Shown: positions 1 to 64,000, counted from the first letter of the stretch. The stretch is DNA of 64,000 nucleotides from an uncultured delta proteobacterium (GCA_963841435.1 CAWJCS010000005.1:352001-416000), one strand, 5' to 3'. Notes: a model not told the origin generated them from the sequence alone. A program made the numbers and translations.

Positions 1-150
1 GGTGACGCGACGCCCGCGGACACGAGCGGTTGCTCCTGCACGGTCGTCGGCAAAAAGAGCACGCTCCCCGGCGCGCTCCCGCTCGCGCTCTCGCTCCTAC
101 TCGTGCTTCGCAGGCGTCGCGCGTGTCGATCGCTGGATGTCGAGGGGTAG
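1..150 (+). CDS. 3' end of a MYXO-CTERM-anchored surface protein (partial)
   Basis: Frame 1 reads ...DTSGCSCTVVGKKSTLPGALPLALSLLLVLRRRR...*: GCSC, a hydrophobic helix and an Arg cluster. Confidence 0.8.
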   Translation, partial: GDATPADTSGCSCTVVGKKSTLPGALPLALSLLLVLRRRRACRSLDVEG

Positions 151-275
151 CCCGCAGAGGCTACCTCGGAACCTCTAGCGTATTCGCGGGAACAGTCCGA
201 CCCAAAGCTCGGTCACGAGGTCGGCGTCGGACCGGCGAAAGCCGAGGGCCAAGCGCTCGTGCGCTAGGTCCGTCG

Positions 276-656
276 TCACGTTCGGGTTGGACCGCACGTT
301 GGCTCGTGGTACGCGATCGCGGAAACGGCGTAGCCGTCGAGCACGGCCTCGGCGTCCTCGGTCGGGGACCCCGAAACCGGCGGCAGCTTCAGCTCGAACC
401 GCTCCAGCGTCGCGAGGTCGAGCGCGCTGACGGCGCTCCCGTCGTTCCACACCAGCGCTCCCGTCTGGGACTTCGACTTGAGCTGGCAGTCCGGCACCGA
501 CACACGGGCGATGGCGGGCGCTGACACCGCCCCGTGCCGATCCGCAAACACCTCGAGCACTCCATCGCGGCAGACCCACGACTGCGCCGCACCGCCGGGT
601 CCCGAGAAGAGCCCGTAGTCGTAGTGCCCGCCTGCGAGCGCAGCTCGGCGGTCCAT
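276..656 (-). CDS. hypothetical protein (possibly a fragment)
   Basis: 126-aa ORF with protein-like composition; no family recognised. Confidence 0.35.
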   Translation of the reverse strand: MDRRAALAGGHYDYGLFSGPGGAAQSWVCRDGVLEVFADRHGAVSAPAIARVSVPDCQLKSKSQTGALVWNDGSAVSALDLATLERFELKLPPVSGSPTEDAEAVLDGYAVSAIAYHEPTCGPTRT

Positions 657-664
657 CCGCAGCG

Positions 665-907
665 ATGAAGAGTCCGCGGGTGCCGGAGGGAGCTCCGGAG
701 GAAGCGGCGCGACGGGTGGCTCCGGGCATCGATTGTGTCGCGCTCTGCCAAGACGATCCGTATTGCACCGGCGTCACCGACTACTTCTGGCTCGATGAGC
801 CCGGCTTCGGCTGCTACCTCTACCGGTCGACGTGTGACGCGCCGACCATGCCGGATTGGGCCGAGGAGGACGGCGGCAAGGACTACAAGAAGGTCTGTGA
901 CGGCTGA
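665..907 (+). CDS. small Cys-rich hypothetical protein, PAN/apple-like C-terminal fragment
   Basis: CVALCQDDPYCTG...GCYLY resembles the CxxxCxxxxxC...CxL apple pattern; no signal peptide, so possibly 5'-truncated. Confidence 0.35.
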   Translation: MKSPRVPEGAPEEAARRVAPGIDCVALCQDDPYCTGVTDYFWLDEPGFGCYLYRSTCDAPTMPDWAEEDGGKDYKKVCDG

Positions 908-1966
908 GCTGGTAGGGCGTGCGTCGCGGGAGTGGTAGCCGGCGCGCGGGCGCTCCCGGATTGCTCCAAGCGATAGCGACCATGCGCGTCGAGATCGAGC
1001 GCATCCGGAGGCAGGTGAGCGAGTCCTTCCGCAGCGGCTTCGAGCAAGAGCTCGGGTGTCGGCAGGCGAAGCAAGCGTCGTGCGAGCATGCCACCGTCAG
1101 GCAGAGCGCGGCAGAGAAAGCCGAGGTGCTCCTTCAGTGGACCAGCGAGGCGCCCCGGAGGGCCGTCGAAATTGGCGCGCTGCACTCGTTCTAGTCGCTC
1201 GAGGTGTGAAACAACGTCCGCCCCGCTCGGAGCGAAGGGCTCGCGGCCGGCGCGCAAATCGTCAATCTGGCGAAAGATCCAGGGGTTTCTGAGCGCCGGC
1301 CGGCCGATCATCACCGCCGCACAGCCGGTCTCGTCGAGCATGCTGAGCGCATCGGCGGCGTACCAGAACGTCGCCGTTGCCGACGACCGGGATCGAGAGC
1401 TCACGCCGCAGCAACGCGATGATGCGCCAATCGGCGACGCCACGATAAAAGTCCACGCGGCGCCGCGGATGCACCGCGAGAAAATCCGCGCCCGAGCGTT
1501 CCACGGCGCGAGCATTCTCGAGCGCGCTGTCGGCGCTGTCGAAGCCGGCTCGAAGCTTTGCCGAGAACAGGCCGGGCACGGCCGCGCGAAGCGTCGTGAG
1601 CAGCGAAGCGAGCTCGCGAGGATCCTTGAGCAGCGCGGCGCCAACACCCTTCCTCGCCGCCGTCTTGGACGGACAGCCGAGGTTCACATCGACGACATCG
1701 GCCCCCGCAGCGGCCATCACCCCCGCGGCCTCCGCCATCAGCCCCGCATCGTTGCCCATGAGCTGCACGCTGAGCGCCACCCCCGGCGCCTTCTGCACCT
1801 GGCGCTCGAGGTGCCGGCGCGAAACCCGCTCACCCGAAACCCGCACGAACTCCGTGCACACGAGACCGAGCGGCCCGTACCCGGCAAGCAGGCCACGAAC
1901 CGGCTGGCTCGTTACCCCTTCCATCGGAGCGAGCACGAACGGCGGTTGGAAAGGGAAAGGGGCCAC
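883..1966 (-). CDS. dus: tRNA-dihydrouridine synthase family protein (frameshift at about 1367)
   Basis: LAPMEGVT, VNLGCP, SAKLRAG and VVGNGDV in one frame; VMIGRPALRNPWIF in the next. One extra T in GAC GTT CTGG explains the shift. Confidence 0.9.
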
Positions 1967-2094
1967 GGGAGACTCGATCCTGGCGCGACCTGTGCCGGGG
2001 GCCAAGCCCCACCGCGACGCGAGCACCAGGGTTGTGCCAAACGCCCGGTGGCACACGGACAAGATCGGCGAGCATTTGGTACGCTGCGTGCGGC

Positions 2095-2745
2095 ATGTCG
2101 CTTGCTGGTCGGATCGGTGTGGGCAAGAAGCTGCCGCTCGGGATTGCGTTCGCTTCGCTGATGGCGGGAGCGAGCTGTGGCGGCAAGGAGGTGCCCGGAA
2201 CGTCGCAGCAGGCAGGCGATAGCGGAGGTCCGAGCCGTGGTGGGGAGGGAGGCACCGCGACGGGCGGCGCCAGCGGGAGCGGCGGGTCGGCAGCCGCAGG
2301 GAGCGGAGCTGTCGGGGGTACTCCCGGCGTGGGGCAGGGCGGGCGGGGAGGAATGCTCGGCTCGGGCGCGCTCGGTGGTGCTGGAGTCGGTGGATTCGCG
2401 GGCGTGAGCGGAGCCGGGTACGCAGGCGTCGCCGGTACGGGGGGCTACAGTGGCAGCTACTTCTCGCAAGGATGCTACGGACCGGACGACACCACCGCCT
2501 GCATGCCGGCCTCGGCGACGCCTGGCCCGCAGGACTGCATGCCAGCGACGGCGGGCGCCGGGGGCGTCGCTGGTGTCAGCGGAACGCTGCCGGAAGCAGG
2601 GACGGCTGGTGAGGGCGGCGAAGCTGGCAGCCCTGCGCTCGACTGCCCCATGTGCGGGCCGTACATGTCGTTCTACACACAGGTAGGAGGCCCCACCAGC
2701 AGCGGCGACATGTGCTGCTACTCGTACCACTGCTTCATCCGCTGA
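2095..2745 (+). CDS. Gly-rich lipoprotein with Cys-rich C-terminus
   Basis: Lipobox-like LMAGASC, long G/A/S linker, ends ...GDMCCYSYHCFIR. Confidence 0.7.
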   Translation: MSLAGRIGVGKKLPLGIAFASLMAGASCGGKEVPGTSQQAGDSGGPSRGGEGGTATGGASGSGGSAAAGSGAVGGTPGVGQGGRGGMLGSGALGGAGVGGFAGVSGAGYAGVAGTGGYSGSYFSQGCYGPDDTTACMPASATPGPQDCMPATAGAGGVAGVSGTLPEAGTAGEGGEAGSPALDCPMCGPYMSFYTQVGGPTSSGDMCCYSYHCFIR

Positions 2746-3155
2746 CGCATCGGCGGGAGGCTCGCGCGTTCGCGCACGGAGGACAGCTTGCACCGCGCAG
2801 GCGGAGGGCGGGCAGAACGCGCCAGCAACTCGCGCACTCTGGTGGCCACGCGACAAGATGAATCGCGCCGGCGCAAAAAGCCGGAGCAATCGCGCTCGCC
2901 GCCGTCGACCTGGGCACTGGGTCGCCGCGCTGAGCAGTTGCTGGTGATCCTGCGAGCGGGGCAACGCTGAACTCGCTGGAGGCGTCGTCGGGTTGTGCGA
3001 GCACAGGTCCGCTGATGAGAGCGAGTCTGAGCGATCGCTTTGCGCGAGTGTGAAGTTGATGGTTGACGAGCAATCCACGCCGGGCGTAAGAGTCTGGCCC
3101 TAGTTTGCCAGTGAAGCGGGGCGAGGGCGCTCGCGAACGAAGTGAGGAGGTTGCC

Positions 3156-5272
3156 ATGCGGAGGTGGATGACGGGATTCGTTGGTGCTAAAAATGCTATT
3201 GTGATCGCTCTCTTGTTCCCAGCCGCGTGCGCGGGCCGGGGCGACGAGGTGGGGGGGGGTGAGACAACCTCCTACACGCAAGAGGCCCTGGTGGTTCCGT
3301 TCACCCTTCCGAGGAGTCGGTGACGGAGAAGGGCGAGATCGACACCAACACTCCGGGCCCCGCTGAAATTGCTGCCGCTGTGCTCACGCCGAGCCTCGCC
3401 TCCTGTGCGACGCCGGACCCCTACGTCTTCGTGAGCTACTCTTCGAGCTCGGTGCTTCGTGCGTCCCTTTCCTCCATGGGATACTCGGGAGGCCCCCTGG
3501 CGCTTCTCCCCGAGGGCTCCCTGCCGATCACCGCGAGCTGTATCGGCAGTCTTCTTCCCGGTTACCCGCCGTCGCCGTACGGCCCCCTCTACGGCTATCC
3601 GATCCAACCGGGTGGCATCCCGTACTTGCAGCACAGCTCGGGCACCGACAACGTCATGGCGCGGTTGCCGACGGGGAACTTGCTGGAAGTGGGGGGAATC
3701 GAGCGCGCCTGCCGGGACCCGATCTCCGAAACCCTGTCCGGATGCCCCACCACCGCCCCCGCTGAGGGCTCCGCCTGCAGCACCGGCACGAACCCGCCGC
3801 GCTGCTCGTACAAGCCCATCACCCCGCCGGGTGATGGCACGGATCGAGTCTGCGGTTGTTACTTCAACCCGGCAGCGGACATCCCCGCGGTCCGTAGCGG
3901 CATGGGGCCGGACGTGACCATCACGGGCACGGCCGTGTCTGCGGCGCTCGGGCTCATCACCGTCACGAACAGCGGCGCCCTCGGCACGGCGCTGATGAGC
4001 TGGTCGTACGGCGCCCAGTCCGGGACGTCCGTGCCGATCGCGACCACCGTCACGCTCGGCACGACGGGCCAGACCGCCAATTTCCCGGCGGGAAACTACG
4101 TTGCCGGGACGACGTACAGCTGGACGCACGACACCTGGCACTGCTTGCCGAGGCGGCTCGAGGCAGGCGGCCTCGGGGTCCGACTCTCCAACGACTGCGG
4201 CGGCAGCTGGGATGCCCGGACCATCTTCCCGTACGAGCTTGGGGTCACGGGCGGGCGCGCGGTCAACCGCTTCGAGATGTCCGTGGACCCGTACGAGGAC
4301 CGCTTTTTCATCACCAGCTACGCGGGGGCGGGCGCGGCCGCCAATCGGAACGTCATCATCAAGGGCTCGCCAAAAACGGCCACGAGTCTCGGAGCCATGA
4401 GCTTCACCTTGTACCGTGACGAGGAGCGCACCGGCCTGCCGGTGGCGCTCACCACCGTACTCGACGAGAAGGCGCGCCTGCCGGGCGGGACGTTCGGCAG
4501 GTGGGTGCACGTCGTAACGGCGAGGTGCCCGGATGACCCCACGAGCGGCGCATTGGTTGACATCGAAACGCCATTTGGTCGCCGCACGGTGAATCTCAGC
4601 ATGGGCCGCTCGGCGGATTTTCGTTGCGATAACGCCGTGTCACTCCCACTCTTCAACGGCTTCACGTATCAGCGGTCCCCCAATATCACCGCCGCCGGCA
4701 TCCCCTCCGTTCCACCACGTGTTCGCGTCGTCTACCACGGCGTTCGGCAATCGGACGGCGCGCAGGTCGTGCACAGCTTCCTCGTCACCCTGTCCAGCCG
4801 CAACGACTACGACGCCGCGGCCATCCAGGCCGAGCTCGTGCACGAATTCACCATCGAGGACACGGCGGGCAGCCGCCACGTGGCGCTGCCGGCGCTGCTG
4901 GGCGTCGATGGCCTCGCAGGCTCCGACGCTCTCACCGACACGCCGATGGTGCTTCGCTACGCGCTCGCCGATGCGACCACGGTCGATGCTCGAGCGACGG
5001 TCATCTACTCGGGCCTGCGCGCATCGACGGACCTCGACCTCGGGTCGTCCAACATGAACCAGATGTTCGGAGGCGGTTGCCCCGGCGTGCTCGATCCGGT
5101 CAACGGCTACTCCGACCCCTGCTTCTTCGGCGACTACCAGTATGGAGCGTTCTTCGACAAGAGCGCCTCGGGTGAGCTCAGGTTCTTTACGCCGTACGGT
5201 GGGCAATCGCTCGCCATGCCGCCAGCAGCTGGGATCTTTGCGATTGGGACGGTCGTCGATGTGGTGCCGTAG
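3156..5272 (+). CDS. 'gene A': about 705-aa lipoprotein, Asp-box/sialidase-like propeller with a Cys-rich insert (frameshift near 3304-3306)
   Basis: Shine-Dalgarno GAGGAGG at 3144-3150; signal peptide IVIALLFPAAC then TQEAL; one added base joins it to the 650-aa ORF at 3320-5272; Asp-box LSNDCGGSW; C-terminal FFGDY. Confidence 0.75.
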
Positions 5273-5942
5273 CGCGTTGCTCACGGTTGCGCTCGCCGCC
5301 GCGACGGCGTCGGCCTGCGGGCGATCGATGTCGGGTGTGGAGCCAGCGGCCGGCGAGGGCGGGGAGCCCGCCGGTGCGACAATGGGCGGAGGGAGTCAGA
5401 GCGGCAGCGGCTCCGGCGCCGGCAATACCGCCGGCAGCTCCGAGAACAGTGGCCGGGGGGGTGCTGGCACTGCTGGAACTGGTGGCGGAGGCGGAGGAGG
5501 CTCTGCTGCCGGCGCCATGGGTGGCGGCGACGCGAGCGCAGGCTCGGCGATGAGCGGGGGCGCCGGAGCGGCGGGTGAGTCGAGTGCAGGCGAGAGCGGC
5601 GGCCTCGGTCCGCCGGGCTGCGTGCTCGGTAGCAGGTCATGTGGTTCAGGAAGCGTAGGCTTCGAGTGTCCGCCAGAGACCTACTACGATCTGCCCGAGA
5701 GCTGCTCCGGCTGCATCGACCCCACGACACAGGACCTTCAGTGTCCCACAAGGGGGTACGGCAACTGCACAGGATGTTGTTGCGAACCCACCCGCGGGGG
5801 CTGTGAAGCGCAAACCATCACTTGCGTTGGCTATCCGTCCACGCCAAACCGTTATCGATGCATCGGAGCGTACGACCCCCCTTCACCTGGCTGCGTCCTC
5901 GATACGACACTGAACGGTATCGACGCGCTCTGCTGTCCCTGA
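5259..5942 (+). CDS. 'B1' lipoprotein: Gly-rich tether plus 16-Cys domain
   Basis: ATG lies within the last codons of A (gATGtggtgccgTAG); MWCRSALLTVALAAATASAC; ends DALCCP. Confidence 0.85.
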   Translation: MWCRSALLTVALAAATASACGRSMSGVEPAAGEGGEPAGATMGGGSQSGSGSGAGNTAGSSENSGRGGAGTAGTGGGGGGGSAAGAMGGGDASAGSAMSGGAGAAGESSAGESGGLGPPGCVLGSRSCGSGSVGFECPPETYYDLPESCSGCIDPTTQDLQCPTRGYGNCTGCCCEPTRGGCEAQTITCVGYPSTPNRYRCIGAYDPPSPGCVLDTTLNGIDALCCP

Positions 5943-5948
5943 TGGGCA

Positions 5949-6297
5949 CGACGCTCTCACCGACACGCCGATGGTGCTTCGCTATGCGCTCGCCGATGCG
6001 ACCACGGTCGATGCTCGAGCGACGGTCATCTACTCGGGCCTGCGCGCATCGACGGACCTCGACCTCGGGTCGTCCAACATGAACCAGATGTTCGGAGGCG
6101 GTTGCCCCGGCGTGCTCGATCCGGTCAACGGCTACTCCGACCCCTGCTTCTTCGGCGACTACCAGTATGGAGCGTTCTTCGACAAGAGCGCCTCGGGTGA
6201 GCTCAGGTTCTTTACGCCGTACGGTGGGCAATCGCTCGCCATGCCGCCAGCAGCTGGGATCTTTGCGATTGGGACGGTCGTCGATGTCGCGCCGTAG
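5949..6297 (+). pseudogene. orphan 3' fragment of gene A (A2, type I allele)
   Basis: 5949-6287 matches 4924-5262 with one mismatch by eye; begins 6 nt after the B1 stop. Confidence 0.9.
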
Positions 6298-6988
6298 CGT
6301 CGTCATCGCGCTCGTGCTCGCTGCTGCGACGGGCGCGGGTTGCGGGCGGTCGACGTCAGGCGCGCAGCCTGCGGCCGCAGAGGGAGGAGAGACCGCTGCT
6401 GGCGGCAGGGGCGGCAGTGGAGCACCAGGCTCGGGCGGGTCCGAGGCTGGTGCAGACGACGGCCGAGGGAATCAGAGCGGGAGCGACTCGGGCGCTGGCA
6501 GCTCGCAAATGGGCGGAAGCGGTGGTGACGGAGTCGCCGGCGCTGGCGAGAGCTCTGGAGACGCTGGAGGCGGGGCAACGGCGAGCGGCGGCACTGCAGG
6601 CTCGGAGACGGGTGGAAGCGCCGGCTCGACGGGGGGCTCCGGCGCCGGCGGGGACGCCTGTCTGGGCCCGCCGGGCTGTTGGCTGCGGGGCAAGTCTTGT
6701 GGCTCAGGGGCCGTGGGCTTCGAGTGTCCTGGCTGGGAGCCTCCCGACGGCTGCTTCAACTGTCTTGATTCGTCCACGGAAGACTTCCAGTGCCCTCATG
6801 GACCACCCTGCAACATCTGCTGCTGCGAGCCCTCGCGGGGGGGGTGTGAAGACGAGGTGCCGGGGGGATGCGTGGGCTATCCGTCCACTCCCAACGCCTA
6901 TTTCTGCATCACGCCGTACGACGTGCCAGAACCCGGCTGCATATTCATCAGGACGACCGATGGTATCGACAAGGTCTGCTGCCCCTGA
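6284..6988 (+). CDS. 'B2' lipoprotein, 16-Cys domain allele
   Basis: MSRRSVVIALVLAAATGAGC; same Cys spacing as B1; ends DKVCCP. Confidence 0.85.
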   Translation: MSRRSVVIALVLAAATGAGCGRSTSGAQPAAAEGGETAAGGRGGSGAPGSGGSEAGADDGRGNQSGSDSGAGSSQMGGSGGDGVAGAGESSGDAGGGATASGGTAGSETGGSAGSTGGSGAGGDACLGPPGCWLRGKSCGSGAVGFECPGWEPPDGCFNCLDSSTEDFQCPHGPPCNICCCEPSRGGCEDEVPGGCVGYPSTPNAYFCITPYDVPEPGCIFIRTTDGIDKVCCP

Positions 6989-7014
6989 CGCACGCCATTT
7001 GCGCAGCTGCTTCG

Positions 7015-7474
7015 CGCCGCGGCCATGCAGGCGCAGCTCGTGCACGAGTTCACGCTCGAGGATACCGCCGGCAGCCGGCACATGGCGCTTCCAGCGCTGA
7101 TGGGAGTCGACGGCCTCGCCGGCTCCGATGCCCTCACCGACACGCCGATGGTCCTCCGCTACGTGCGCGCCGACCCGACGACGGTCAACGCGCGGGCGAC
7201 GGTCGTCTACTCGGGCCTTCGCCGTTCGACGGATCTCGACCTCGGATCGTCCAACTTCAGCCAGATGTTTGTAGGCGCCTGCCCGGGGATGCTCACCCAG
7301 AGCAACGGCTGGACCAATCCGTGTGCCTTCGGCGACTATGAGTACGGCGCGTTCTTCGACAAGAGCGCCTCGGGCGAGCTCAGGTTCTTCACGCCGTACG
7401 GGGGGCAGTCGCTCGCCATGCCGCCCCCGTCCGGGATCTTCGCAATCGGGACCGTGGTCGATGTGGCGCCGTAG
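7015..7474 (+). pseudogene. orphan 3' fragment of gene A (A3, type II allele)
   Basis: MQAQLVHEFTLEDTAGSRHMALP...GTVVDVAP is homologous to A from about 4813, with a divergent loop (MLTQSNGWTNPCAF). Confidence 0.9.
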
Positions 7475-8174
7475 CGCGGTCATCTCGCTCATGCTCGCCA
7501 CCGCGACGGGATCGGCCTGCGGGCGGTCAACGTCCGGAGTGGAGCCGGCGGCCGGCGAGGCAGGGGAGACGGCCAGTGGTGCGAGCGGCGGCAGAGGAGC
7601 AGCCTCCGGGGGATCCGCCGCGGGTGCGACGGGCGGTCGTGGAGGTCAAACCGGAGGCGGCTCCGGTGGCGGCGGCTCCGGGATAGGGGGGGGCTCGGGC
7701 GGTGATGGGCCCGGTGGGACTGGCGAAGTGTCCGGTTCTTCGGGAATCAGCGGGTCACCAAGTGGCGGCGGCGGTGGAGCCTCGGGCGCTGCTGCAAGTG
7801 GGGGCTCCGCGGCCGGCTCGAGTGCGGGTGAGGCTGGCGGCTTTGGTCCGCCGGGGTGCGTGCTGCGAAACAGGTCGTGTGGCTCGCAAGCGGTTGGCTT
7901 CGAATGTCCACCGGAGATCTACTACGACCCTCCCGATACTTGCACCAACTGCATCGACCCCACGATGGAGAACTTACAATGCTATCATGGGCAGCCCTGC
8001 ACACCGTGCTGTTGCGAGCCGTCCGGGGGAGGGTGTGAAGCCCAGACCGGGACCTGCGTTGGATACCCATCAACTCCGAACCTTTTGCTTTGCATCGAAC
8101 CATATGAGCCACCAGCGCAGGGGTGCATCACGCTCGGCTCCGACGATGGCGTCGAAACGGTCTGCTGCCCCTAA
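7461..8174 (+). CDS. 'B3' lipoprotein, 16-Cys domain allele
   Basis: MWRRSAVISLMLATATGSAC; ends ETVCCP. Confidence 0.85.
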   Translation: MWRRSAVISLMLATATGSACGRSTSGVEPAAGEAGETASGASGGRGAASGGSAAGATGGRGGQTGGGSGGGGSGIGGGSGGDGPGGTGEVSGSSGISGSPSGGGGGASGAAASGGSAAGSSAGEAGGFGPPGCVLRNRSCGSQAVGFECPPEIYYDPPDTCTNCIDPTMENLQCYHGQPCTPCCCEPSGGGCEAQTGTCVGYPSTPNLLLCIEPYEPPAQGCITLGSDDGVETVCCP

Positions 8175-8190
8175 ACTGAGGAATGCCCTG

Positions 8191-8805
8191 ATGTACGGCT
8201 TCACGTACGGGCGGTCCCCCAATATCACTGCCGTCGGCATCCCCTCCGTCCCGCCGCGCGTTCGCGTCGTCTACCACGGCATTCGTCCGGATGGCGCCCA
8301 GGTGGTTCACAGCTTCCTCGTCACCCTGTCGAGCCGCAACGGCTACGACGCCGCGGCCATGCAGGCGCAGCTCGTGCACGAGTTCACGCTCGAGGACACC
8401 GCCGGCAGCCGTGACATGGCGTTGCCAGCGTTGATGGGCGTGGACGGCCTCGCCGGCTCCGACGCTCTGACGGACACGCCGATGGTCCTCCGCTACGTGC
8501 GCGCCGACCCGACGACGGTCGACGCGCGGGCAACGGTCATCTACTCCGGCCTTCGCCGTTCGACGGATCTCGACCTCGGCTCGTCCAACCTGAGCCAGAT
8601 GTTCGGAGGTGCTTGCCCGGGGATGCTCACCCAAAGCAACGGCTGGACGAACCCCTGCGCCTTCGGCGACTACGAGTACGGCGCGTTCTTCGACAAGAGC
8701 GCCTCGGGTGAGCTCAGGTTCTTCACGCCGTACGGGGGGCAGTCGCTGACCATGGGCACGGCCGGTATCTATGCGATTGGGACGGTCGTCGATGTGGTGC
8801 CGTAG
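8191..8805 (+). pseudogene. orphan 3' fragment of gene A (A4, type II allele; longest)
   Basis: MYGFTYGRSPNITAVGIPSVPPRVRVVYHG... is homologous to A from about 4656 to its stop. Confidence 0.9.
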
Positions 8806-9500
8806 CGCTGTCATCACGCTCGCGCTCGCTGCTGCGACGGGGGCGGCTTGCGGCCGATCCACGTCAGGCGTGGAGCCTGCGGCCGCAGAGGGAGGGGAGA
8901 CCGGCTGCTGGCGGCAGGGGCGGCAGTGGAGCACCAGGCTCGGGCGGGTCCGATGCTGGCGCGAACGGCGGCCGAGGGAATCAGAGCGGGAGCGGCTCGG
9001 GCGCTGGCAGCTCGCAGATGGGCGGAAGCGGCGGTGGCGGAGTCGCTGGCGCCGGCGAGAGCTCTGGAGACGCTGGAGGCGGGGCAACGGCGAGCGGCGG
9101 AAATGCAGGCTCGCAGACGGGTGGAAGTGCCGGCGCGACGGGGGGCTCCGGCGCCGGCGGCGACGCCAGTCTTGGTCCGCCGGGCTGTTGGCTGCGGGGC
9201 AGGTCTTGTGGCTCAGGGGCCGTGGGCTTCGAGTGTCCTGGCTGGGAGCCTCCCGACGGCTGCTTCTACTGTCTTGATTCGTCCACGGAAGACTTCCAGT
9301 GCCCTCATGGACCACCCTGCAACATCTGCTGCTGCGAGCCATCGCGCAGTGGATGCGTGGCCGAGGGGGCTGGGGGGCCTTGCGTCGGATACCCGGCAGC
9401 GCAAAAATACTATTCCTGCATCGGGTCGTATGATCCACCTGCGTCCGGCTGCCTGGTCAGTTCGACCGTCGATGGCATCGACGCGGTCTGTTGCCCGTGA
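8792..9500 (+). CDS. 'B4' lipoprotein, 16-Cys domain allele (frameshift at 8903-8904)
   Basis: MWCRSAVITLALAAATGAAC; one extra G relative to B2 (gagaccGgctgct vs gagaccgctgct); ends DAVCCP. Confidence 0.8.
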
Positions 9501-9513
9501 CGAGCCGGGGCGA

Positions 9514-9660
9514 ACGGCCGGCAGCCGGCACATCGCGCTTCCAGCGTTGATGGGCGTGGACGGCCTCGCCGGCTCCGACGCTCTGACGGACACGCCCATG
9601 GTCCTCCGCTACGCGCGCGCCGACCCGACAACGGTCAACGCGCGGGCAACGGTCGTCTAC
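9514..9660 (+). pseudogene. orphan internal fragment of gene A (A5), cut by an ISCR remnant
   Basis: TAGSRHIALPALMGVDGLAGSDALTDTPMVLRYARADPTTVNARATVVY, then an abrupt switch to transposase DNA. Confidence 0.9.
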
Positions 9661-9984
9661 CGTCCTTTCGAGCCACTCGCGCTTGCGCAAAGAGGTCGTC
9701 CCGCTTCCGCCTCCCAGCGCATCGGTCCCGATTCGCCCTCCGCCGACTCCGCCACCGCGTCCGCGAGGTCAGCTCGAGCTGCCGCTCGTTCGGTGAGTCG
9801 CTATGCCCACCGAACGCCGCGGGCGTGTGCGCTGCGTTCGGCTACCAGCCGCAGAGGCCGGGTTCATCGACGATGCGTGCACTTTTCCCACGCGAACCTC
9901 ACCGCCCTGGGCCCCGCCTCCTCTAACGACCGCTTCGCCCGCCCAACGGCCCCGCCGTTTTCCCAGTTCGATTTTCCTTCGCGC
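9661..9984 (+). mobile_element. internally deleted ISCR/IS91 3' end with oriIS-like terminus (copy 1)
   Basis: 9661-9713 matches 14809-14861; after about 20 unrelated nt it matches about 15097-15372; ends GTTCGATTTTCCTTCGCGC. Confidence 0.9.
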
Positions 9985-10000
9985 CGCCACAACTGGCCCG

Positions 10001-10657
10001 TCACCGCCCCAACGAGACGTAGTACCCCGCCCGCAAGACGACACCGGCCGACCACGAGGCGTAATCGCGCGCGTAGGCGGCCTCCGGTGGAGGGGTGGCG
10101 ACGGCTTGTGCCGACAGGCCCGGTACGAGCGCTAGGGTAAAGTCCGAGATGACCAGAGTCATCGGAGCCTCGACGCCAGCGAAGGGTGCGTACTGTTCCT
10201 GGGTTTCGAACCCCAGACCCGCGCGCGGGGTGTCGATCGCAACCAGCATTCCAGCGAAGATACCAATCGCAGGCTCGAAGATGCCGAACCTGAAGGTTCT
10301 AAGCCCGCCAATGCCGACGCGGAAGCGCCGGTGGCTCGTCACGTCCGTCTCGCCCGACCACCCATAGCCGCCGACGACCAAGAGCTCCCAGAGTGGCGCG
10401 AAGCGCCAAGCGGCACCCGCGTCGAGCCTCCAAAAGAAGAGATTCGAGCAGCTCCGCACGGTTTCGAATTCGCTACAGGAGGGCCGGAGCTCGACCTCGC
10501 CACCTGCGTCTGCCAGGATACCAATCGCAAGACGCTCGACGGCGCGCTGGCCCTGTCGTGGGTCGCTTTGAGCCCAGGCCCGCCCTGGCAGCCAGAGGAG
10601 CCCGGCGAGACCGGACAAGGCGGCCCGCGTCAGAAAGCACGCAAGGTCGCGAGGCAC
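10001..10657 (-). CDS. putative outer-membrane beta-barrel protein
   Basis: Signal peptide ending AWA; alternating hydrophobic strands; C-terminal VVLRAGYYVSL. Confidence 0.6.
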   Translation of the reverse strand: MPRDLACFLTRAALSGLAGLLWLPGRAWAQSDPRQGQRAVERLAIGILADAGGEVELRPSCSEFETVRSCSNLFFWRLDAGAAWRFAPLWELLVVGGYGWSGETDVTSHRRFRVGIGGLRTFRFGIFEPAIGIFAGMLVAIDTPRAGLGFETQEQYAPFAGVEAPMTLVISDFTLALVPGLSAQAVATPPPEAAYARDYASWSAGVVLRAGYYVSLGR

Positions 10658-10696
10658 GTGGGGCCTTCGGCTGCTAGGCGAGTAGTGCCACGCCCG

Positions 10697-11323
10697 TCAG
10701 GGGCCATACTCTTTATACTCCTCGCACTGCGGCGTGGTGAAGTGTTCGTCGAGTGCCATCGCGACGCCCTCCGAGGGTTGACCAGGCGTCTGCTCGCCTT
10801 CGTTCGAAACTTCTTGGGCGTTCACCCAGCACCTGACTTGGAACCTGGCACTGATACTGGCGGCCACGCTGTCGGCGTCTGTATCTACTGCAACGTCAAC
10901 TCGTTGTCCTTCGGCAAAGCTGTACATGAGTGTTCCAGAATCGGGTTGAGCTACGGGATAATCGCCGCGCTTCCGCTCCACGTTGGCGATGCCGACCTCC
11001 AGCGGGGCGCGCTTGATCGTTGCTGTCCCACCTCCGTTACCGAGAAAGTTTCGGTCTATCTGAACTTGCGCGGTCCACACCTCGTTGCCGTTGCCCGCCA
11101 AGAACACCATGACCGACTTGTCAACGTAGCCAGGAGTGCCATAGTTGTACACGTCAACGGCAACGTCATCGCCGAAGAACTTGGTACCATCTCGCGTCGA
11201 GATGACGGTCCCCCGGGCTTCTCCAGTCGTTTCCTCCGGAGTGGAGGTGGAGCGCTCCGATCGGCCGCAGGCGACGAGCCCCAGGGCCGCTATGACGACA
11301 CCGCAAATACCTGATTGGTGCAT
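10697..11323 (-). CDS. hypothetical lipoprotein
   Basis: VVIAALGLVAC lipobox; co-oriented in the protease operon. Confidence 0.75.
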   Translation of the reverse strand: MHQSGICGVVIAALGLVACGRSERSTSTPEETTGEARGTVISTRDGTKFFGDDVAVDVYNYGTPGYVDKSVMVFLAGNGNEVWTAQVQIDRNFLGNGGGTATIKRAPLEVGIANVERKRGDYPVAQPDSGTLMYSFAEGQRVDVAVDTDADSVAASISARFQVRCWVNAQEVSNEGEQTPGQPSEGVAMALDEHFTTPQCEEYKEYGP

Positions 11324-11337
11324 TTGTGGGTTTCTCC

Positions 11338-12399
11338 TCAGATGCAGACTCTGCTGAGCGTGGTTGCATGATGAACAACGTTGTCGGTTTCGCGTGACTC
11401 AGCGTGGGCGCTGCCCGTGTCGACTGTGTGAAACGTCCAGAAGGTCGTATTGCATGCCATTGAGCCGACTGGCGCAGTCGTACTGTGTGCCGTAAACACT
11501 TGATTTCTATTGTTTACAATGGCCCCAGTCCAGTTGGTCCAGGTAATGCCGCCCGTCCCGCAGGTCGGGCAGGTGTTGATGTGTTCGCGCCAATTGAACG
11601 TCAAATTTTGCGTACCATGATTCACGAGCGCGTAGTTCATGTCGACCACCGTTGTGAGCGTCACGAAAATGGTCCCTGCAAACGACGTGGTGGTCACTGC
11701 GCCCCCGCTGAAGCGCTGACCAGATGCGAGGAGATTCTTGAAGGATGAGGGGCCGCCGTAGAGGGTTGCGGCGCCGTTTCGGTCGTCTCCCGAAGGGGTG
11801 GAGTGCGTGCCTGTTCCGCCGACGCGGGGTTTCAGACCCCCGGGGATCATCACGTCGTATCCGGTCTGATGCCCGAGGCCGAGGACATGCCCCCACTCGT
11901 GCACGAAGACGTCACGGCCGGAGAGAGGCCCACCCACGGCCACGTCCCAGCCGCTCTCATCCGGGTTGCCGAAGAGGAGGTCGCTCGCGACCATGGGGTC
12001 CGCCTCGTCCATGTCGTTGCATCCAATGAAGCAGGTGCCCCATTGAATGACGGTGAGTCCGTTGTTGCCTCCAATCGTGGAGCGCGCTACGACTCCTGCT
12101 TCCCATTGCCCGTCGCCGTGGGTGATCACCGTATCGCTTGTGGTGCCGCTGACGTTGACGGGTGATCGCGACATCACGCGCGTATTCCACTCGGTTGAAG
12201 CATTGAAAAGGTCGGACTCCCTAGCGCCTCCGGCCGCAATGCTAGAGAGATTTTGTCGAACGTGCTCTTGGCTCGACCCGATCTTGCCCGTGCAGCCATT
12301 GCACGTGTAAAGGAACGTGAACGCCTCAGCGCGAACCGCTACTGCCAGCGTCGCGAACCCAGCGGCCGCACCAGCGACCAGTTGCTTGAGCTCGATCAT
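11338..12399 (-). CDS. secreted metzincin (matrixin/M10-like) zinc metalloprotease with CARDB-like C-terminus
   Basis: HEWGHVLGLGH, Met-turn VMIP, signal peptide ending AEA, C-terminal VDTGSAHAESRETDNV. Confidence 0.85.
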   Translation of the reverse strand: MIELKQLVAGAAAGFATLAVAVRAEAFTFLYTCNGCTGKIGSSQEHVRQNLSSIAAGGARESDLFNASTEWNTRVMSRSPVNVSGTTSDTVITHGDGQWEAGVVARSTIGGNNGLTVIQWGTCFIGCNDMDEADPMVASDLLFGNPDESGWDVAVGGPLSGRDVFVHEWGHVLGLGHQTGYDVMIPGGLKPRVGGTGTHSTPSGDDRNGAATLYGGPSSFKNLLASGQRFSGGAVTTTSFAGTIFVTLTTVVDMNYALVNHGTQNLTFNWREHINTCPTCGTGGITWTNWTGAIVNNRNQVFTAHSTTAPVGSMACNTTFWTFHTVDTGSAHAESRETDNVVHHATTLSRVCI

Positions 12400-13166
12400 T
12401 GAAGCTCTCCTGACACGGGAGTTTCGTTCCAGCGCGACCAAGTTGGTTTCGTCGAGCCAAGCGCTCCGGCAAGCCGAACGCCATCGCTGCGCAAGACTGC
12501 GCGAATTGCGTCAACCGCTTCGGAAGTCTTCAGGGTACGCGTCGAGGGCGCGGCGGCAAGCCGCGTAGCACGTTGAAATGAGAAGCCATCGAATCGCGGG
12601 CTCTGGAAAAGCGCCTCGCTCCCAAACTTTGGGCCCAATACGCCGATCGACACGACAGCGCGACCCTCGTCGCCGATCAGCATGTCTTCCCCATCTACGG
12701 ACTCAATCGAGAACCCGTAGCCAGGCACGATGGGTGACCAGAATGCCGACTTGTTCGTCAGCAGCAACAAGCAGCGTTGACCTTCGGCAAAGACGGGTGT
12801 TTCGGAGGTCGTCATGAACTGGCCGCTAGGCAAGTACCCGCCGAACACCGACAGCGTGAGCTGGCTTGCAGGGATCGAGCCCTCATGGAGCTTGTCGACG
12901 AAGAAGTGGACGTTGGTCCGCGGCCCGGTAACGTCGTCGTAGGAAAACGTGATCGTCCCTACCGTTCCTTCGACCAGCGCGGCGCCATCGACCAATTGGC
13001 GCCCCGCCGGGCTGATTGACGTTGGAATCGCGACGGCCGAGCCGTTGAACGCTGCCTTCGCATCCCGGCTGGCCAGCGATGGCAAGCCCACAGCCGCGAA
13101 GCCAACAAAAGTAGCCCCGAGCGCGCCCAATGTGGCGCCGGTTTTCCCCAGTTTACCCATACCCAT
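12396..13166 (-). CDS. secreted hypothetical protein translationally coupled to the protease
   Basis: N-terminal hydrophobic segment; ATGA overlap with the protease; LVEGTV...PVFAEGQRCLLLL. Confidence 0.75.
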   Translation of the reverse strand: MGMGKLGKTGATLGALGATFVGFAAVGLPSLASRDAKAAFNGSAVAIPTSISPAGRQLVDGAALVEGTVGTITFSYDDVTGPRTNVHFFVDKLHEGSIPASQLTLSVFGGYLPSGQFMTTSETPVFAEGQRCLLLLTNKSAFWSPIVPGYGFSIESVDGEDMLIGDEGRAVVSIGVLGPKFGSEALFQSPRFDGFSFQRATRLAAAPSTRTLKTSEAVDAIRAVLRSDGVRLAGALGSTKPTWSRWNETPVSGELQ

Positions 13167-13603
13167 GCTGCACCTCCCGCAGTTAGCTCTTTAGTTACGT
13201 CAAACCATGTTCGTCGTCAAGTGCTGAGTTCACGGGGACCAGCAAGTCATTGCGCAGCCCCTCACGAAAGTCTACCCCAGGATTCGTTGGGCAATTGCGA
13301 CGCTCGCCTCGCACGAGACAAGCGCAGTCCAACAGATGGCGTGGATGCCGCTAACCAATTGTGTCGAAACGGCCCACGGCGCTGGCAGGGCAGCGGAGTG
13401 AATCCGCGGTCCTTGCGCGGCGTGTGCCTGTCGTGGCTGAAAAGTGATCGCGCCGGCGCCAAGGTGAAACGAACTGGGAAATTCGTGCTGAGGGACGGCA
13501 GCGAGCCGGGGTAGGGACTCAACTCGAAACCGGGCCCAAGGGGTAGCCGGGCCGAATGGCCGCGTGATCACGCTGGGCACGTCTCTGGCCAGCGGACTTC
13601 GCC

Positions 13604-15160
13604 GTGGGACACCCGGCGCACAGTTTTGGCGACGCTCGACCCCACGTTCGAGCCGATGGCTACGCGCGGCGCCGGCCGGAGGAGAATGCGCTCTACCAGA
13701 CGGTTGCCCAGAGCTGGCCCGCGTTTCACGACCGCGTTCAGGACACTGGCGGCCTGCCGAAGTTCATCGTCAGGGAGTTCGAGGAGTATCTCAAGTGCGG
13801 GATCCTCGAGCACGGCGGCCTCCACCTCGTGTGCCGGAGCTGTGGCTACTCCGAAGTCGTGGCACTCAGCTGCAAGAAGCGCGGTTTTTGCCCGTCCTGC
13901 TTGGGCCGGCGCACGGCCGACACGGCCGTGCACCTGGAAGAGCGAGTGCTGCCGGCCGTGCCCATCCGGCATTGGATCTGCTCTTTGCCTTGGGGCCTCC
14001 GGGCCCTCGCGGGCTACGACCGGCGCTTGTGCGCGCTCATCGCGAGCGCCTTTGTCGGCGAGCTCAGCCGCTCACTCAAGAGGCGAGCGAAGAAGGAGCT
14101 CCGGCTGCCGAGCATCGCCGACGCGCATCCAGGTGCCGTCGCTGCCGTGCAGCGCACTGACGGCGCGCTCCGACTCAACGTGCACTTGCACGTGCTCGCG
14201 CTCGACGGCGTGTACGTGCGTCACCAAGGGAGCGGCGAGCTTCGTTTCCACGCGCTCCTCACGCCGACCCGAGCGGACGTCGAGGACGTGGCGCGCCGGA
14301 CGGCAGCTCGCATCGAGAAGATCCTCCGAGCGAGTGGGCGCACCTTCGGTCCTGAAGAGGACGACGCTCCGCCGCCGGAGCTGACGCTCGATGAGCCCGG
14401 GCTCGCCGCTTGCTACGCCGCTGCCGCGCAGGGCATTTCGGTCAGCGGCGACCGAGCGGGCCTGCCCACGCTCAGACTCGTCTTGCCGCCCGAGCGGCCA
14501 CCTCGCGGCGCTGACACCGGCCCTCTCGCTGATGAGCCCGTCGCCGAGGTGCGCGGCATCAACGTGCACGCTCGGCAACTCGTCGACGGCCGCGATCGGC
14601 GACAACTCGAGCGGCTGTGCCGCTACATCACGCGGCCTCCCGTTGCGCAGGAGCGCCTCGAGCGGCTCGCCGACGGCCGGCTCGAGCGCAGGCTCAAGCA
14701 CGCGTGGAAGGACGGCACGCGCGCCCTCGTCCTCGAGCCCGACGACTTGATGGTCCGGCTAGTCGCCGCGGTGCCCCCGCCGTATTTTCATTTACTGCGG
14801 TATTTTGGCGTCCTTTCGAGCCACTCGCGCTTGCGCAAAGAGGTCGTCCCGCTTCCGCCTCACGACCCGGGCGCCACCGCGCCGCCGCCGGCACCCGGCG
14901 ATCAGCTCGAGCTCGAACTCGACGCCGAGAGCGACGAGCCTCCGGCCGGACGCAAGCGCTGGGCCTGGCTGCTCAGGCATGTGTTTGCGGCCGACCTGGA
15001 TACTTGCCCCCGCTGCTCGGGACCGATGCGCTGGCTGCAGGCTGCCTCCACCCAGGAAGATGCCCGCCACCTGCTCGCCCGGCTCGGGCTCGCGCCTCGC
15101 CCTCCGCCGACTCCGCCACCGCGTCCGCGAGGTCAGCTCGAGCTGCCGCTCGTTCGGTGA
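13604..15160 (+). CDS. IS91/ISCR-family rolling-circle (HUH) transposase
   Basis: Zn-binding region CGILEHG..CRSC..SCKKRGFCPSC, HUH motif NVHLHV, single catalytic Tyr in RLCRYITRP, C-terminal CPRC. Confidence 0.92.
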   Translation: MGHPAHSFGDARPHVRADGYARRRPEENALYQTVAQSWPAFHDRVQDTGGLPKFIVREFEEYLKCGILEHGGLHLVCRSCGYSEVVALSCKKRGFCPSCLGRRTADTAVHLEERVLPAVPIRHWICSLPWGLRALAGYDRRLCALIASAFVGELSRSLKRRAKKELRLPSIADAHPGAVAAVQRTDGALRLNVHLHVLALDGVYVRHQGSGELRFHALLTPTRADVEDVARRTAARIEKILRASGRTFGPEEDDAPPPELTLDEPGLAACYAAAAQGISVSGDRAGLPTLRLVLPPERPPRGADTGPLADEPVAEVRGINVHARQLVDGRDRRQLERLCRYITRPPVAQERLERLADGRLERRLKHAWKDGTRALVLEPDDLMVRLVAAVPPPYFHLLRYFGVLSSHSRLRKEVVPLPPHDPGATAPPPAPGDQLELELDAESDEPPAGRKRWAWLLRHVFAADLDTCPRCSGPMRWLQAASTQEDARHLLARLGLAPRPPPTPPPRPRGQLELPLVR

Positions 15161-15372
15161 GTCGCTATGCCCACCGAACGCCGCGGGCGTGTGCGCTGCG
15201 TTCGGCTACCAGCCGCAGAAGCCGGGTTCATCGACGATGCGTGCACTTTTCCCACGCGAACCTCACCGCCCTGGGCCCCGCCTCCTCTAACGACCGCTTC
15301 GCCCGCCCAACGGCCCCGCCGTTTTCCCGCCCAACGGCCCCGCCGTTTTCCCGGTTCGATTTTCCTTCGCGC
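13604..15372 (+). mobile_element. ISCR-like element (left terIS end not defined)
   Basis: Transposase plus a 212-nt 3' region with hairpins and a 24-bp tandem repeat (15302-15349); the right end is defined by where the three copies stop matching. Confidence 0.8.
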
Positions 15373-15483
15373 GCAAACTGCCGGTCCGTCGTTCCGCTTC
15401 TGCCTCCTCCCTGCGTTCTCCGGTAGCGCCCCCCTCCGGCACCTCCAACTCAGCTCGCTCCGCCCAGCTTCTTCGCAGTTCGA

Positions 15484-15690
15484 ATGCCCTTGGCGCTCGA
15501 CGTACATGGCGAGGCGTTCCCCGTGCGGGAGCCCGACCTCCAAGGGCTCGAGAACTTCATGTTCCAGCTCGACGCCCCGTATACGAAGAGCGTGACGAAG
15601 ACCGGTGGCGTCGAGATCGAAGCGCGAGGCCGGTCGGCAGTCGTGCTCGGGGAGTGGCTTGATGGCTTCCTTTCATCAGCAGACGAATGA
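15484..15690 (+). pseudogene. possible gene remnant right of the ISCR end
   Basis: 68-aa protein-like ORF with no recognisable family. Confidence 0.25.
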
Positions 15691-15867
15691 CAGAGGAATC
15701 TGGGCCGCCGTCCGGGCAAGCGCGATCGGCCGATTGGGCAGGCCGCTCTTGCTTGCCTACGCCGTGCTCCTCGTTGTCGGGATCGCGGCTGTCCTGGGCT
15801 GTGTGGCTTGGATGTTCCTGGGGGCGGGATGACCGACTCCGGACGGGGAGCGGGCATTCTGTTCGCG

Positions 15868-16335
15868 TCAGAAGGAGCTGTGAATATGGACCGTCGTTAC
15901 TTTGGCTGTGCCCCTCGCGGGGGCGATCGCAGTAGTCTCCCAAGACACGGACGCGCCGGCTGCGATGAGCGACGTCCCGACGAGCTGACCGATCCCGTCT
16001 AGGGCGAGCCCCCAGTGCGGCCGGACACCACGCACAAGGGCACCGAAGGGACCCACCACCGGAACGGCACACCACTCGCGCCCGTCGGAGAATCCCTTGC
16101 GCAGGGGAAGGCTGAGCGCGAGCCCGTAGGTCAAGCCCAGAATCAGGATGCCACCAACGCGCGCACGGGAGAGCCCGCTGGAGCGAGAAGCCGCGGGTGG
16201 ATGTACCGGAAGCGCCTGGGCAGCGTTGTGTTCTTCTGCCGCCGCCCGAGTGGACACAGCCATCATGACTAGCAAGACAGAAAGTGAAAGCGCCCACCCC
16301 CGCGCCAACCGGGCTGTCAGCGGCGGAAGGTCCAC
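15868..16335 (-). CDS. hypothetical membrane protein
   Basis: Signal-like N-terminus; transmembrane segments GILILGLTYGLAL, AVPVVGPF, LDGIGQLVG. Confidence 0.6.
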   Translation of the reverse strand: MDLPPLTARLARGWALSLSVLLVMMAVSTRAAAEEHNAAQALPVHPPAASRSSGLSRARVGGILILGLTYGLALSLPLRKGFSDGREWCAVPVVGPFGALVRGVRPHWGLALDGIGQLVGTSLIAAGASVSWETTAIAPARGTAKVTTVHIHSSF

Positions 16336-16336
16336 C

Positions 16337-16960
16337 CTAGGTCGTGCATTCGACCACCGCAACGCAGGTATTCCCTCCAATCTTGCAGGTGGCTGCCCCA
16401 GGAGCCCCGCAAGCGCAGGCGCACGCTTCCTCAATGGTCGTGAAACACGCGTGGGCCCAGGGCAAGCTGAATGGGCAGCTCTCGCATGATGGTGCGTCAT
16501 CGACCCGCGCGCCGGAACACTCCGCGCAGATCTCGACGCACTGCTCATGGTTGCTCGTGTAGCAGACGCACTCGCTGAGACAAGTGCCGCACGATCCACA
16601 GTCTGTGCCACCTCCGCAGCTACTCGGTAGGCCCGCGTCTAGGGGGGCTACAAGGTCGCACCGACACGGCTCGAACGACCCTTGGGGCGTGCAAACTTGC
16701 TGCCCGAACCCGCCGCCAGGACAACGGCAGTCGGCGACATCCCCCTCGGCGCACTCGGGCGATTCGACGGCTCCAGCGGAGCCACCGTTGGGCGACCCCG
16801 CTGCACCTGGCGAAGTGCCGTCGGCCCCGGCCGCCGCAGTGCGCCGTGTATCGGAACGCCCGCTACATCCAAGCGCGGCGCTGGCAGCGAGGATCGCACC
16901 CGCTGCCCAGACCTCAACTTGAACTTTGGTCAATGTCCTCGATGGACCCGCATACCACAC
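16337..16960 (-). CDS. Cys-rich lipoprotein
   Basis: ILAASAALGC lipobox; more than 20 Cys; start codon uncertain. Confidence 0.7.
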   Translation of the reverse strand: MWYAGPSRTLTKVQVEVWAAGAILAASAALGCSGRSDTRRTAAAGADGTSPGAAGSPNGGSAGAVESPECAEGDVADCRCPGGGFGQQVCTPQGSFEPCRCDLVAPLDAGLPSSCGGGTDCGSCGTCLSECVCYTSNHEQCVEICAECSGARVDDAPSCESCPFSLPWAHACFTTIEEACACACGAPGAATCKIGGNTCVAVVECTT

Positions 16961-16980
16961 GCTGTGCCTCGACGAGACGC

Positions 16981-17322
16981 CTACTCCGCCACGCCTTGGT
17001 CCTCTACGAAGCCACCGTTCCCGTTTCCGTCGCCCGTGGGACCCTCCCGGAGGTCTTCGTCGGTGAGTCGGCCCTCCTCCAGGTCCATCGCATCGGTGCG
17101 CACGGCCCCTTCGCCGTCCGCCTGTTGCGGAGCCGGCAACGCGGCAAGGTCTTCCGCCCGGGTCGGTCTGCCCGCGGTCCCATCATCCCGGAACCGACCG
17201 GACTTCTGCACGGCCGTTGCGTACGCGATTGCGGTGGTGCTCACCAACGCAGCCGCCACAACCACGCAAACCGCTTTCCAGCGCCCACTGTGAACTGGAG
17301 TACTTCTGCGCTTGCTCCACAT
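16981..17322 (-). CDS. small exported acidic protein
   Basis: Hydrophobic segment AVCVVVAAALVSTTAIAYA and an acidic tail. Confidence 0.45.
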   Translation of the reverse strand: MWSKRRSTPVHSGRWKAVCVVVAAALVSTTAIAYATAVQKSGRFRDDGTAGRPTRAEDLAALPAPQQADGEGAVRTDAMDLEEGRLTDEDLREGPTGDGNGNGGFVEDQGVAE

Positions 17323-17330
17323 GAAAAGCC

Positions 17331-18245
17331 TCACTTGTTCCATTGGTTGTACCAAAAGCACTTCCCCTGGCCCTTGACGCCCGAACCGGAGCCGCCCTGG
17401 GTTGACTTCGCGTACCACTGATACCGATTGCCCGATGCCACCTGATATATCCGCACCGACTCCCCGGCGCCGGCAAACCTGCCGAAGATCCGCGTGAAGA
17501 AACACACTGCCTCATCAGAATAGATGCCAAGAGGAAGCGTATAGTTCCCCTGAACCCAGAAGTCCGAGCCGGTGAAGAGAGCGAGCTGGCCGCTGCTCGG
17601 AGTTCCGACGAACAGGGAAACGGCGCGACCAGTGATGAACCGGCCAAGGCCGTCGTGGTAGCAGTCCGCCGCATGAATGGCGGAGGCGCTGAACGCGTTG
17701 TTGGATTGCACGACCTGCGTATTCTCCCCGGAGCCGTTCGTCCCACCGGGGCCCGGCCACCACCGCAGCACCGTCGCGGCGTCGCCCCACCAGGCGGTGT
17801 AGTTGGTATCCGTGTCGCACGACCCATTCGCGGTCGCGATTGCGCTTATGTTGTGAGTCGAAATCCAGACTTCATCGTTCACGCCATCACCAGTGAAACA
17901 GGAACGGGCAACGCACCGTGCCTGCGCGACCCCGGCGCCTGAGTAGGCACGATTCACGACCCACCAATAGCCATCGGACTGAACCTCGACACCCAGGCCC
18001 GTGTCGTACCAAGAGTCAGGCTGCTCACCGTCGAAATTCCCAGATGCCATGGTCAGCCAGCAGAAGTGTGTGTCCAGAGGCTTCATCTTCTTGGGCAACC
18101 CCGCCTCATAGATGGTCTGCGTGGCCGTGATGCATGACGAAGGGAGCGCCTCCCGCGTTTGCGCAACGGACTCCTCGTTTCCAGGGTCAACGGCGCACCC
18201 GGAGAGCACCGCCGCGGCGACAATCCAGCCGTGTTCGAGCTTCAT
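17331..18245 (-). CDS. lipoprotein with repeated CW/CF-x-T-x-x-x-G-x-F-x-G beta-rich domains
   Basis: Shine-Dalgarno AGGAGGAGG; AAAVLSGC lipobox; TREAL motif; FCWLTMASGNFDG and VCFFTRIFGRFAG repeats. Confidence 0.8.
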   Translation of the reverse strand: MKLEHGWIVAAAVLSGCAVDPGNEESVAQTREALPSSCITATQTIYEAGLPKKMKPLDTHFCWLTMASGNFDGEQPDSWYDTGLGVEVQSDGYWWVVNRAYSGAGVAQARCVARSCFTGDGVNDEVWISTHNISAIATANGSCDTDTNYTAWWGDAATVLRWWPGPGGTNGSGENTQVVQSNNAFSASAIHAADCYHDGLGRFITGRAVSLFVGTPSSGQLALFTGSDFWVQGNYTLPLGIYSDEAVCFFTRIFGRFAGAGESVRIYQVASGNRYQWYAKSTQGGSGSGVKGQGKCFWYNQWNK

Positions 18246-18518
18246 CTCATACCTCCTCCTGCCTGCCGGCACATGGCCTCAGGGTCTCGGGGAGTCTACT
18301 CAGCGTGCGATGGTCCGTCTGTTGGAAACGGGTGCGGCTCTTCCGCCAGCAGAAACCAGAGCAAATCCGGACCACTGAGCACCCAGTCCGATTCGATCGG
18401 GCGCCGTGGTCGGCGGCGTGCTGGTGGTGTCGGGTCTCACGGCGTTGCTCCAGCTCTAAGGGGGCGCGGTCCCGATACGCTCGAACACCCCGTCACCCTT
18501 GGTCACGAGGACGACGTC

Positions 18519-18832
18519 CCCAGGAAGATGCCCGCCACCTGCTCGCCCGGCTCGGGCTCGCGCCTCGCCCTCCGCCGACTCCGCCACCGCGTCCGCGAGG
18601 TCAGCTCGAGCTGCCGCTCGTTCGGTGAGTCGCTATGCCCACCGAACGCCGCGGGCGTGTGCGCTGCGTTCGGCTACCAGCCGCAGAGGCCGGGTTCATC
18701 GACGATGCGTGCACTTTTCCCACGCGAACCTCACCGCCCTGGGCCCCGCCTCACCGCTTCGCCCGCCCAACGGCCCCGCCGTTTTCCCGCCCAACGGCCC
18801 CGCCGTTTTCCCAGTTCGATTTTCCTTCGCGC
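18519..18832 (+). mobile_element. ISCR 3' end with oriIS-like terminus (copy 3)
   Basis: Matches 15051-15372 apart from an 8-nt deletion (ctctaacg) and a few substitutions. Confidence 0.9.
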
Positions 18833-19118
18833 CGCCCGGCGCCCGAACGCATTCTTACCTTCCGCACGGTCATGTCTTGAGCGCGATGTCTCGAAGTCGG
18901 CTGGCGAGGTCGTCGCGATACTGCTCGAACTCGGTTCGAGTCAGCGGCTTCAGCATCTCCTTCCGCGCAACCCGGGGCGAAGCATGGGGGCGCGGCCGCT
19001 GTTCCGGTACCGGCGTCGAACTTTCCAAGCAGGGGTGCTGGCTCGGTCGATGGGTTCATGCGAAACTGCCGACTACACCTCTGCTCATGGCGTTTGTCCT
19101 CCCGCACCGGCCAAGTCG

Positions 19119-19925
19119 ATGAACGTGAACGGAACCATACTCTTGACGCGCAAGGCGCTCGTGACCCGAAAGTTCGGTGCAGAGGCATGGCATGGGCTAT
19201 TTCGGGACACGGCCCTCAACCACCACTGCTTCCGCCGGCCGATCACCGGGAACAGCAACGTTCCGCTCGGCGATTTCCTCGCGTTCCACGACGAGCTCGT
19301 TCGGCGCTTCTACCCTGACGGCAAGCAGGGGCTGCTGGAGCTCGGCGCAGAGGCAGCGCGCTGGGTCCACGTTGACGGTCCGCTCAAGCACTACATCGCG
19401 GACCCTGACATCAATTCGTTGCTGGGGACCATGTTAACGCTTTGGCAGCAGTACTTTCCAGACGCCGGCGTTCGCTGCGAGGCGAGCCTCAGCGATGGCG
19501 GGCTGGAATACAGAGTTTACGATCTTCCAGCGTGGCACCCGTACTTCGAGCACCTCGTGGTCGGCTACCAAAAAGCGCTGCTGGAAATCTACTGCGCGAA
19601 CCCGGTCTCGACTCATCGCCTGACCGGGGGACGCGGGCGGGCCTATGGCTACTTGCTCGCGACGGATCCGCTGGCGGGCGCCGCGGTTTCCGAGCCCGGA
19701 GTCCGGAAACCGCGCCAGCTGCGAACACCGAAACGCATTACCGAGCGCGAGCTGGAAGTCTTGCGGTTCGTCGGCACCGGGAAGACCAACCGCGAGATCG
19801 CGTTCCTGCTCGGCATTTCCGAGAAGACCGTCGAGCACCACGTTACTCACGCCTACGACAAGCTCGGCCTCTACAGCCGCGTCGGGGCGGCGTCCTGGTT
19901 GGCAGAGCAAGGGCTCGCTGACTGA
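19119..19925 (+). CDS. LuxR-type HTH regulator with a myxobacterial N-terminal sensor-like domain
   Basis: C-terminal ITERELEVLRFVGTGKTNREIAFLLGISEKTVEHHVTHAYDKLG; N-terminus resembles DUF2378/TIGR02265-like proteins. Confidence 0.8.
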   Translation: MNVNGTILLTRKALVTRKFGAEAWHGLFRDTALNHHCFRRPITGNSNVPLGDFLAFHDELVRRFYPDGKQGLLELGAEAARWVHVDGPLKHYIADPDINSLLGTMLTLWQQYFPDAGVRCEASLSDGGLEYRVYDLPAWHPYFEHLVVGYQKALLEIYCANPVSTHRLTGGRGRAYGYLLATDPLAGAAVSEPGVRKPRQLRTPKRITERELEVLRFVGTGKTNREIAFLLGISEKTVEHHVTHAYDKLGLYSRVGAASWLAEQGLAD

Positions 19926-19991
19926 AAGAGCGTCCGCCCGGCGTGGCGGCCCGTCGCCCGTTCTAAAACTGCTTGAAGGCGTCAACGACCA

Positions 19992-21088
19992 TCACTGAGC
20001 GATGCAGTGCTCCTGCATCACCGCCCAAACTGCTTGTCCCACCGCGTTGCCACCCTCGGTGGTCGGATGAATGCCATCTCCCTGCATGTACTCCGGATAG
20101 TGCCCTTCGAAGACGGGCCGGAGGTCGATGAAGTGGCACTGGGGTGCGGTCAGCCCGTCGCAGAGGGCTTTCATTTGCGGGCGTTCCTCGTCGAGGCACT
20201 TCCGAAGGGAAGTGCCCGCTCCGTAGCTGCCCTGCGTGTCGGGATAGAAGAAGTACACGACGTGCTCGGTGTCGTTCTCCGCCATGGTCTGGAAAAGCGA
20301 GGTTCCCGCGGTCACGGCTGCGTCCGGGTTGTTGTTCAGCAGGCAGTCGTTCCCGCCACCATTCATCAGCACCACTTTGATCGGACCCTGGTTGACGGCG
20401 CCCGTGTACTGGCTGGGGATCTGATTGTTGGCGAGCGTCGTGCCGCTTACAGACTTGTCTTGATAGTTTTCGTTTTGCTCGAGCGCCCCGGCAGCGCGAG
20501 CCAATCTCTCGACCTCGTTCGTGATCGCATGATTGATCGCGATGAACGAGTCGCCAATGACGAGCACCTCGTTACCCGCGACCAGACCCTTTTGACACGT
20601 TCCGCTCCCACCTGCCGCGCCGCCCGTCCCGCCGGAGCCGGAGGTCGCGCCCGAAGTGCCGCCGCCCGACGCGCCACCGGCTGGCATTCCGCCCGCCGGA
20701 GCACCTGCTCCGCCTTGGGAAGCTCCGCCGCCTTGGATCCCCCCGACGCGGAGGCGCCGCCAATACTGCCGCCTTGGCCTCCGGTGGCCGCGCCCGAGAC
20801 ACCTCCAGAGGTGGTACCTGCACTCCCGGAACCTCCTCCCTTACCGGCGGCTGAACTACCAGCGGCTGAACCACCGACGCCGACTGAGCCTCCCGCTCCC
20901 GCGGACCCGCCGGAATGGGTACCGGCGCTCGCATTGCCAGCACCGCTCCCGATGCCGGCGGATGCGCCTCCTGTCCCCGCCGAACCCGCGGTGCTCGCTC
21001 CTCCGCTTCCACCAGTTCCCGGGGGCTGATTGTCGCCACTGCAGGCCGAAGTGGTGAGCATCACCACGGCAGCGATAACGCGTTTCAT
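19992..21088 (-). CDS. SGNH/GDSL hydrolase lipoprotein (frameshift at about 20735)
   Basis: MKRVIAAVVMLTTSAC; Gly linker; IGDSF, GGGND, DGIHP. Confidence 0.85.
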
Positions 21089-21555
21089 GTTGGCTCCTGA
21101 TGGGTACATCGGCATTGTGTGGTCGCGAGCCGCCCTGCGCGCCGGACCTACAGTGAGTCTGTACCCGCGCGCAGGATTCCCGGCATGGGGGAAGGTCCCT
21201 ACCGATGGCATCCACCGGCCCGCGTCCTCAGCGCGTCAGCCTCCCCTGGCCCGGGCGCAGCCTTGCTCGCCCAAAAGGTCGTCGATCCGCGCGCTGGATC
21301 AGAAAAGTGAAACGCTTCGGGACGTCTCAGGCGGATCGACTGACGCTGAGCTGGGGAGATCCCCCTATTGCAGAAGATATGTCTTCTTTCGGAGGACTCT
21401 ACCGCTCGGCCCGTTACCAACCCGTTGCAACCACCAAGCGATCTTCGAGTGCCTTCCCGTGCCGTCAGCGGCCACCCTCCTTGGCCGGGTGCGCGCGACC
21501 GGCGACAAGCTCTCCGTGAGCTGACATCGCGGCCACGCGAGGGTAGACTTGGGAG

Positions 21556-21858
21556 ATGCTTCCGCCCACGAGCTCCAAGCTTCTGGATCCGAACGCGGTG
21601 CCATACTTCTTGTGGGACGACCACATGACCGTAGCGCGGGCGCGGGCCATCCTTTCGGCCTCCGAAACACGACCCCGCGACGAGCTTATCGCTCGCATTC
21701 TACGCGAAGCGAACACGCGAGACGTGTGGGTCTTTTTGGATTGGAGCATGATCGACGAAGCATGGCCCCGCATTGAAATGCGCCTCGGTCGCGCCCGCGG
21801 GATGTGGACTCTGCTGCGGTCGCGTCACCTCGAGAATGTCCGTGTCCCGGCTGCCTAG
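21556..21858 (+). CDS. putative antitoxin partner of the AbiEii-type toxin
   Basis: 100-aa ORF (PYFLWD...ARILREA..DVW.F) overlapping the toxin start. Confidence 0.65.
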   Translation: MLPPTSSKLLDPNAVPYFLWDDHMTVARARAILSASETRPRDELIARILREANTRDVWVFLDWSMIDEAWPRIEMRLGRARGMWTLLRSRHLENVRVPAA

Positions 21859-22483
21859 CCTCGTCGAACAGTTGGTGCTCGCTGCTCAGGCCGCGTGCCC
21901 GGATCTGCGGCTTGCCGGTGGCGCGGGACTGGCGCTGCTCCTTGAGCATAGGCGTTCGGACGATATCGACTTGTTCTGTTCGAACTCGGAGGACGTGGAG
22001 ATCGTTGCCCAGACGCTGGAAGCCGAAGCTCGCGCGCGAGGGGCGACGCTCGCTCGCGTGCGAAAGGGGCCCACCTTCGTCCGCTTTGAGGGCTACGGAG
22101 AGGGCGCGCCGCTTCGCGTCAACGTTGCCCAAGACGCTGCGCCCCGCATCACTGCCGGTGCCGTCGTGGTTGGGGGCATCAAAGTCGAGTCGCTCCAAGA
22201 TCAGCGCGCGAACAAGCTCTCGGCCGTTCTTGGCCGGTCGGCTCTCCGTGATCTCGTCGACCTTTACTTTCTTTCGAAGGCCGGCTGGCCGCCGCTCGAC
22301 GGGCTGTCCGAGGCAGCTACGAAGGAGGGTGGCATGGATCCGGGCTGGCTTGCTTGGGCGCTATCGCAGATCGAAATCACGCCACTTCCAGGCATGATCG
22401 TCGAACTCGACAGCGACGACCTGCGACAATTCCGCGACGATTTGGTGGGCAAGCTCCTCGACGCTGCGGGAGCACGAGTCTGA
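21836..22483 (+). CDS. nucleotidyltransferase, AbiEii/AbiGii toxin family
   Basis: LAGGAGLAL..HRRSDDIDLF, ANKLSAVLGR, RDLVDLY. Confidence 0.85.
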   Translation: MSVSRLPSLVEQLVLAAQAACPDLRLAGGAGLALLLEHRRSDDIDLFCSNSEDVEIVAQTLEAEARARGATLARVRKGPTFVRFEGYGEGAPLRVNVAQDAAPRITAGAVVVGGIKVESLQDQRANKLSAVLGRSALRDLVDLYFLSKAGWPPLDGLSEAATKEGGMDPGWLAWALSQIEITPLPGMIVELDSDDLRQFRDDLVGKLLDAAGARV

Positions 22484-22497
22484 GCTCGACGCTGCGA

Positions 22498-22570
22498 TGG
22501 TGCGCGCATGTGGTGCTCGCAAGGAACGGCGGACACAAACTCCACCGCTCTTCCGCTGAGCTACGGGCGC
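22498..22570 (-). pseudogene. tRNA-Arg-derived pseudo-tRNA / tRNA-like element
   Basis: First 30 nt are 29/30 identical to the tRNA-Arg at 54890; D arm and anticodon stem are kept; no canonical T arm. Confidence 0.7.
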
Positions 22571-22935
22571 GGAACTTCGAGTTCGCACGACATTTGGCAC
22601 AGTAGCGGGGGTGGTTCAAACGTGGGCGAGCGACGCCCCGTGGTTCTCGCGGCGGCGAGCCGCGAAGGGGCGGAAAATCGCGTGGGGAAGTGGCTCGCAC
22701 CCGGGCACAGCGTCGTGCTGCCGTCGCCGGTTCGGCTACGACGACCGAACGTCTCCTCCGACGTGATCAAGTTCTTTCGTTTCCGGGATCAGGTCCGCCT
22801 AGCGTCGGAGGGCAGTCGCGGGGACTTGTTTTTTGAGCGCTCCTTAGCGGGTGATCACGGGTCGACGTGTGTTGCGTACGAGCGTTGCACCGGCACACGC
22901 CCGTGGGCGCGTTCGACAGCGGCAGTGCGCTACCG

Positions 22936-23091
22936 GGCGGCGGGGAGATGGGGGAGCTGATTCGCGCGCTCGATTGGTCGCGTACGCCGATTGGCGCCGT
23001 CGAGACCTGGTCGCCGGCGTTGAAGATGATGGTGCGGTTCCTGCTGGCGAATCGCTTCCCGATGCTCCTCTGGTGGGGACCGCGGGGATGA
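22936..23091 (+). pseudogene. N-terminal fragment of a PAS-type sensor histidine kinase
   Basis: GGEMGELIRALDWSRTPIGAVETWSPALKMMVRFLLANRFPMLLWWGP, then a stop. Confidence 0.75.
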
Positions 23092-23416
23092 TCGGATTTT
23101 CGATGTGTGCGCGCGACGTGATAGCCGGCTGGCGCCGGGTCGCCGGGCTGCCACCCGCGCGTGCGCTCCCGAGCGGCGGACTGCGCCGCGCCAACGCGCC
23201 CGAACGACGACACCAGGAGCAGCGCGCTCGCAGCGGCGAAAGACTGCGTCGCGATCCGTCGCCCGCATCTCGCCACCGGCGCTCTTCCCGTCAAGCCCGA
23301 AAAGCATAGCGCGCGCCGCCAACGCCTCCACGGGTTTCAGCCGGGCCTAGGCGCACACCTTGCGATTGTCGCGGCCGCCGTCCCCGTCCGGCAGCGGGAC
23401 CATCACGGACGCGGAA

Positions 23417-23495
23417 GACATGGAAGACGTGGCGCGCCGCACGGCCACCCGCATCGAGAAAGTCCTCCGAGCAACTGGCCGTATCTTCGAGCCGC
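23417..23495 (+). pseudogene. internal fragment of a diverged ISCR transposase
   Basis: DMEDVARRTATRIEKVLRATGRIF vs DVEDVARRTAARIEKILRASGRTF in the intact transposase. Confidence 0.75.
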
Positions 23496-23616
23496 CCGAC
23501 GGCTGCGCTCGCGACGGAGCCGTACACGACGCTCGGCTGGTCTCGATGCGCGTCTCCGGCCCCGGCTTCGCCGAGGGCCGTGCTCGACTTGCGTCAGCGC
23601 GCCCTTTCGGGCGCGC

Positions 23617-23631
23617 CGGAGAGGGCGGGAT
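23617..23631 (-). repeat. direct repeat of the tRNA-Ser 3' end (att-like scar)
   Basis: CGGAGAGGGCGGGAT is identical to 23785-23799. Confidence 0.7.
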
Positions 23632-23717
23632 GCGCGGCGGGGTTCGATGAGGGGCCGTCGGGTCGAACCCGCCTCGATGCAGCTCGACGAGCATGAGGCC
23701 CGACAGCGGGCCGCGAC

Positions 23718-23733
23718 GGTTCGAATCCCGCCC
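23718..23733 (+). repeat. inverted copy of the tRNA-Ser T arm
   Basis: GGTTCGAATCCCGCCC is the exact reverse complement of 23791-23806. Confidence 0.7.
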
Positions 23734-23784
23734 GAGCGACGGGAGGCTTGGGGCGGGAACGGTGGGGGCTGTTTTGGAACGTTG

Positions 23785-23872
23785 CGGAGAGGGCGGGATT
23801 CGAACCCGCGGTAGGCTTTTGGCCTACGCCCGCTTAGCAAGCGGGTACCTTCGGCCACTCGGTCACCTCTCC
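23785..23872 (-). tRNA. tRNA-Ser(GCT)
   Basis: GGAGAGG acceptor stem, anticodon arm CCCGC-TTGCTAA-GCGGG, long variable arm, GGTTCGAATCC; CCA not encoded. Confidence 0.97.
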
Positions 23873-23967
23873 GGTTTCCGCCTGGCGGCTGCCGGAAGGT
23901 AGCCGGGCGTGCCCTCACGTCAAGCGGCAGGATCGCTTCGACCCGGGAGTTCCGCTATACGCCGCCG

Positions 23968-25530
23968 GTGCTGCTTGCCGCCGCCGTGGCCTTTGCTGCC
24001 GTCGGGCTCGGGCTGTTGCTCGGGCTTGCGCCGGCCGCCCGGGTGCAGCTTTCGGGGCCCCTCCGGACGTTTGCGCTGGCGGCAGCGCTCGGGGTCGTGG
24101 TTTCGCACCTCCTGCCCGAAGCGTTCGCCAAGCTCGGCGCGCCGGGGCTCTACATTTTCGCGGCAACCATCGCCGTCCCCGGCTGGATGCGTGTCGTTTC
24201 GCGGCTCGTCGGGAGCGCACCGCACGGCGGACACGGGCACGTGGGCTTGAAGGCCGGCTACCTCGGGCTCCTCGTGCACCACGTGGGCGACGGGCTCGGG
24301 CTCGGTGCCTACGGGTCACTCCCCGGGGGCGCTCTGGCCCACGCCGACGTGCTGCTCGCGCTCGCCGTGCACACCGTGCCGCTCGTCGCCGTCGTGACGC
24401 TGGCGTTCCGCGCGTGGGCGGGCACGCGGGCGGCAGTGATGGCGAGCGCGGGGCTCGCGGTCGCGAGCCTGGTGGGCGTGGGGGCCTCGGGCTTCGTGCC
24501 GGCGGACACCCTCGAGTCCATCTCGGGGTACGTCGCTGCCGGCGTCGCGGCGTTGCTCGTACACGTCGTGACGCACGATCTCAATCGCGATCTGCCGTCG
24601 GACACCCGCTCGCGCACCATCGACGCACTGGCAGCGGTGCTTGGCGTCGCAACGGCGCTCGTCGGTGGCGAGCCGGAGCTTTTCGCGCTGCGCGTGGAGC
24701 TCGGGCGACTCTTGCTCGACGAGCTCTTGCCGCTCGCGCCGGCACTCGTGCTGGCGGTTCTCGCGTCGACCCTGCTCGCGCGCACGTCGAGCGAAGCGGC
24801 GCTCCGGTGGCTCCGACCGATGCCGTCGCCGGCCTTCGGGCTCGATGGGGTGCTCGCCGCGTTCGCCCTGGGTGGTGCGCGCTTCGGAGCCCTGTTTTTC
24901 GTGGGGCTTTTGCTGGTGACGCGAGCCGTGGCGCTGCGCGGCGGCGGCGCTTCCAGTGCCTTCGTCGAGGCATCCGAGCCCTTCTCCACGGCGGCGCTCG
25001 GGCGCCTCGGACGGCTCGCGCCGGGGGTCGCGACAGGGCTGCTCGTGGCGGGTCTCGTGCGGCTCCTGCCGGACGCTGCGCTCGCCGACTTGCCGCGCGC
25101 CGTGGCGCTCGTCGCGGTGCTCGCCGTCGCGCTGCCCTCGGGAATGAATGCGGCCTCGGCCGTGCTCGTGACGCTCGCGCTCGTCAATCGCGGGCTCGCA
25201 CCGGGCGTCGCTCTCGGGTTCGCGCTCGTCGCCGCTGCGCCGACGCTCGCGGCGCTCGAGGCCGGGCACGGAGTGCGCGGGCGCGCGCTGTGGACGCTCG
25301 GCGCGACCCTGCTGGTCGGGCTCGGCGTCGGCTGGGGAAGCGCGGGGGCGTTCGCGCTGCCGCCGCCGTTGCCCGAGGCGGCGTCGTACGCGGCGCTCGC
25401 GGCGCTCGTGCCCGCGCTCGCTTTCGTCGCATTCCAGCGGGGCGTGCGAGGGCTCCTGCTCGCCGTCGTGCCGTCGCACGACTCGGCGGAGCCACCCGCG
25501 CGCCACGCGCACGACGTCAGCGCAGCGTGA
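23968..25530 (+). CDS. ZIP-like divalent metal transporter with an extra permease-like C-terminal half
   Basis: HLLPEA, His-rich loop PHGGHGH, HHVGDG, AVHTVP; many transmembrane segments. Confidence 0.65.
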   Translation: MLLAAAVAFAAVGLGLLLGLAPAARVQLSGPLRTFALAAALGVVVSHLLPEAFAKLGAPGLYIFAATIAVPGWMRVVSRLVGSAPHGGHGHVGLKAGYLGLLVHHVGDGLGLGAYGSLPGGALAHADVLLALAVHTVPLVAVVTLAFRAWAGTRAAVMASAGLAVASLVGVGASGFVPADTLESISGYVAAGVAALLVHVVTHDLNRDLPSDTRSRTIDALAAVLGVATALVGGEPELFALRVELGRLLLDELLPLAPALVLAVLASTLLARTSSEAALRWLRPMPSPAFGLDGVLAAFALGGARFGALFFVGLLLVTRAVALRGGGASSAFVEASEPFSTAALGRLGRLAPGVATGLLVAGLVRLLPDAALADLPRAVALVAVLAVALPSGMNAASAVLVTLALVNRGLAPGVALGFALVAAAPTLAALEAGHGVRGRALWTLGATLLVGLGVGWGSAGAFALPPPLPEAASYAALAALVPALAFVAFQRGVRGLLLAVVPSHDSAEPPARHAHDVSAA

Positions 25531-27325
25531 GCGCGAACGGCAGCGCGGCGACCACGGTTTCGCCCGCGAGCAGCGGACCGAGAGCGGCGGCGAACGGGCG
25601 GAGCTCGGCGGGAAGTGCCTCGAGCGAAAGGCTCGGCCGCGCGCGGAGATCGGCGAGCGCCGCGGCGATGTGGGATTCGTCGGCGCCTTCGTCGAGGTTC
25701 AACAGGTCGAGCAGCCCTTCGGCCGGGCCGACGACGGCGACCGGCGCCTTGTCCGGCAACCCCCCGAGCCTGCGCGCCGCTCGAATGGCGGCTTCGAGCC
25801 CGCCAATCTCGTCGACGAGGCCGCGCTCGAGACCCTGCGGTCCGCTCCAGATGCGGCCCTCCGCGCTCGCGCGCACGCGCTCGGCCGGCATCTTTCGCCC
25901 TTCGGCGACGCGCGCCACGAAGAGATCGTAGATACCCTGCATGAGCGCCCGCACGCGCCCGCGCGTCGGCTCGTCCCAGGCAATGAGCGGCGACAGGTAG
26001 GCCGCGCGCTCGGCGGCGCCCGGCGCCGTGCTCGCCGGAAACGTGACGTTGTTCACGCCGATTTGCTCGAGCGCCGGGCCGAGCACGACCTTGCCCCCGA
26101 ACACGCCGATCGACCCGACGATGCTCGAGTGCTCGGCGAAGATGCGCTGCGTGCCCGAGGCGATGTAGTACCCGCCACTCGCCGCCATGCCGCCGACCGA
26201 GGCGACCACGGGTTTCTTCTTCCTGAGCTCCATGAGCTCGTGCCAGATGAGATCGCTCGCGAGCGGCGAGCCGCCCGGCGAATCGATGCGCAGCACGACG
26301 GCCTTGGCGGCATCGTCATGCTGTAGCTTGCGCAGCACCTTCACGAAGGCATTCGACGTGATGCCGCTGGCGCCGAAAACACCCCCCGATGCCACTGAAA
26401 TGGCGCCCTGCGCGGGGACGACGGCAACGTGCGGGCGATTGCCCACACCGTCGTTCGCACCCGAGAGTACGCGCACCACCTCGGCGAAATCGAGACCATG
26501 GTCGGCGCCGCTCTTCGGTCCGAACGCCACCTCGAGGGCGTCGACCTTGGCGTGCTTCTTGGCGTCGGCGAGCGCGTCGGACTCGTAGCCCACCGCGTCG
26601 ACGAGACCGCGTGCCTTGGCTTCGACGGGGCTGAAAGGCCCGCTCTCGAGTGCTTCGAGCGCCGTCGGCGGCACCTTCGCGTCAACGGCGAGCCACCCTT
26701 CGCGGATCGAGCCGAGCGTGCTCTCGAGCGACTCGCGCGCCTCCTTACTCGGCCCCTCGTTGGTGAGCGGTTCGGGTCCGCTCTTGAAGCGCCCCACGTG
26801 CAAGAAATCCACTTCCACCTTGAGGCGATCGAAGAGCCCCTTCAGGTACACGACCTGCGCGGCGATACCCACGGTCTCCGCCTCGCCCGCCGCTCCGAGC
26901 CAACGCCGCGTGCAGCCCCTGAGCGCGAGCGACGCCGTGGCGTTCGACAGGCCCTCGGCATGGCAAACGACGGGCACCCCCTTCTTCGCGAATCGCGCGA
27001 GCATCCCGCCAATCTCCTCGGCCTGCGCAAGATCGAGCGTTGCGCCCGAGAGGCTCACGAACACGCCTTTCGTGGTGTCCTTGTCGAGGCCCTGCTCGAG
27101 CGCTCGAACGAGGCCCGTGTACGTGCGTGACGCCGGCAACTGGAAGAGGCCGCCCGAAAGGGCTTCGGGAGCGCCGGCCCCGAGATCGATCTGGAGGATG
27201 CGCGGATCACCGGTGCCGGGCGAAGGCGTGCTCGTGCCGTCCGCGCTCGCGTAGGAGCGCGGGCGCGGCGTGCACGCGATCGACACGACGACGAGCGCGG
27301 CAAGCGCGACCCGTTTTCGCTTCAC
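25517..27325 (-). CDS. sppA: signal peptide peptidase SppA (S49), long form
   Basis: LRIDSPGGS, MAASGGYYIA, GSIGV, EGRIWSG, GLVDEIGG; two S49 halves. Confidence 0.9.
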   Translation of the reverse strand: MKRKRVALAALVVVSIACTPRPRSYASADGTSTPSPGTGDPRILQIDLGAGAPEALSGGLFQLPASRTYTGLVRALEQGLDKDTTKGVFVSLSGATLDLAQAEEIGGMLARFAKKGVPVVCHAEGLSNATASLALRGCTRRWLGAAGEAETVGIAAQVVYLKGLFDRLKVEVDFLHVGRFKSGPEPLTNEGPSKEARESLESTLGSIREGWLAVDAKVPPTALEALESGPFSPVEAKARGLVDAVGYESDALADAKKHAKVDALEVAFGPKSGADHGLDFAEVVRVLSGANDGVGNRPHVAVVPAQGAISVASGGVFGASGITSNAFVKVLRKLQHDDAAKAVVLRIDSPGGSPLASDLIWHELMELRKKKPVVASVGGMAASGGYYIASGTQRIFAEHSSIVGSIGVFGGKVVLGPALEQIGVNNVTFPASTAPGAAERAAYLSPLIAWDEPTRGRVRALMQGIYDLFVARVAEGRKMPAERVRASAEGRIWSGPQGLERGLVDEIGGLEAAIRAARRLGGLPDKAPVAVVGPAEGLLDLLNLDEGADESHIAAALADLRARPSLSLEALPAELRPFAAALGPLLAGETVVAALPFALTLR

Positions 27326-29719
27326 GGCGGCGCGACCCCGGGCAGATCGGAGGTATCGATGTAGGGCGTGGGGCTCGGCGCGGGTGTCGTCGGCGCGCTC
27401 GTGGCCGTGGGCGCGCTCGTGGCCGTGGGCGCGGGCTTGCTCGAGCCGGATTCTTCCTTGCTCGCCGCCGACTCGGCCTTGCTAGCCTCGGCGATGCGTG
27501 CGGCGGCGCGCTGCCCGTAGTCCGTCGAGGGCCCGACCTGCTCGACGACCCTGCGGTAAAGCACGAGCGCGCCTTTGTGATCGCCCGAGTGCCACTTCTG
27601 GTCGGCAAGCGCCATCAAGGCAGGCAGGTAGCTCGGATTCGCGTCGAGCACCTGCGCGTAGAGGCGGCTCGCCGTCGCCGGATCGTTGCGCCGCCGCGCG
27701 ACGTCAGCGAGGCCGGACAGCGCCTCGGTGTTGCCAGGCTGCTCGTTCAGCACGCTCCGGTAGAGCTGGTCGGCGCGCGCGAGGTCGCCCGATTGCACGG
27801 CTTCTGACGCCTGGGCCAGACGCCTTCTGAAGTCGCCAGGCGCAGCCGGCTCCTCGGCCGAGGCACCCGAAGGCTCGGCGGGCTGTGCCTCGGTCGGGGG
27901 CGAAGCGGGGCCCGCGACCGGGCCCGGCTCGGTCACGGCGGCGTCAACACCGCCGTCGAGCGCGGCGCCGAACCTCGCGACGAACGCCGAAAGCTCCTCC
28001 ACGAGCGGGTGAGGGTGCTCGGCGTTCTTCACCTTCGCAAGCTCCGTCGCGGCCTCGACGACGCGGCCCGCGCGAACGAGCGCGTAGATGAGCGTCGCGC
28101 GCGCCCGCCCGAACGTCCTTACCGGACACAGCGGCTGCTCGCAGCCGCTCGATCACCGTGCTCCAGACGGGAGACGCCTCGGCGAGATCGAGCGCCGCGA
28201 GCACGAAAGCGTTGCGCGGATCGGTGGGGTTGGCCGCGATCGGCTGGATCCACTCGCGGGCCTTGGCCTCGTCGCCCGCCATGCGAAGCACGTCCACGCG
28301 CGCCCGGACCACGACCGGATCCTCGGGCGACACCGCGAACGCCGCGTCAACCGCCTGGCGCGCCTTGGCGACGCGCATGCCGAGCTCGCGTTGCGTCGCG
28401 AGCACGAGCTCGGTGGCCCCGGGGTCGAGCAGCCGCAGCTTGAGCCAGTACACGTCGGCCCGCAGCGTTTCGACCTGTGCGAAGCCGGCGAGCACGGCAG
28501 GGTCGCGCTCCACGAGCGCCTGAGCCTTCACGAGCTCCTCGCGAGCCTCGTCGTACCTCGACTGCTCGACGAGCTTGAGCCCTTCACCGAGAAAGCGGGC
28601 GGCGCGTTGATCGCGGGCGCTCGCCTCGGGTTTCGGTGCGTTCGTGAAGCGCGCGAGATACTTGTTGCCGACCGTCGCCGCGAGCAGCCCCGCGACCGCG
28701 AGGAACACGACGCCGGCAATCCAGCGCGAGCGAGCGCGCCGGCCGGCGTCGGGAGGTGGGCCGTAGTTGAGCTCGTCGTAGGAGGGCATGCGCCCGCGAG
28801 GCGTCGAGGGCGGCGGCGCGATTCTCGGCACGGAGCGGGGGGCCCGGCCGACCTCGAGCGTGGCGTCGAATGCGGCGCTCGACGGCGCGGGCCGCTCGCG
28901 GACGGGCTCGGCGGGGCGGCCGGCTGACGGTGTCGTCGCGGGCGCCGGCGGCTCGACGGGCGGCTCCGCTGCGGGCAGCGTGTTGTCGAAGAAAGCCGGT
29001 ACGGTCGGCTGCTCGTCCTTGCTCTCGTAGCGCAGGGTGCCGGTCGAGACGGCGACGGGCCTCGGGCCGCCGGCGGCGCTCCCGATATCGGGCGGGGACG
29101 CCGCGGCGAACGGCTGGTCGGGCGTGCGCTCGGTCGGCGCGAGCGCGCTCGGCACCTCGCTCGACTCGCTGCCCTGCACGAGCACGTGCGGTGCGGAGGT
29201 CTGCTGCTGGAAGCTTTGCGCTTCGGAATCCGTGACGGGCAACGTAAACGACAGGCCGGCGTCCTTTGGGGACGCCTGATGGGGGGCCGGCTGACCCAGG
29301 CCGGCTTGCGTCTTGCCGGCCGATGGGCGCGGCGCGCCGCTCGGGGGTGGTGCGACGCCGTGGATCGTCCGAGGCACGCTCATGAGCCCCCGCGCGACGC
29401 CCGCGGTCGAGGTGAAGAACGGCTCGAGCTCGGGAATGGACCCGAGCGGGCGCGGCGGCTCGGCCCCGCGCGAGAGAAGGTCGCGCGGGCCGACCTTGTG
29501 ATCGCCGATTGCCCGCTGCAGATCGCGGAGCGACGTGTACACGTGCTCCTTGCCCGACGCCGTCCTCACGAGCCAGCGCTCCGGTGAGCTCTTGCGACCC
29601 TCGGGGTAGATCTTGAACTGGAAGCCGCAGTTCGTGCACTGCACGGTGGTTCCCCGATCGGAGATCAACGTGTCGTCGAACTCGTAGTCGGTCCCGCAGC
29701 GCTGACAGCGAACGTCCAT
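27322..29719 (-). CDS. zinc-ribbon plus TPR membrane protein (frameshift at about 28105)
   Basis: MDVRCQRC...VQCTNC, Pro-rich linker, transmembrane segment, TPRs continuing in the 27322-28032 frame. Confidence 0.8.
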
Positions 29720-29876
29720 GCTCGTTGGGGCTCGAGGGACCAAGACGCTAGCACGATGGAGAGAGCAGACGGAGCCATCGAGCAAGGAGAGTCGAGCAAA
29801 ACGCCTTCTCGCCCCATTTGTGCGCACCCTTGCGCCTTGCTACGCTAGGGGTCGGAGCGCTTCGCGCCCCTTGCCC

Positions 29877-30263
29877 ATGTCGCGCTTCGCTTCGACGCTC
29901 ATGGTGGTTTCGGCGCTCGTCGTCGCGGGGTGCCCCGTGTACGGCGGCAGATGCGACGGAGACGCCGACTGCGGCCCCGGCTACTCGTGCCGGGCGCCGG
30001 CGGGCGTGTGCGTAGCGCCGTCCAACCCCGGACCCGAGCGTTGCGCGGCGCCGAGCGACTGCGCCGGGGACGGCACCTGCGACCGTTTCGGACGCTGCCG
30101 CACGGAAAGTTGCCGTGAGGTCGGCTGCATCGAGGGCTTCGTCTGCCATGTCGAGGCCCTCGGCGAGCGCTGCGTCGCAGGCCCGGCGAGCAGCGGCGGC
30201 GCGGCAGGCGAGGCTGGATCCTCCACCAATTCCGGCGCATCGGCCGAGGCCGGACGCGGCTGA
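29877..30263 (+). CDS. small Cys-rich lipoprotein
   Basis: ALVVAGC lipobox; CxxDxDC-type repeats. Confidence 0.75.
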   Translation: MSRFASTLMVVSALVVAGCPVYGGRCDGDADCGPGYSCRAPAGVCVAPSNPGPERCAAPSDCAGDGTCDRFGRCRTESCREVGCIEGFVCHVEALGERCVAGPASSGGAAGEAGSSTNSGASAEAGRG

Positions 30264-30298
30264 GGCGTCGTGCGGTAGACCGCCTCGAGAATCGGCGC

Positions 30299-31000
30299 TT
30301 ACTTAACGACCCTGAGGTAGGGCGGGAGCGCGCGCTTCTTCTTCGACCCCGCGCCGGTCTGGGCGTTGCCGCCCGCGGCACGTGCCTTGGGGACGCGCTC
30401 GGCGACGGCTGGCTGCGCCGCGGCCTGGGGGCGCGGCGCGGTGACCTTCTCCGCTGCTGCGGGCTCGGGGTGCGGCTGCGCGCTCTTCTTTTGCGGGCGA
30501 GCCTTCTTGCTCTCCGCCTTCTTCGACGGCCGCGTCGGACGCGCGGCGCGCGCCTTGGCTCCCGAGCGGGCTTTCGCAGTGCTCGACTTCGCCGCAGCGG
30601 GCGCGTCCTTCTTTTCCTCCGCGGGGGCGGGCACGCGCGAGAGGCGCGGCTCCTGCTGCTTCTGCGCCTGTGCGGCCACCTCGGGCGGCACGTCATCGGG
30701 CCAGACCATGCCGCGGCCCGTCTCACCCACGAGGGCGAACACCGCGCCCCAGGGGATTTTGCACCAGTGCGGCGAACGGTTGAAGCTCAACGTGCACGAC
30801 AGCCCCTGGTCGGAGACCTCGAGGTCCGGAATCGGCACCGGCATGTTGAGGCCGATCTGTAGGACGAGCTGCGGCTGCCGCTTGAACCACGTCGGCACGA
30901 GCACTTCCGAAGGGCGCGGGTCGATGTGAACGAACACCGATGCCTGCTCGAGCAGCGCGAGCGCGACGTCCTTCTTGCGGGGGAGCTGCGTTGGCTGCAT
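30299..31000 (-). CDS. sspB: SspB-like ClpXP adaptor
   Basis: LVLQIGLNMPVPIPDL, TLSFN, IPWGAVFAL; C-terminal PYLRVVK. Confidence 0.8.
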   Translation of the reverse strand: MQPTQLPRKKDVALALLEQASVFVHIDPRPSEVLVPTWFKRQPQLVLQIGLNMPVPIPDLEVSDQGLSCTLSFNRSPHWCKIPWGAVFALVGETGRGMVWPDDVPPEVAAQAQKQQEPRLSRVPAPAEEKKDAPAAAKSSTAKARSGAKARAARPTRPSKKAESKKARPQKKSAQPHPEPAAAEKVTAPRPQAAAQPAVAERVPKARAAGGNAQTGAGSKKKRALPPYLRVVK

Positions 31001-31065
31001 CAGGGTCCATAGCTAATAGCAGTCTCCGGATTTCGCAATCGCGAACTCGGCGACGGCGCTCGGCG

Positions 31066-31551
31066 TTAGTCGTCCTTTGGGCAAAACTTGCGGCGAAGAA
31101 CGCCCGGGCCGTGCTCCGAGATTTCCGCCCAGTCGCCGATGGAAAGCTCGCAGTAAAGGAGCGCCGCCGTCGGCAGCGCCACCCCTTCGCCGGTGAGCCC
31201 GTGCACGAGCGATTCGAGGCCGGGATTGTGGCCGATCACCATGACCGAGCGCGCATCGCCGCCGCGCTCGGCGAGCGCCGCGAGGTACGCTTGCCGCTCG
31301 GCGAGGTAGAGCTCGCGCATGATGTCGATCGGGCCGTCGAAACCCGAGGTCTCCTGCAGTAGCTCCAACGTTTCGCGCGTGCGCGCCGAGCTCGAGCAGA
31401 GCACGCGATCGGGCATCAGGCCCTCGGCGAGCACGATCTCGCCCGCGCGCCGCGCCGCGCGCCGCCCGCGCGACGTGAGCCGGCGCGCGTCGTCGGCAAC
31501 GCCATCGGCATGCTCGGCTTTGGCGTGCCGCAGAACGAGCAGCTTTCTCAC
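31066..31551 (-). CDS. sixA: SixA-like histidine phosphatase
   Basis: LRHAKA, SSSARTRET, IGHNPG. Confidence 0.85.
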   Translation of the reverse strand: MRKLLVLRHAKAEHADGVADDARRLTSRGRRAARRAGEIVLAEGLMPDRVLCSSSARTRETLELLQETSGFDGPIDIMRELYLAERQAYLAALAERGGDARSVMVIGHNPGLESLVHGLTGEGVALPTAALLYCELSIGDWAEISEHGPGVLRRKFCPKDD

Positions 31552-31672
31552 GGGGAGATCATGGCCCACGTGCGGTCGGGCGACAATCGCCGGCGCCCAG
31601 GGCGGGCGGGAAATGCCGACCTGGTTTGCGGCTGCGAGCGCGCGGCGTTAGAAATCACGGCGGACGAGTAGC

Positions 31673-32365
31673 ATGAGCGCAAGAGTGCTGGTGGTGGAGG
31701 ACGAGCCGGCGATTGCCGAGTCGGTGGCGTACGCGCTCCGCCGCGATGGCTACACGGTGACGCTCGCCGCCACGCTCGGTGAAGCGGAGGCGGCCCGCGA
31801 GCAAGCCGACCTCGTGATCCTGGATTTGATGCTGCCGGACGGCAGTGGCTTCGACTGGATTTCCGCGGTGCGGGCCGAAGGGCGCGGCAAGCCCGTGATC
31901 GTGCTGTCGAGCCGCGACGGCGAGGCGGATCGCGTGGCCGCGCTGGAAACGGGCGCCGACGACTACGTGACCAAACCGTTCTCGCCGCGCGAGATCGTCG
32001 CGCGAGTGCGAGCGGTGCTGCGCCGCGCCGCAGGGCCCGGCGCCGCGACACCCACGGCCGCGGCGGGCATTCAGCTCGACCTTCCGGGGCGCCGTGCACG
32101 CGTGGGGATGCAGGCGCTCGAGCTCACGCGCGTGGAGTTCGACCTGCTCGCGTGCTTGCTCGAGGCACCCGAACGCGTGCACACGCGCGCCGAGCTCATC
32201 GACCGCATGTGGGGTGACGGCTTCGCCATCACCGATCGAACCATCGACTCTCACGTGAAGGCGTTGCGTCGCAAGCTCGGTGAAGCGGGCGCGGAGCCGG
32301 GCACGATCGAAACGGTGCGCGGCGTGGGCTACCGGCTCGGCCAGTCGGGGACGGAGAGCGCGTGA
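31673..32365 (+). CDS. OmpR-family response regulator (CreB-like)
   Basis: VVEDE, LDLMLPD, DDYVTKPFS, ETVRGVGY. Confidence 0.92.
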   Translation: MSARVLVVEDEPAIAESVAYALRRDGYTVTLAATLGEAEAAREQADLVILDLMLPDGSGFDWISAVRAEGRGKPVIVLSSRDGEADRVAALETGADDYVTKPFSPREIVARVRAVLRRAAGPGAATPTAAAGIQLDLPGRRARVGMQALELTRVEFDLLACLLEAPERVHTRAELIDRMWGDGFAITDRTIDSHVKALRRKLGEAGAEPGTIETVRGVGYRLGQSGTESA

Positions 32366-33837
32366 TTCGCCTCGTGACGGTCGCCGCCGGGGCGATCCTG
32401 CTGATTTTGTTCGTCGCGTTCGTCGTGTCGCGGCTGCTCCGCACGCGCTCGCGCGGCATGTCGATCCGCATGCAGGTGTTCCTCGCGCTGGCCGTGATCG
32501 TCGGAAGCTTCGCGTTCGGCCTCGGGCTCATGGTGATCGACCGCATCGAGGCGCGCGCCGTGCGCCTCGCGACGCAGGCGGCGGGCGACGAGGCGGCGGC
32601 GATCGCCGGCATCCTCGCAGGCGAGCTCGACCGCACCGGCGGCCAGCTCGGGACCGTCGCGCGGCGGCTCGAGCTCGAGCGGCAGCGCGGCGCGGACCTC
32701 AGGATGGAGCTCGTCGACGACAAGGGCCGGCGCGTTTTCCCGGGCGGCGCGCCCACGCGGGGCGTCGAGGAGCCCGCGAGCGTCAGCGTCGAGGCGCCCA
32801 TCGTCGTCCGAGGCAGGACGCTCGGTGCCGTGCGCGTCATCAAGCCCACCGTCGTCATGCGCGGCCTGCTCGCGGACTTCGCGCCGACCGTGCTCCTCAT
32901 CAGCGTCGTGCTCGGTGCCGCCGCCGCGCTCGCCGCCGCCTGGATCGGGCGCGCCATCGCCGCACCCATCGAGGCGCTCGGCGCCTTCAGCGAGCGCGTG
33001 AGCGAGGGCGACCTCACGGCCGCACCACCACCGGTCCAGGGTCGCGAGCTCATGCATCTTTCGCGGTCGCTCGATTCGATGCGAAGAAAGCTCGAGGGTC
33101 GCCCCTTCGTCGAAGCGTTCGCCGCCGATCTGTCGCACGAGCTGAAAAATCCCGTCGCGGCGATCCGCGCGAGCGCCGAGGTGCTCGAGGAGAGCGCGCT
33201 CGACGAGCCCCACGAGGCGCGGCGCTTCGTCGCGCGCATTCGCGAATCCACGGCGCGCATCGAGCGGTTGCTCGGTGACCTCCTGAGCCTCGCGCGCATC
33301 GAGGCACGCGGCGCCGAGGGCTTCGACCCCGCCGACGTGTCCCGCCTCGCCGAGCGGGCCGTCGAAACCCTGGGAGAAGGCAACGCACGCGTGACGTTCG
33401 ACGGAACGAGTGGCGCCTTCGTGCGAGGGGACGAGACGTGGCTCGGTCGTGCCATCACGAACCTGGTCGACAACGCGCTCGTGCACTCCGAGGCGGGCAC
33501 GCCCGTGCGCGTGGAGGTCCGGCGGGACGGCGACAACGTGCGCGTGCTCGTTCAGAGCGCCGGCAGCGTGCCTCGCGCGATCGTGCCGCGCCTCTTCCGC
33601 CGCTTCGTCACGACGCGCTCGGACCGAGGCGGCACCGGTCTCGGGCTCGCCATCGTGCGGGCCGTCGCCGAAGCTCACGGCGGTCGAGCGGAGCTCACGA
33701 GCGCCGGTCCACCCAAGGTGGAATTTCGGGTGACGTTGCCGTCGGCGTGGCGGAGCGCGGGTGCTGACCTGCTCGACGCCGTCTCCGGCACGCGGCGGAG
33801 CCCGAGCACCGTTCCAACCACTGAAAATGCCCAATGA
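32362..33837 (+). CDS. HAMP sensor histidine kinase (CreC-like)
   Basis: SHELKNP, NLVDNA, GTGLGLAIV; GTGA overlap with the regulator. Confidence 0.92.
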   Translation: MIRLVTVAAGAILLILFVAFVVSRLLRTRSRGMSIRMQVFLALAVIVGSFAFGLGLMVIDRIEARAVRLATQAAGDEAAAIAGILAGELDRTGGQLGTVARRLELERQRGADLRMELVDDKGRRVFPGGAPTRGVEEPASVSVEAPIVVRGRTLGAVRVIKPTVVMRGLLADFAPTVLLISVVLGAAAALAAAWIGRAIAAPIEALGAFSERVSEGDLTAAPPPVQGRELMHLSRSLDSMRRKLEGRPFVEAFAADLSHELKNPVAAIRASAEVLEESALDEPHEARRFVARIRESTARIERLLGDLLSLARIEARGAEGFDPADVSRLAERAVETLGEGNARVTFDGTSGAFVRGDETWLGRAITNLVDNALVHSEAGTPVRVEVRRDGDNVRVLVQSAGSVPRAIVPRLFRRFVTTRSDRGGTGLGLAIVRAVAEAHGGRAELTSAGPPKVEFRVTLPSAWRSAGADLLDAVSGTRRSPSTVPTTENAQ

Positions 33838-33996
33838 TTTCCAAGAACGGGCGTGCGTCCAGGCGTTGACGCCGCGGTGTCATGTCCGCCCGTTCTCCAT
33901 GAAATCTCCACGGTTTACGGGGGCCCTTCGTGAGGCATAGTCACCTTCGGCTTTCCGCCTCGCTCGGAGGGGGCCCTGCCAGAAGGACTTAGCACC

Positions 33997-34770
33997 GTGG
34001 GAACGACCAACGGCAACCGCCTCCCCCAGCACGTCGCGATCATCATGGACGGCAACGGCCGCTGGGCCACGGCGCGCGGGCTGTCACGTGCGCAGGGTCA
34101 CGCCGAGGGAGCCCGCGCCGTGCGCGACGCCGTCGAGACCGCGACGCGCATCGGGATCCCCTACCTGACGCTCTACGCGTTCAGCGTGGCGAACTGGAAT
34201 CGGCCCCGCGCCGAGGTCGAAGCGCTCATGGGGCTGCTCGTCGATTTCGCGAAATCCGAGCGCGCGGAGCTGCGCCAGAACGGCATCCGCGTGAACGTCA
34301 TCGGCTCGATCGAGGATCTGCCGACGATGACACGCCACGCCGTTCAAGACCTCGTGCGCTACACGGCCGAGGGTGATCGCATGACGCTCACGCTCGCGCT
34401 CTCGTACGGCGGTCGGCAGGATCTCGTCGAGGCGGCGCGCGCTCTGGCCGTCAAGGCACGCGCGGGCCTGGTGCTGCCCGAGGAGATCGACGAGGAGGCG
34501 TTGCATCGGCACATGACGACCAACTCGCTTCCCAACGTTGACCTTCTAATCCGAACCGGCGGCGAAACGCGCGTGAGCGACTTCTTGCTGTTCGAGTCGG
34601 CGTACGCCGAGCTCCTGTTCCTTCCCATCATGTGGCCCGACTTCCGGCCGCAGACCCTGCTCGACGCCGTGGCGCACTACGGCACCACGGAGCGGCGCTT
34701 CGGCATGACCTCGGAGCAGGTCTCGGGTCGCTCGGTGCATCCTTTCGATCCGTACGATCAGGCGAGCTGA
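33997..34770 (+). CDS. uppS: polyprenyl (undecaprenyl) diphosphate synthase
   Basis: HVAIIMDGNGRWA, LYAFS..NWNRP, DLLIRTGGE.RVSDFLL. Confidence 0.95.
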   Translation: MGTTNGNRLPQHVAIIMDGNGRWATARGLSRAQGHAEGARAVRDAVETATRIGIPYLTLYAFSVANWNRPRAEVEALMGLLVDFAKSERAELRQNGIRVNVIGSIEDLPTMTRHAVQDLVRYTAEGDRMTLTLALSYGGRQDLVEAARALAVKARAGLVLPEEIDEEALHRHMTTNSLPNVDLLIRTGGETRVSDFLLFESAYAELLFLPIMWPDFRPQTLLDAVAHYGTTERRFGMTSEQVSGRSVHPFDPYDQAS

Positions 34771-34793
34771 GGGGCGGGCTCGTGAGCTTTTCT

Positions 34794-34815
34794 GCCAAGA
34801 CCGAAAGGTCTTGGT
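34794..34815. terminator. hairpin between convergent genes
   Basis: GCCAAGACC-GAAA-GGTCTTGGT; no clear U tract. Confidence 0.5.
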
Positions 34816-34818
34816 GGC

Positions 34819-35358
34819 TCAGAACTGATATTCGACGGTGTTGAGGGCGCGGACCTTGTCCGGCCAGGTGAGCTCGCGGATGCGGCCCTTGATGCATTCC
34901 TCGAGCTTCGGGTTCTTCGGCGTCGAGCTCATGTCGAGACCCACCGCCTTGCCGTTCCAGACGGCGACGGAAAACTTGAAGTGGCCGTTGCCAGGCTTGC
35001 AGGGCTCGTAGAGCGCAAAATCCTGGAGTGGCTTCGCGAGCGCTTCCTGCTCGATGTTCAGGCGCTTGGTGCCGACGGGGACGGCCGCAATGGCCTCCGC
35101 TACGGTGCCGTTCTCCTTGAACTCCGGATCCTTGGGCTCTTCCTTTTCAGGCTTCGGCTCGGCGGCGCCCTCCTCCGCGGCATCGTCGTCGGGAGTTGCT
35201 TCGTCGGGGGCAGGCGCCGGCGGCGCTTCCGCGCTTTCGTCGGCGGATGCCGCGTCTTCGGGCGGGGGCTGAGAGCCTCCGCACGCACCAACGATCAGAG
35301 CAGACAAACCGCTCACGAGCAGCCAAGCCCTCGGCATGGGCGCGACAATAGCTCTCAC
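34819..35358 (-). CDS. hypothetical lipoprotein
   Basis: LIVGAC lipobox, acidic linker, AgmX/TonB-C-like tail. Confidence 0.75.
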   Translation of the reverse strand: MRAIVAPMPRAWLLVSGLSALIVGACGGSQPPPEDAASADESAEAPPAPAPDEATPDDDAAEEGAAEPKPEKEEPKDPEFKENGTVAEAIAAVPVGTKRLNIEQEALAKPLQDFALYEPCKPGNGHFKFSVAVWNGKAVGLDMSSTPKNPKLEECIKGRIRELTWPDKVRALNTVEYQF

Positions 35359-35399
35359 GAGGGGTCGAGTAAAGACGACTGCGCGGGTAGCATCGAGTC

Positions 35400-36296
35400 A
35401 TGGTGCACCATCCGGAACCACCCACCGTGGGCTTCATTGGGCTTGGCGTCATGGGCGGCAGCATGGCCGGGCACGTGGTCGCCGCCGGCTACCCGCTCGT
35501 GGTCTACGCGCGCCGTCCCGAGCAGGCCGAGCCGCTGGTCCAGAAAGGGGCGGTGCGCGCGGCGTCCCCCGCCGAGGTCGCGCGCCGCTCGAGCGTGACG
35601 CTCACGATCGTCGGCTACCCCGCCAACGTCGAAAGCCTGTACTTCGGGACAGGGGGTTTGCTCGAAAATGGCGCACCCGACGCACTTTTCGTCGATCTGA
35701 CGACGTCGAGCCCGGCGCTCGCCGTTCGCATCGCCGCGACGGCTCGGACGCTCGGAAAGCACGCGCTCGACGCACCCGTTTCGGGAGGCGACGTCGGAGC
35801 GCGCGCCGGGACCTTGTCGGTCATGGTGGGGGGCGACGCCTCCGACCTGGAGCGCGCCCGGCCGATCCTCGAGTGCTTCGGCAAGACCATCGTGCACCAG
35901 GGCGCCGCGGGCTCGGGTCAGCACGCCAAGCTCGCCAACCAGATTGCAATCGCGGGCACGATGCTCGGCTTGTGCGAAGCGCTCGGCTACGCGGAGCGCG
36001 CGGGGCTCGATCTCGAGCGGCTCCTCGCGAGCATCTCCGAAGGCGCCGCCGCGAGCTCCGCCATGAAGAACCTGGCCCCACGCATGCTCGCCGGTGACGA
36101 CCGGCCAGGGTTTTACGTCAAACACTTCTTGAAGGACCTCGCTCTCGCGCGCGACGAAGCCGACACGCGCCTCGCGTTCGACGCACCCGGACTGCGGCTC
36201 GCGCTCGCGCGCTACGAAGAGCTCGCGCGCCGAGGCCACGGCGACCACGGCACGCAGTCGCTCTTCCGGCTCTACTCCGGCGAGAAATCCGGATAG
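35400..36296 (+). CDS. NAD(P)-dependent 3-hydroxyisobutyrate/tartronate-semialdehyde reductase family protein
   Basis: GFIGLGVMG, DAPVSGG, KLANQ, FLKDL. Confidence 0.9.
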   Translation: MVHHPEPPTVGFIGLGVMGGSMAGHVVAAGYPLVVYARRPEQAEPLVQKGAVRAASPAEVARRSSVTLTIVGYPANVESLYFGTGGLLENGAPDALFVDLTTSSPALAVRIAATARTLGKHALDAPVSGGDVGARAGTLSVMVGGDASDLERARPILECFGKTIVHQGAAGSGQHAKLANQIAIAGTMLGLCEALGYAERAGLDLERLLASISEGAAASSAMKNLAPRMLAGDDRPGFYVKHFLKDLALARDEADTRLAFDAPGLRLALARYEELARRGHGDHGTQSLFRLYSGEKSG

Positions 36297-37021
36297 TAGC
36301 GAGCGAGCTCGGCGAGCGTCTCGTCGAGCTCGAGCTGGCCGGGGGCCGTCGCGCGGCCGAGCGACACGAAGGAAAACAGCGAGCCTAACGCAGGAAAGAG
36401 CACGCGTGTCTTCTTGCCGTGCGGGCCCATGCCGATCACGACGAGCCGCTCACCCGGATGCCGCGCGAACAGGGCGGCGAGGCGCGCGCAGGCCTCGTCG
36501 TCGGGAAGCTCGACGGCGATCTTCGTGATGTCGGCGCCTGCGCGATGGCTACGCCGCACGATGCGGTCGAGGGCGCCGGCGCTCGGCGTCGCGGCGAAAT
36601 CGTGGTGCGAAAGCACGACGGGGCGGCGGGCGCGGCGAGCGGCACGCACCACCTCGGCACGGATCGGCGCGTCGAGCTCGACATCGACGGCGGCGGCGAG
36701 CGGCAAGAGCGCCCGGTAGACCGCCAGACGCTCCTGTTCGTCGCCGGCGAAATGGCCGCCCTGCTCGCTCCAGCGCGGCGTGACGAGCACGGGCAGCACG
36801 GTGCCGGCACGCTGGAGCACGTTCGCGACGTTTCGCGTGTCGCTATCGTCGAACAGATCGACGCGCGCCTCGAGCAACGCGAGGCCGCGCGCCCGAGCCT
36901 TGCGAAGCACCGAAAGCGGCGTGCGATCCGTGAACGGCGCGATCAACGTCGGCTCGAACGGTCGCAACGTGACGCTGCCGATGCTGACGGGCCTCCTCGC
37001 CATCCTGCTCACGATTAGCAC
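36272..37021 (-). CDS. aroD: type I 3-dehydroquinate dehydratase
   Basis: EARVD, VDVEL, SHHDFAATP, KIAV, IGMG..G..TR, TAPGQ. Confidence 0.88.
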   Translation of the reverse strand: MLIVSRMARRPVSIGSVTLRPFEPTLIAPFTDRTPLSVLRKARARGLALLEARVDLFDDSDTRNVANVLQRAGTVLPVLVTPRWSEQGGHFAGDEQERLAVYRALLPLAAAVDVELDAPIRAEVVRAARRARRPVVLSHHDFAATPSAGALDRIVRRSHRAGADITKIAVELPDDEACARLAALFARHPGERLVVIGMGPHGKKTRVLFPALGSLFSFVSLGRATAPGQLELDETLAELARYYPDFSPE

Positions 37022-37055
37022 AGACGCCGTCCGGCGCGCTCGGGGTCCCGCGCGC

Positions 37056-38021
37056 TCAGGGTCCGGCGAGCACGCCGACCAGTCGGTCGATGGCGCGCGG
37101 CAACCGGGCGTCGGCGGCGATGAGCTCGATCGGATCGTGGTCGAGCTCGCGACGGATGTCGCGCGAGCGGCCGAACATGGCGAGAAACAGCCGCGCCGTG
37201 TCGTAGCGAAACTCGGGGCTCATCACCATCAGGCCGTTGAGCGCCGAGCGGAGCTTTTCGGCGGTCGGACGGCCGAGCCCGCCGAGCCGAGCCGCCCCGC
37301 AGAGCCTCTCGAAACGCTTGCGGTCGAGCCTGTTGACGAGAAAATTGTTGTAGAGGAACGCGAGGAGCGCGGCGCGACACACGGGCTCGAAGCCGAGGCG
37401 CTCGATGAGCTCCCCCACGGCCTTTTTCTTCGGAGTGCGACGCCGGTAGGAGCTGATCGAGAAGAGCCAGGCGTGGAGCGTGCCGCTCACCGCGCAGCCG
37501 GCGAAGTACTCGGCCGTCATGGCGAACGCCTCGCCGAGCACGATGCGCGCGAGCGCCGAGGGATCGCGCAAGGCGTGAGCCACGCTCGCGGGACGGCCGA
37601 AGAGCTCGCGGAACGCGACGGCGTGCGCCGACTCGTGCAAGAGGTAGCTCGGAGCGGGGCGATTGCCGCGCAGGTCCGAGAGCCGAAAAAATCCGGGGCG
37701 AGCGTCTTCGAGGTGGCAGAGGGCGACGAAGCTCGGCCGGTAGGGGATGCGCCGCGTCTCGAGGACGGTATCGAGGTGGATCAGCGGGAAGCCGAGGTAC
37801 CCATGCGGGTCGTCGAGCGAGTAGCGGAAACCCGCTCGGAGCGCCGCGTCGCGCACGCGCCGGAAGTAGGGATTTTCGAGGTACAAGAAGCCGTCGCCGA
37901 CGCAGTCGAGCAGCCGTCCTTTGCCGTGACAGCGGCGCTGCAATAAAATCAGCTCGGCGAGGCGAATGGCTGCATTTCTAGCATCGCGCGCCTCCGTCGG
38001 GTCGGCGGAGCGCCGGAGCAT
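37056..38021 (-). CDS. hypothetical protein with an HExxH motif
   Basis: LLHESAHAV followed by GEAFA; no signal peptide. Confidence 0.65.
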   Translation of the reverse strand: MLRRSADPTEARDARNAAIRLAELILLQRRCHGKGRLLDCVGDGFLYLENPYFRRVRDAALRAGFRYSLDDPHGYLGFPLIHLDTVLETRRIPYRPSFVALCHLEDARPGFFRLSDLRGNRPAPSYLLHESAHAVAFRELFGRPASVAHALRDPSALARIVLGEAFAMTAEYFAGCAVSGTLHAWLFSISSYRRRTPKKKAVGELIERLGFEPVCRAALLAFLYNNFLVNRLDRKRFERLCGAARLGGLGRPTAEKLRSALNGLMVMSPEFRYDTARLFLAMFGRSRDIRRELDHDPIELIAADARLPRAIDRLVGVLAGP

Positions 38022-38164
38022 GATGCGGGCAGGGCGCGAACGGGCGGCCCGCGGCGGCGCATCCCCGTTGGCAGCGTTCGCGTGAAGCGGCGTTCACGGG
38101 CGGGGTCGAGACGCAGGGATTTCCGCGGCCCAGGGCTTGGTACGGCTCGTGCTGTGACCAGGGC

Positions 38165-38992
38165 ATGCCCACCTCGCCGCGTCCCCTCCCCTTCGTTCCC
38201 TTCTGCGCCCTCGCCTGCCTAGCCGTGGGGCTCGCCGGGTGCGGCCCGAGCGAGGAGGACTTCGCGAGCGCGGTCGTGACCTCCGCACTGTCGGCACCCG
38301 AGCATCAGCAGCTCGCTGACGACGTCGTCGATGACCCGTGCGGCGCGCTGAACGCCGAGGCGTTCGCCGCAGAAGCGGCCCAGCGCCCCGCGGCCGGGCT
38401 CTACCCCGCGAGCTGCGTCGAGAAGACGGCCGCGGGCAGCACGCTCGACTTGAGCTTCGACGACTGCACGGGTCCGTTCGGCCGCGTCCACCTCGACGGC
38501 ACCGTGCGGGCGGAGCTCAGCGTGAGCGGCGAGTGCCGACTGCACGCCGACGTGCACGATACGGGACTCACCGCCAACGACCGTCCGTTCGCGCTGACGG
38601 CGCGCGCCGACATCCAGGTGCTCGACGGAGCGCACGAGGTCTCGTGGCACGGGCACGAAAGCGGCACGACGCGGCGCGGGCGCAATATCGAGCAAACCTC
38701 GTCTCTCGACGTGCTCGTCGATCGCGCGACCGGGTGCCGCGTGATCTCCGGGAACACCGACGGCGAGGTGAGCGGGTTCGAGTACGACTGGGGCGTGCGC
38801 GACATGGCGATCTGCCCGGGCGAGTGCCCGTCGGGGGGTGTCGTCGATGCGGCGTGGCACCGAGGGCTCCGCGAGCGAAACTTCCACGTGGCGTTCGACG
38901 GCTCGAGCGTCGCTCACGTGACCTTGCCGAGCGGCCGGGTGCACGACGTTGCCATGGCATGCGACGCCGCTGAAGCCGCCGACGACGAGTGA
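38165..38992 (+). CDS. hypothetical lipoprotein
   Basis: GLAGC lipobox; beta-rich; CPGECPSGG. Confidence 0.8.
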   Translation: MPTSPRPLPFVPFCALACLAVGLAGCGPSEEDFASAVVTSALSAPEHQQLADDVVDDPCGALNAEAFAAEAAQRPAAGLYPASCVEKTAAGSTLDLSFDDCTGPFGRVHLDGTVRAELSVSGECRLHADVHDTGLTANDRPFALTARADIQVLDGAHEVSWHGHESGTTRRGRNIEQTSSLDVLVDRATGCRVISGNTDGEVSGFEYDWGVRDMAICPGECPSGGVVDAAWHRGLRERNFHVAFDGSSVAHVTLPSGRVHDVAMACDAAEAADDE

Positions 38993-39190
38993 CGCGGGCT
39001 CGCGCCGCCCGCCGGCCTCGCGATGCCGCCCGGGTAGCTCCGCGAAGCGCCGAGGGCAGGACCGCTAAGAATTACTCGCATACTGGAATTCACGCGGCGG
39101 CCTTATCATCGCAATCCTGGCGTAAGAGATTTCATTTTTGGCGCTTCGCGAGGCGGAACGAGGACCACATGGTAGTTTCCAGGCACCTCT

Positions 39191-40150
39191 GTGGCGCTGC
39201 GACGACGCGTGGATTGGCCGGTGATCCTGGGCGCGGACGCTCCGCGACCGGCGATGGTGGCGAGCGCCCAAAGCGAGCTCGCCGAGGTGCTGGCCGCCTG
39301 CGACGAGCTGATGGCCATCGACGACTCCGATCTGGTGCTCCGCCGTGCCGTCGAGCTTGCCCGTGAGCGGCTGGGGCTCGAGCGCGTGGGGCTGTTCTTG
39401 GTCGACGAGCCGCGCGGGCTGATGCTCGGCACCTGGGGTACCGATCTCGAAGGGCGCTCGGTCAACGAGCACCACGTGATGTACGAGATCGGCGGCAACG
39501 ATCGGGAGGCTTTCCGCCGGGCGACCGAAGACGGCGCGCCGTTCACGCTCATCGACAACTGCCCCATCGTCGTCCAGCTCGAGGCCGAGACGAAGATCGT
39601 GGGCCGGGGCTGGGTGGCCTGCACACCGATCCGCTCGGCGCGGGGCAACATCGGTATGCTTTTCAACGACTCGGGGCCCGACGGACCGCCGGTCGACGAC
39701 GCTAAGCAGGCGCGCGCTGCCATCCTGTGCTCCGTGCTCGGCACGATCCTCGAGCTGAGTCACGGGCGGCCTGGCCAGGGCGTCGCCGGCCAGCTCTCCA
39801 CGGCCGGCCACCCCGTGGTCGTTTCGAGCCTGCGGCTCCTGGCGAAGGATCCCACGCTCACGGCGCGCAAGCTCGCGCCAAAGCTCCACATCAGCTCGAG
39901 CCGTCTCGCGCGGGTGTTCAAGGCGGAGATGGGCATGTCGCTCGTCGAGTATCGGAACCGCCTCCGCCTCGAGCGCTTTCAGGTGTTGCTCGACGCGGGC
40001 GGCGAGAACCTGCTCGAAGCCGCGCTCGCGGCGGGTTTCGGCAGCTACGCGCAATTTTACCGCGTGTATCGCGCAGTACGCGGCGCGCCGCCGCGCGCGT
40101 CGCTGCGCGAGCGACCCTCGTCGCCCGCCAACGGCCGCCGCCCTTCATGA
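39191..40150 (+). CDS. AraC-family regulator with a GAF-like N-terminus
   Basis: SSSRLARVFKAEMG..YRNRLRL..AALAAGFGSYAQFYRVY. Confidence 0.85.
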   Translation: MALRRRVDWPVILGADAPRPAMVASAQSELAEVLAACDELMAIDDSDLVLRRAVELARERLGLERVGLFLVDEPRGLMLGTWGTDLEGRSVNEHHVMYEIGGNDREAFRRATEDGAPFTLIDNCPIVVQLEAETKIVGRGWVACTPIRSARGNIGMLFNDSGPDGPPVDDAKQARAAILCSVLGTILELSHGRPGQGVAGQLSTAGHPVVVSSLRLLAKDPTLTARKLAPKLHISSSRLARVFKAEMGMSLVEYRNRLRLERFQVLLDAGGENLLEAALAAGFGSYAQFYRVYRAVRGAPPRASLRERPSSPANGRRPS

Positions 40151-41385
40151 GCTTCGACATCAACGGGATCCTCGGTAGCGGGCAGAGCCTCTCCGTGGGT
40201 GCGCCGTTCTCGGGGACGGCCGTCGTGGAACCGATGCCGGGACCGACGTGCCACCTCAAGCTCTCGCTCGACGGCGCGCGCGTGCCGCCGTGGGACCCCG
40301 AGCAGCCGGGGCTCGCGCTCGTCCCGTACTCGGAGCCGATCCGACCGCTTGGCACCGAGTATCCGAGCCCGTATCCCGACAACCTTTTCGGTGAGACGCT
40401 GCACGCTGCCATCACGCGACAGCTCAGTGCGCTCACGAGCGCGGCGGGCCTGCCCGAGCACGTGACGGTGCACAGCGTCGTTGGCGAATGCGGGCAGGGC
40501 ATGGCGGCGCTCTCCAAGCATTCCGGCGACACCACGGGCACGACGGGGCGCTCGTACGCCGCCGCGATCTTCGAGGTGGCCGCCATCGCACGGCTCGCGC
40601 GGGCCACGGGACGCTCGTACGGCGTGCGCGCCCTCGTGATGACCCACGGCGAGACCGACTGGCAGAGCCCCACTTACGAGCGCGAGCTCGTCGAGCTGAT
40701 GAACGACCTGAATCGCGACGTCCCGGCGCTAACGGGGCAGTCGGAGCCCGTCGTGATGCTTTTGTCGCAGCAGTTCGCTTTCCCGACGGGCCGCGGCGAG
40801 CGCCCGCTGGGGACGCTTTTACAGTGGCGACTCGGCGTGGAGCGGCCTGGCGCTTTCGTGTGCACGGGACCGCGGTATCACCTGGCGGGCGCCGGCGACG
40901 GCATTCATCTGTTGCTCGAGGGCTACCGCGCGCTCGGCGAGAAGACGGCCGAGGTGTACTTCGAGCGCTGCGTGATGGGCCGCGACTGGCGACCCCTGCA
41001 ACCGACGGCCGCCTCGCGCGACGGGCGTGTCGTGACCGTGCACTTTCACGTGCCCGTACCGCCGCTCGCCTGGGACGACACGCTGCCACGGCCGCTCGCC
41101 TGGGAGCACGGGCGCGGTTTCGAGCTCTATCGCGAGAACGAGCGCATCGGCATCGTCTCGGCGGAGATCGTCGGCGACACCGTGCGCTTGCGCAGCGATA
41201 CGGACCTCGGCTCGGGCGAGCTCACGGTTGCCTACGCGATGGCGAGCGCCGGGGAGAGCATGCGCGGCGCGTCCGGCGCGTACCGCTGGGGCCAGCTCCG
41301 GGACTCCGACCCCCTCGTCGGCGTCGCGAGCGGCGTGGCCCAGCCGAACTACGCGGTCTCTTTCGAGCTCGACGTGCCCGGCTGA
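40147..41385 (+). CDS. SGNH-type (sialate O-acetylesterase-like) hydrolase
   Basis: GQSLS, THGETD, DGIHL; ATGA overlap. Confidence 0.75.
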   Translation: MSFDINGILGSGQSLSVGAPFSGTAVVEPMPGPTCHLKLSLDGARVPPWDPEQPGLALVPYSEPIRPLGTEYPSPYPDNLFGETLHAAITRQLSALTSAAGLPEHVTVHSVVGECGQGMAALSKHSGDTTGTTGRSYAAAIFEVAAIARLARATGRSYGVRALVMTHGETDWQSPTYERELVELMNDLNRDVPALTGQSEPVVMLLSQQFAFPTGRGERPLGTLLQWRLGVERPGAFVCTGPRYHLAGAGDGIHLLLEGYRALGEKTAEVYFERCVMGRDWRPLQPTAASRDGRVVTVHFHVPVPPLAWDDTLPRPLAWEHGRGFELYRENERIGIVSAEIVGDTVRLRSDTDLGSGELTVAYAMASAGESMRGASGAYRWGQLRDSDPLVGVASGVAQPNYAVSFELDVPG

Positions 41386-42056
41386 CGAGAAGCGCTCGCG
41401 GGGGCTCCGCGGAGCCCGGCATGCGGAGCGGCGCTCGGACGGCCCGCGGCGAGCCGAGCCTCGGCGTAGCGCAGCTTGAGCTCCCGATCCTTGTTGATCG
41501 GGTCGTGGGCGTGATCGAACGGTACCCGCCGATCGATACCGCAGAAGTTCAGCATCTCGAACATCTGTAAAAGGTGTCGGATGCGAACCTCGGCGTCGCT
41601 CGCCGGCGGAGCCGTCGAAAACTTCTGGCTGAAGAGCAGCTCGAAGAGCTCGGCTTCCCCGGCGACTTTCGACTGATGGAGCGCTTCGTTGAGCGCGCGC
41701 TTGAGCTCCTCGTCCGGCTTGTCGCGCAGCGCGATGATCGCGTGCTCGTCGAGCGGGAAGAGCGCGTCCGTCTGCTTGAAGTAGTGCAGCTCGAAGGCGT
41801 ACGCGTGGGCGTGAATGCAATAACTGCAACCGTTGAGGAGTGAGGCTTCCACGCACAGAAGGTGGGTGCGCAGGGGGCCCCACCGCTTCATGGTGTCCTC
41901 GTAGCTCGGCAAGTTCCGAGCGAACCACTTGATGGCGCCTCCGGCCCCCAGGTGATCGACGATCTCTTCGATCAAGAAGGGTGGGTCACCCCACAACACA
42001 CGCGTCACCGCGCGCAGCACCGTGGTGGCTGCGCGGTTGGAGAGTGCGCGGCTCAC
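41349..42056 (-). CDS. AhpD/CMD-like hypothetical protein
   Basis: SLLNGCSYCIHAH motif. Confidence 0.6.
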   Translation of the reverse strand: MSRALSNRAATTVLRAVTRVLWGDPPFLIEEIVDHLGAGGAIKWFARNLPSYEDTMKRWGPLRTHLLCVEASLLNGCSYCIHAHAYAFELHYFKQTDALFPLDEHAIIALRDKPDEELKRALNEALHQSKVAGEAELFELLFSQKFSTAPPASDAEVRIRHLLQMFEMLNFCGIDRRVPFDHAHDPINKDRELKLRYAEARLAAGRPSAAPHAGLRGAPASASRQPGTSSSKETA

Positions 42057-43135
42057 GTCCCCGCCTCACCCAACCACGAGCTCATCGAGTCCGCCGAGGC
42101 GAACGTCTTCCAGGGCAACCCCGCAACGCGACGGCCAATGAGCACGCTCGCACCGCGCGCCTCCGGCGTTCCCGAAACGAAGCCAACGCACCTGAGGCGG
42201 TCGCGGTAGCGGGTGTGCAGCGCCGCGATCGCCTCGATCGCAGTCGAATGACTGCTGCTCTGCGGGTCGAGCAGGTAGCCGATCGCATGCGACCCCGGTG
42301 CGTCGAGCGCGCGCGCCACCTGCTCGATGCACGTCCCGACGGATTCCGGCGTCCACTTGCCGGACACGCGAACGTTGATGGCATGAAGCGACCCGTCCAC
42401 TTCGATCGAGAAGGGGGCGCGATTCGTGCGATCCTTCGGGCCCGTGCCTGCTTCGAGCACGACGAGTAGCTCGTCGAGCGCCCAGAAGCGCTCCCTGGGA
42501 AACGGCGACAAGGCGCGGCGAAGCGCGCTGTCGAGCTCCGCGTGCACGCTGATGGTCTCCGTGGGCGCCGGTGAATGCCCGAGCAGCAGCCAGGCGACGA
42601 GCGCCGCCAGGGAGTACTGATCGACGTGCGGCTCGAGCCGGTGCAGGGAGGCTTGCTCGGGAGCGGCGAAAGGCCCCTGGGTGGGTTTGGGCAGGAGCGC
42701 GAAGTCGACGACGATGGGCTCGTCGGAGGGGCCGAACAGCACGTTTTCCGGCTTGAGCGCACCGTGCGAGAGCCCCCGGCAGTGGGCGACCTCGAGCGCG
42801 CGGCCGATCCTCGCCCCCACGCTGAGCTTGTCGGCGAGTGTCAAGCCCTGGGCCAACGTGGCGAGCGAGCTACCCAGCAGGTACTCGCGCGCGGTGTAAA
42901 GCGTGCGGCCGTTCTTGCCGCGATCGATCAGGGTGACGACGTTCGGGTGCGAGATCGCCGAAAGGGCGGTCGCACGCGACGTGAACACGACGACCTCGTC
43001 ACCCCGGCTGTTTGCAGGTAGCTCGTGAAGCTTGAGGACGACGTCGCCCGCCACGCCCTTGGCGAGGAAGCTCGAGCCCTGCCCCTGAGACAGCGCCCGC
43101 AGCACGTCGTAGCCGACGATTGCCGGAGGCAGCAC
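42053..43135 (-). CDS. Ser/Thr kinase-like protein (probable pseudokinase) with a STAS/SpoIIAA-like tail
   Basis: VVLK, HPNVV, HGALKPENVL, DFAL, AAPEQ, DQYSL. Confidence 0.75.
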   Translation of the reverse strand: MLPPAIVGYDVLRALSQGQGSSFLAKGVAGDVVLKLHELPANSRGDEVVVFTSRATALSAISHPNVVTLIDRGKNGRTLYTAREYLLGSSLATLAQGLTLADKLSVGARIGRALEVAHCRGLSHGALKPENVLFGPSDEPIVVDFALLPKPTQGPFAAPEQASLHRLEPHVDQYSLAALVAWLLLGHSPAPTETISVHAELDSALRRALSPFPRERFWALDELLVVLEAGTGPKDRTNRAPFSIEVDGSLHAINVRVSGKWTPESVGTCIEQVARALDAPGSHAIGYLLDPQSSSHSTAIEAIAALHTRYRDRLRCVGFVSGTPEARGASVLIGRRVAGLPWKTFASADSMSSWLGEAGT

Positions 43136-43291
43136 GACTCACCATGTTACCCGAAGTCCGCTTCGGCACGCAATCGTCGGCGGCGACGGCCTGGGACAGG
43201 GCCATCGCGGGGCTTTCGAGGCTCCGCGGCGCCGGACCCCGCCGAGCACCGTGTCGTTCCGGGGCACCCCGCACGGGGGGCCCACACACGC

Positions 43292-44848
43292 TCACGAGTG
43301 CCCCTCTTCGACGTCCGCGAGCGCCCGATCCACCTCGCGCGCGAGATCCTCCAGCGCCTCGCTGCTGATCGTCCCCTCGCGATGCGCTCGCAAGAGCTCC
43401 GCCTTTTGAGCCACGAGCAGGTGACGCCGGGCCGCCTCCCGCTCCTCGCGTAAAAGAGCGGTGCTTTCCAGCTGAAGCTCCGTCACGGCGGAGCGCGCTG
43501 CGGAGAGCTCCGGTTCGAGCTCTGCCTGCACTTCGTCGAGCACGGCCTCGCTCGCGACCCCACTGCCGCGCATGCGCTGGATCTCGGCGAGCGAGGCGGT
43601 GAGCGCCAACAGCCGGCCACGACGGCGTTCGTATTCGTGGCGGTCGTGCTGGACGCCCGCGAGGCCGAGCCGGCGGAGCAACGGAGGCATGGTCATGCCC
43701 TGCAGGAGGATGCTGATGAGCACGACGCCGAAAGTGGTCGTCACGAGCACCTGACGGTGCACGAACGTCGCCGGCAGGCTCAACGCAAGCACCATCGAGA
43801 GGCTGCCGCGCAGGCCGCCCCAGGTGAGCACGGCGGCCCAGCTCAGCTTGAGCCGCTCGCGCGAGCGCGAGAGGGCGAGCGTGACGATGCCGATCACGGC
43901 GGCGCGCGCGAGGAGCGCGACGAGCCAGGCCGTGACGATGGCCGGAGCCGACGCGAGCAGCGTGCCGAGGTCCACCTCCAGCCCCACGAGCAAGAAGACG
44001 ATGGAGTTCAGCGCAAACGACACGTACTCCCAGAACGACTCGACCGCGATGCGGGTGGAGGGGCTCATGCCCGTGCGCGCGCCGTAGTTGCCGCACAGCA
44101 TGCCGGCGATGACGGTCGCAATCACACCCGAAACCTGGAAGTGCTCCGCGACGGCGAACGAGCCGTACGCCGCGATCGTCGTGACCGTGATCTCGATCAT
44201 CGCGTCGTCGACCTGCTGGATGACCTTCGACGCGGCGTAGCCGATGAGCGCGCCAATCGCGCCACCGAGCCCCACGACCACGAAGAAGCGCACGATGGCG
44301 GCCGGCACGCCGAGCGCTCCCGAGAGCGCGAAGGAAAGCGCGAGGCCGAACACCACGACCGCGGTGCCGTCGTTGAGCAGGCTCTCGCCCTCGACGAGCA
44401 CGGCGAGGCGTTTCGGCGCGCCGAGCGACTTGAAGAGGGCCACGACGGCAATCGGGTCGGTCGCCGCGATGAGCGCGCCGAACAGGAGGCCGTCGGTGAG
44501 CGTGAAGCCCTCGACGAAGTGCAGGCCGTCGAGCACGGGCGTGAGCAGCACCGCGGTGAGCGCGATCGACACGACGAGGCCCGGCACGGCGAGCGAGTGA
44601 ATCGCGACCTTGTTCGCCCAGAACTTGCCGAACTCGAGGTGAAACGCGGCCTCGAACAGGAGTCCGGGCAGGAACAGCCCGTAGAGCAGCTCCTTGGTGA
44701 GGTGCAGCGGCGCGAGCGCGTCCGTTCCGCCGAGCAAGAGGCCCGCGATGACGAGCGCCACCGTGTAGGGGATCTCGAGGCGCCGCACCAGGAGCGCGAC
44801 TCCGGTGGCGACCGCAAAGAGCCCCACGAACGCGAACTCGAGCGACAT
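43292..44848 (-). CDS. CPA1 Na+/H+ antiporter
   Basis: ATDPIAV, EGESLLNDG, WGGLRG. Confidence 0.92.
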   Translation of the reverse strand: MSLEFAFVGLFAVATGVALLVRRLEIPYTVALVIAGLLLGGTDALAPLHLTKELLYGLFLPGLLFEAAFHLEFGKFWANKVAIHSLAVPGLVVSIALTAVLLTPVLDGLHFVEGFTLTDGLLFGALIAATDPIAVVALFKSLGAPKRLAVLVEGESLLNDGTAVVVFGLALSFALSGALGVPAAIVRFFVVVGLGGAIGALIGYAASKVIQQVDDAMIEITVTTIAAYGSFAVAEHFQVSGVIATVIAGMLCGNYGARTGMSPSTRIAVESFWEYVSFALNSIVFLLVGLEVDLGTLLASAPAIVTAWLVALLARAAVIGIVTLALSRSRERLKLSWAAVLTWGGLRGSLSMVLALSLPATFVHRQVLVTTTFGVVLISILLQGMTMPPLLRRLGLAGVQHDRHEYERRRGRLLALTASLAEIQRMRGSGVASEAVLDEVQAELEPELSAARSAVTELQLESTALLREEREAARRHLLVAQKAELLRAHREGTISSEALEDLAREVDRALADVEEGHS

Positions 44849-44949
44849 GACGCGCCGAGTCTGAACGAAGAGCACCGGTTCGAAAACGCCAAAGTTGGCG
44901 GTGGCTGTGCTATCGATGGGAAGGTCGAGGAGCGCGCATCGAGCAGAGC

Positions 44950-46767
44950 ATGGGCCTCAGAATCGAGGATTACGGGCTGATCGGCGATTGCGAGGGTGCT
45001 GGGCTCGTGGGCAGCGACGGCTCGATCGACTGGCTCTGCGTGCCGCGTTTCGATTCGAGCGCCTGCTTCGCGAAGCTTCTCGGCGACGAGAACAATGGGC
45101 GTTGGCTCGTGGCGCCGCGCGGGCCCGTGCTTGCGACGCGCCGGCGCTACATCGACGAGACGCTCGTGCTCGAAACGGAGTTCGAGACCGCGACGGGCGT
45201 GGCAGCCGTGATCGACTGCATGCCGCGCGGATCGGAGGCCGTCGATATCGTGCGAATCGTCGAGGGGCGTCGCGGCACGGTGCCGATGCACGTCGAGCTC
45301 GTGATCCGCTTCGACTACGGCAGCATCGTCCCGTGGGTCACGCGCGAAGGCCAAGATCTCACCGCCATCGCCGGGCCCGACATGCTGCACCTCAGGACGC
45401 CCGTCGATCTCCATGGCCAGGGCCTCGGCACGGTGGGGGCGTTCGAGGTGAAGGCGGGCGAGCGCGTACCGTTCGTGATGACGTTCCACCCGTCGCACCT
45501 GCCGCGCCCCGCGCCGGTCGACGCAGAGTTCGCCGTGAAGGACACGCTCGAGCGCTGGCGAGAGTGGTCGGCGCGCTCCACGTACCAGGGCGAATTTCGC
45601 GAAGCCGTGCAGCGCTCGCTCATCACGTTGAAGGCGCTCACCTACGCGCCCACGGGCGGCATCGTCGCGGCCCCGACGACGTCACTTCCGGAGCGGATCG
45701 GCGGCGTCAGAAACTGGGACTACCGCTTTTGCTGGGTACGCGACGCCGCGATCACGCTCTACGCGCTGCTCGCGTCGGGCTACCGCGAGGAGGCGCGCGC
45801 CTGGCGCGAGTGGCTGGTGAGAGCCGTGGCGGGTAGCCCTTCGCAGATCCACACGCTCTACGGCATCGCCGGCGAACGGCGCACCAACGAGATCGAGCTC
45901 GACTGGCTCGCCGGCTACGAGGGCTCGCGCCCCGTGCGGGTCGGCAACGCGGCCCACAGCCAGCTGCAGCTCGACGTGTTCGGCGAGCTTTCGGACGCGA
46001 TGCACCAGTGCCGCTCCGTGGGCCTCGAGGCACACGAAAGCTGGCACGTCGAGCGCGCGCTCGTGGAGTTCCTCGAATCGGCCTATTCACAACCCGACGA
46101 GGGCATCTGGGAGGTCCGTGGCCCGCGGCGTCACTTCACGCATTCCAAGGTGATGGCCTGGGTCGCGTTCGATCGCGCGGTCAAGGCCGTGGAGTGGTTC
46201 GGTCAAGACGGGCCGCTCGAGCGCTGGACCAAGGCGAGGAGCGCGCTCCACGCCGAGATCTGCGAGCGTGGCTACGATGCGAGCATCGGCGCGTTCACGC
46301 AGTGTTATGGCTCAGGCGAGCTCGATGCGAGCCTGCTCTTGATTCCCCTCGTGGGCTTCTTGCCGGCCAGCGACGGGCGCGTGAAGGGGACGCTTGCTGC
46401 CATCGAACGCCGTCTCTTGCGCGAGGGCTTCGTCTATCGCTACCAGACGAACGAAGGCACGGTCAACGGGCTGCCCGAGGGCGAAGGGGCTTTTCTGGCC
46501 TGCAGCTTCTGGTACGTCGACAACCTCGTGTTGCAGGGAAGAATGGCCGAGGCGCGCCACATGTTCCAGCGTCTGCTCGACATCCGCAACGACCTCGGGC
46601 TCCTCGCCGAGGAGTACGACCCTGTCCTCGGGCGCCAGACCGGCAACTTTCCGCAAGCGTTCTCGCACCTGGCGCTCATCAACAGCGCGCACGCGCTGTC
46701 GAACCCCGCCGAGAGCCCGGTGGATCATCGCTCGCTCACACCACCGCCCGCGTCCGCGAAATACTGA
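44950..46767 (+). CDS. glycoside hydrolase family 15 (trehalase/glucoamylase-like)
   Basis: TTSLPE..GG.RNWDYRFCW.RD, GIWEVRG, LLAEE, GNFPQAFSH. Confidence 0.93.
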   Translation: MGLRIEDYGLIGDCEGAGLVGSDGSIDWLCVPRFDSSACFAKLLGDENNGRWLVAPRGPVLATRRRYIDETLVLETEFETATGVAAVIDCMPRGSEAVDIVRIVEGRRGTVPMHVELVIRFDYGSIVPWVTREGQDLTAIAGPDMLHLRTPVDLHGQGLGTVGAFEVKAGERVPFVMTFHPSHLPRPAPVDAEFAVKDTLERWREWSARSTYQGEFREAVQRSLITLKALTYAPTGGIVAAPTTSLPERIGGVRNWDYRFCWVRDAAITLYALLASGYREEARAWREWLVRAVAGSPSQIHTLYGIAGERRTNEIELDWLAGYEGSRPVRVGNAAHSQLQLDVFGELSDAMHQCRSVGLEAHESWHVERALVEFLESAYSQPDEGIWEVRGPRRHFTHSKVMAWVAFDRAVKAVEWFGQDGPLERWTKARSALHAEICERGYDASIGAFTQCYGSGELDASLLLIPLVGFLPASDGRVKGTLAAIERRLLREGFVYRYQTNEGTVNGLPEGEGAFLACSFWYVDNLVLQGRMAEARHMFQRLLDIRNDLGLLAEEYDPVLGRQTGNFPQAFSHLALINSAHALSNPAESPVDHRSLTPPPASAKY

Positions 46768-46818
46768 CGCTCGGCGGAGGGCGAGCGGCTCGCGTCCGCA
46801 CGACCGAGCGCGGGCGGG

Positions 46819-48060
46819 TCAGCGCCCCACGTCGACGGTCGCGTCGACGGAGAGCCCGGCGAAAAGGTGCACGTCCTTCGGCAGGTTGACCCAGGCGATG
46901 CGCACCGGAACGCGTTGCACGACCTTGACGAAGTTGCCCGAGGCGTTGTCGGCGGGAAACAGCGAGAAGCTCGCGCCCGTGCCGCCCGAAAGGCTCTCCA
47001 CGCGCCCTTCGAACTCGCGATGCGGGTAGGCGTCGAGCTCGAGGGTCGCGTGCTGGCCGGGATGCATCGCGCCGATCTGCGTCTCCTTGAAGTTCGCGAC
47101 GACGAAGGTCTCCTCGGGCACGAGCTCGACGAGCGGCTGGGCCACGTTGACGAGCTGCCCCTCCTGCACCGCGAGCTTCGAAGCGGTACCGTCGGCCGGC
47201 GCCGTGACCTTCGTGTAAGAAAGCTGCAGGCGCGCGATGTCGAGGGCCGCCTCGGCGATCTTCACGCGCGCGTGGGCGAGGTCGGCGCTCGCCTGCGCCG
47301 CGGCGATCTGCGCGTCGATGGGCGCGCTCTGGGTCACGCGCCCCGCCGCCTCGGAAACGTGCGCGAAGGCGGCGCGCTTCGCTTCTTCGGCCGCGGTGAC
47401 CTCGGCACGCGCCTGCGCGAGCGCCGCTTGAGCGGAATCGGAGGCGACCTGCGCGTCGTCGAGCTCCTTCTCCGCGACGGCGTTGACGGCGCGAAGCTCG
47501 TGCGCTCGCCTGAGGTCGGAGTCCGCCTTGCGCCCGTCGGCTTCGGCGCGCACCAGCCGCGCCTTGGCGGCGAGCAGCTGCGCGTTGGCCGACGCCACGC
47601 CCACCGAGGAGCCGGAATAGGCGGCTTTCGCGCTCGACAGATTGCCCGTGGAGGTGGCCGTGACGATCGAAACCTGCGCGTCCCCCTGCGCGGCCTGCGC
47701 TTGTGCGCTCTCGACCTCCGCCTCGGCGCCCCTCACGCGCGCGACGAGCTCGGCATCGTCGATGACGGCGATGATGTCACCCTTTTTGACGTGCTGGTTT
47801 TCCTTGATCGAAAGCTTTTGGATCCGGCCGGCCACGCGCGCCGCAATGGGCACGAGATCGGCGGACACCTGCGCGTCGTCGGTGCTCACCTGACCCGCCG
47901 TGAGCAGGAGATAGCCCCCGATCGCCAGCAACGTCACGAGCAGCACGCCGCCGAGCACGACGAAGGGGCGTCTTCCCGTGGGCCGGGGCGCTGGAGGAGG
48001 AGGAGGCCCTTCCTTGGGGCTCGGTTCGACGACGGCAACGGGTCGCTGTTCGGCTTGCAT
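46819..48060 (-). CDS. EmrA-like HlyD membrane fusion protein
   Basis: STDDAQV, ANFKETQ, NASGNFVKVVQRVPV. Confidence 0.92.
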   Translation of the reverse strand: MQAEQRPVAVVEPSPKEGPPPPPAPRPTGRRPFVVLGGVLLVTLLAIGGYLLLTAGQVSTDDAQVSADLVPIAARVAGRIQKLSIKENQHVKKGDIIAVIDDAELVARVRGAEAEVESAQAQAAQGDAQVSIVTATSTGNLSSAKAAYSGSSVGVASANAQLLAAKARLVRAEADGRKADSDLRRAHELRAVNAVAEKELDDAQVASDSAQAALAQARAEVTAAEEAKRAAFAHVSEAAGRVTQSAPIDAQIAAAQASADLAHARVKIAEAALDIARLQLSYTKVTAPADGTASKLAVQEGQLVNVAQPLVELVPEETFVVANFKETQIGAMHPGQHATLELDAYPHREFEGRVESLSGGTGASFSLFPADNASGNFVKVVQRVPVRIAWVNLPKDVHLFAGLSVDATVDVGR

Positions 48061-48063
48061 GAT

Positions 48064-49662
48064 TCAGATCTCCGCGTGCGCCTGCACGGGCTTCGGAGCC
48101 TCGTGGTCGGGCGACTTCAAAAAGACGAGCACGGGCAGCACCAGCATGAAGAGCACGCCCGAAAGCAAGAACAGGCGATCGAAGGTGATGACGGTGGCCT
48201 GCCGGCCGATCGCCCCCACGAGCGCGCCGCGCGCGGCGGCGTCGGCGGCGACGGGGTCGAGACCGTGTGCCTCGAACGCCTGGCGCATGGCCCCGAGCCG
48301 CTGATAGAGCGCTGGGTTGCCCGGCGAGAGGTGCGACCCGATGGCGGTCGCGGCGTGCTTCGAGAAGCGCGGGATGAGCGACGCGAACACGGCGAGGCCG
48401 AGCGACCCACCGATCTGGCGAAAGAGCGAGTTCAGGCCCGTGGCGTCGGCCAGGCGGTGACGCGGGATGCGGCTGAGCGCCACCGTGGTCAGTGGGATGA
48501 AGAGACAGGCGAAGGCGACGCCCTGGATGGCAAGCACCGCCACCACGTCACTCGACGTCGTGTCGAGCGTGTAGTGGCTCATCATCCACGCGCTCAGCGT
48601 GAAGAGCAGCACGCCGAAGGCGACCGTGGCCCGCGGCGAGACGCGATTGTAGATGCGACCGACGATCGGCATCATCACCATCATCACGAGGGAACGGGGC
48701 ATGAGCGCGAGACCCGCCTCGACGGCGGTAAATCCAAGCAACTCCTGCATGAACACGGGCAAAAGAAACGTCAGCGACAAGAGCATCGCGAACATCACGG
48801 AGCCGATCAGCGTTCCCGAGGTGAACACCGGATCCTCGAACAGGCGAATGTTCACGGCCGGGACCTCGGCGGTGAGCTCGCGAATCACGAAGGCCACGAG
48901 CACGCAGGCCGAGGTGAGCGTCAAAAAGACGATGAGGCGCGATTCGAACCAATCGTTGCGGTTGCCCTCCTCGAGCACGTACTGCAGCGTGGCGACGCCG
49001 ACCGACAAGAGCGCGATGCCCTGCCAGTCGAGGTGCCGGCGCTGGCGCTCCGCCATGGCCAGGTTGGCGACGCGGATGTCCTCGGGCTCGTGCACGAAGC
49101 GGCTCACCATGAACAGGGCAAGCGCCCCCACGGGCAGGTTGATGTAGAAGATCCACTCCCACGCGAAGTTGTCGACGATGTAGCCGCCGAGCGTGGGACC
49201 GAAGGCAGGGCCGATCACGACCGTGACACCGTAGAGCGCCATCGCCATGCCCTGCTCCTTGGGCGGGAACGTCTGGCGCAGGATGGCTTGCTCGGTGGGT
49301 TGGAGGGCGCCAGCACCGAACCCCTGCACGAGCCGGAACGCGACGAGCGCCTGCAAGCTATGGGCGAGGCCGCAGAGGCCCGAGCCGACGATGAACAGCA
49401 TGAGCGCGGCCATGTACACGCGCTTCTGCCCGAAGAAGCGCCCGAAGAACGCCGTGAGCGGCATGACGACGACGTTGGCGATCACGAACCCGGTCGTGAC
49501 CCACGTGATCTCCTGCACCGTGGCGCCCATGGCGCCGCGAAGGTGCGGCGTCGCCACGTTGACGATCGAGGCGTCGATCGTGCCCATCAACGTGCCGAAC
49601 GTCACCGAGATCGCGACCAGCCACTTGTTGACGGGCGGGCGGTCCGCTGCGGCTTGGGTCAT
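48064..49662 (-). CDS. EmrB-like DHA2 MFS efflux permease
   Basis: IDASIVNVA, WEWIFYINLPVG, RQIGGS. Confidence 0.92.
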   Translation of the reverse strand: MTQAAADRPPVNKWLVAISVTFGTLMGTIDASIVNVATPHLRGAMGATVQEITWVTTGFVIANVVVMPLTAFFGRFFGQKRVYMAALMLFIVGSGLCGLAHSLQALVAFRLVQGFGAGALQPTEQAILRQTFPPKEQGMAMALYGVTVVIGPAFGPTLGGYIVDNFAWEWIFYINLPVGALALFMVSRFVHEPEDIRVANLAMAERQRRHLDWQGIALLSVGVATLQYVLEEGNRNDWFESRLIVFLTLTSACVLVAFVIRELTAEVPAVNIRLFEDPVFTSGTLIGSVMFAMLLSLTFLLPVFMQELLGFTAVEAGLALMPRSLVMMVMMPIVGRIYNRVSPRATVAFGVLLFTLSAWMMSHYTLDTTSSDVVAVLAIQGVAFACLFIPLTTVALSRIPRHRLADATGLNSLFRQIGGSLGLAVFASLIPRFSKHAATAIGSHLSPGNPALYQRLGAMRQAFEAHGLDPVAADAAARGALVGAIGRQATVITFDRLFLLSGVLFMLVLPVLVFLKSPDHEAPKPVQAHAEI

Positions 49663-50273
49663 GTGCCGCGCCCCGCCCCCTCAAGGAACAGCGAAACGAG
49701 CGACCGCGCCTCGGCTTGAGGAAGCAGCGCCCGCCCGTCACGGTGGAGCAGACCCTTGGCGGCCCCCAGCAAGCAGAACGAAAACGTGCCGTCGAGGTCC
49801 CTGCGCAGCGATCGCTTTCGGTGGCCGCGCCTGAGCACGCCGTCGAGGCGTTCGAGCAGCGCTTGCGACATCTCGGCCCGCCCCTCGTCAACGCGCACCT
49901 CCCGCTCGAACACCAGACGGAAGAAGGGCCGATGCTCGTCGACGTGTGAAAACAGCGTCGTGAAAAATCCGATGAGCTGCTCCTCGAGGCTCGCCATACG
50001 CGACGACTCGAGGTTCTCGTCCAGCTTTTCGAGAAGCTCGCTGCGGCGCTCCTGGACGAGCGCGGCGACGAGTGCGTCGCGGTCCTTGAAGCGGTTGTAA
50101 AGCGTGCCGACCGCCACACCCGCGCGCTCGGCGATGGCGGCCATGGTGGCGCGCTCGACACCCGCCTCCGAGAGCACCGCCTCCGCGGCGGCGAGGATCT
50201 CGCGCACGCTCGCTTCGCGCAGGCGTTCGAGCAACCGCTGACGACCGGGTCCAACTCCTGAACCACGATTCAT
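49659..50273 (-). CDS. TetR/AcrR regulator
   Basis: TMAAIAERAGVAVGTLYNRFKD. Confidence 0.9.
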   Translation of the reverse strand: MNRGSGVGPGRQRLLERLREASVREILAAAEAVLSEAGVERATMAAIAERAGVAVGTLYNRFKDRDALVAALVQERRSELLEKLDENLESSRMASLEEQLIGFFTTLFSHVDEHRPFFRLVFEREVRVDEGRAEMSQALLERLDGVLRRGHRKRSLRRDLDGTFSFCLLGAAKGLLHRDGRALLPQAEARSLVSLFLEGAGRGT

Positions 50274-50408
50274 GAACTGAACGTTGCTTATCATCGGCGG
50301 CCGCGGCGTCAAGCCGGAAGACCGCGTGCCCGTCAGCCGGTCGGGCGGGGGGTTTCATTTGCAGCTTCCCGCGCGCCGAAACCTCGCCGATACACCGACC
50401 GTGCGCGT

Positions 50409-50433
50409 GTAACCGCACGGGACCAACAACGTA
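50409..50433 (+). promoter_or_regulatory. candidate ECF sigma promoter
   Basis: GTAACC-N15-CGTA, ending 54 nt upstream of the ATG at 50488. Confidence 0.45.
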
Positions 50434-50487
50434 CCGCGGTAGACCCGGCCCTACGCGACGGGTCTCAATCGAAAGGATCCGAAAGCG

Positions 50488-50808
50488 ATGCAATCTCTTA
50501 AACGATCGATCGTGGGCGCTGCGCGCGCGGGGCTGATGCTGGGGGTGCTCGCTGGCTGCAGCACCGAGAAACCTGCGGAGTCTCCCGAGGCTCCGGCAGC
50601 CGAAGCCCCCGCCGCGGAGGCTGATGCACCGGCGGCAACCACCGAGGAAGCCGCTGCCGCCCCCGAAGGCGCAGCGGAAGCCAAGGAGTGCTGCAAGGCA
50701 AAGAACGAGTGCAAGGGCAAGGGCGGATGCCGTGCCGGTCAGCACTCCTGCGAGGGCAAGAACGAGTGCAAGGGCCAGGGCGGCTGCAACGCCCACTGCC
50801 CGAAGTAG
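50488..50808 (+). CDS. small lipoprotein resembling BufA2-type bufferin precursors
   Basis: VLAGC lipobox, A/E/P linker, two C-x-[AG]-KNECKG-x-GGC repeats. Confidence 0.7.
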   Translation: MQSLKRSIVGAARAGLMLGVLAGCSTEKPAESPEAPAAEAPAAEADAPAATTEEAAAAPEGAAEAKECCKAKNECKGKGGCRAGQHSCEGKNECKGQGGCNAHCPK

Positions 50809-50994
50809 TACCGCGAGCGGCCGGCGCTCGACGCCGTCTGTGCGGAACGTCACCTCAACGTCCCGAGCGCCGGCTAGCTCCATTGCCACGGGCACGAAGC
50901 CCTCGACTCCCGCGCTCGGACGTTTCTTCCCATTGAACCGGGGTGGGTTTTCCCGCATGCTCCGGAGGCTTGGGGCAGCCTAACGCGGAGTCTG

Positions 50995-52008
50995 GTGAGT
51001 AGGCGGCGCAAATGGTTCCGCGCGCTGCCCGTTGCCGGCACCCTGACGGCGATCGGCGGTGGAGCCGGGGCCGAGCCAGCGCAGACCAACGCGCGGCCCG
51101 AGCCTGTGTCGATCGTGGTGGAAGCCCCGAACGCCTGCGTCACGGCTCGCGATTTTTTCGACCTGGTCCGTCGGCGCACGCCGAGGATTCGACGGGCAGA
51201 CGCCGCGGAGCCTGCTCGCCGCTACCGCCTGACGATCGAGGACGATCAGCCCGTGGTCGGCAGGCTCGTCGCCGAGAACACGGACGGCACGCTCACTCCG
51301 CGCGAGGTCGAAGGTGCGAGCTGCCAGGAGGTCGCCGACGCGCTCGCCCTGGTGCTCGCCGTGACTTTGGATCCGCTCGCTGAGCTTGGACCAGCGCAGG
51401 CGCGGCCGTTGCCCGGGCCGCCGGAACGCCCATCTCCACCTCGCGTCGTCTACGCCACGGCTTCGCAAGCGCACTTTCAGCACGCCATTGGTGCCGAGGC
51501 CACCATCGCGGCGGGGCTCGTCAACAAGGCGATGCCGGGACTAGGCGCGCGCTACTGGGGCTCGCTCGTCCGGGAAGGCGCCGGGAGCATGCTCTTCACG
51601 GTCGGCGTCTTCGCCACCCTCGCCGCGGACGCCGCGGCGACGTATCCAGGTGGCGGGGCGATTCGGTACCGGCTACAGGCGCTGAGCGCCGACGGGTGTC
51701 CGCTAGGCGCTCGCATTGGGGCGCGGGTGGGTCTCTATCCTTGCATCGCGCTGACCGTGGGCCGACTGCAGGCCCAAGGGATCGACCTGCCTGGCCAGCA
51801 GTCGGACACCGCCCTTTTCGTGGCCGCCGGGCTCGGGGGTCGCTGGATGATCCGCCTCGCCGGGCCGCTCGACCTGCTCGGCGCGGCCGGACTGTCCATC
51901 CCGCTCGGTAAATACCCGACGGTCGTGACGAGGGCCGAGCAGCCGGTCGGCGGGACGAAACCCGTGGGATTCACCGGCGCGCTGGGCGTCGGTTTCAGCA
52001 CGCCCTGA
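50995..52008 (+). CDS. putative outer-membrane protein of the ECF module
   Basis: Signal peptide; REVEGASCQEVADALALVLAVTLDP; C-terminal beta strands. Confidence 0.7.
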   Translation: MSRRRKWFRALPVAGTLTAIGGGAGAEPAQTNARPEPVSIVVEAPNACVTARDFFDLVRRRTPRIRRADAAEPARRYRLTIEDDQPVVGRLVAENTDGTLTPREVEGASCQEVADALALVLAVTLDPLAELGPAQARPLPGPPERPSPPRVVYATASQAHFQHAIGAEATIAAGLVNKAMPGLGARYWGSLVREGAGSMLFTVGVFATLAADAAATYPGGGAIRYRLQALSADGCPLGARIGARVGLYPCIALTVGRLQAQGIDLPGQQSDTALFVAAGLGGRWMIRLAGPLDLLGAAGLSIPLGKYPTVVTRAEQPVGGTKPVGFTGALGVGFSTP

Positions 52009-52015
52009 CCGAAAC

Positions 52016-52041
52016 TGATCAGAAAGCCCCCCTCGGTCCAT
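52016..52041 (+). promoter_or_regulatory. candidate cognate ECF promoter, copy 1
   Basis: TGATCA-N11-TCGG-N-CCAT; same spacing recurs at 53453-53478. Confidence 0.55.
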
Positions 52042-52652
52042 GGCGCCCATGACGACGGTGGACACGGCGTTCGACACGGAAAACCTCGGGGTTGCGCCCG
52101 CCGCCACTCGAGCACCCTTGGCGCCCAATCAGACCCTGCGGCTCCAGGAGCTCGTGGATCGGTACTTCGACTTTGCCTGGCGGTCGCTGCGCCGCCTCGG
52201 CGTGCCGGAGACGAGCGTCAACGACGCCGCCCAGCAGCTCTTCTTGGTCCTGGCGGCCAAGCTCGACGTGATCGACCCTGGTCGGGAGCGCTCCTTCGTC
52301 TTCGGCACGGCGCTACGTGTGGCGTCCGACTGGCGCCATGCGCTCCGCCGCGAACGCAAGCGTGGCTCCGACGACGCCGAAGTCCTGCGCGATCCACTGC
52401 CCGGACCCGACGAGCTCCTCCACCACAAGCGCGCCCGCGAGCTGCTCGAATCGATTGCTCGACGCGCTGCCAATGGAGCTTCGCACCGTTTTGGTGCTCG
52501 CCGAGGGCGAGGGTATGACCATGTCCGAAATCGCTCAGCTTTGCGAGATCCCGCAGGGCACCGTGGCGTCGCGGTTGCGTCGAGCACGGAGCTCCGTGCT
52601 CGGGATGCTCGAGGCGCTGCAGACCAGGAACGGCGCGGGAGGCCCACGATGA
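52040..52652 (+). CDS. ECF sigma-70 factor (frameshift at 52449-52450; true start may be 52049)
   Basis: Region 2 AWRSLRRLGV..DAAQQLFL; region 4 LPMELRTVLVL..SEIA...GTVASRLRRAR in the shifted frame. Confidence 0.85.
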
Positions 52653-53455
52653 TCGAGTCGGACACGCGGGGACCGAACGACCCCGAGCGCACTTTGGAGA
52701 CGCTGCTTCGCTCGATGTCCGGCGACGCTCCGTCTCCTTCCGCCAAGCGCGCCACCCTCGCCGCCCTGGGGCTCGGCGCCGCCGCGACGACCACGGCGGG
52801 AGCCGCAGGCGCGCTCGGCGTCGCCGGCACGGCGAAGCTGCTCGGGGTGGGCGCCCTCCTGGGTCTCGCGGTGACGGGCGTCACCGTGGGGATTCGACAC
52901 GCCGTGTCGCAAGCGCCGCCGAACCCGACGCACGCGGTTGCCGTGAGGCGGGCGCCACCAGCGGTCGCGCAGCGCTCGGTGCCAGTGAGCGCACCGGCGC
53001 CAGTTCCTCCCGCAACTCGGGGCGAACCAAGCGAACTTTCAAGCACCCGGGCGGCACCGGTTCGTACCGCGCCAGCTCGTTCATCGTCCGATCCGCGGCC
53101 TGGCTCCGCGCGGGGTCCCGACGGCAACACGTCCGCTCGGGACGCGTCGCCATCGGTCGCGCAATTCGACCTCCCCCCACGCGCCGACTCTTCGCTTCGC
53201 GACGAGACCGCAGCGCTCGATCGGGCGCGGTCGGCTATTGCCGCCAACGATGCCCGAGCGGGCCTGATGGCGCTCGATCGCTACGATGCCGCCTTTCCAC
53301 ACGGCGCGCTCTCGCCGGAGGCCGAGTTATTGCGCGTCAAGGCGCTGGCCATGACAGGCGATCACCTCGGCGCGCAGGCGCTCGCGCGGGCGTTCATTGC
53401 CAAGCACCCGGAGGCTCCGCATCTCGAGCAGCTCCGTCCCGTGCTCGAGCCGTGA
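52649..53455 (+). CDS. putative anti-sigma factor with a transmembrane segment and TPR-like C-terminus
   Basis: ATGA overlap with the sigma gene; LRDETAALDRAR...FPHGALSPEA. Confidence 0.75.
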   Translation: MIESDTRGPNDPERTLETLLRSMSGDAPSPSAKRATLAALGLGAAATTTAGAAGALGVAGTAKLLGVGALLGLAVTGVTVGIRHAVSQAPPNPTHAVAVRRAPPAVAQRSVPVSAPAPVPPATRGEPSELSSTRAAPVRTAPARSSSDPRPGSARGPDGNTSARDASPSVAQFDLPPRADSSLRDETAALDRARSAIAANDARAGLMALDRYDAAFPHGALSPEAELLRVKALAMTGDHLGAQALARAFIAKHPEAPHLEQLRPVLEP

Positions 53456-53478
53456 TCAATCGGTGCGGGTCGGCCCAT
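53453..53478 (+). promoter_or_regulatory. candidate cognate ECF promoter, copy 2
   Basis: TGATCA-N11-TCGG-N-CCAT just upstream of the GH54 gene. Confidence 0.55.
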
Positions 53479-53505
53479 AGCGGCTGTGGAGGCACACGGG
53501 AACCG

Positions 53506-54738
53506 ATGAGAACAACGACCAGTCCGAGTTGGGGCACGCTGACCCTCTTGCTCGTCGCGTGCGGGAGCAATCTCACGGTTGGAGCGGAGGCGGGCGCAGG
53601 CGCGGGGGGCTCTGTCGGGACCGGCGCGGGGGGCGCCGGCGGGACGGGGGGGAGCGGGGCGAGCGGGGGCGCCGCGGGCTCTGCTGCTGTGACTGGAGAT
53701 GCCGGGGCGAGCGAACCGAGCGGGGTGGGAGGAACCTCTGCAGCCAGCGGCGGCTCGACGAGCAACCCGGGCGGTTTGCCCTGTGACGTTTTGAGCGAGG
53801 TCGGCCACCCTTGTGTCTCGGCGCACAGCACGGTGCGCGCCATCGTCAGCAACTACGCGGCAAACCTCTACGAAGTTCGCCGCGCGGACGGCCAGACGAG
53901 GGACATCGGGGTCGTGGACGGTTACGCCGACGCGGCCTCGCAAGCAGCCTTCTGCGCTGGTTTCGCCTGCACGATCTCGGTCATCTACGATCAGTCCGGA
54001 CAGGGTAACGATCTCACTCCTGCACCCGCCGGCGGGGCCAAACCGAATCCCGACGACCCCGCGAACGCCGTCAAGCTGCCGGTCACGCTCAACGGACACT
54101 CGGCCTACGGCGTCCTCATCGAACCCGGCATGGGCTATCGCAAATTGGTGGGCAACGGGACGGCAGGCGGTGACGAGCCCGAAACCATCTACATGGTCAC
54201 GAGCCAGAAGGATCAAACACCGGGGTGCTGCTTCGACTACGGCAACGCCGAGACGACCGCGAACGACGATGGTGACGGCGCCATGGAAGCCGTCCACTTC
54301 GGGAGCGTCACGATCTGGGGCAGCGGTGTCGGCAACGGCCCATGGGTCATGGCTGACCTTTCGAACGGCTTGTTTGCCGGCTGGGAGGACGGGCAGGAAA
54401 GGGCCATCTCGACCAACATGCCCGTCCTATACGACTTCGTCACGGCGGTGATCGTCGGCGACACCTCGGACGAGAACGGCGGGAAGGGTCGGTTTGCGCT
54501 CTATGGCGGCGACGCGACCAACGGCGCGCTCCAAACCATGTACGACGGCGTAAGGCCCGGCAGAGGCACCTACGCCCCCATGCACAAGCAAGGCTCCATC
54601 GTCCTCGGCATCAGCGGCGACAACAGCGCCGTCGGTGGGGGACGCTTCTACGAAGGCGCAATGGCGAACGGCGCTGCCACGAACGAGACCGTCAACGCCC
54701 TCCAGGCGGCGATCGTTGCGGCAAGATACGGGCAGTAA
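53506..54738 (+). CDS. alpha-L-arabinofuranosidase B (GH54) catalytic-domain lipoprotein
   Basis: CVSAHSTVRA, IYDQSG.GNDL, GCCFDYGNAE, MEAVHFG, GDNS, FYEGAM. Confidence 0.9.
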   Translation: MRTTTSPSWGTLTLLLVACGSNLTVGAEAGAGAGGSVGTGAGGAGGTGGSGASGGAAGSAAVTGDAGASEPSGVGGTSAASGGSTSNPGGLPCDVLSEVGHPCVSAHSTVRAIVSNYAANLYEVRRADGQTRDIGVVDGYADAASQAAFCAGFACTISVIYDQSGQGNDLTPAPAGGAKPNPDDPANAVKLPVTLNGHSAYGVLIEPGMGYRKLVGNGTAGGDEPETIYMVTSQKDQTPGCCFDYGNAETTANDDGDGAMEAVHFGSVTIWGSGVGNGPWVMADLSNGLFAGWEDGQERAISTNMPVLYDFVTAVIVGDTSDENGGKGRFALYGGDATNGALQTMYDGVRPGRGTYAPMHKQGSIVLGISGDNSAVGGGRFYEGAMANGAATNETVNALQAAIVAARYGQ

Positions 54739-54889
54739 CCCGGGCGGGAACGACGAACACCGCGGCTGCGCCCTTCGGGTCACGACTCGATGTGCGCGGC
54801 CTGGCGCGCAACGGATGGACGACACGACCATCCCTCGTCCTTGTGCGCCCTGCCGGGATGTGCCAAATCTCCCGTGACTTCAACGATTT

Positions 54890-54961
54890 GCGCCCGTAGC
54901 TCAGTGGAAGAGCGGTGGATTTCTAATCCACTGGTCAGGGGTTCGAATCCCTTCGGGCGCG
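54890..54961 (+). tRNA. tRNA-Arg(TCT)
   Basis: GCGCCCG/CGGGCGC acceptor stem, GTGGA-TTTCTAA-TCCAC, GGTTCGAATCC; CCA not encoded. Confidence 0.97.
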
Positions 54962-55180
54962 CTAATCGCCAAGACCGCGAACAACAACGAAAACACCGGC
55001 CGCTTCCGCTTGTTTGGCTTGGTGCGGCACAGCGAGCGGCAGCGCGCGAAGCAGGACGGACCCGGACGGATCGGGACTGGCGGGACGCGTGCGGCACGGG
55101 TGAAGGATAGTATCGGCGCGTCCCCTCATGCCACATCCGCTCACGAGCGACGCCCCGCCCCCCGCACTTCTCGGGGCCGC

Positions 55181-56709
55181 TCACAGCACCTCCGGCGTAC
55201 AAACCTCCACACTACTCAACATCTCCGTCCCGTTGTTCCCCCCGATGATCAGCACCCGCCCGTCGGGAAGCAGCGTCGCCGAATGACTCCACCGCGCGGT
55301 GTTCAGCGGGGCCGTGTCGGCAAATTCGCCCGTGGTCTCGTCGTAGAGCAAGGCGCTCGACATCGCTGAGGGCCGGCGCTGGAGCTGCCGCCGACGAGGA
55401 GGACGCGGCCGTCGTGAAGCAGCGTGGTCGTGTGGATCCAGCGGGGTGCGGGGAGTGGTTGACCCGCGGACCAGGCGTTCGTTTGGGGATCGTAGATTTC
55501 GGTCGAGGCGGCGGGGGTGGGGTCGGGGGCTTGGGGGTAGCCGCCGGAGACGAGGACGCGGCCGCTCTTCAGGAGGACGGGGGCGTGGCCGTTGCGCATG
55601 CGACTCATCGTGCCGGCGGAAGACCAGGTGCCGTGGGTTGGGTTGTAGACTTCTGCTTCGAGCACGGCGGGGGAGTAGGGCTCGGTCGAGAAGCCGCCCG
55701 AGACGAGGACTTTGCCGCTGGCGAGTAGAGTCGGCTCGAAGCCCCAGCGCGGGGTTTCTTCGGCGCCGGTGGCTGACCACGTTTCGGTTGCGGGGTCGTA
55801 GAGGGCTGTCGTGTCGATGACGTCGCCGCCGATGAGCAAGACCTTGCCGCTTTCGAGCAGAACCGCCGCGCCGGGACCTGGGGGCGGAGCCGTCGGTGTC
55901 CAGGTGTCGGTGGACGGGTCGTAGAGCTCGGCCGATTCAACGGACCAGCCCTCAGCCGTTCCGCCCTCGACGAGCACGCGACCGTCCTTCAGAGGGACCA
56001 CCGCCGGGCCGCTGCGCTTTTCGCCCATGGCGGCAGCAGAGGACCAGGTGTTGGTGCACGGGTCGTAGAGCGCTGCGGTCGCGAGATCCGTCGCGGTGCT
56101 CACCGAGCCGCTGAAACCACCGACGACGAGGACCTTGCCGCTTTCGAGCAGAACGGCCCCATGCTGACCCCGCGTTTCGTCCATCGGGGCGACCAGGTCG
56201 CAGTGCGCTGGACCCGATACCGCCGCTCCACAGTTGGTCGGGATCGGGGTGCGGCCGGTGCCGCCGGTGCCGCCGGTGCCGCCGGTGCCGCCGGTGCCGC
56301 CGGTGCCTGCACTGCCGCCCGTCTCACCGCTGGTGTTACCCGCGCTGCCGGATTCTCCCGCAGCGTTGCTCTCACCCGCGCTGCTGGTGGCACCGGCGCC
56401 GGGGTTCCCGCCCGAGCCGGTTGCGCTCTCTCCCGCGTCGTCCCCTGGCTCGCCACCGGTGCTCGCCTTGGTTCCCGGGGTGCCGCCCATCGCAACGCCG
56501 CCGGTGCGTCCCGCCGCTCCTGAATCGTTTCCGCCAACAGGCTTGCCGGGGGTCAACATGGGGCGAGTGCCCCCTGCCCCGGCAACGCACCGCGCACCCT
56601 GACATGCGGAACCGTCATCGGTCCCTGCACTACCGATCGACCTGCCGCAGGCAGCAGCGAGGAGTACCGGAACGATCAGATTTCTCAAGCGAGACGGTGT
56701 CCGAAGCAT
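55181..56709 (-). CDS. Kelch-repeat lipoprotein (frameshift at about 55371)
   Basis: LLAAAC lipobox; Gly linker; repeats of R..H.A.LL.SGKVLV.GG...YDP...W. Confidence 0.85.
56254..56307. repeat. (GCCGGTGCC)x6 coding tandem repeat (Gly-Thr-Gly)
   Basis: Six exact 9-bp units in the Kelch protein linker. Confidence 0.9.
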
Positions 56710-56713
56710 GGGC

Positions 56714-57073
56714 CTAGCCTCCGAAGCCGACCCCGAGCGCGCGGTCGAGGTAGTGCGTGAGGCGTGGATGATCGCCGACGATGTGGATCTGGTAGCTCGG
56801 GTTCAAGCCGACGAACATCTGGATCGGGCGGTCACGGAAGATGCCCAGCATAATAGATCCCGAGGCGAATCCCCGTGTATTGGCCGCCCCGGTAGCTCCG
56901 TCAGCGACCCTGAACTTGTACTCAATCGGCGGATCCGCTTCCTCGATCACCTTGAGGCGGAGCTGGATTCGCTTGCGCGCCTCGGCCGCGGCGACCCGCT
57001 TGCCGTCGATCGTGGCGCCGGCGAACAGGGCCTCGATAGCACGGAGCTTTTCGAGCAGGCGCGCTTCGTCCAC
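56714..57073 (-). pseudogene. probably truncated conserved hypothetical protein
   Basis: MDEARLLEKLRAIEALFAGAT...DPPIEYKF looks like a real N-terminus; the remainder looks unrelated. Confidence 0.45.
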
Positions 57074-57198
57074 GACGCCCTTCGCGTATCACGGCAGGGT
57101 GAAGGGCGGAGTGGGCTTTCCTCCGACACCAGATTGTCCACAGCGAGCCGAGCGACGGAAGGCAACTCAGTCCGCTGTCCGACCGAACGGAGAAGGCG

Positions 57199-58575
57199 AT
57201 GCGCCTCCTCTTCGACCACGGGACCTTGGTTCTCGCCGAAGCGCCCGATCTGAATCTTGATTTCGTGCCGGGGTTGCTCTGGGACGACCGCGTCGCCCTC
57301 TTCCGTGCGCCGGCCTGGCGCTACCCCGACGTGGTCGAGTCGCTAACGCGGCGAGGGCTGCCTTTTCGCGATGAAGTTCGCGCCCCTACCACGGCCACCC
57401 AAGCCACGGGACCGTGGTGCGCGGTCGAGCTGCGGCCCTATCAAACGGCCGCCGCGTTCTCCTGGGAGCTCTCTGGTCGGCGCGGGCTCGTGGTCCTGCC
57501 GACAGGGAGCGGCAAGACGCGCGTCGCTATGGCGGCCATGGCGACCACGGGGGCAAGAGCGTTGTGCCTCGTCCCGACGAGGGTACTTCTCGAGCAGTGG
57601 CTCGCCGAGCTCCAGAGAGTCCATGAAGGGCCGGTCGGGTGTCTGGGCGACGGTCAGCGGCGCATCGAGGCCGTCACGGTGGCGACGTTCGAAAGCGCTT
57701 ACCGCCACATGCCCCGCATCGGTCGAGACTTCGAGCTCTTGATCGTGGACGAGGTTCACCACTTCGGAGTCGGGATCCGTGATGAGGTGCTCGAGATGTC
57801 CGTCGCACGTTTTCGCCTTGGGCTCACCGCGACACCGCCCGAGAATCAGGCCCTCACTCGACTGAACGAGCTCGTGGGACCCGTCGTGTACCAGCTGGCT
57901 GTGGGTGACCTCGCCGGGACTTGGCTTGCCGAATTCGACCTCGTCGTCCTTCAGCTCGGAATGAACGCTGACGAGCGCGAGCGCTACGCCGCCGATCATC
58001 GCGTCTTTTCAGAGGTCAACCGCCGCTTCCGGCGTCTGCATCCCCAGGGAACCTGGCAGGAATTCGTCTTCGCCGCGTCGCAGTCGAGTGACGGGCGAGC
58101 GGCGCTCTCGGCGTGGCGGAGGACCCAACGGCTGATCGCTTTCACGCGGGCGAAAGCCGACGCAGTGGGCGTGCTGCTCGAGCGTCACCCCGACGCGCGG
58201 GTTCTGATCTTTACCGGAGACAACGAGAGCGCGTACGCGATTGCGCGCGAGCACTTGATCATGCCGATCACCTGCGATGTCTCGCGCACCGAACGCGCGC
58301 GCGCCCTCGAAGCCTTCAGGAGCGGTGAGCTCCGTGCCCTTGTCAGCGCGCGCGTGCTCAACGAGGGCATCGACGTGCCGGATGCCGAGGTCGCCATCAT
58401 CGTGGCGGGTGCGCACGGAAAGCGCGAGCACGTTCAGCGCGTCGGTCGGCTGCTCCGCCCGGCACCCGGGAAACGGGCGGTCGTGTACGAGCTCGTGACC
58501 ATGGCGACGGGCGAAGCGAGGAGAGCGCGCGAAAGGAGGCACGCACTTGCTGCCACAAACCCTGCTGGCGCTTAG
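57199..58575 (+). CDS. XPB/Rad25-like SF2 helicase
   Basis: LRPYQ, LPTGSGKT, DEVHH, LGLTAT, LNEGIDVP, QRVGRLLR. Confidence 0.9.
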   Translation: MRLLFDHGTLVLAEAPDLNLDFVPGLLWDDRVALFRAPAWRYPDVVESLTRRGLPFRDEVRAPTTATQATGPWCAVELRPYQTAAAFSWELSGRRGLVVLPTGSGKTRVAMAAMATTGARALCLVPTRVLLEQWLAELQRVHEGPVGCLGDGQRRIEAVTVATFESAYRHMPRIGRDFELLIVDEVHHFGVGIRDEVLEMSVARFRLGLTATPPENQALTRLNELVGPVVYQLAVGDLAGTWLAEFDLVVLQLGMNADERERYAADHRVFSEVNRRFRRLHPQGTWQEFVFAASQSSDGRAALSAWRRTQRLIAFTRAKADAVGVLLERHPDARVLIFTGDNESAYAIAREHLIMPITCDVSRTERARALEAFRSGELRALVSARVLNEGIDVPDAEVAIIVAGAHGKREHVQRVGRLLRPAPGKRAVVYELVTMATGEARRARERRHALAATNPAGA

Positions 58576-59797
58576 TACTCGAACCGACGGGGAAAGCATC
58601 GTCCCGCACTACCTCACCGAGCGTGATCATCCGTGGCTCCGGGCGGTCCTCGACGAGCACGCTCGCTTCGTGGGGCGGAGACGGAGCGAGCTCTCCGAAC
58701 GGATGCGAGAGCCCCTTCCGGTCCGGGCACCGCGGGCCAAGTTGCGCGTGGTGTCCCATCTCTTGGATGCGCTGGGACGCGACCACACCGCTACCGCCGT
58801 GCCGCCACGTGAAGCACGCTGGTCCACCTTTCGAGCGGCGACTCGGCGTCCAATGGTCCGCAGCGCCGTCCTCGCGAACGCGGCGCGTGCCCTCAACGTG
58901 AGCCCCAGCGACGTCGAATCGGCCCTGTTCGGAGATCTGAAGAGCGAGCGCCGGGTCGCAGCGCTGCCGGAGGATCTCGGCCCCGCGCGCCTCGCCGTCG
59001 AAGCCAACCTGTCAATCGTGGGCTCTCTGCTCCGGCGCGCGGCGCGCGTTCGCATCACGGCTTGGGGGAACACGCGCGCTCTCCTTCGGCAGGCACGACT
59101 CATGGGGCTCATCTGCCTGGTGAAGCGAGCGCCACCGCCCGGGGAGGAATGGCGCTCTGCTGTCGCTGGGTTCGACGAGGTGCCATGCAGCGAGCCTGCC
59201 GAAGGCGTCGTTCTCGACGTGTCGGGACCCTTCACGTTATTCCGACACACCGAGGTCTACGGCCGAGCCCTCGCTGGGCTCGTTCCGCGAGCAGCCTGGT
59301 GCAACCGCTTCGAGCTCGTCGCCGATTGTGCGCTCGGTCGGGGCGGCCACACCGCGAAGCTCGTGGTGCGCTCGGGGGACCCAATTGCCCCCGGCCGCGA
59401 GCTCGCCCGCTACGATAGCCGTCTCGAAGAGCGCTTCGAGCACGACTTTCGCCGTGCGGCGCCCACGTGGGACCTGGTGCGCGAGCCGCGCCCCGTGGAG
59501 GCCGCCGGCACTCTCATCTTCCCCGACTTCGAGCTCTTGCACCGGCGCGATCCCGAGCGCCGATGGCTGCTGGAGATCGCGGGCTTCTGGACGCCGGAGT
59601 ACCTCGAGTCCAAGCTCCGACGACTGCGCGCAGCAGGTCTTCATCGGTTGGTGCTCTGCATTGACGAGCGTCGGCGCTGCACCGATGCGGAGTTCCCTCG
59701 CGACGCCTGGGTCGTACGCTACCGGAACCGGATCGACCCAGCGGCGATCCTGGCGATCGTCGACCCACAGAGCACGAAACCACCGTGTCGCGCGTGA
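58547..59797 (+). CDS. DUF790 family (Bax1-like) nuclease
   Basis: SGPFTLFRHTEVYG, YDSRLEERF, IFPDF, LEIAGFWTPEYL..KL; overlaps the helicase. Confidence 0.85.
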   Translation: MLPQTLLALSTRTDGESIVPHYLTERDHPWLRAVLDEHARFVGRRRSELSERMREPLPVRAPRAKLRVVSHLLDALGRDHTATAVPPREARWSTFRAATRRPMVRSAVLANAARALNVSPSDVESALFGDLKSERRVAALPEDLGPARLAVEANLSIVGSLLRRAARVRITAWGNTRALLRQARLMGLICLVKRAPPPGEEWRSAVAGFDEVPCSEPAEGVVLDVSGPFTLFRHTEVYGRALAGLVPRAAWCNRFELVADCALGRGGHTAKLVVRSGDPIAPGRELARYDSRLEERFEHDFRRAAPTWDLVREPRPVEAAGTLIFPDFELLHRRDPERRWLLEIAGFWTPEYLESKLRRLRAAGLHRLVLCIDERRRCTDAEFPRDAWVVRYRNRIDPAAILAIVDPQSTKPPCRA

Positions 59798-59953
59798 GAC
59801 ACAGCGTGGCGATTCGCCCTCGCCGGGCCGCCGCTGAATTCGCGCTACGCTGGAGTGACTCGCAACCAGCGGGGGCGTTTCCTCGGGTAGAATGGCACCG
59901 CAACGAAGTTCATGTTACTACTCAGTTCGTACCTACGTATAACGCCGCATCCC

Positions 59954-60178
59954 ATGATCAAGAAACTCTCCGCCGTCGGCAACAGCCTTGGCCTCATCAT
60001 CGAGCGCCCGATCCTCGAGTTGCTCGAGATCACCAAGGACACGCCCCTCGAGATCAAGACGGACGGCAAGGCCCTCATTATCCGTCCGTCCAGGCTCAAC
60101 AAGAAGGAGCGGATCCGTGAGTCCACGAAGCGGATGATGTCGATCCACGAGCAGACCCTTCGAAAACTGGCGAAGTGA
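59954..60178 (+). CDS. AbrB/MazE-type antitoxin
   Basis: KKLSAVGNSLGLII; GTGA overlap with doc. Confidence 0.88.
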   Translation: MIKKLSAVGNSLGLIIERPILELLEITKDTPLEIKTDGKALIIRPSRLNKKERIRESTKRMMSIHEQTLRKLAK

Positions 60179-60570
60179 CCTTGGCCGAGCCGCTCTTCCT
60201 CGATGTCGAGGACGTCATCGCGATCCACGCGACCCAGCTGGAGGCGTACGGAGGCTCAGCAGGTCTGCGCGACCGTGGGCTGCTCGAATCCGCAGTGGCA
60301 CAGCCGCAAGCTTCGTTCGGCGGCGAGTTTGCCAACGAAGGTCCGTTTGCAATGGCGTCAGCGTATCTTTTTCACATCGTCAGCAATCATCCATTCGTCA
60401 ACGGGAACAAGCGAACGGGGCTGCTGGCGGCTGTGGTCTTCCTCGACGTGAACGGCATCAGCCTCGAGCAGCCGTCCGACGACCTCTACGACCTGACGAT
60501 GGGCGTGGCCCAGGGGCGCCTCGACAAACCAGCCATCGCCGCCGAGCTCGAGCGCATCGCCAGAAAATGA
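60175..60570 (+). CDS. doc: death-on-curing (Doc/Fic) toxin
   Basis: GLRDRGLLESA, NHPFVNGNKRTG. Confidence 0.9.
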   Translation: MTLAEPLFLDVEDVIAIHATQLEAYGGSAGLRDRGLLESAVAQPQASFGGEFANEGPFAMASAYLFHIVSNHPFVNGNKRTGLLAAVVFLDVNGISLEQPSDDLYDLTMGVAQGRLDKPAIAAELERIARK

Positions 60571-60573
60571 GCC

Positions 60574-60995
60574 TCAGCGCGATTTTCGAGGACGGGGCCG
60601 CTTCGTCGCCGGCGTCGGGCTCCCGCGGCGCGTCGCCGAGTTCGCCGGGGCCGCGGAGCTTGCTGAATATCGGGTGGCATTCTTCCGGGCACGCTCCGGT
60701 GCGGTCGCTTTCGCTGAGCGCGCGGCCCCGGTCGCCGGCACGGCGGGCTTTCCTTCTTCGATCTCAATGCCAAACAGCTCGGGCAAGGAAGCTCCGGCGA
60801 GCGTGCCGCGCCGCGCTGCTCCTCCAAGTCGGGGCTCGCGCACACTCTAGCGACGAACCTCTTGCCGAGCTCGCGGAACCACGCCGCGCTGGCGGGAAGC
60901 GAGGTTTCGAGCTCGCTAGCTCCGAGGTTCAGCACTCCGTGGGACCAGCCGCGCTCGAACGCAGCCTCAATGCGTGTCGCGGCGGCCGAATCAAC
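60574..60995 (-). pseudogene. fused remnants: SNF2-helicase-like N-terminus joined to a SWIM-protein-like C-terminus
   Basis: RIEAAFERGWSHGVLNLGASE..LP...WFRELGKRFV, then LAGASLPELFGIEI with a basic tail; family assignment from memory. Confidence 0.5.
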
Positions 60996-61690
60996 CGGTA
61001 GGTGCCGACGAAGAGCACGGGCGGCGGCTCCGGCGGGCTGAGCAAGTCGATCAGCAGCCGTACGCTGTCGTTGTCGGTCCACTGCAGGTCGTCGACGAAC
61101 AACACCACTCGTACCCGGTCCGCCATCCGCGAGAGGATCTGGCGCAGGGCTCCGAACGCCCGGCGCCGTAGCTCGTTGGGATCCGCGGTGGCGTCGGGGC
61201 GACCGGGGGAGCGCGCCACGACGTTGACTCGCGTGAGAACGGGGAAGATGCGGGTCAGCTCGTGAATTTCGCGCGGCACGAGCAGCGCTGCATCCGCGGG
61301 CGGCAGCTGTCCGAGATAGCGGGTCAGCGCATCGATCGCGCCGTCCAGCGCCTTGTAGGGCACTGACTCGCGCTCGTAGCAGCGGCCGGCGAGCACGACC
61401 GCCCCCCGAGCGCGAGCGTCTTCGGTAAACCGTTCCACGAGCGCCGTCTTGCCCATGCCCGACGCACCTTGAACGAACACGAGTCGAGGCTTCCCTTCGA
61501 GCTCCTCCAGCGCATCCCGCAGGCTCTGGAGCTCGTCCCCACGACCGACGAACGCCACGTCGCCCAGCGACGGCGAGGCCGGGTGACCGCCGACGGAGGG
61601 TGGGCGGTCACCGAGGCACCGGAGAATCTCGTCCCCACCCGGCCGGTCCGCAGGCGCGCGGCAGAGCAGCCGCATGCAGAGCTCGGTTCA
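60996..61690 (-). pseudogene. internal fragment of a kinase-AAA ATPase protein
   Basis: Kinase end MRLL.RAP.DRP, FVGR..EL, GASGMGKT, VDDLQW; both ends missing. Confidence 0.75.
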
Positions 61691-61713
61691 GCGAGAAGGC
61701 GAGCGCCCCGGGT

Positions 61714-62748
61714 CTACGAGCGCGAGGTCCCCTCGACTTCGAGGATCAGATCGGGCCCATACGCCTTGGCGGGTGTTTGGAATCCGACCGGAGCATCGCC
61801 GCGTGCGGCTCGCTCTGCGACCATCAGCGCGGTGGTGACCGTCACCTGATAGCCCTCCGGCGTTCGGAGGTGAGCTTCGACGGTTTCGCCCCGGTCGTTT
61901 TCGACCTTGCCCCACAGGCGCGTCTCACCGGTCGTGCGCGTCGCCTCGTCGGGTCCCCCCTCGGGCACGCGGCTCTCGAGGAAGCGTTGCATGGGCGCTG
62001 TGCGAAGAAGGCCTCCGAGGTATCGACTCACCTTCAGGAAGCGCCGGAGACCGGACGGAGCCGCCGCGAAGACTTCGATGTTCCCGATGCCCGTGCTGTA
62101 GAAGGCCGTCGATACGTCGCCCCATGGGATCGTCACGCACGTGCGTATCAGCCCTTCGAAATCGACGTCCATCGTCTTCCACGCGGCGGGTACGCTGACG
62201 ATCTTCCCGTCCCTGCGGACCGCCCCGGTGCCGAGGTGCTCGATCGACGTGACGGTCGTACCGTGCGAGAGCTTGCTCGAGCCCGCAAAGGCCAGGGTCA
62301 GCCGCGTCGCATCATCGAGCCGCCGGGCCAGATGAACGGCGAGGCAATCGGTCGGAACCACGTCGAACCCGACGCCGGGCATGAGCATGACCCCAGCCGC
62401 CTGTGCGGCCTCGCTCCGAGCGGCCAACGCTTCGAACACTCCAATCTCTCCGGTGATGTCCAAGTAGTGGGTCTTGGTGCGCAGGCAGGCATCGACCATC
62501 GGTGCCGCAGTCCGGGAGAAAGGCCCGGCGCAGTGCAGCACCACATCCACACCCTCGAGTGCTTCAACGAGCTTCTTCTCGTCGTCGAGTGCGACGATCC
62601 GCTGCGAGCAGCCGAGACGCTCGGCGAGCGGCTGGATCTTCGCCCGCGAGCGCCCAGCCAGGATCGGCCTCGCGCCTCGCGCCACCGCACGCTCGGCAAT
62701 GAGCGCGCCGGTGTATCCGGCGGCGCCGTAGACGAGGACGTTGTCCAT
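61714..62748 (-). CDS. saccharopine dehydrogenase family oxidoreductase
   Basis: YGAAGYTG, HCAGPF, HYLDITGE, GFDVVPTD. Confidence 0.9.
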   Translation of the reverse strand: MDNVLVYGAAGYTGALIAERAVARGARPILAGRSRAKIQPLAERLGCSQRIVALDDEKKLVEALEGVDVVLHCAGPFSRTAAPMVDACLRTKTHYLDITGEIGVFEALAARSEAAQAAGVMLMPGVGFDVVPTDCLAVHLARRLDDATRLTLAFAGSSKLSHGTTVTSIEHLGTGAVRRDGKIVSVPAAWKTMDVDFEGLIRTCVTIPWGDVSTAFYSTGIGNIEVFAAAPSGLRRFLKVSRYLGGLLRTAPMQRFLESRVPEGGPDEATRTTGETRLWGKVENDRGETVEAHLRTPEGYQVTVTTALMVAERAARGDAPVGFQTPAKAYGPDLILEVEGTSRS

Positions 62749-62822
62749 GGCGCTTCGCGAAGGAGGGTGCATGACAGCCGATTCGCAGGCTAGCGCAGGA
62801 GTCCCGCCCGCTCGAAGACCGA

Positions 62823-62862
62823 ATTCCGAAAACGCGTCACGCTATTCCGGAAACGCGTCACG
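62823..62862. promoter_or_regulatory. 21-bp-period direct repeat, candidate transcription factor site
   Basis: ATTCCGAAAACGCGTCACG / ATTCCGGAAACGCGTCACG between divergent genes. Confidence 0.55.
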
Positions 62863-62945
62863 AGCCTGTGGCGCTTCGTTCCCGCGCCTCTTGACTCGGT
62901 CCAGGCGATGTCAGTACGGATGAGCGAGGTGGGGTCGAGGTGTCC

Positions 62946-64000
62946 ATGGCTGGTCTAAGAAAAAATTCTCTTCTTCGGGGGCTTCCGCTCGCAGCGGCAA
63001 TGTTTCTTGCAGGCTGCGGTGACGAAGCCCCAAGTACTGACGGGAACGCGGCGGGGGAGAGCTCGACGATCGAGCGGCAGATCACGAGCGGGGTACCGAC
63101 GGAGATCAACTTCGCGCTGGCGCCGCACGCGCAATGTTTGGTGAAGGAAGCGCCGAGCGAGACCACCCCGGTACCGCTCTTCGCCGACGACACGGGCGTG
63201 GTGAGCTTTGATTATCTGGCCGAAGGCGACGCGGGCAGTCACCGCCAGCTCGAGCTGGAGTGCGAGGCCGACGGCGTCACGTTTGCGCGCACGCTGGACA
63301 TCGAGCTCACCGCGGAAGCCGTCGAGCCGGTGCGCGTGGTCGGGACCGTCAATGGGCGAATCCGCCCGGCGCTGCTTGCCCCCGACACACTTTCCGACGA
63401 CGAGCTCGTGGCGAAAGACTATCCCCCTCGTCCCGGACCGCTCAGCTCTCTGGAAGCACGGGAAGCCTGGACGAGACTGGTCACCACGCCCGCCGAGTTC
63501 ATCGAGCCGAGGCTTTCGGACGCAGGCCGACAGTTTGCAACGGCGCGGACCTCCTCCAACTGGAGCGGGTTCGTGTTCAGTAAGCCGGCCGGTACTTTCC
63601 GTCTCGTCATCGGGACGTTTACGGTCGTGCCCCTCCTTTCGACCGTCGCGGAATGCGCGACCATATCCAAAACCGAGGCGGCCTCGTGGGTTGGCATCGG
63701 CGGCTGGGGATCGAGCGATATCGTCCAGCTTGGTGTCGATGAGATGTCGAATTGCTGGTACAGCGGCACTCGCAGCGGATACTACTCGCGAGTCAACTCG
63801 TACCGGACTTGGATTGAGCTCCTTCCGAAGGAGCCTCAGTGGATCACGAGCTTCACGGTCAAGCCAGGCGATCAAATCATGACTGTGGCGTATGCTGGCG
63901 ATTCGGACCAGACCGTCAACACGGCGGGGCGCTACGGTTGGTTTCAATTCAACAATCTAACCCGCGGGACCTACACGAAGCTCTCGGTCTCGTTCCCCTC
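62946..64000 (+). CDS. G1 family glutamic peptidase lipoprotein (partial; runs off the window)
   Basis: Translated by hand, as it is absent from the ORF track: MFLAGC lipobox, DDELVAKDYPPRP, TSSNWSG, SWVGIGG, IVQLG, WIELLP, VKPGD. Confidence 0.85.
   Translation, partial: MAGLRKNSLLRGLPLAAAMFLAGCGDEAPSTDGNAAGESSTIERQITSGVPTEINFALAPHAQCLVKEAPSETTPVPLFADDTGVVSFDYLAEGDAGSHRQLELECEADGVTFARTLDIELTAEAVEPVRVVGTVNGRIRPALLAPDTLSDDELVAKDYPPRPGPLSSLEAREAWTRLVTTPAEFIEPRLSDAGRQFATARTSSNWSGFVFSKPAGTFRLVIGTFTVVPLLSTVAECATISKTEAASWVGIGGWGSSDIVQLGVDEMSNCWYSGTRSGYYSRVNSYRTWIELLPKEPQWITSFTVKPGDQIMTVAYAGDSDQTVNTAGRYGWFQFNNLTRGTYTKLSVSFP

Follow-up and report, generated by a model that had tools for sequence, protein, structure and literature searches.

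A rare pair of predicted envelope-lipoprotein genes in a myxobacterium is arranged in an array resembling orphan toxin–immunity modules

How does a bacterial genome come to hold a long gene followed by a string of its own 3' ends, each with a variant of the same small gene attached, and what might such a string be for? The question is raised by positions 3,156 to 9,660 of a 64,000-nucleotide stretch (the window; GCA_963841435.1, CAWJCS010000005.1:352001-416000) from an uncultured delta proteobacterium of soil, a myxobacterium judging by 24 MYXO-CTERM matches in its genome against 0 in 14 control genomes. Direct-repeat families and self-BLAST (E=0 to 1e-38) give the order A-B1-A2-B2-A3-B3-A4-B4-A5, in agreement with a first-pass annotation of the window. 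Here A (or A1) is the long lead gene, A2 to A5 are fragments of it and B1 to B4 are variants of a lipoprotein gene:

3156..3323, plus strand: 5' remnant of A, a 55-codon ORF with a lipoprotein signal peptide (MRRWMT...LFPAAC/AGRG) and 27 further residues
3251..3259, plus strand: G9 homopolymer within the signal-peptide remnant, coding for Gly-Gly-Gly in the family motif VGGGE
3320..5272, plus strand: A body, 650 codons from GTG 3320; the frame is open only from 3263
5259..5942, plus strand: B1, 227 aa; lipoprotein signal, Gly/Ser-rich linker and Cys-rich domain ending CCP
5949..6297, plus strand: A2 fragment, A residues ~535-650; 99% identical to the A1 3' end, frame intact
6284..6988, plus strand: B2, 234 aa; protein identical to that of the leading B at the sister locus (contig C6)
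7002..7474, plus strand: A3 fragment, A residues ~498-650; clear homology from 7015
7461..8174, plus strand: B3, 237 aa
8195..8805, plus strand: A4 fragment, A residues ~446-650
8792..9500, plus strand: B4, split by a 1-nt insertion near 8903/8904
9514..9660, plus strand: A5 fragment, A residues ~515-563; both ends truncated
9661..9964, plus strand: 3'-end remnant of an IS91-family element, cutting A5 and the array at 9660

The earlier reading had each A fragment start at a different point of A, always 6-26 nt after the preceding B stop, and both observations hold. The fragments begin at A coordinates 4924, 4813, 4656 and 4862; the B stops lie at 5942, 6988, 8174 and 9500, and homology to the next fragment begins 6, 26 (or ~13), 20 and 13 nt later. 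The B ATG overlaps the end of A in every unit, that of B1 lying 14 nt inside it. None of the A fragments contains an internal stop, all four longer fragments are in frame, and the indels of A4 relative to A1 are multiples of 3. The A4 junction coincides exactly with an ATG at 8192 that has GAGGA 8 nt upstream. No promoter-like site or plus-strand terminator-like site was found between 2700 and 10100, a weak test in a genome of 68% GC. In the IS91 remnant, 9661-9713 corresponds to 14809-14861 (100%) and 9733-9964 to 15097-15328 (99.6%).

The orphan-module layout proposed for the window recurs elsewhere in this genome, where the A-B pair is found at five loci and arrays of A fragments with B at three; a B profile gives 19 matches in this genome, and every one of them falls within or next to one of the five A loci. 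At the sister locus (C6:194051-197869) the order is A-B-A fragment-B. On contig C3, a distant paralogue, just 40% identical, is followed by at least five units with A fragments of 162, 164, 75, 50 and 24 aa, so that orphan units of a 3' fragment and a small gene number four in the window, one in the sister locus and at least five on C3. The first three C3 fragments share one junction and repeat with a period of ~1290 nt, and are therefore explicable by plain unequal crossing-over with no incoming DNA. The arrays are ended or interrupted by the IS91 remnant, IS66 genes and a PIN toxin gene.

Repeats of 1.0-1.3 kb are of a size that assembly may collapse or mis-join, and the only independent data, short low-depth contigs from soil metagenomes, include two with other joints (7864>9196 and 8812>5385). 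An artefact of this kind is nonetheless extremely improbable: the units are 7-27% apart and every junction is unique, the longest perfect repeat is ~335 nt, the genome consists of 6 contigs of 0.4-1.9 Mb, and the same layout is present at three loci. A 175-nt contig also crosses the B4-A5 junction without difference, but it comes from a run that is possibly the source sample and thus does not count as independent support. The repeat array in the window is genuine.

The lead gene is another matter, as the "one full gene A" read from position 3156 did not stand. The signal ORF beginning at ATG 3156 ends at a TGA (3321-3323) in a frame different from that of the 650-codon body, and its sequence matches the N-terminus of a full-length paralogue (C6:172667). 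The poly-G run has nine residues in the window and eleven (G11) in the otherwise identical sister locus. GTG 3320, the first start codon of the body, overlaps the upstream stop (GTGA) and is preceded by GAGGAG 3 nt upstream. Compared with full-length relatives (about 870-980 aa), the body is short of an N-terminal domain of ~290 aa, and the A of the sister locus is broken too, via the same deletion junction. Since the lead gene is broken at both loci, the copy in the window may do nothing; with B4 frameshifted and the distal end cut by the IS91 remnant as well, it may be a degraded or silent version of the module. An intact full-length A with a signal peptide is kept at three of the five loci.

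The A body is predicted to fold as a beta-propeller with insertions (AF2 model, pLDDT 82, pTM 0.81), the C-terminal 380 residues forming propeller blades in the model. It aligns with the seven-bladed Photorhabdus lectins PLL/PHL at Z 22-24 (lectins and propeller sialidases/glycosidases together: VIA-align Z 21-24, rmsd 3.4-3.9 A over ~305 residues) and with sialidases (Foldseek E 4e-6, probability 1.0, TM 0.3-0.4), and glycoside hydrolases are also among its fold matches. Sequence identity in these matches is just 7-11%, and generic WD40-type propellers reach almost the same scores (Z 19-22). On the strength of the model, A is a predicted lectin/sialidase-like beta-propeller. It contains the motif SNDCGGSW, which we take to fit the Asp-box consensus. 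Beta-propeller lectins have sugar-binding pockets as their hallmark, and GH33-like sialidases a catalytic Arg triad, Tyr-Glu and Asp. A also has large insertions and a Cys-rich region.

The first-pass annotation recognised no toxin domain, and indeed neither A nor the B proteins match Pfam or NCBIfam families; for A this holds at E<=1, five full-length relatives have no such family either, and a profile search of solved structures with A returned nothing at E<=1. In an alignment of eight A-family members homology reaches the last residues (...VDVxP), with no variable C-terminal toxin module. The most variable part of the tail is a Cys-Cys loop whose length varies across the family and which is modelled at pLDDT<50 (residues 588-595). 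The full-length paralogues carry a lipobox without Lys at +2, for which the rule given in the available text of PMC5562445 predicts outer-membrane localisation. The N-terminal 330 aa of the C3 paralogue match no family at E<=0.1, DUF7305 included; among proteins sharing the N-domain in HMM searches, 8/47 and 1/26 lie above the 27-bit DUF7305 cut-off, so the link to a DUF7305/ice-binding-like beta-helix is indirect. The same domain heads RHS- or Tc-like proteins in 6/26 and 1/47 of the relatives scanned, but it is as often fused to peptidases (7/47), and also to lectin, VWA and other domains, and is therefore no marker of toxins.

In each B a lipoprotein signal is followed by a Gly/Ser linker and a Cys-rich knob. 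The insertion in B4 leaves its signal peptide (frame of ORF 8771-9277) and its Cys domain (frame of ORF 9018-9500) in different frames; counting the distal B on C6, frameshifts affect two of the six B genes that the sister loci have between them. B was found in this genome only, and A stands without B at four metagenome loci from two distinct organisms (L037/L038 and L039/L040). The family was absent from 24 genomes of the same genus, 16 of the same order and 400 sampled from the phylum. Among the best 150 A-profile matches are 17 ORFs of 100-227 aa that match the A tail only; two are this genome's own fragments and 10 were inspected as sequence. Some of those from other datasets may be genes truncated where a contig stops.

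The contrast between a conserved A C-terminus and a diversified B, drawn in the earlier reading, is evident in the substitution rates. Across copies the A 3' part is 81-99% identical at the amino-acid level (dS 0.02-0.67), whereas B1 is only 53-59% identical to the other B copies and dS exceeds 1 over the whole Cys domain among B1, B2 and B3. B2, B4 and the distal sister-locus B have the N half of the Cys domain in common (dS<=0.08) and differ in the C half (dS>1). With dN/dS of 0.08-0.35 at dS>1, the B alleles are old and constrained. Similarly, A3 and A4 differ by 25 synonymous and 7 non-synonymous changes (p=2.7e-10), and dN/dS is 0.05-0.22 in all fragment pairs and 0.11-0.19 on C3. As the orphan fragments differ mostly synonymously, they diverged within working genes, under purifying selection, rather than by decay in place.

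The units are also mosaic, stretches of 100% identity adjoining stretches of ~80%. The window and the sister locus are 100% identical over 2920-4177, except for the poly-G run and a patch at 3338-3457, and 57-92% identical from 4178 onwards, a boundary that separates alleles and not unrelated domains. The B2-A3 junction is common to both loci base for base, and the A3 fragment differs from its C6 counterpart at 2/402 nt. Relative to this common junction the window has one extra unit, B1, ahead of it, which fits the suggestion that the newest allele lies next to A. Behind the A1 and A2 tails, which share 99% identity, lie B1 and B2, which differ at dS>1. The two C6 tails (c6A1 and c6A2) are 96% identical, and the tails here fall into just two or three types, with 81-83% identity between types. 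The identical B2 stands behind a type I tail in the window and a type II tail on C6; A tail and B thus do not appear to be a fixed cognate pair, which weakens the idea of a specific contact between them.

Several known systems resemble this arrangement in part. With Rhs, CdiA and MafB loci and their orphan tip–immunity modules (C-terminal displacement) it shares a full gene followed by 5'-truncated 3' fragments with varied starts, each with its own small downstream gene, as well as mosaicism within genes, constant in their 5' part but diverged in the 3' part; Rhs-type orphan modules are described, in the text available from PMC3967940 and PMC5361080, as 5'-truncated 3' fragments able to recombine with the main gene. 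Unlike in those loci, A has no RHS, FHA, Maf or toxin domains, its C-terminus is conserved to the last residue with no sharp switch to an unrelated toxin domain, the diversified element is the downstream B, an exported Cys-rich lipoprotein and not a cytoplasmic immunity protein, and no fixed pairing of A tail and B is apparent, whereas the immunity protein of those loci is cognate to the toxin tip and varies along with it. T6SS effector-immunity arrays are found where a T6SS (vgrG/hcp/adaptor) cluster ends on its 3' side. No T6SS or delivery genes were recognised by inspection of the ORFs listed for window positions 1-22000, and full-length A, unlike T6SS effectors, carries a Sec/lipoprotein signal; effector and immunity roles here are putative. 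For T6SS immunity arrays and Rhs orphan strings, homology-facilitated illegitimate recombination has been proposed (Kirchberger et al. 2017, PMC5361080), and the available part of that paper describes Vibrio cholerae arrays as built by sequential displacement through a homologous and an illegitimate crossover, with later homologous shuffling. The present array is similar to those described there in that retained downstream genes are stacked by successive insertions and array alleles resemble those paired with full genes elsewhere, as does B2, present in two loci.

SitA/SitI shares with A-B a myxobacterial host, a lipobox without Lys at +2 (in full-length A) and a small gene directly downstream. 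To our knowledge, SitA/SitI are delivered by outer-membrane exchange and occur only in species with traAB. The available text of Vassallo et al. 2017 (PMC5562445) gives SitA variable C-terminal nuclease domains and likens SitI to cytoplasmic immunity families such as SUKH; in contrast, A ends in a conserved propeller with no nuclease family match, and B is itself a lipoprotein without a family match. A six- or seven-bladed propeller, as modelled, is common to A, the PLL/PHL lectins and sialidases/glycosidases, from which A differs in its large insertions and Cys-rich region.

Could A nevertheless be an envelope effector, such as a propeller glycosidase delivered between cells, with B as its periplasmic or outer-membrane lipoprotein inhibitor and the array as orphan immunity against A alleles of neighbours? 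Many immunity proteins against periplasm-acting effectors are lipoproteins, and B is exported as one; the sialidases and glycoside hydrolases among the fold matches, the N-domain at the head of RHS- or Tc-like proteins and the age and diversity of the B alleles would all suit this role, as would the likeness to strings of orphan effector tails and immunity genes in the available text of PMC5361080. We consider it improbable, since A matches no toxin or hydrolase family and no solved-structure profile, its fold resembles propellers in general (9-10% identity), its tail is homologous family-wide to the last residue, two other organisms have A without B, B2 occurs with two tail types, and the N-domain heads peptidases as often. 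An account in which an accessory two-gene module was segmentally duplicated and partly deleted, leaving neutral debris that is decaying in a region rich in mobile elements and has no present function, is likewise doubtful. It would accommodate the frame-broken A without its N-domain, the G9/G11 difference between otherwise identical copies, the frameshifted B4 and distal sister-locus B, the IS91 remnant, IS66 genes and PIN toxin gene at the ends of the arrays or within them and the absence of the family from the other genomes searched. It does not sit well with mainly synonymous differences among fragments and B copies, four longer fragments in frame with A4 indels in multiples of 3, a layout that arose independently in the 40%-identical paralogue, or the intact full-length A at three of five loci.

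The A tails might instead convert the 3' end of an expressed A and alter its hypervariable disulphide loop, with B as a passenger. In pilE/pilS, a surface-protein gene has promoterless, 5'-truncated copies of its 3' part lined up nearby, and the variable stretch lies between two cysteines. The 5'-truncated A copies near A and their variable Cys-Cys loop are similar, each full gene's tail is close to that of a downstream fragment (A1/A2, c6A1/c6A2), and the two sister A genes diverge only from about 4178. We regard this as very unlikely all the same: every cassette here has a complete second gene, the few tail types are far less diverse than B, the C3 tails are nearly alike while C3 B1 differs from B2 and B3, and no conversion events were observed.

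The explanation we prefer, and hold with about even confidence, is that variant B cassettes have accumulated and been reshuffled by recombination, as in Rhs/CDI/T6SS orphan arrays, around a pair of lipoproteins that are not toxins. In the full-length module A would be an outer-envelope lipoprotein with an adhesin-like beta-helix N-domain and a lectin-like beta-propeller, and B a second lipoprotein bearing a disulphide-rich knob on a long flexible Gly/Ser linker. Because the B start codon falls within A, 14 nt before A ends, any working B copy carries a piece of A tail, which would supply the translation start region of B and is probably a leader ORF for translational coupling to it. New units of A tail and B would have been joined repeatedly by a homologous crossover in A and an illegitimate join after the B stop, through homology-facilitated illegitimate recombination or unequal exchange, newer units presumably pushing older ones downstream. 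The repeated A tails would then offer homology for gene conversion or deletion, whether among units or across the two sister loci. The outcome would be a store of B variants that are old and kept by selection, along with variants of the A tail, and we infer that the selected trait is the diversity of B. A and B may be physical partners that cooperate in recognition or adhesion at the cell envelope.

The locus thus presents a rare uncharacterised envelope-lipoprotein gene pair in an array layout hitherto known from toxin–immunity loci. More speculatively, and we would not expect it, A-B could be a new polymorphic cell-surface system of myxobacteria, in which a propeller lipoprotein partners a tethered disulphide-rich B that sets specificity, and the units form a switchable reservoir. 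If so, recombination between A tails would delete or convert units and alter the B and A tail that are made, such a switch would alter cell identity or adhesion specificity, and orphan B copies, translated via their leader A-fragment ORFs, would widen the set that is recognised or tolerated.

The array downstream of the lead gene A is of the orphan-cassette type, but the lipoprotein pair that makes it up is very rare and belongs to no toxin system that we can recognise. The repeats are genuine and far exceed what chance would give. In the window, a direct-repeat search finds repeat families of four to five copies with spacings of 1025, 1177, 1334 and 1116 nt, and self-BLAST of 3000-10200 returns alignments of 1.0-1.2 kb at 71-93% identity (E=0), bearing out the array that the first-pass annotation had described from the sequence alone. 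The map below was drawn from ORF reading and unit-by-unit alignment; A belongs to a beta-propeller lipoprotein family, A2-A5 are 3' fragments of it, and B1-B4 are variant lipoprotein genes.

Features of the array in the window (ORF reading and unit alignment)
3320-5272, plus strand, body of A
5259-5942, plus strand, B1
5949-6297, plus strand, A2 fragment
6284-6988, plus strand, B2
~7002/7015-7474, plus strand, A3 fragment
7461-8174, plus strand, B3
8195-8805, plus strand, A4 fragment
8792-9500, plus strand, B4
9514-9660, plus strand, A5 fragment

The fragments start, in A coordinates, at 4924, 4813, 4656 and 4862, at distances of 6, 26 (or ~13), 20 and 13 nt from the B stop in front of them. 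This order, the fragment starts and the short gaps agree with the earlier description, which requires two corrections: B4 is frameshifted by one extra base near 8903/8904, and A, taken as one full gene from 3156, is broken. In every unit B overlaps the end of A by 14 nt, counted from the B ATG. A sequence scan, a weak test here, found no promoter-like or plus-strand terminator-like site within the array. The B3/A4 junction (8176-8194) forms GAGGA, 8 nt and an ATG in the frame of the A4 fragment, so A4 could be translated, as a 204-aa protein starting MYGFTYGRSPN. A5 adjoins what a deletion has left of the 3' end of an IS91-family (rolling-circle type) element; the window has three copies of this element:

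13604-15160, plus strand, intact copy (Y2_Tnp, 4e-22; Zn_Tnp_IS91, 2e-16)
9661-9964, partial 3'-end copy, which cuts off the array
~18565-18836, partial 3'-end copy

The last of these precedes a gene for a LuxR-type regulator (18159-19925). Two other neighbouring genes are on the minus strand. One (16337-16960) encodes a lipoprotein (…AASAALGC/SGRS) in which a linker rich in Gly, Ser and Ala is combined with a Cys-rich domain unlike that of B; Pfam gives no match for it and, by B profile search, its sequence is unrelated to B. The other (11338-12441) encodes a secreted protein with the zinc-metallopeptidase motif HEWGHVLGLGH and a weak Matrixin match (2e-4, below cut-off), in a stretch of lower GC content (58-62%, versus 66-71% in the array).

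The ATG at 3156 opens an ORF of only 55 codons, which holds a lipoprotein signal (…LFPAAC/AGRG) followed by 27 residues, with its stop at TGA 3321-3323. The A body (650 codons) is in a different frame, closed by TGA 3260-3262 and with its first start codon at GTG 3320. Full-length relatives of A, among them three paralogues from the same genome and, from metagenomes, P0002, P0004, P0007 and P0011, have ~870-980 aa and consist of a signal peptide, an N-domain of ~290 aa that is gone from the window A, and then the body. The paralogue at C6:172667 (C6 being another contig of the same genome) begins like the signal-peptide remnant, the match running up to "PF(T/S)LP", and the body picks up again at the equivalent of "LP(T/S)E(S/E)V"; the window A is thus an internally deleted, frame-broken derivative. 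A sister locus (C6:194051-197869) has the same deletion junction in A, and the ~500 nt upstream are identical in both except for a G run in the signal-peptide remnant. The run is G9 in the window (3251-3259) and G11 in the sister locus (G000:C6, L021 ~1480-1490), which may reflect a hypermutable homopolymer or a sequencing error. A poly-G phase switch joining the signal peptide to A is ruled out, because the A frame has TGA 3260-3262 right after the run, and no run length fuses the signal ORF with the A body; no slippery heptamer was seen in 3263-3320. The GTG at 3320 shares bases with the stop before it (GTGA), and GAGGAG precedes it by 3 nt; we conjecture that a signal-less A protein could be made there by re-initiation.

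Neither A nor B has a Pfam or NCBIfam match at E<=1, in line with the earlier remark that no toxin domain is recognisable. The AF2 model of the A body (38 aligned relatives) is all-beta (pLDDT 82, pTM 0.81). Foldseek relates it to propeller sialidases (E 4e-6, TM 0.3-0.4) and VIA-align to the seven-bladed Photorhabdus lectins PLL/PHL (Z 22-24 over ~305 residues), with generic propellers close behind (Z 19-22). The fragments A2-A5 correspond to the last 1.5-3 propeller blades. B comprises a lipoprotein signal, a Gly/Ser-rich linker of ~90 residues and a domain of 107-111 aa with conserved Cys that ends in CCP; its structure model is unusable (pLDDT 41, pTM 0.21). The N-domain absent from the window A is a widespread module (1431 HMM matches at E<=1e-3) that heads RHS- or Tc-like proteins in 6 of 26 scanned relatives. 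As a marker of polymorphic toxins it was rejected by a wider scan of 47 relatives, in which it is joined to peptidases in seven, scores above the DUF7305 cut-off in eight, and is found in single cases each with a lectin, VWA, a propeller, TSP3 repeats or SpvB. Since it fronts so many types of partner, we regard the N-domain as a general extracellular, adhesin-like module.

A word-indexed search found four matches to the A body and, for the B Cys domain, no relative outside this genome; an exhaustive search found 38 representatives of the A family at <=1e-30. The A family was detected in none of 24 other genomes of the genus, 16 genomes of the order and 400 genomes sampled from the phylum, and an alignment-derived pattern search of genome contigs returned 18 stretches, not one of which is a relative. 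The host is a myxobacterium, with 24 MYXO-CTERM matches in its genome versus none in 14 control genomes; to our knowledge, this signal is specific to the phylum. A MYXO-CTERM sorting signal (24.8 bits, above cut-off) is also found in the window at 25-120 (plus strand), at the end of an ORF entering from the left. The A-B pair occurs at five loci of this genome, and all 19 matches of the B profile in the genome are in or beside these A loci. Two other organisms carry A with no B after it (full-length A at the metagenome loci L037 and L038, truncated A at L039 and L040).

The sister locus has the order A, B, A fragment, frameshifted B. The protein of its first B is identical to window B2, its A fragment differs from window A3 at 2 of 402 nt, and its distal B is frameshifted by one extra base, as is window B4. 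On contig C3, an A only ~40% identical to that of the window is followed by B and then at least five further units, with A fragments that are the last 162, 164, 75, 50 and 24 residues of A. The first three share one junction and a period of ~1290 nt, which looks like unequal crossing-over, and the 183-nt spacer after the first three B stops opens with a further degenerate A piece, read by eye. Between the third and fourth C3 units a gene has been inserted, with a small ORF upstream of it:

G000:C3:381258-382010 (L018:762-1511), minus strand, PIN-domain (VapC-like) gene (Pfam PIN, 3e-13)

At the locus on contig C4, the second B is truncated, has only ~5 codons of A tail in front and is directly followed by insertion-sequence genes:

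G000:C4:557415-559000 (L019:4416-6000), IS66 Orf2 and IS66 transposase genes

A further weak B-like match with stop codons lies beyond them (C4:559810-559929). The C6:172667 locus has two divergent B genes and no A fragment. Tail-only ORFs of 100-227 aa account for 17 of the best 150 A-profile matches, two of them from this genome; tail-only ORFs from other metagenomes include P0027, P0030, P0031, P0034, P0035, P0041 and P0042. Of ten sequences read, seven start with M, and some of these short ORFs may be genes cut by contig ends.

Over 2920-4177, outside the G run and a patch at 3338-3457, the window and the sister locus are 100% identical; from 4178 on, identity drops to 57-92%. A dN/dS of 0.14-0.18 in A codons 1-300 is no sign of selection on the truncated gene: the differences, clustered at 3338-3457 and after 4178 in otherwise 100% identical sequence, came in by recombination. 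The tail of A itself and that of A2 are 99% identical, yet B1 and B2 differ at dS>1; the B start codon marks the break. The N half of the Cys domain is common to B2, B4 and the distal B of the sister locus (dS<=0.08), and their C halves differ (dS>1). The B alleles have dN/dS values of 0.08-0.35 at dS>1, which marks them as old and constrained. Window A3 and A4 differ by 25 synonymous and 7 non-synonymous changes in 134 codons (p=2.7e-10 against neutrality), dN/dS is 0.05-0.22 over all fragment pairs (0.11-0.19 on C3), all A fragments are free of internal stops and the indels of A4 keep the frame. By these measures the orphan fragments did not decay in place; they diverged inside working genes, were refreshed by conversion from these, or are themselves translated. 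B2 follows a type I A tail in the window and a type II tail on C6, and A tail type and B type appear unlinked. The first-pass interpretation holds in part: the orphan-array layout is upheld and recurs in the same genome.

We propose that units were added repeatedly, each by one homologous and one illegitimate crossover, with earlier units pushed downstream. Given the position of the B ATG inside the end of A, any transferable working B would take along some A tail. Such stepwise addition would yield the differing fragment starts and the extra unit (B1) ahead of the junction common to the window and the sister locus. PMC5361080 proposes the same pair of crossovers for T6SS immunity arrays and Rhs orphan strings. 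The repeated A tails would then allow conversion and deletion between units; a Salmonella Rhs orphan becomes expressed by comparable recombination, according to PMC3967940 and PMC5361080. We infer that translational coupling of B to the fragment ORFs keeps them open; A4 even has the GAGGA and ATG described above at its junction.

An effector-immunity system with orphan immunity genes would fit both the layout and the export of B, but we regard it as doubtful, as there is no toxin or enzyme signature, A tails and B appear not to co-vary, and A is found without B in other organisms. Neutral decay of an accessory module would explain the breakage of A, the frameshifts in the distal B copies and the scars left by mobile elements; the bias of divergence to synonymous changes and the independent recurrence of the layout make it rather improbable. 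Each full gene has a tail nearly identical to a fragment close by, which recalls pilS-like variation of A itself; that reading is very improbable given the low diversity of the tails.

Misassembly is unlikely because all units are distinct. Soil-metagenome contigs on the array are pieces of 151-392 nt at a depth of 2-3, none of which covers a whole unit. One of 175 nt crosses the B4/A5 junction with zero differences, although its run may be the source sample, so this support is not independent. Two low-depth contigs (2.6-2.8x) of the soil-metagenome run X1 have other joints and would favour misassembly: 7864>9196 joins the B3 linker to the B4 Cys domain, and 8812>5385 joins the A4/B4 boundary to a B1-like linker. 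Possible sources are recombinant forms of the array within the population, the locus of a relative, or chimeric assembly.

Orphan-cassette arrays have hitherto been a hallmark of toxin-immunity warfare loci. The array in the window has their layout and recombination signatures, but no toxin is recognisable in its module, and it is the small gene downstream that has diversified. An "orphan array" by itself should consequently not be taken as a "toxin locus". The module may serve in recognition or adhesion at the envelope, with diversity of B as the trait under selection. If functional, it would point to polymorphic envelope determinants of a new class among social soil bacteria, and propeller and Cys-rich knob would provide a defined pair for studies of recognition, adhesion and antagonism. 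As the A-B family is very rare but amplified to five loci here, this genome is the natural place to study it.
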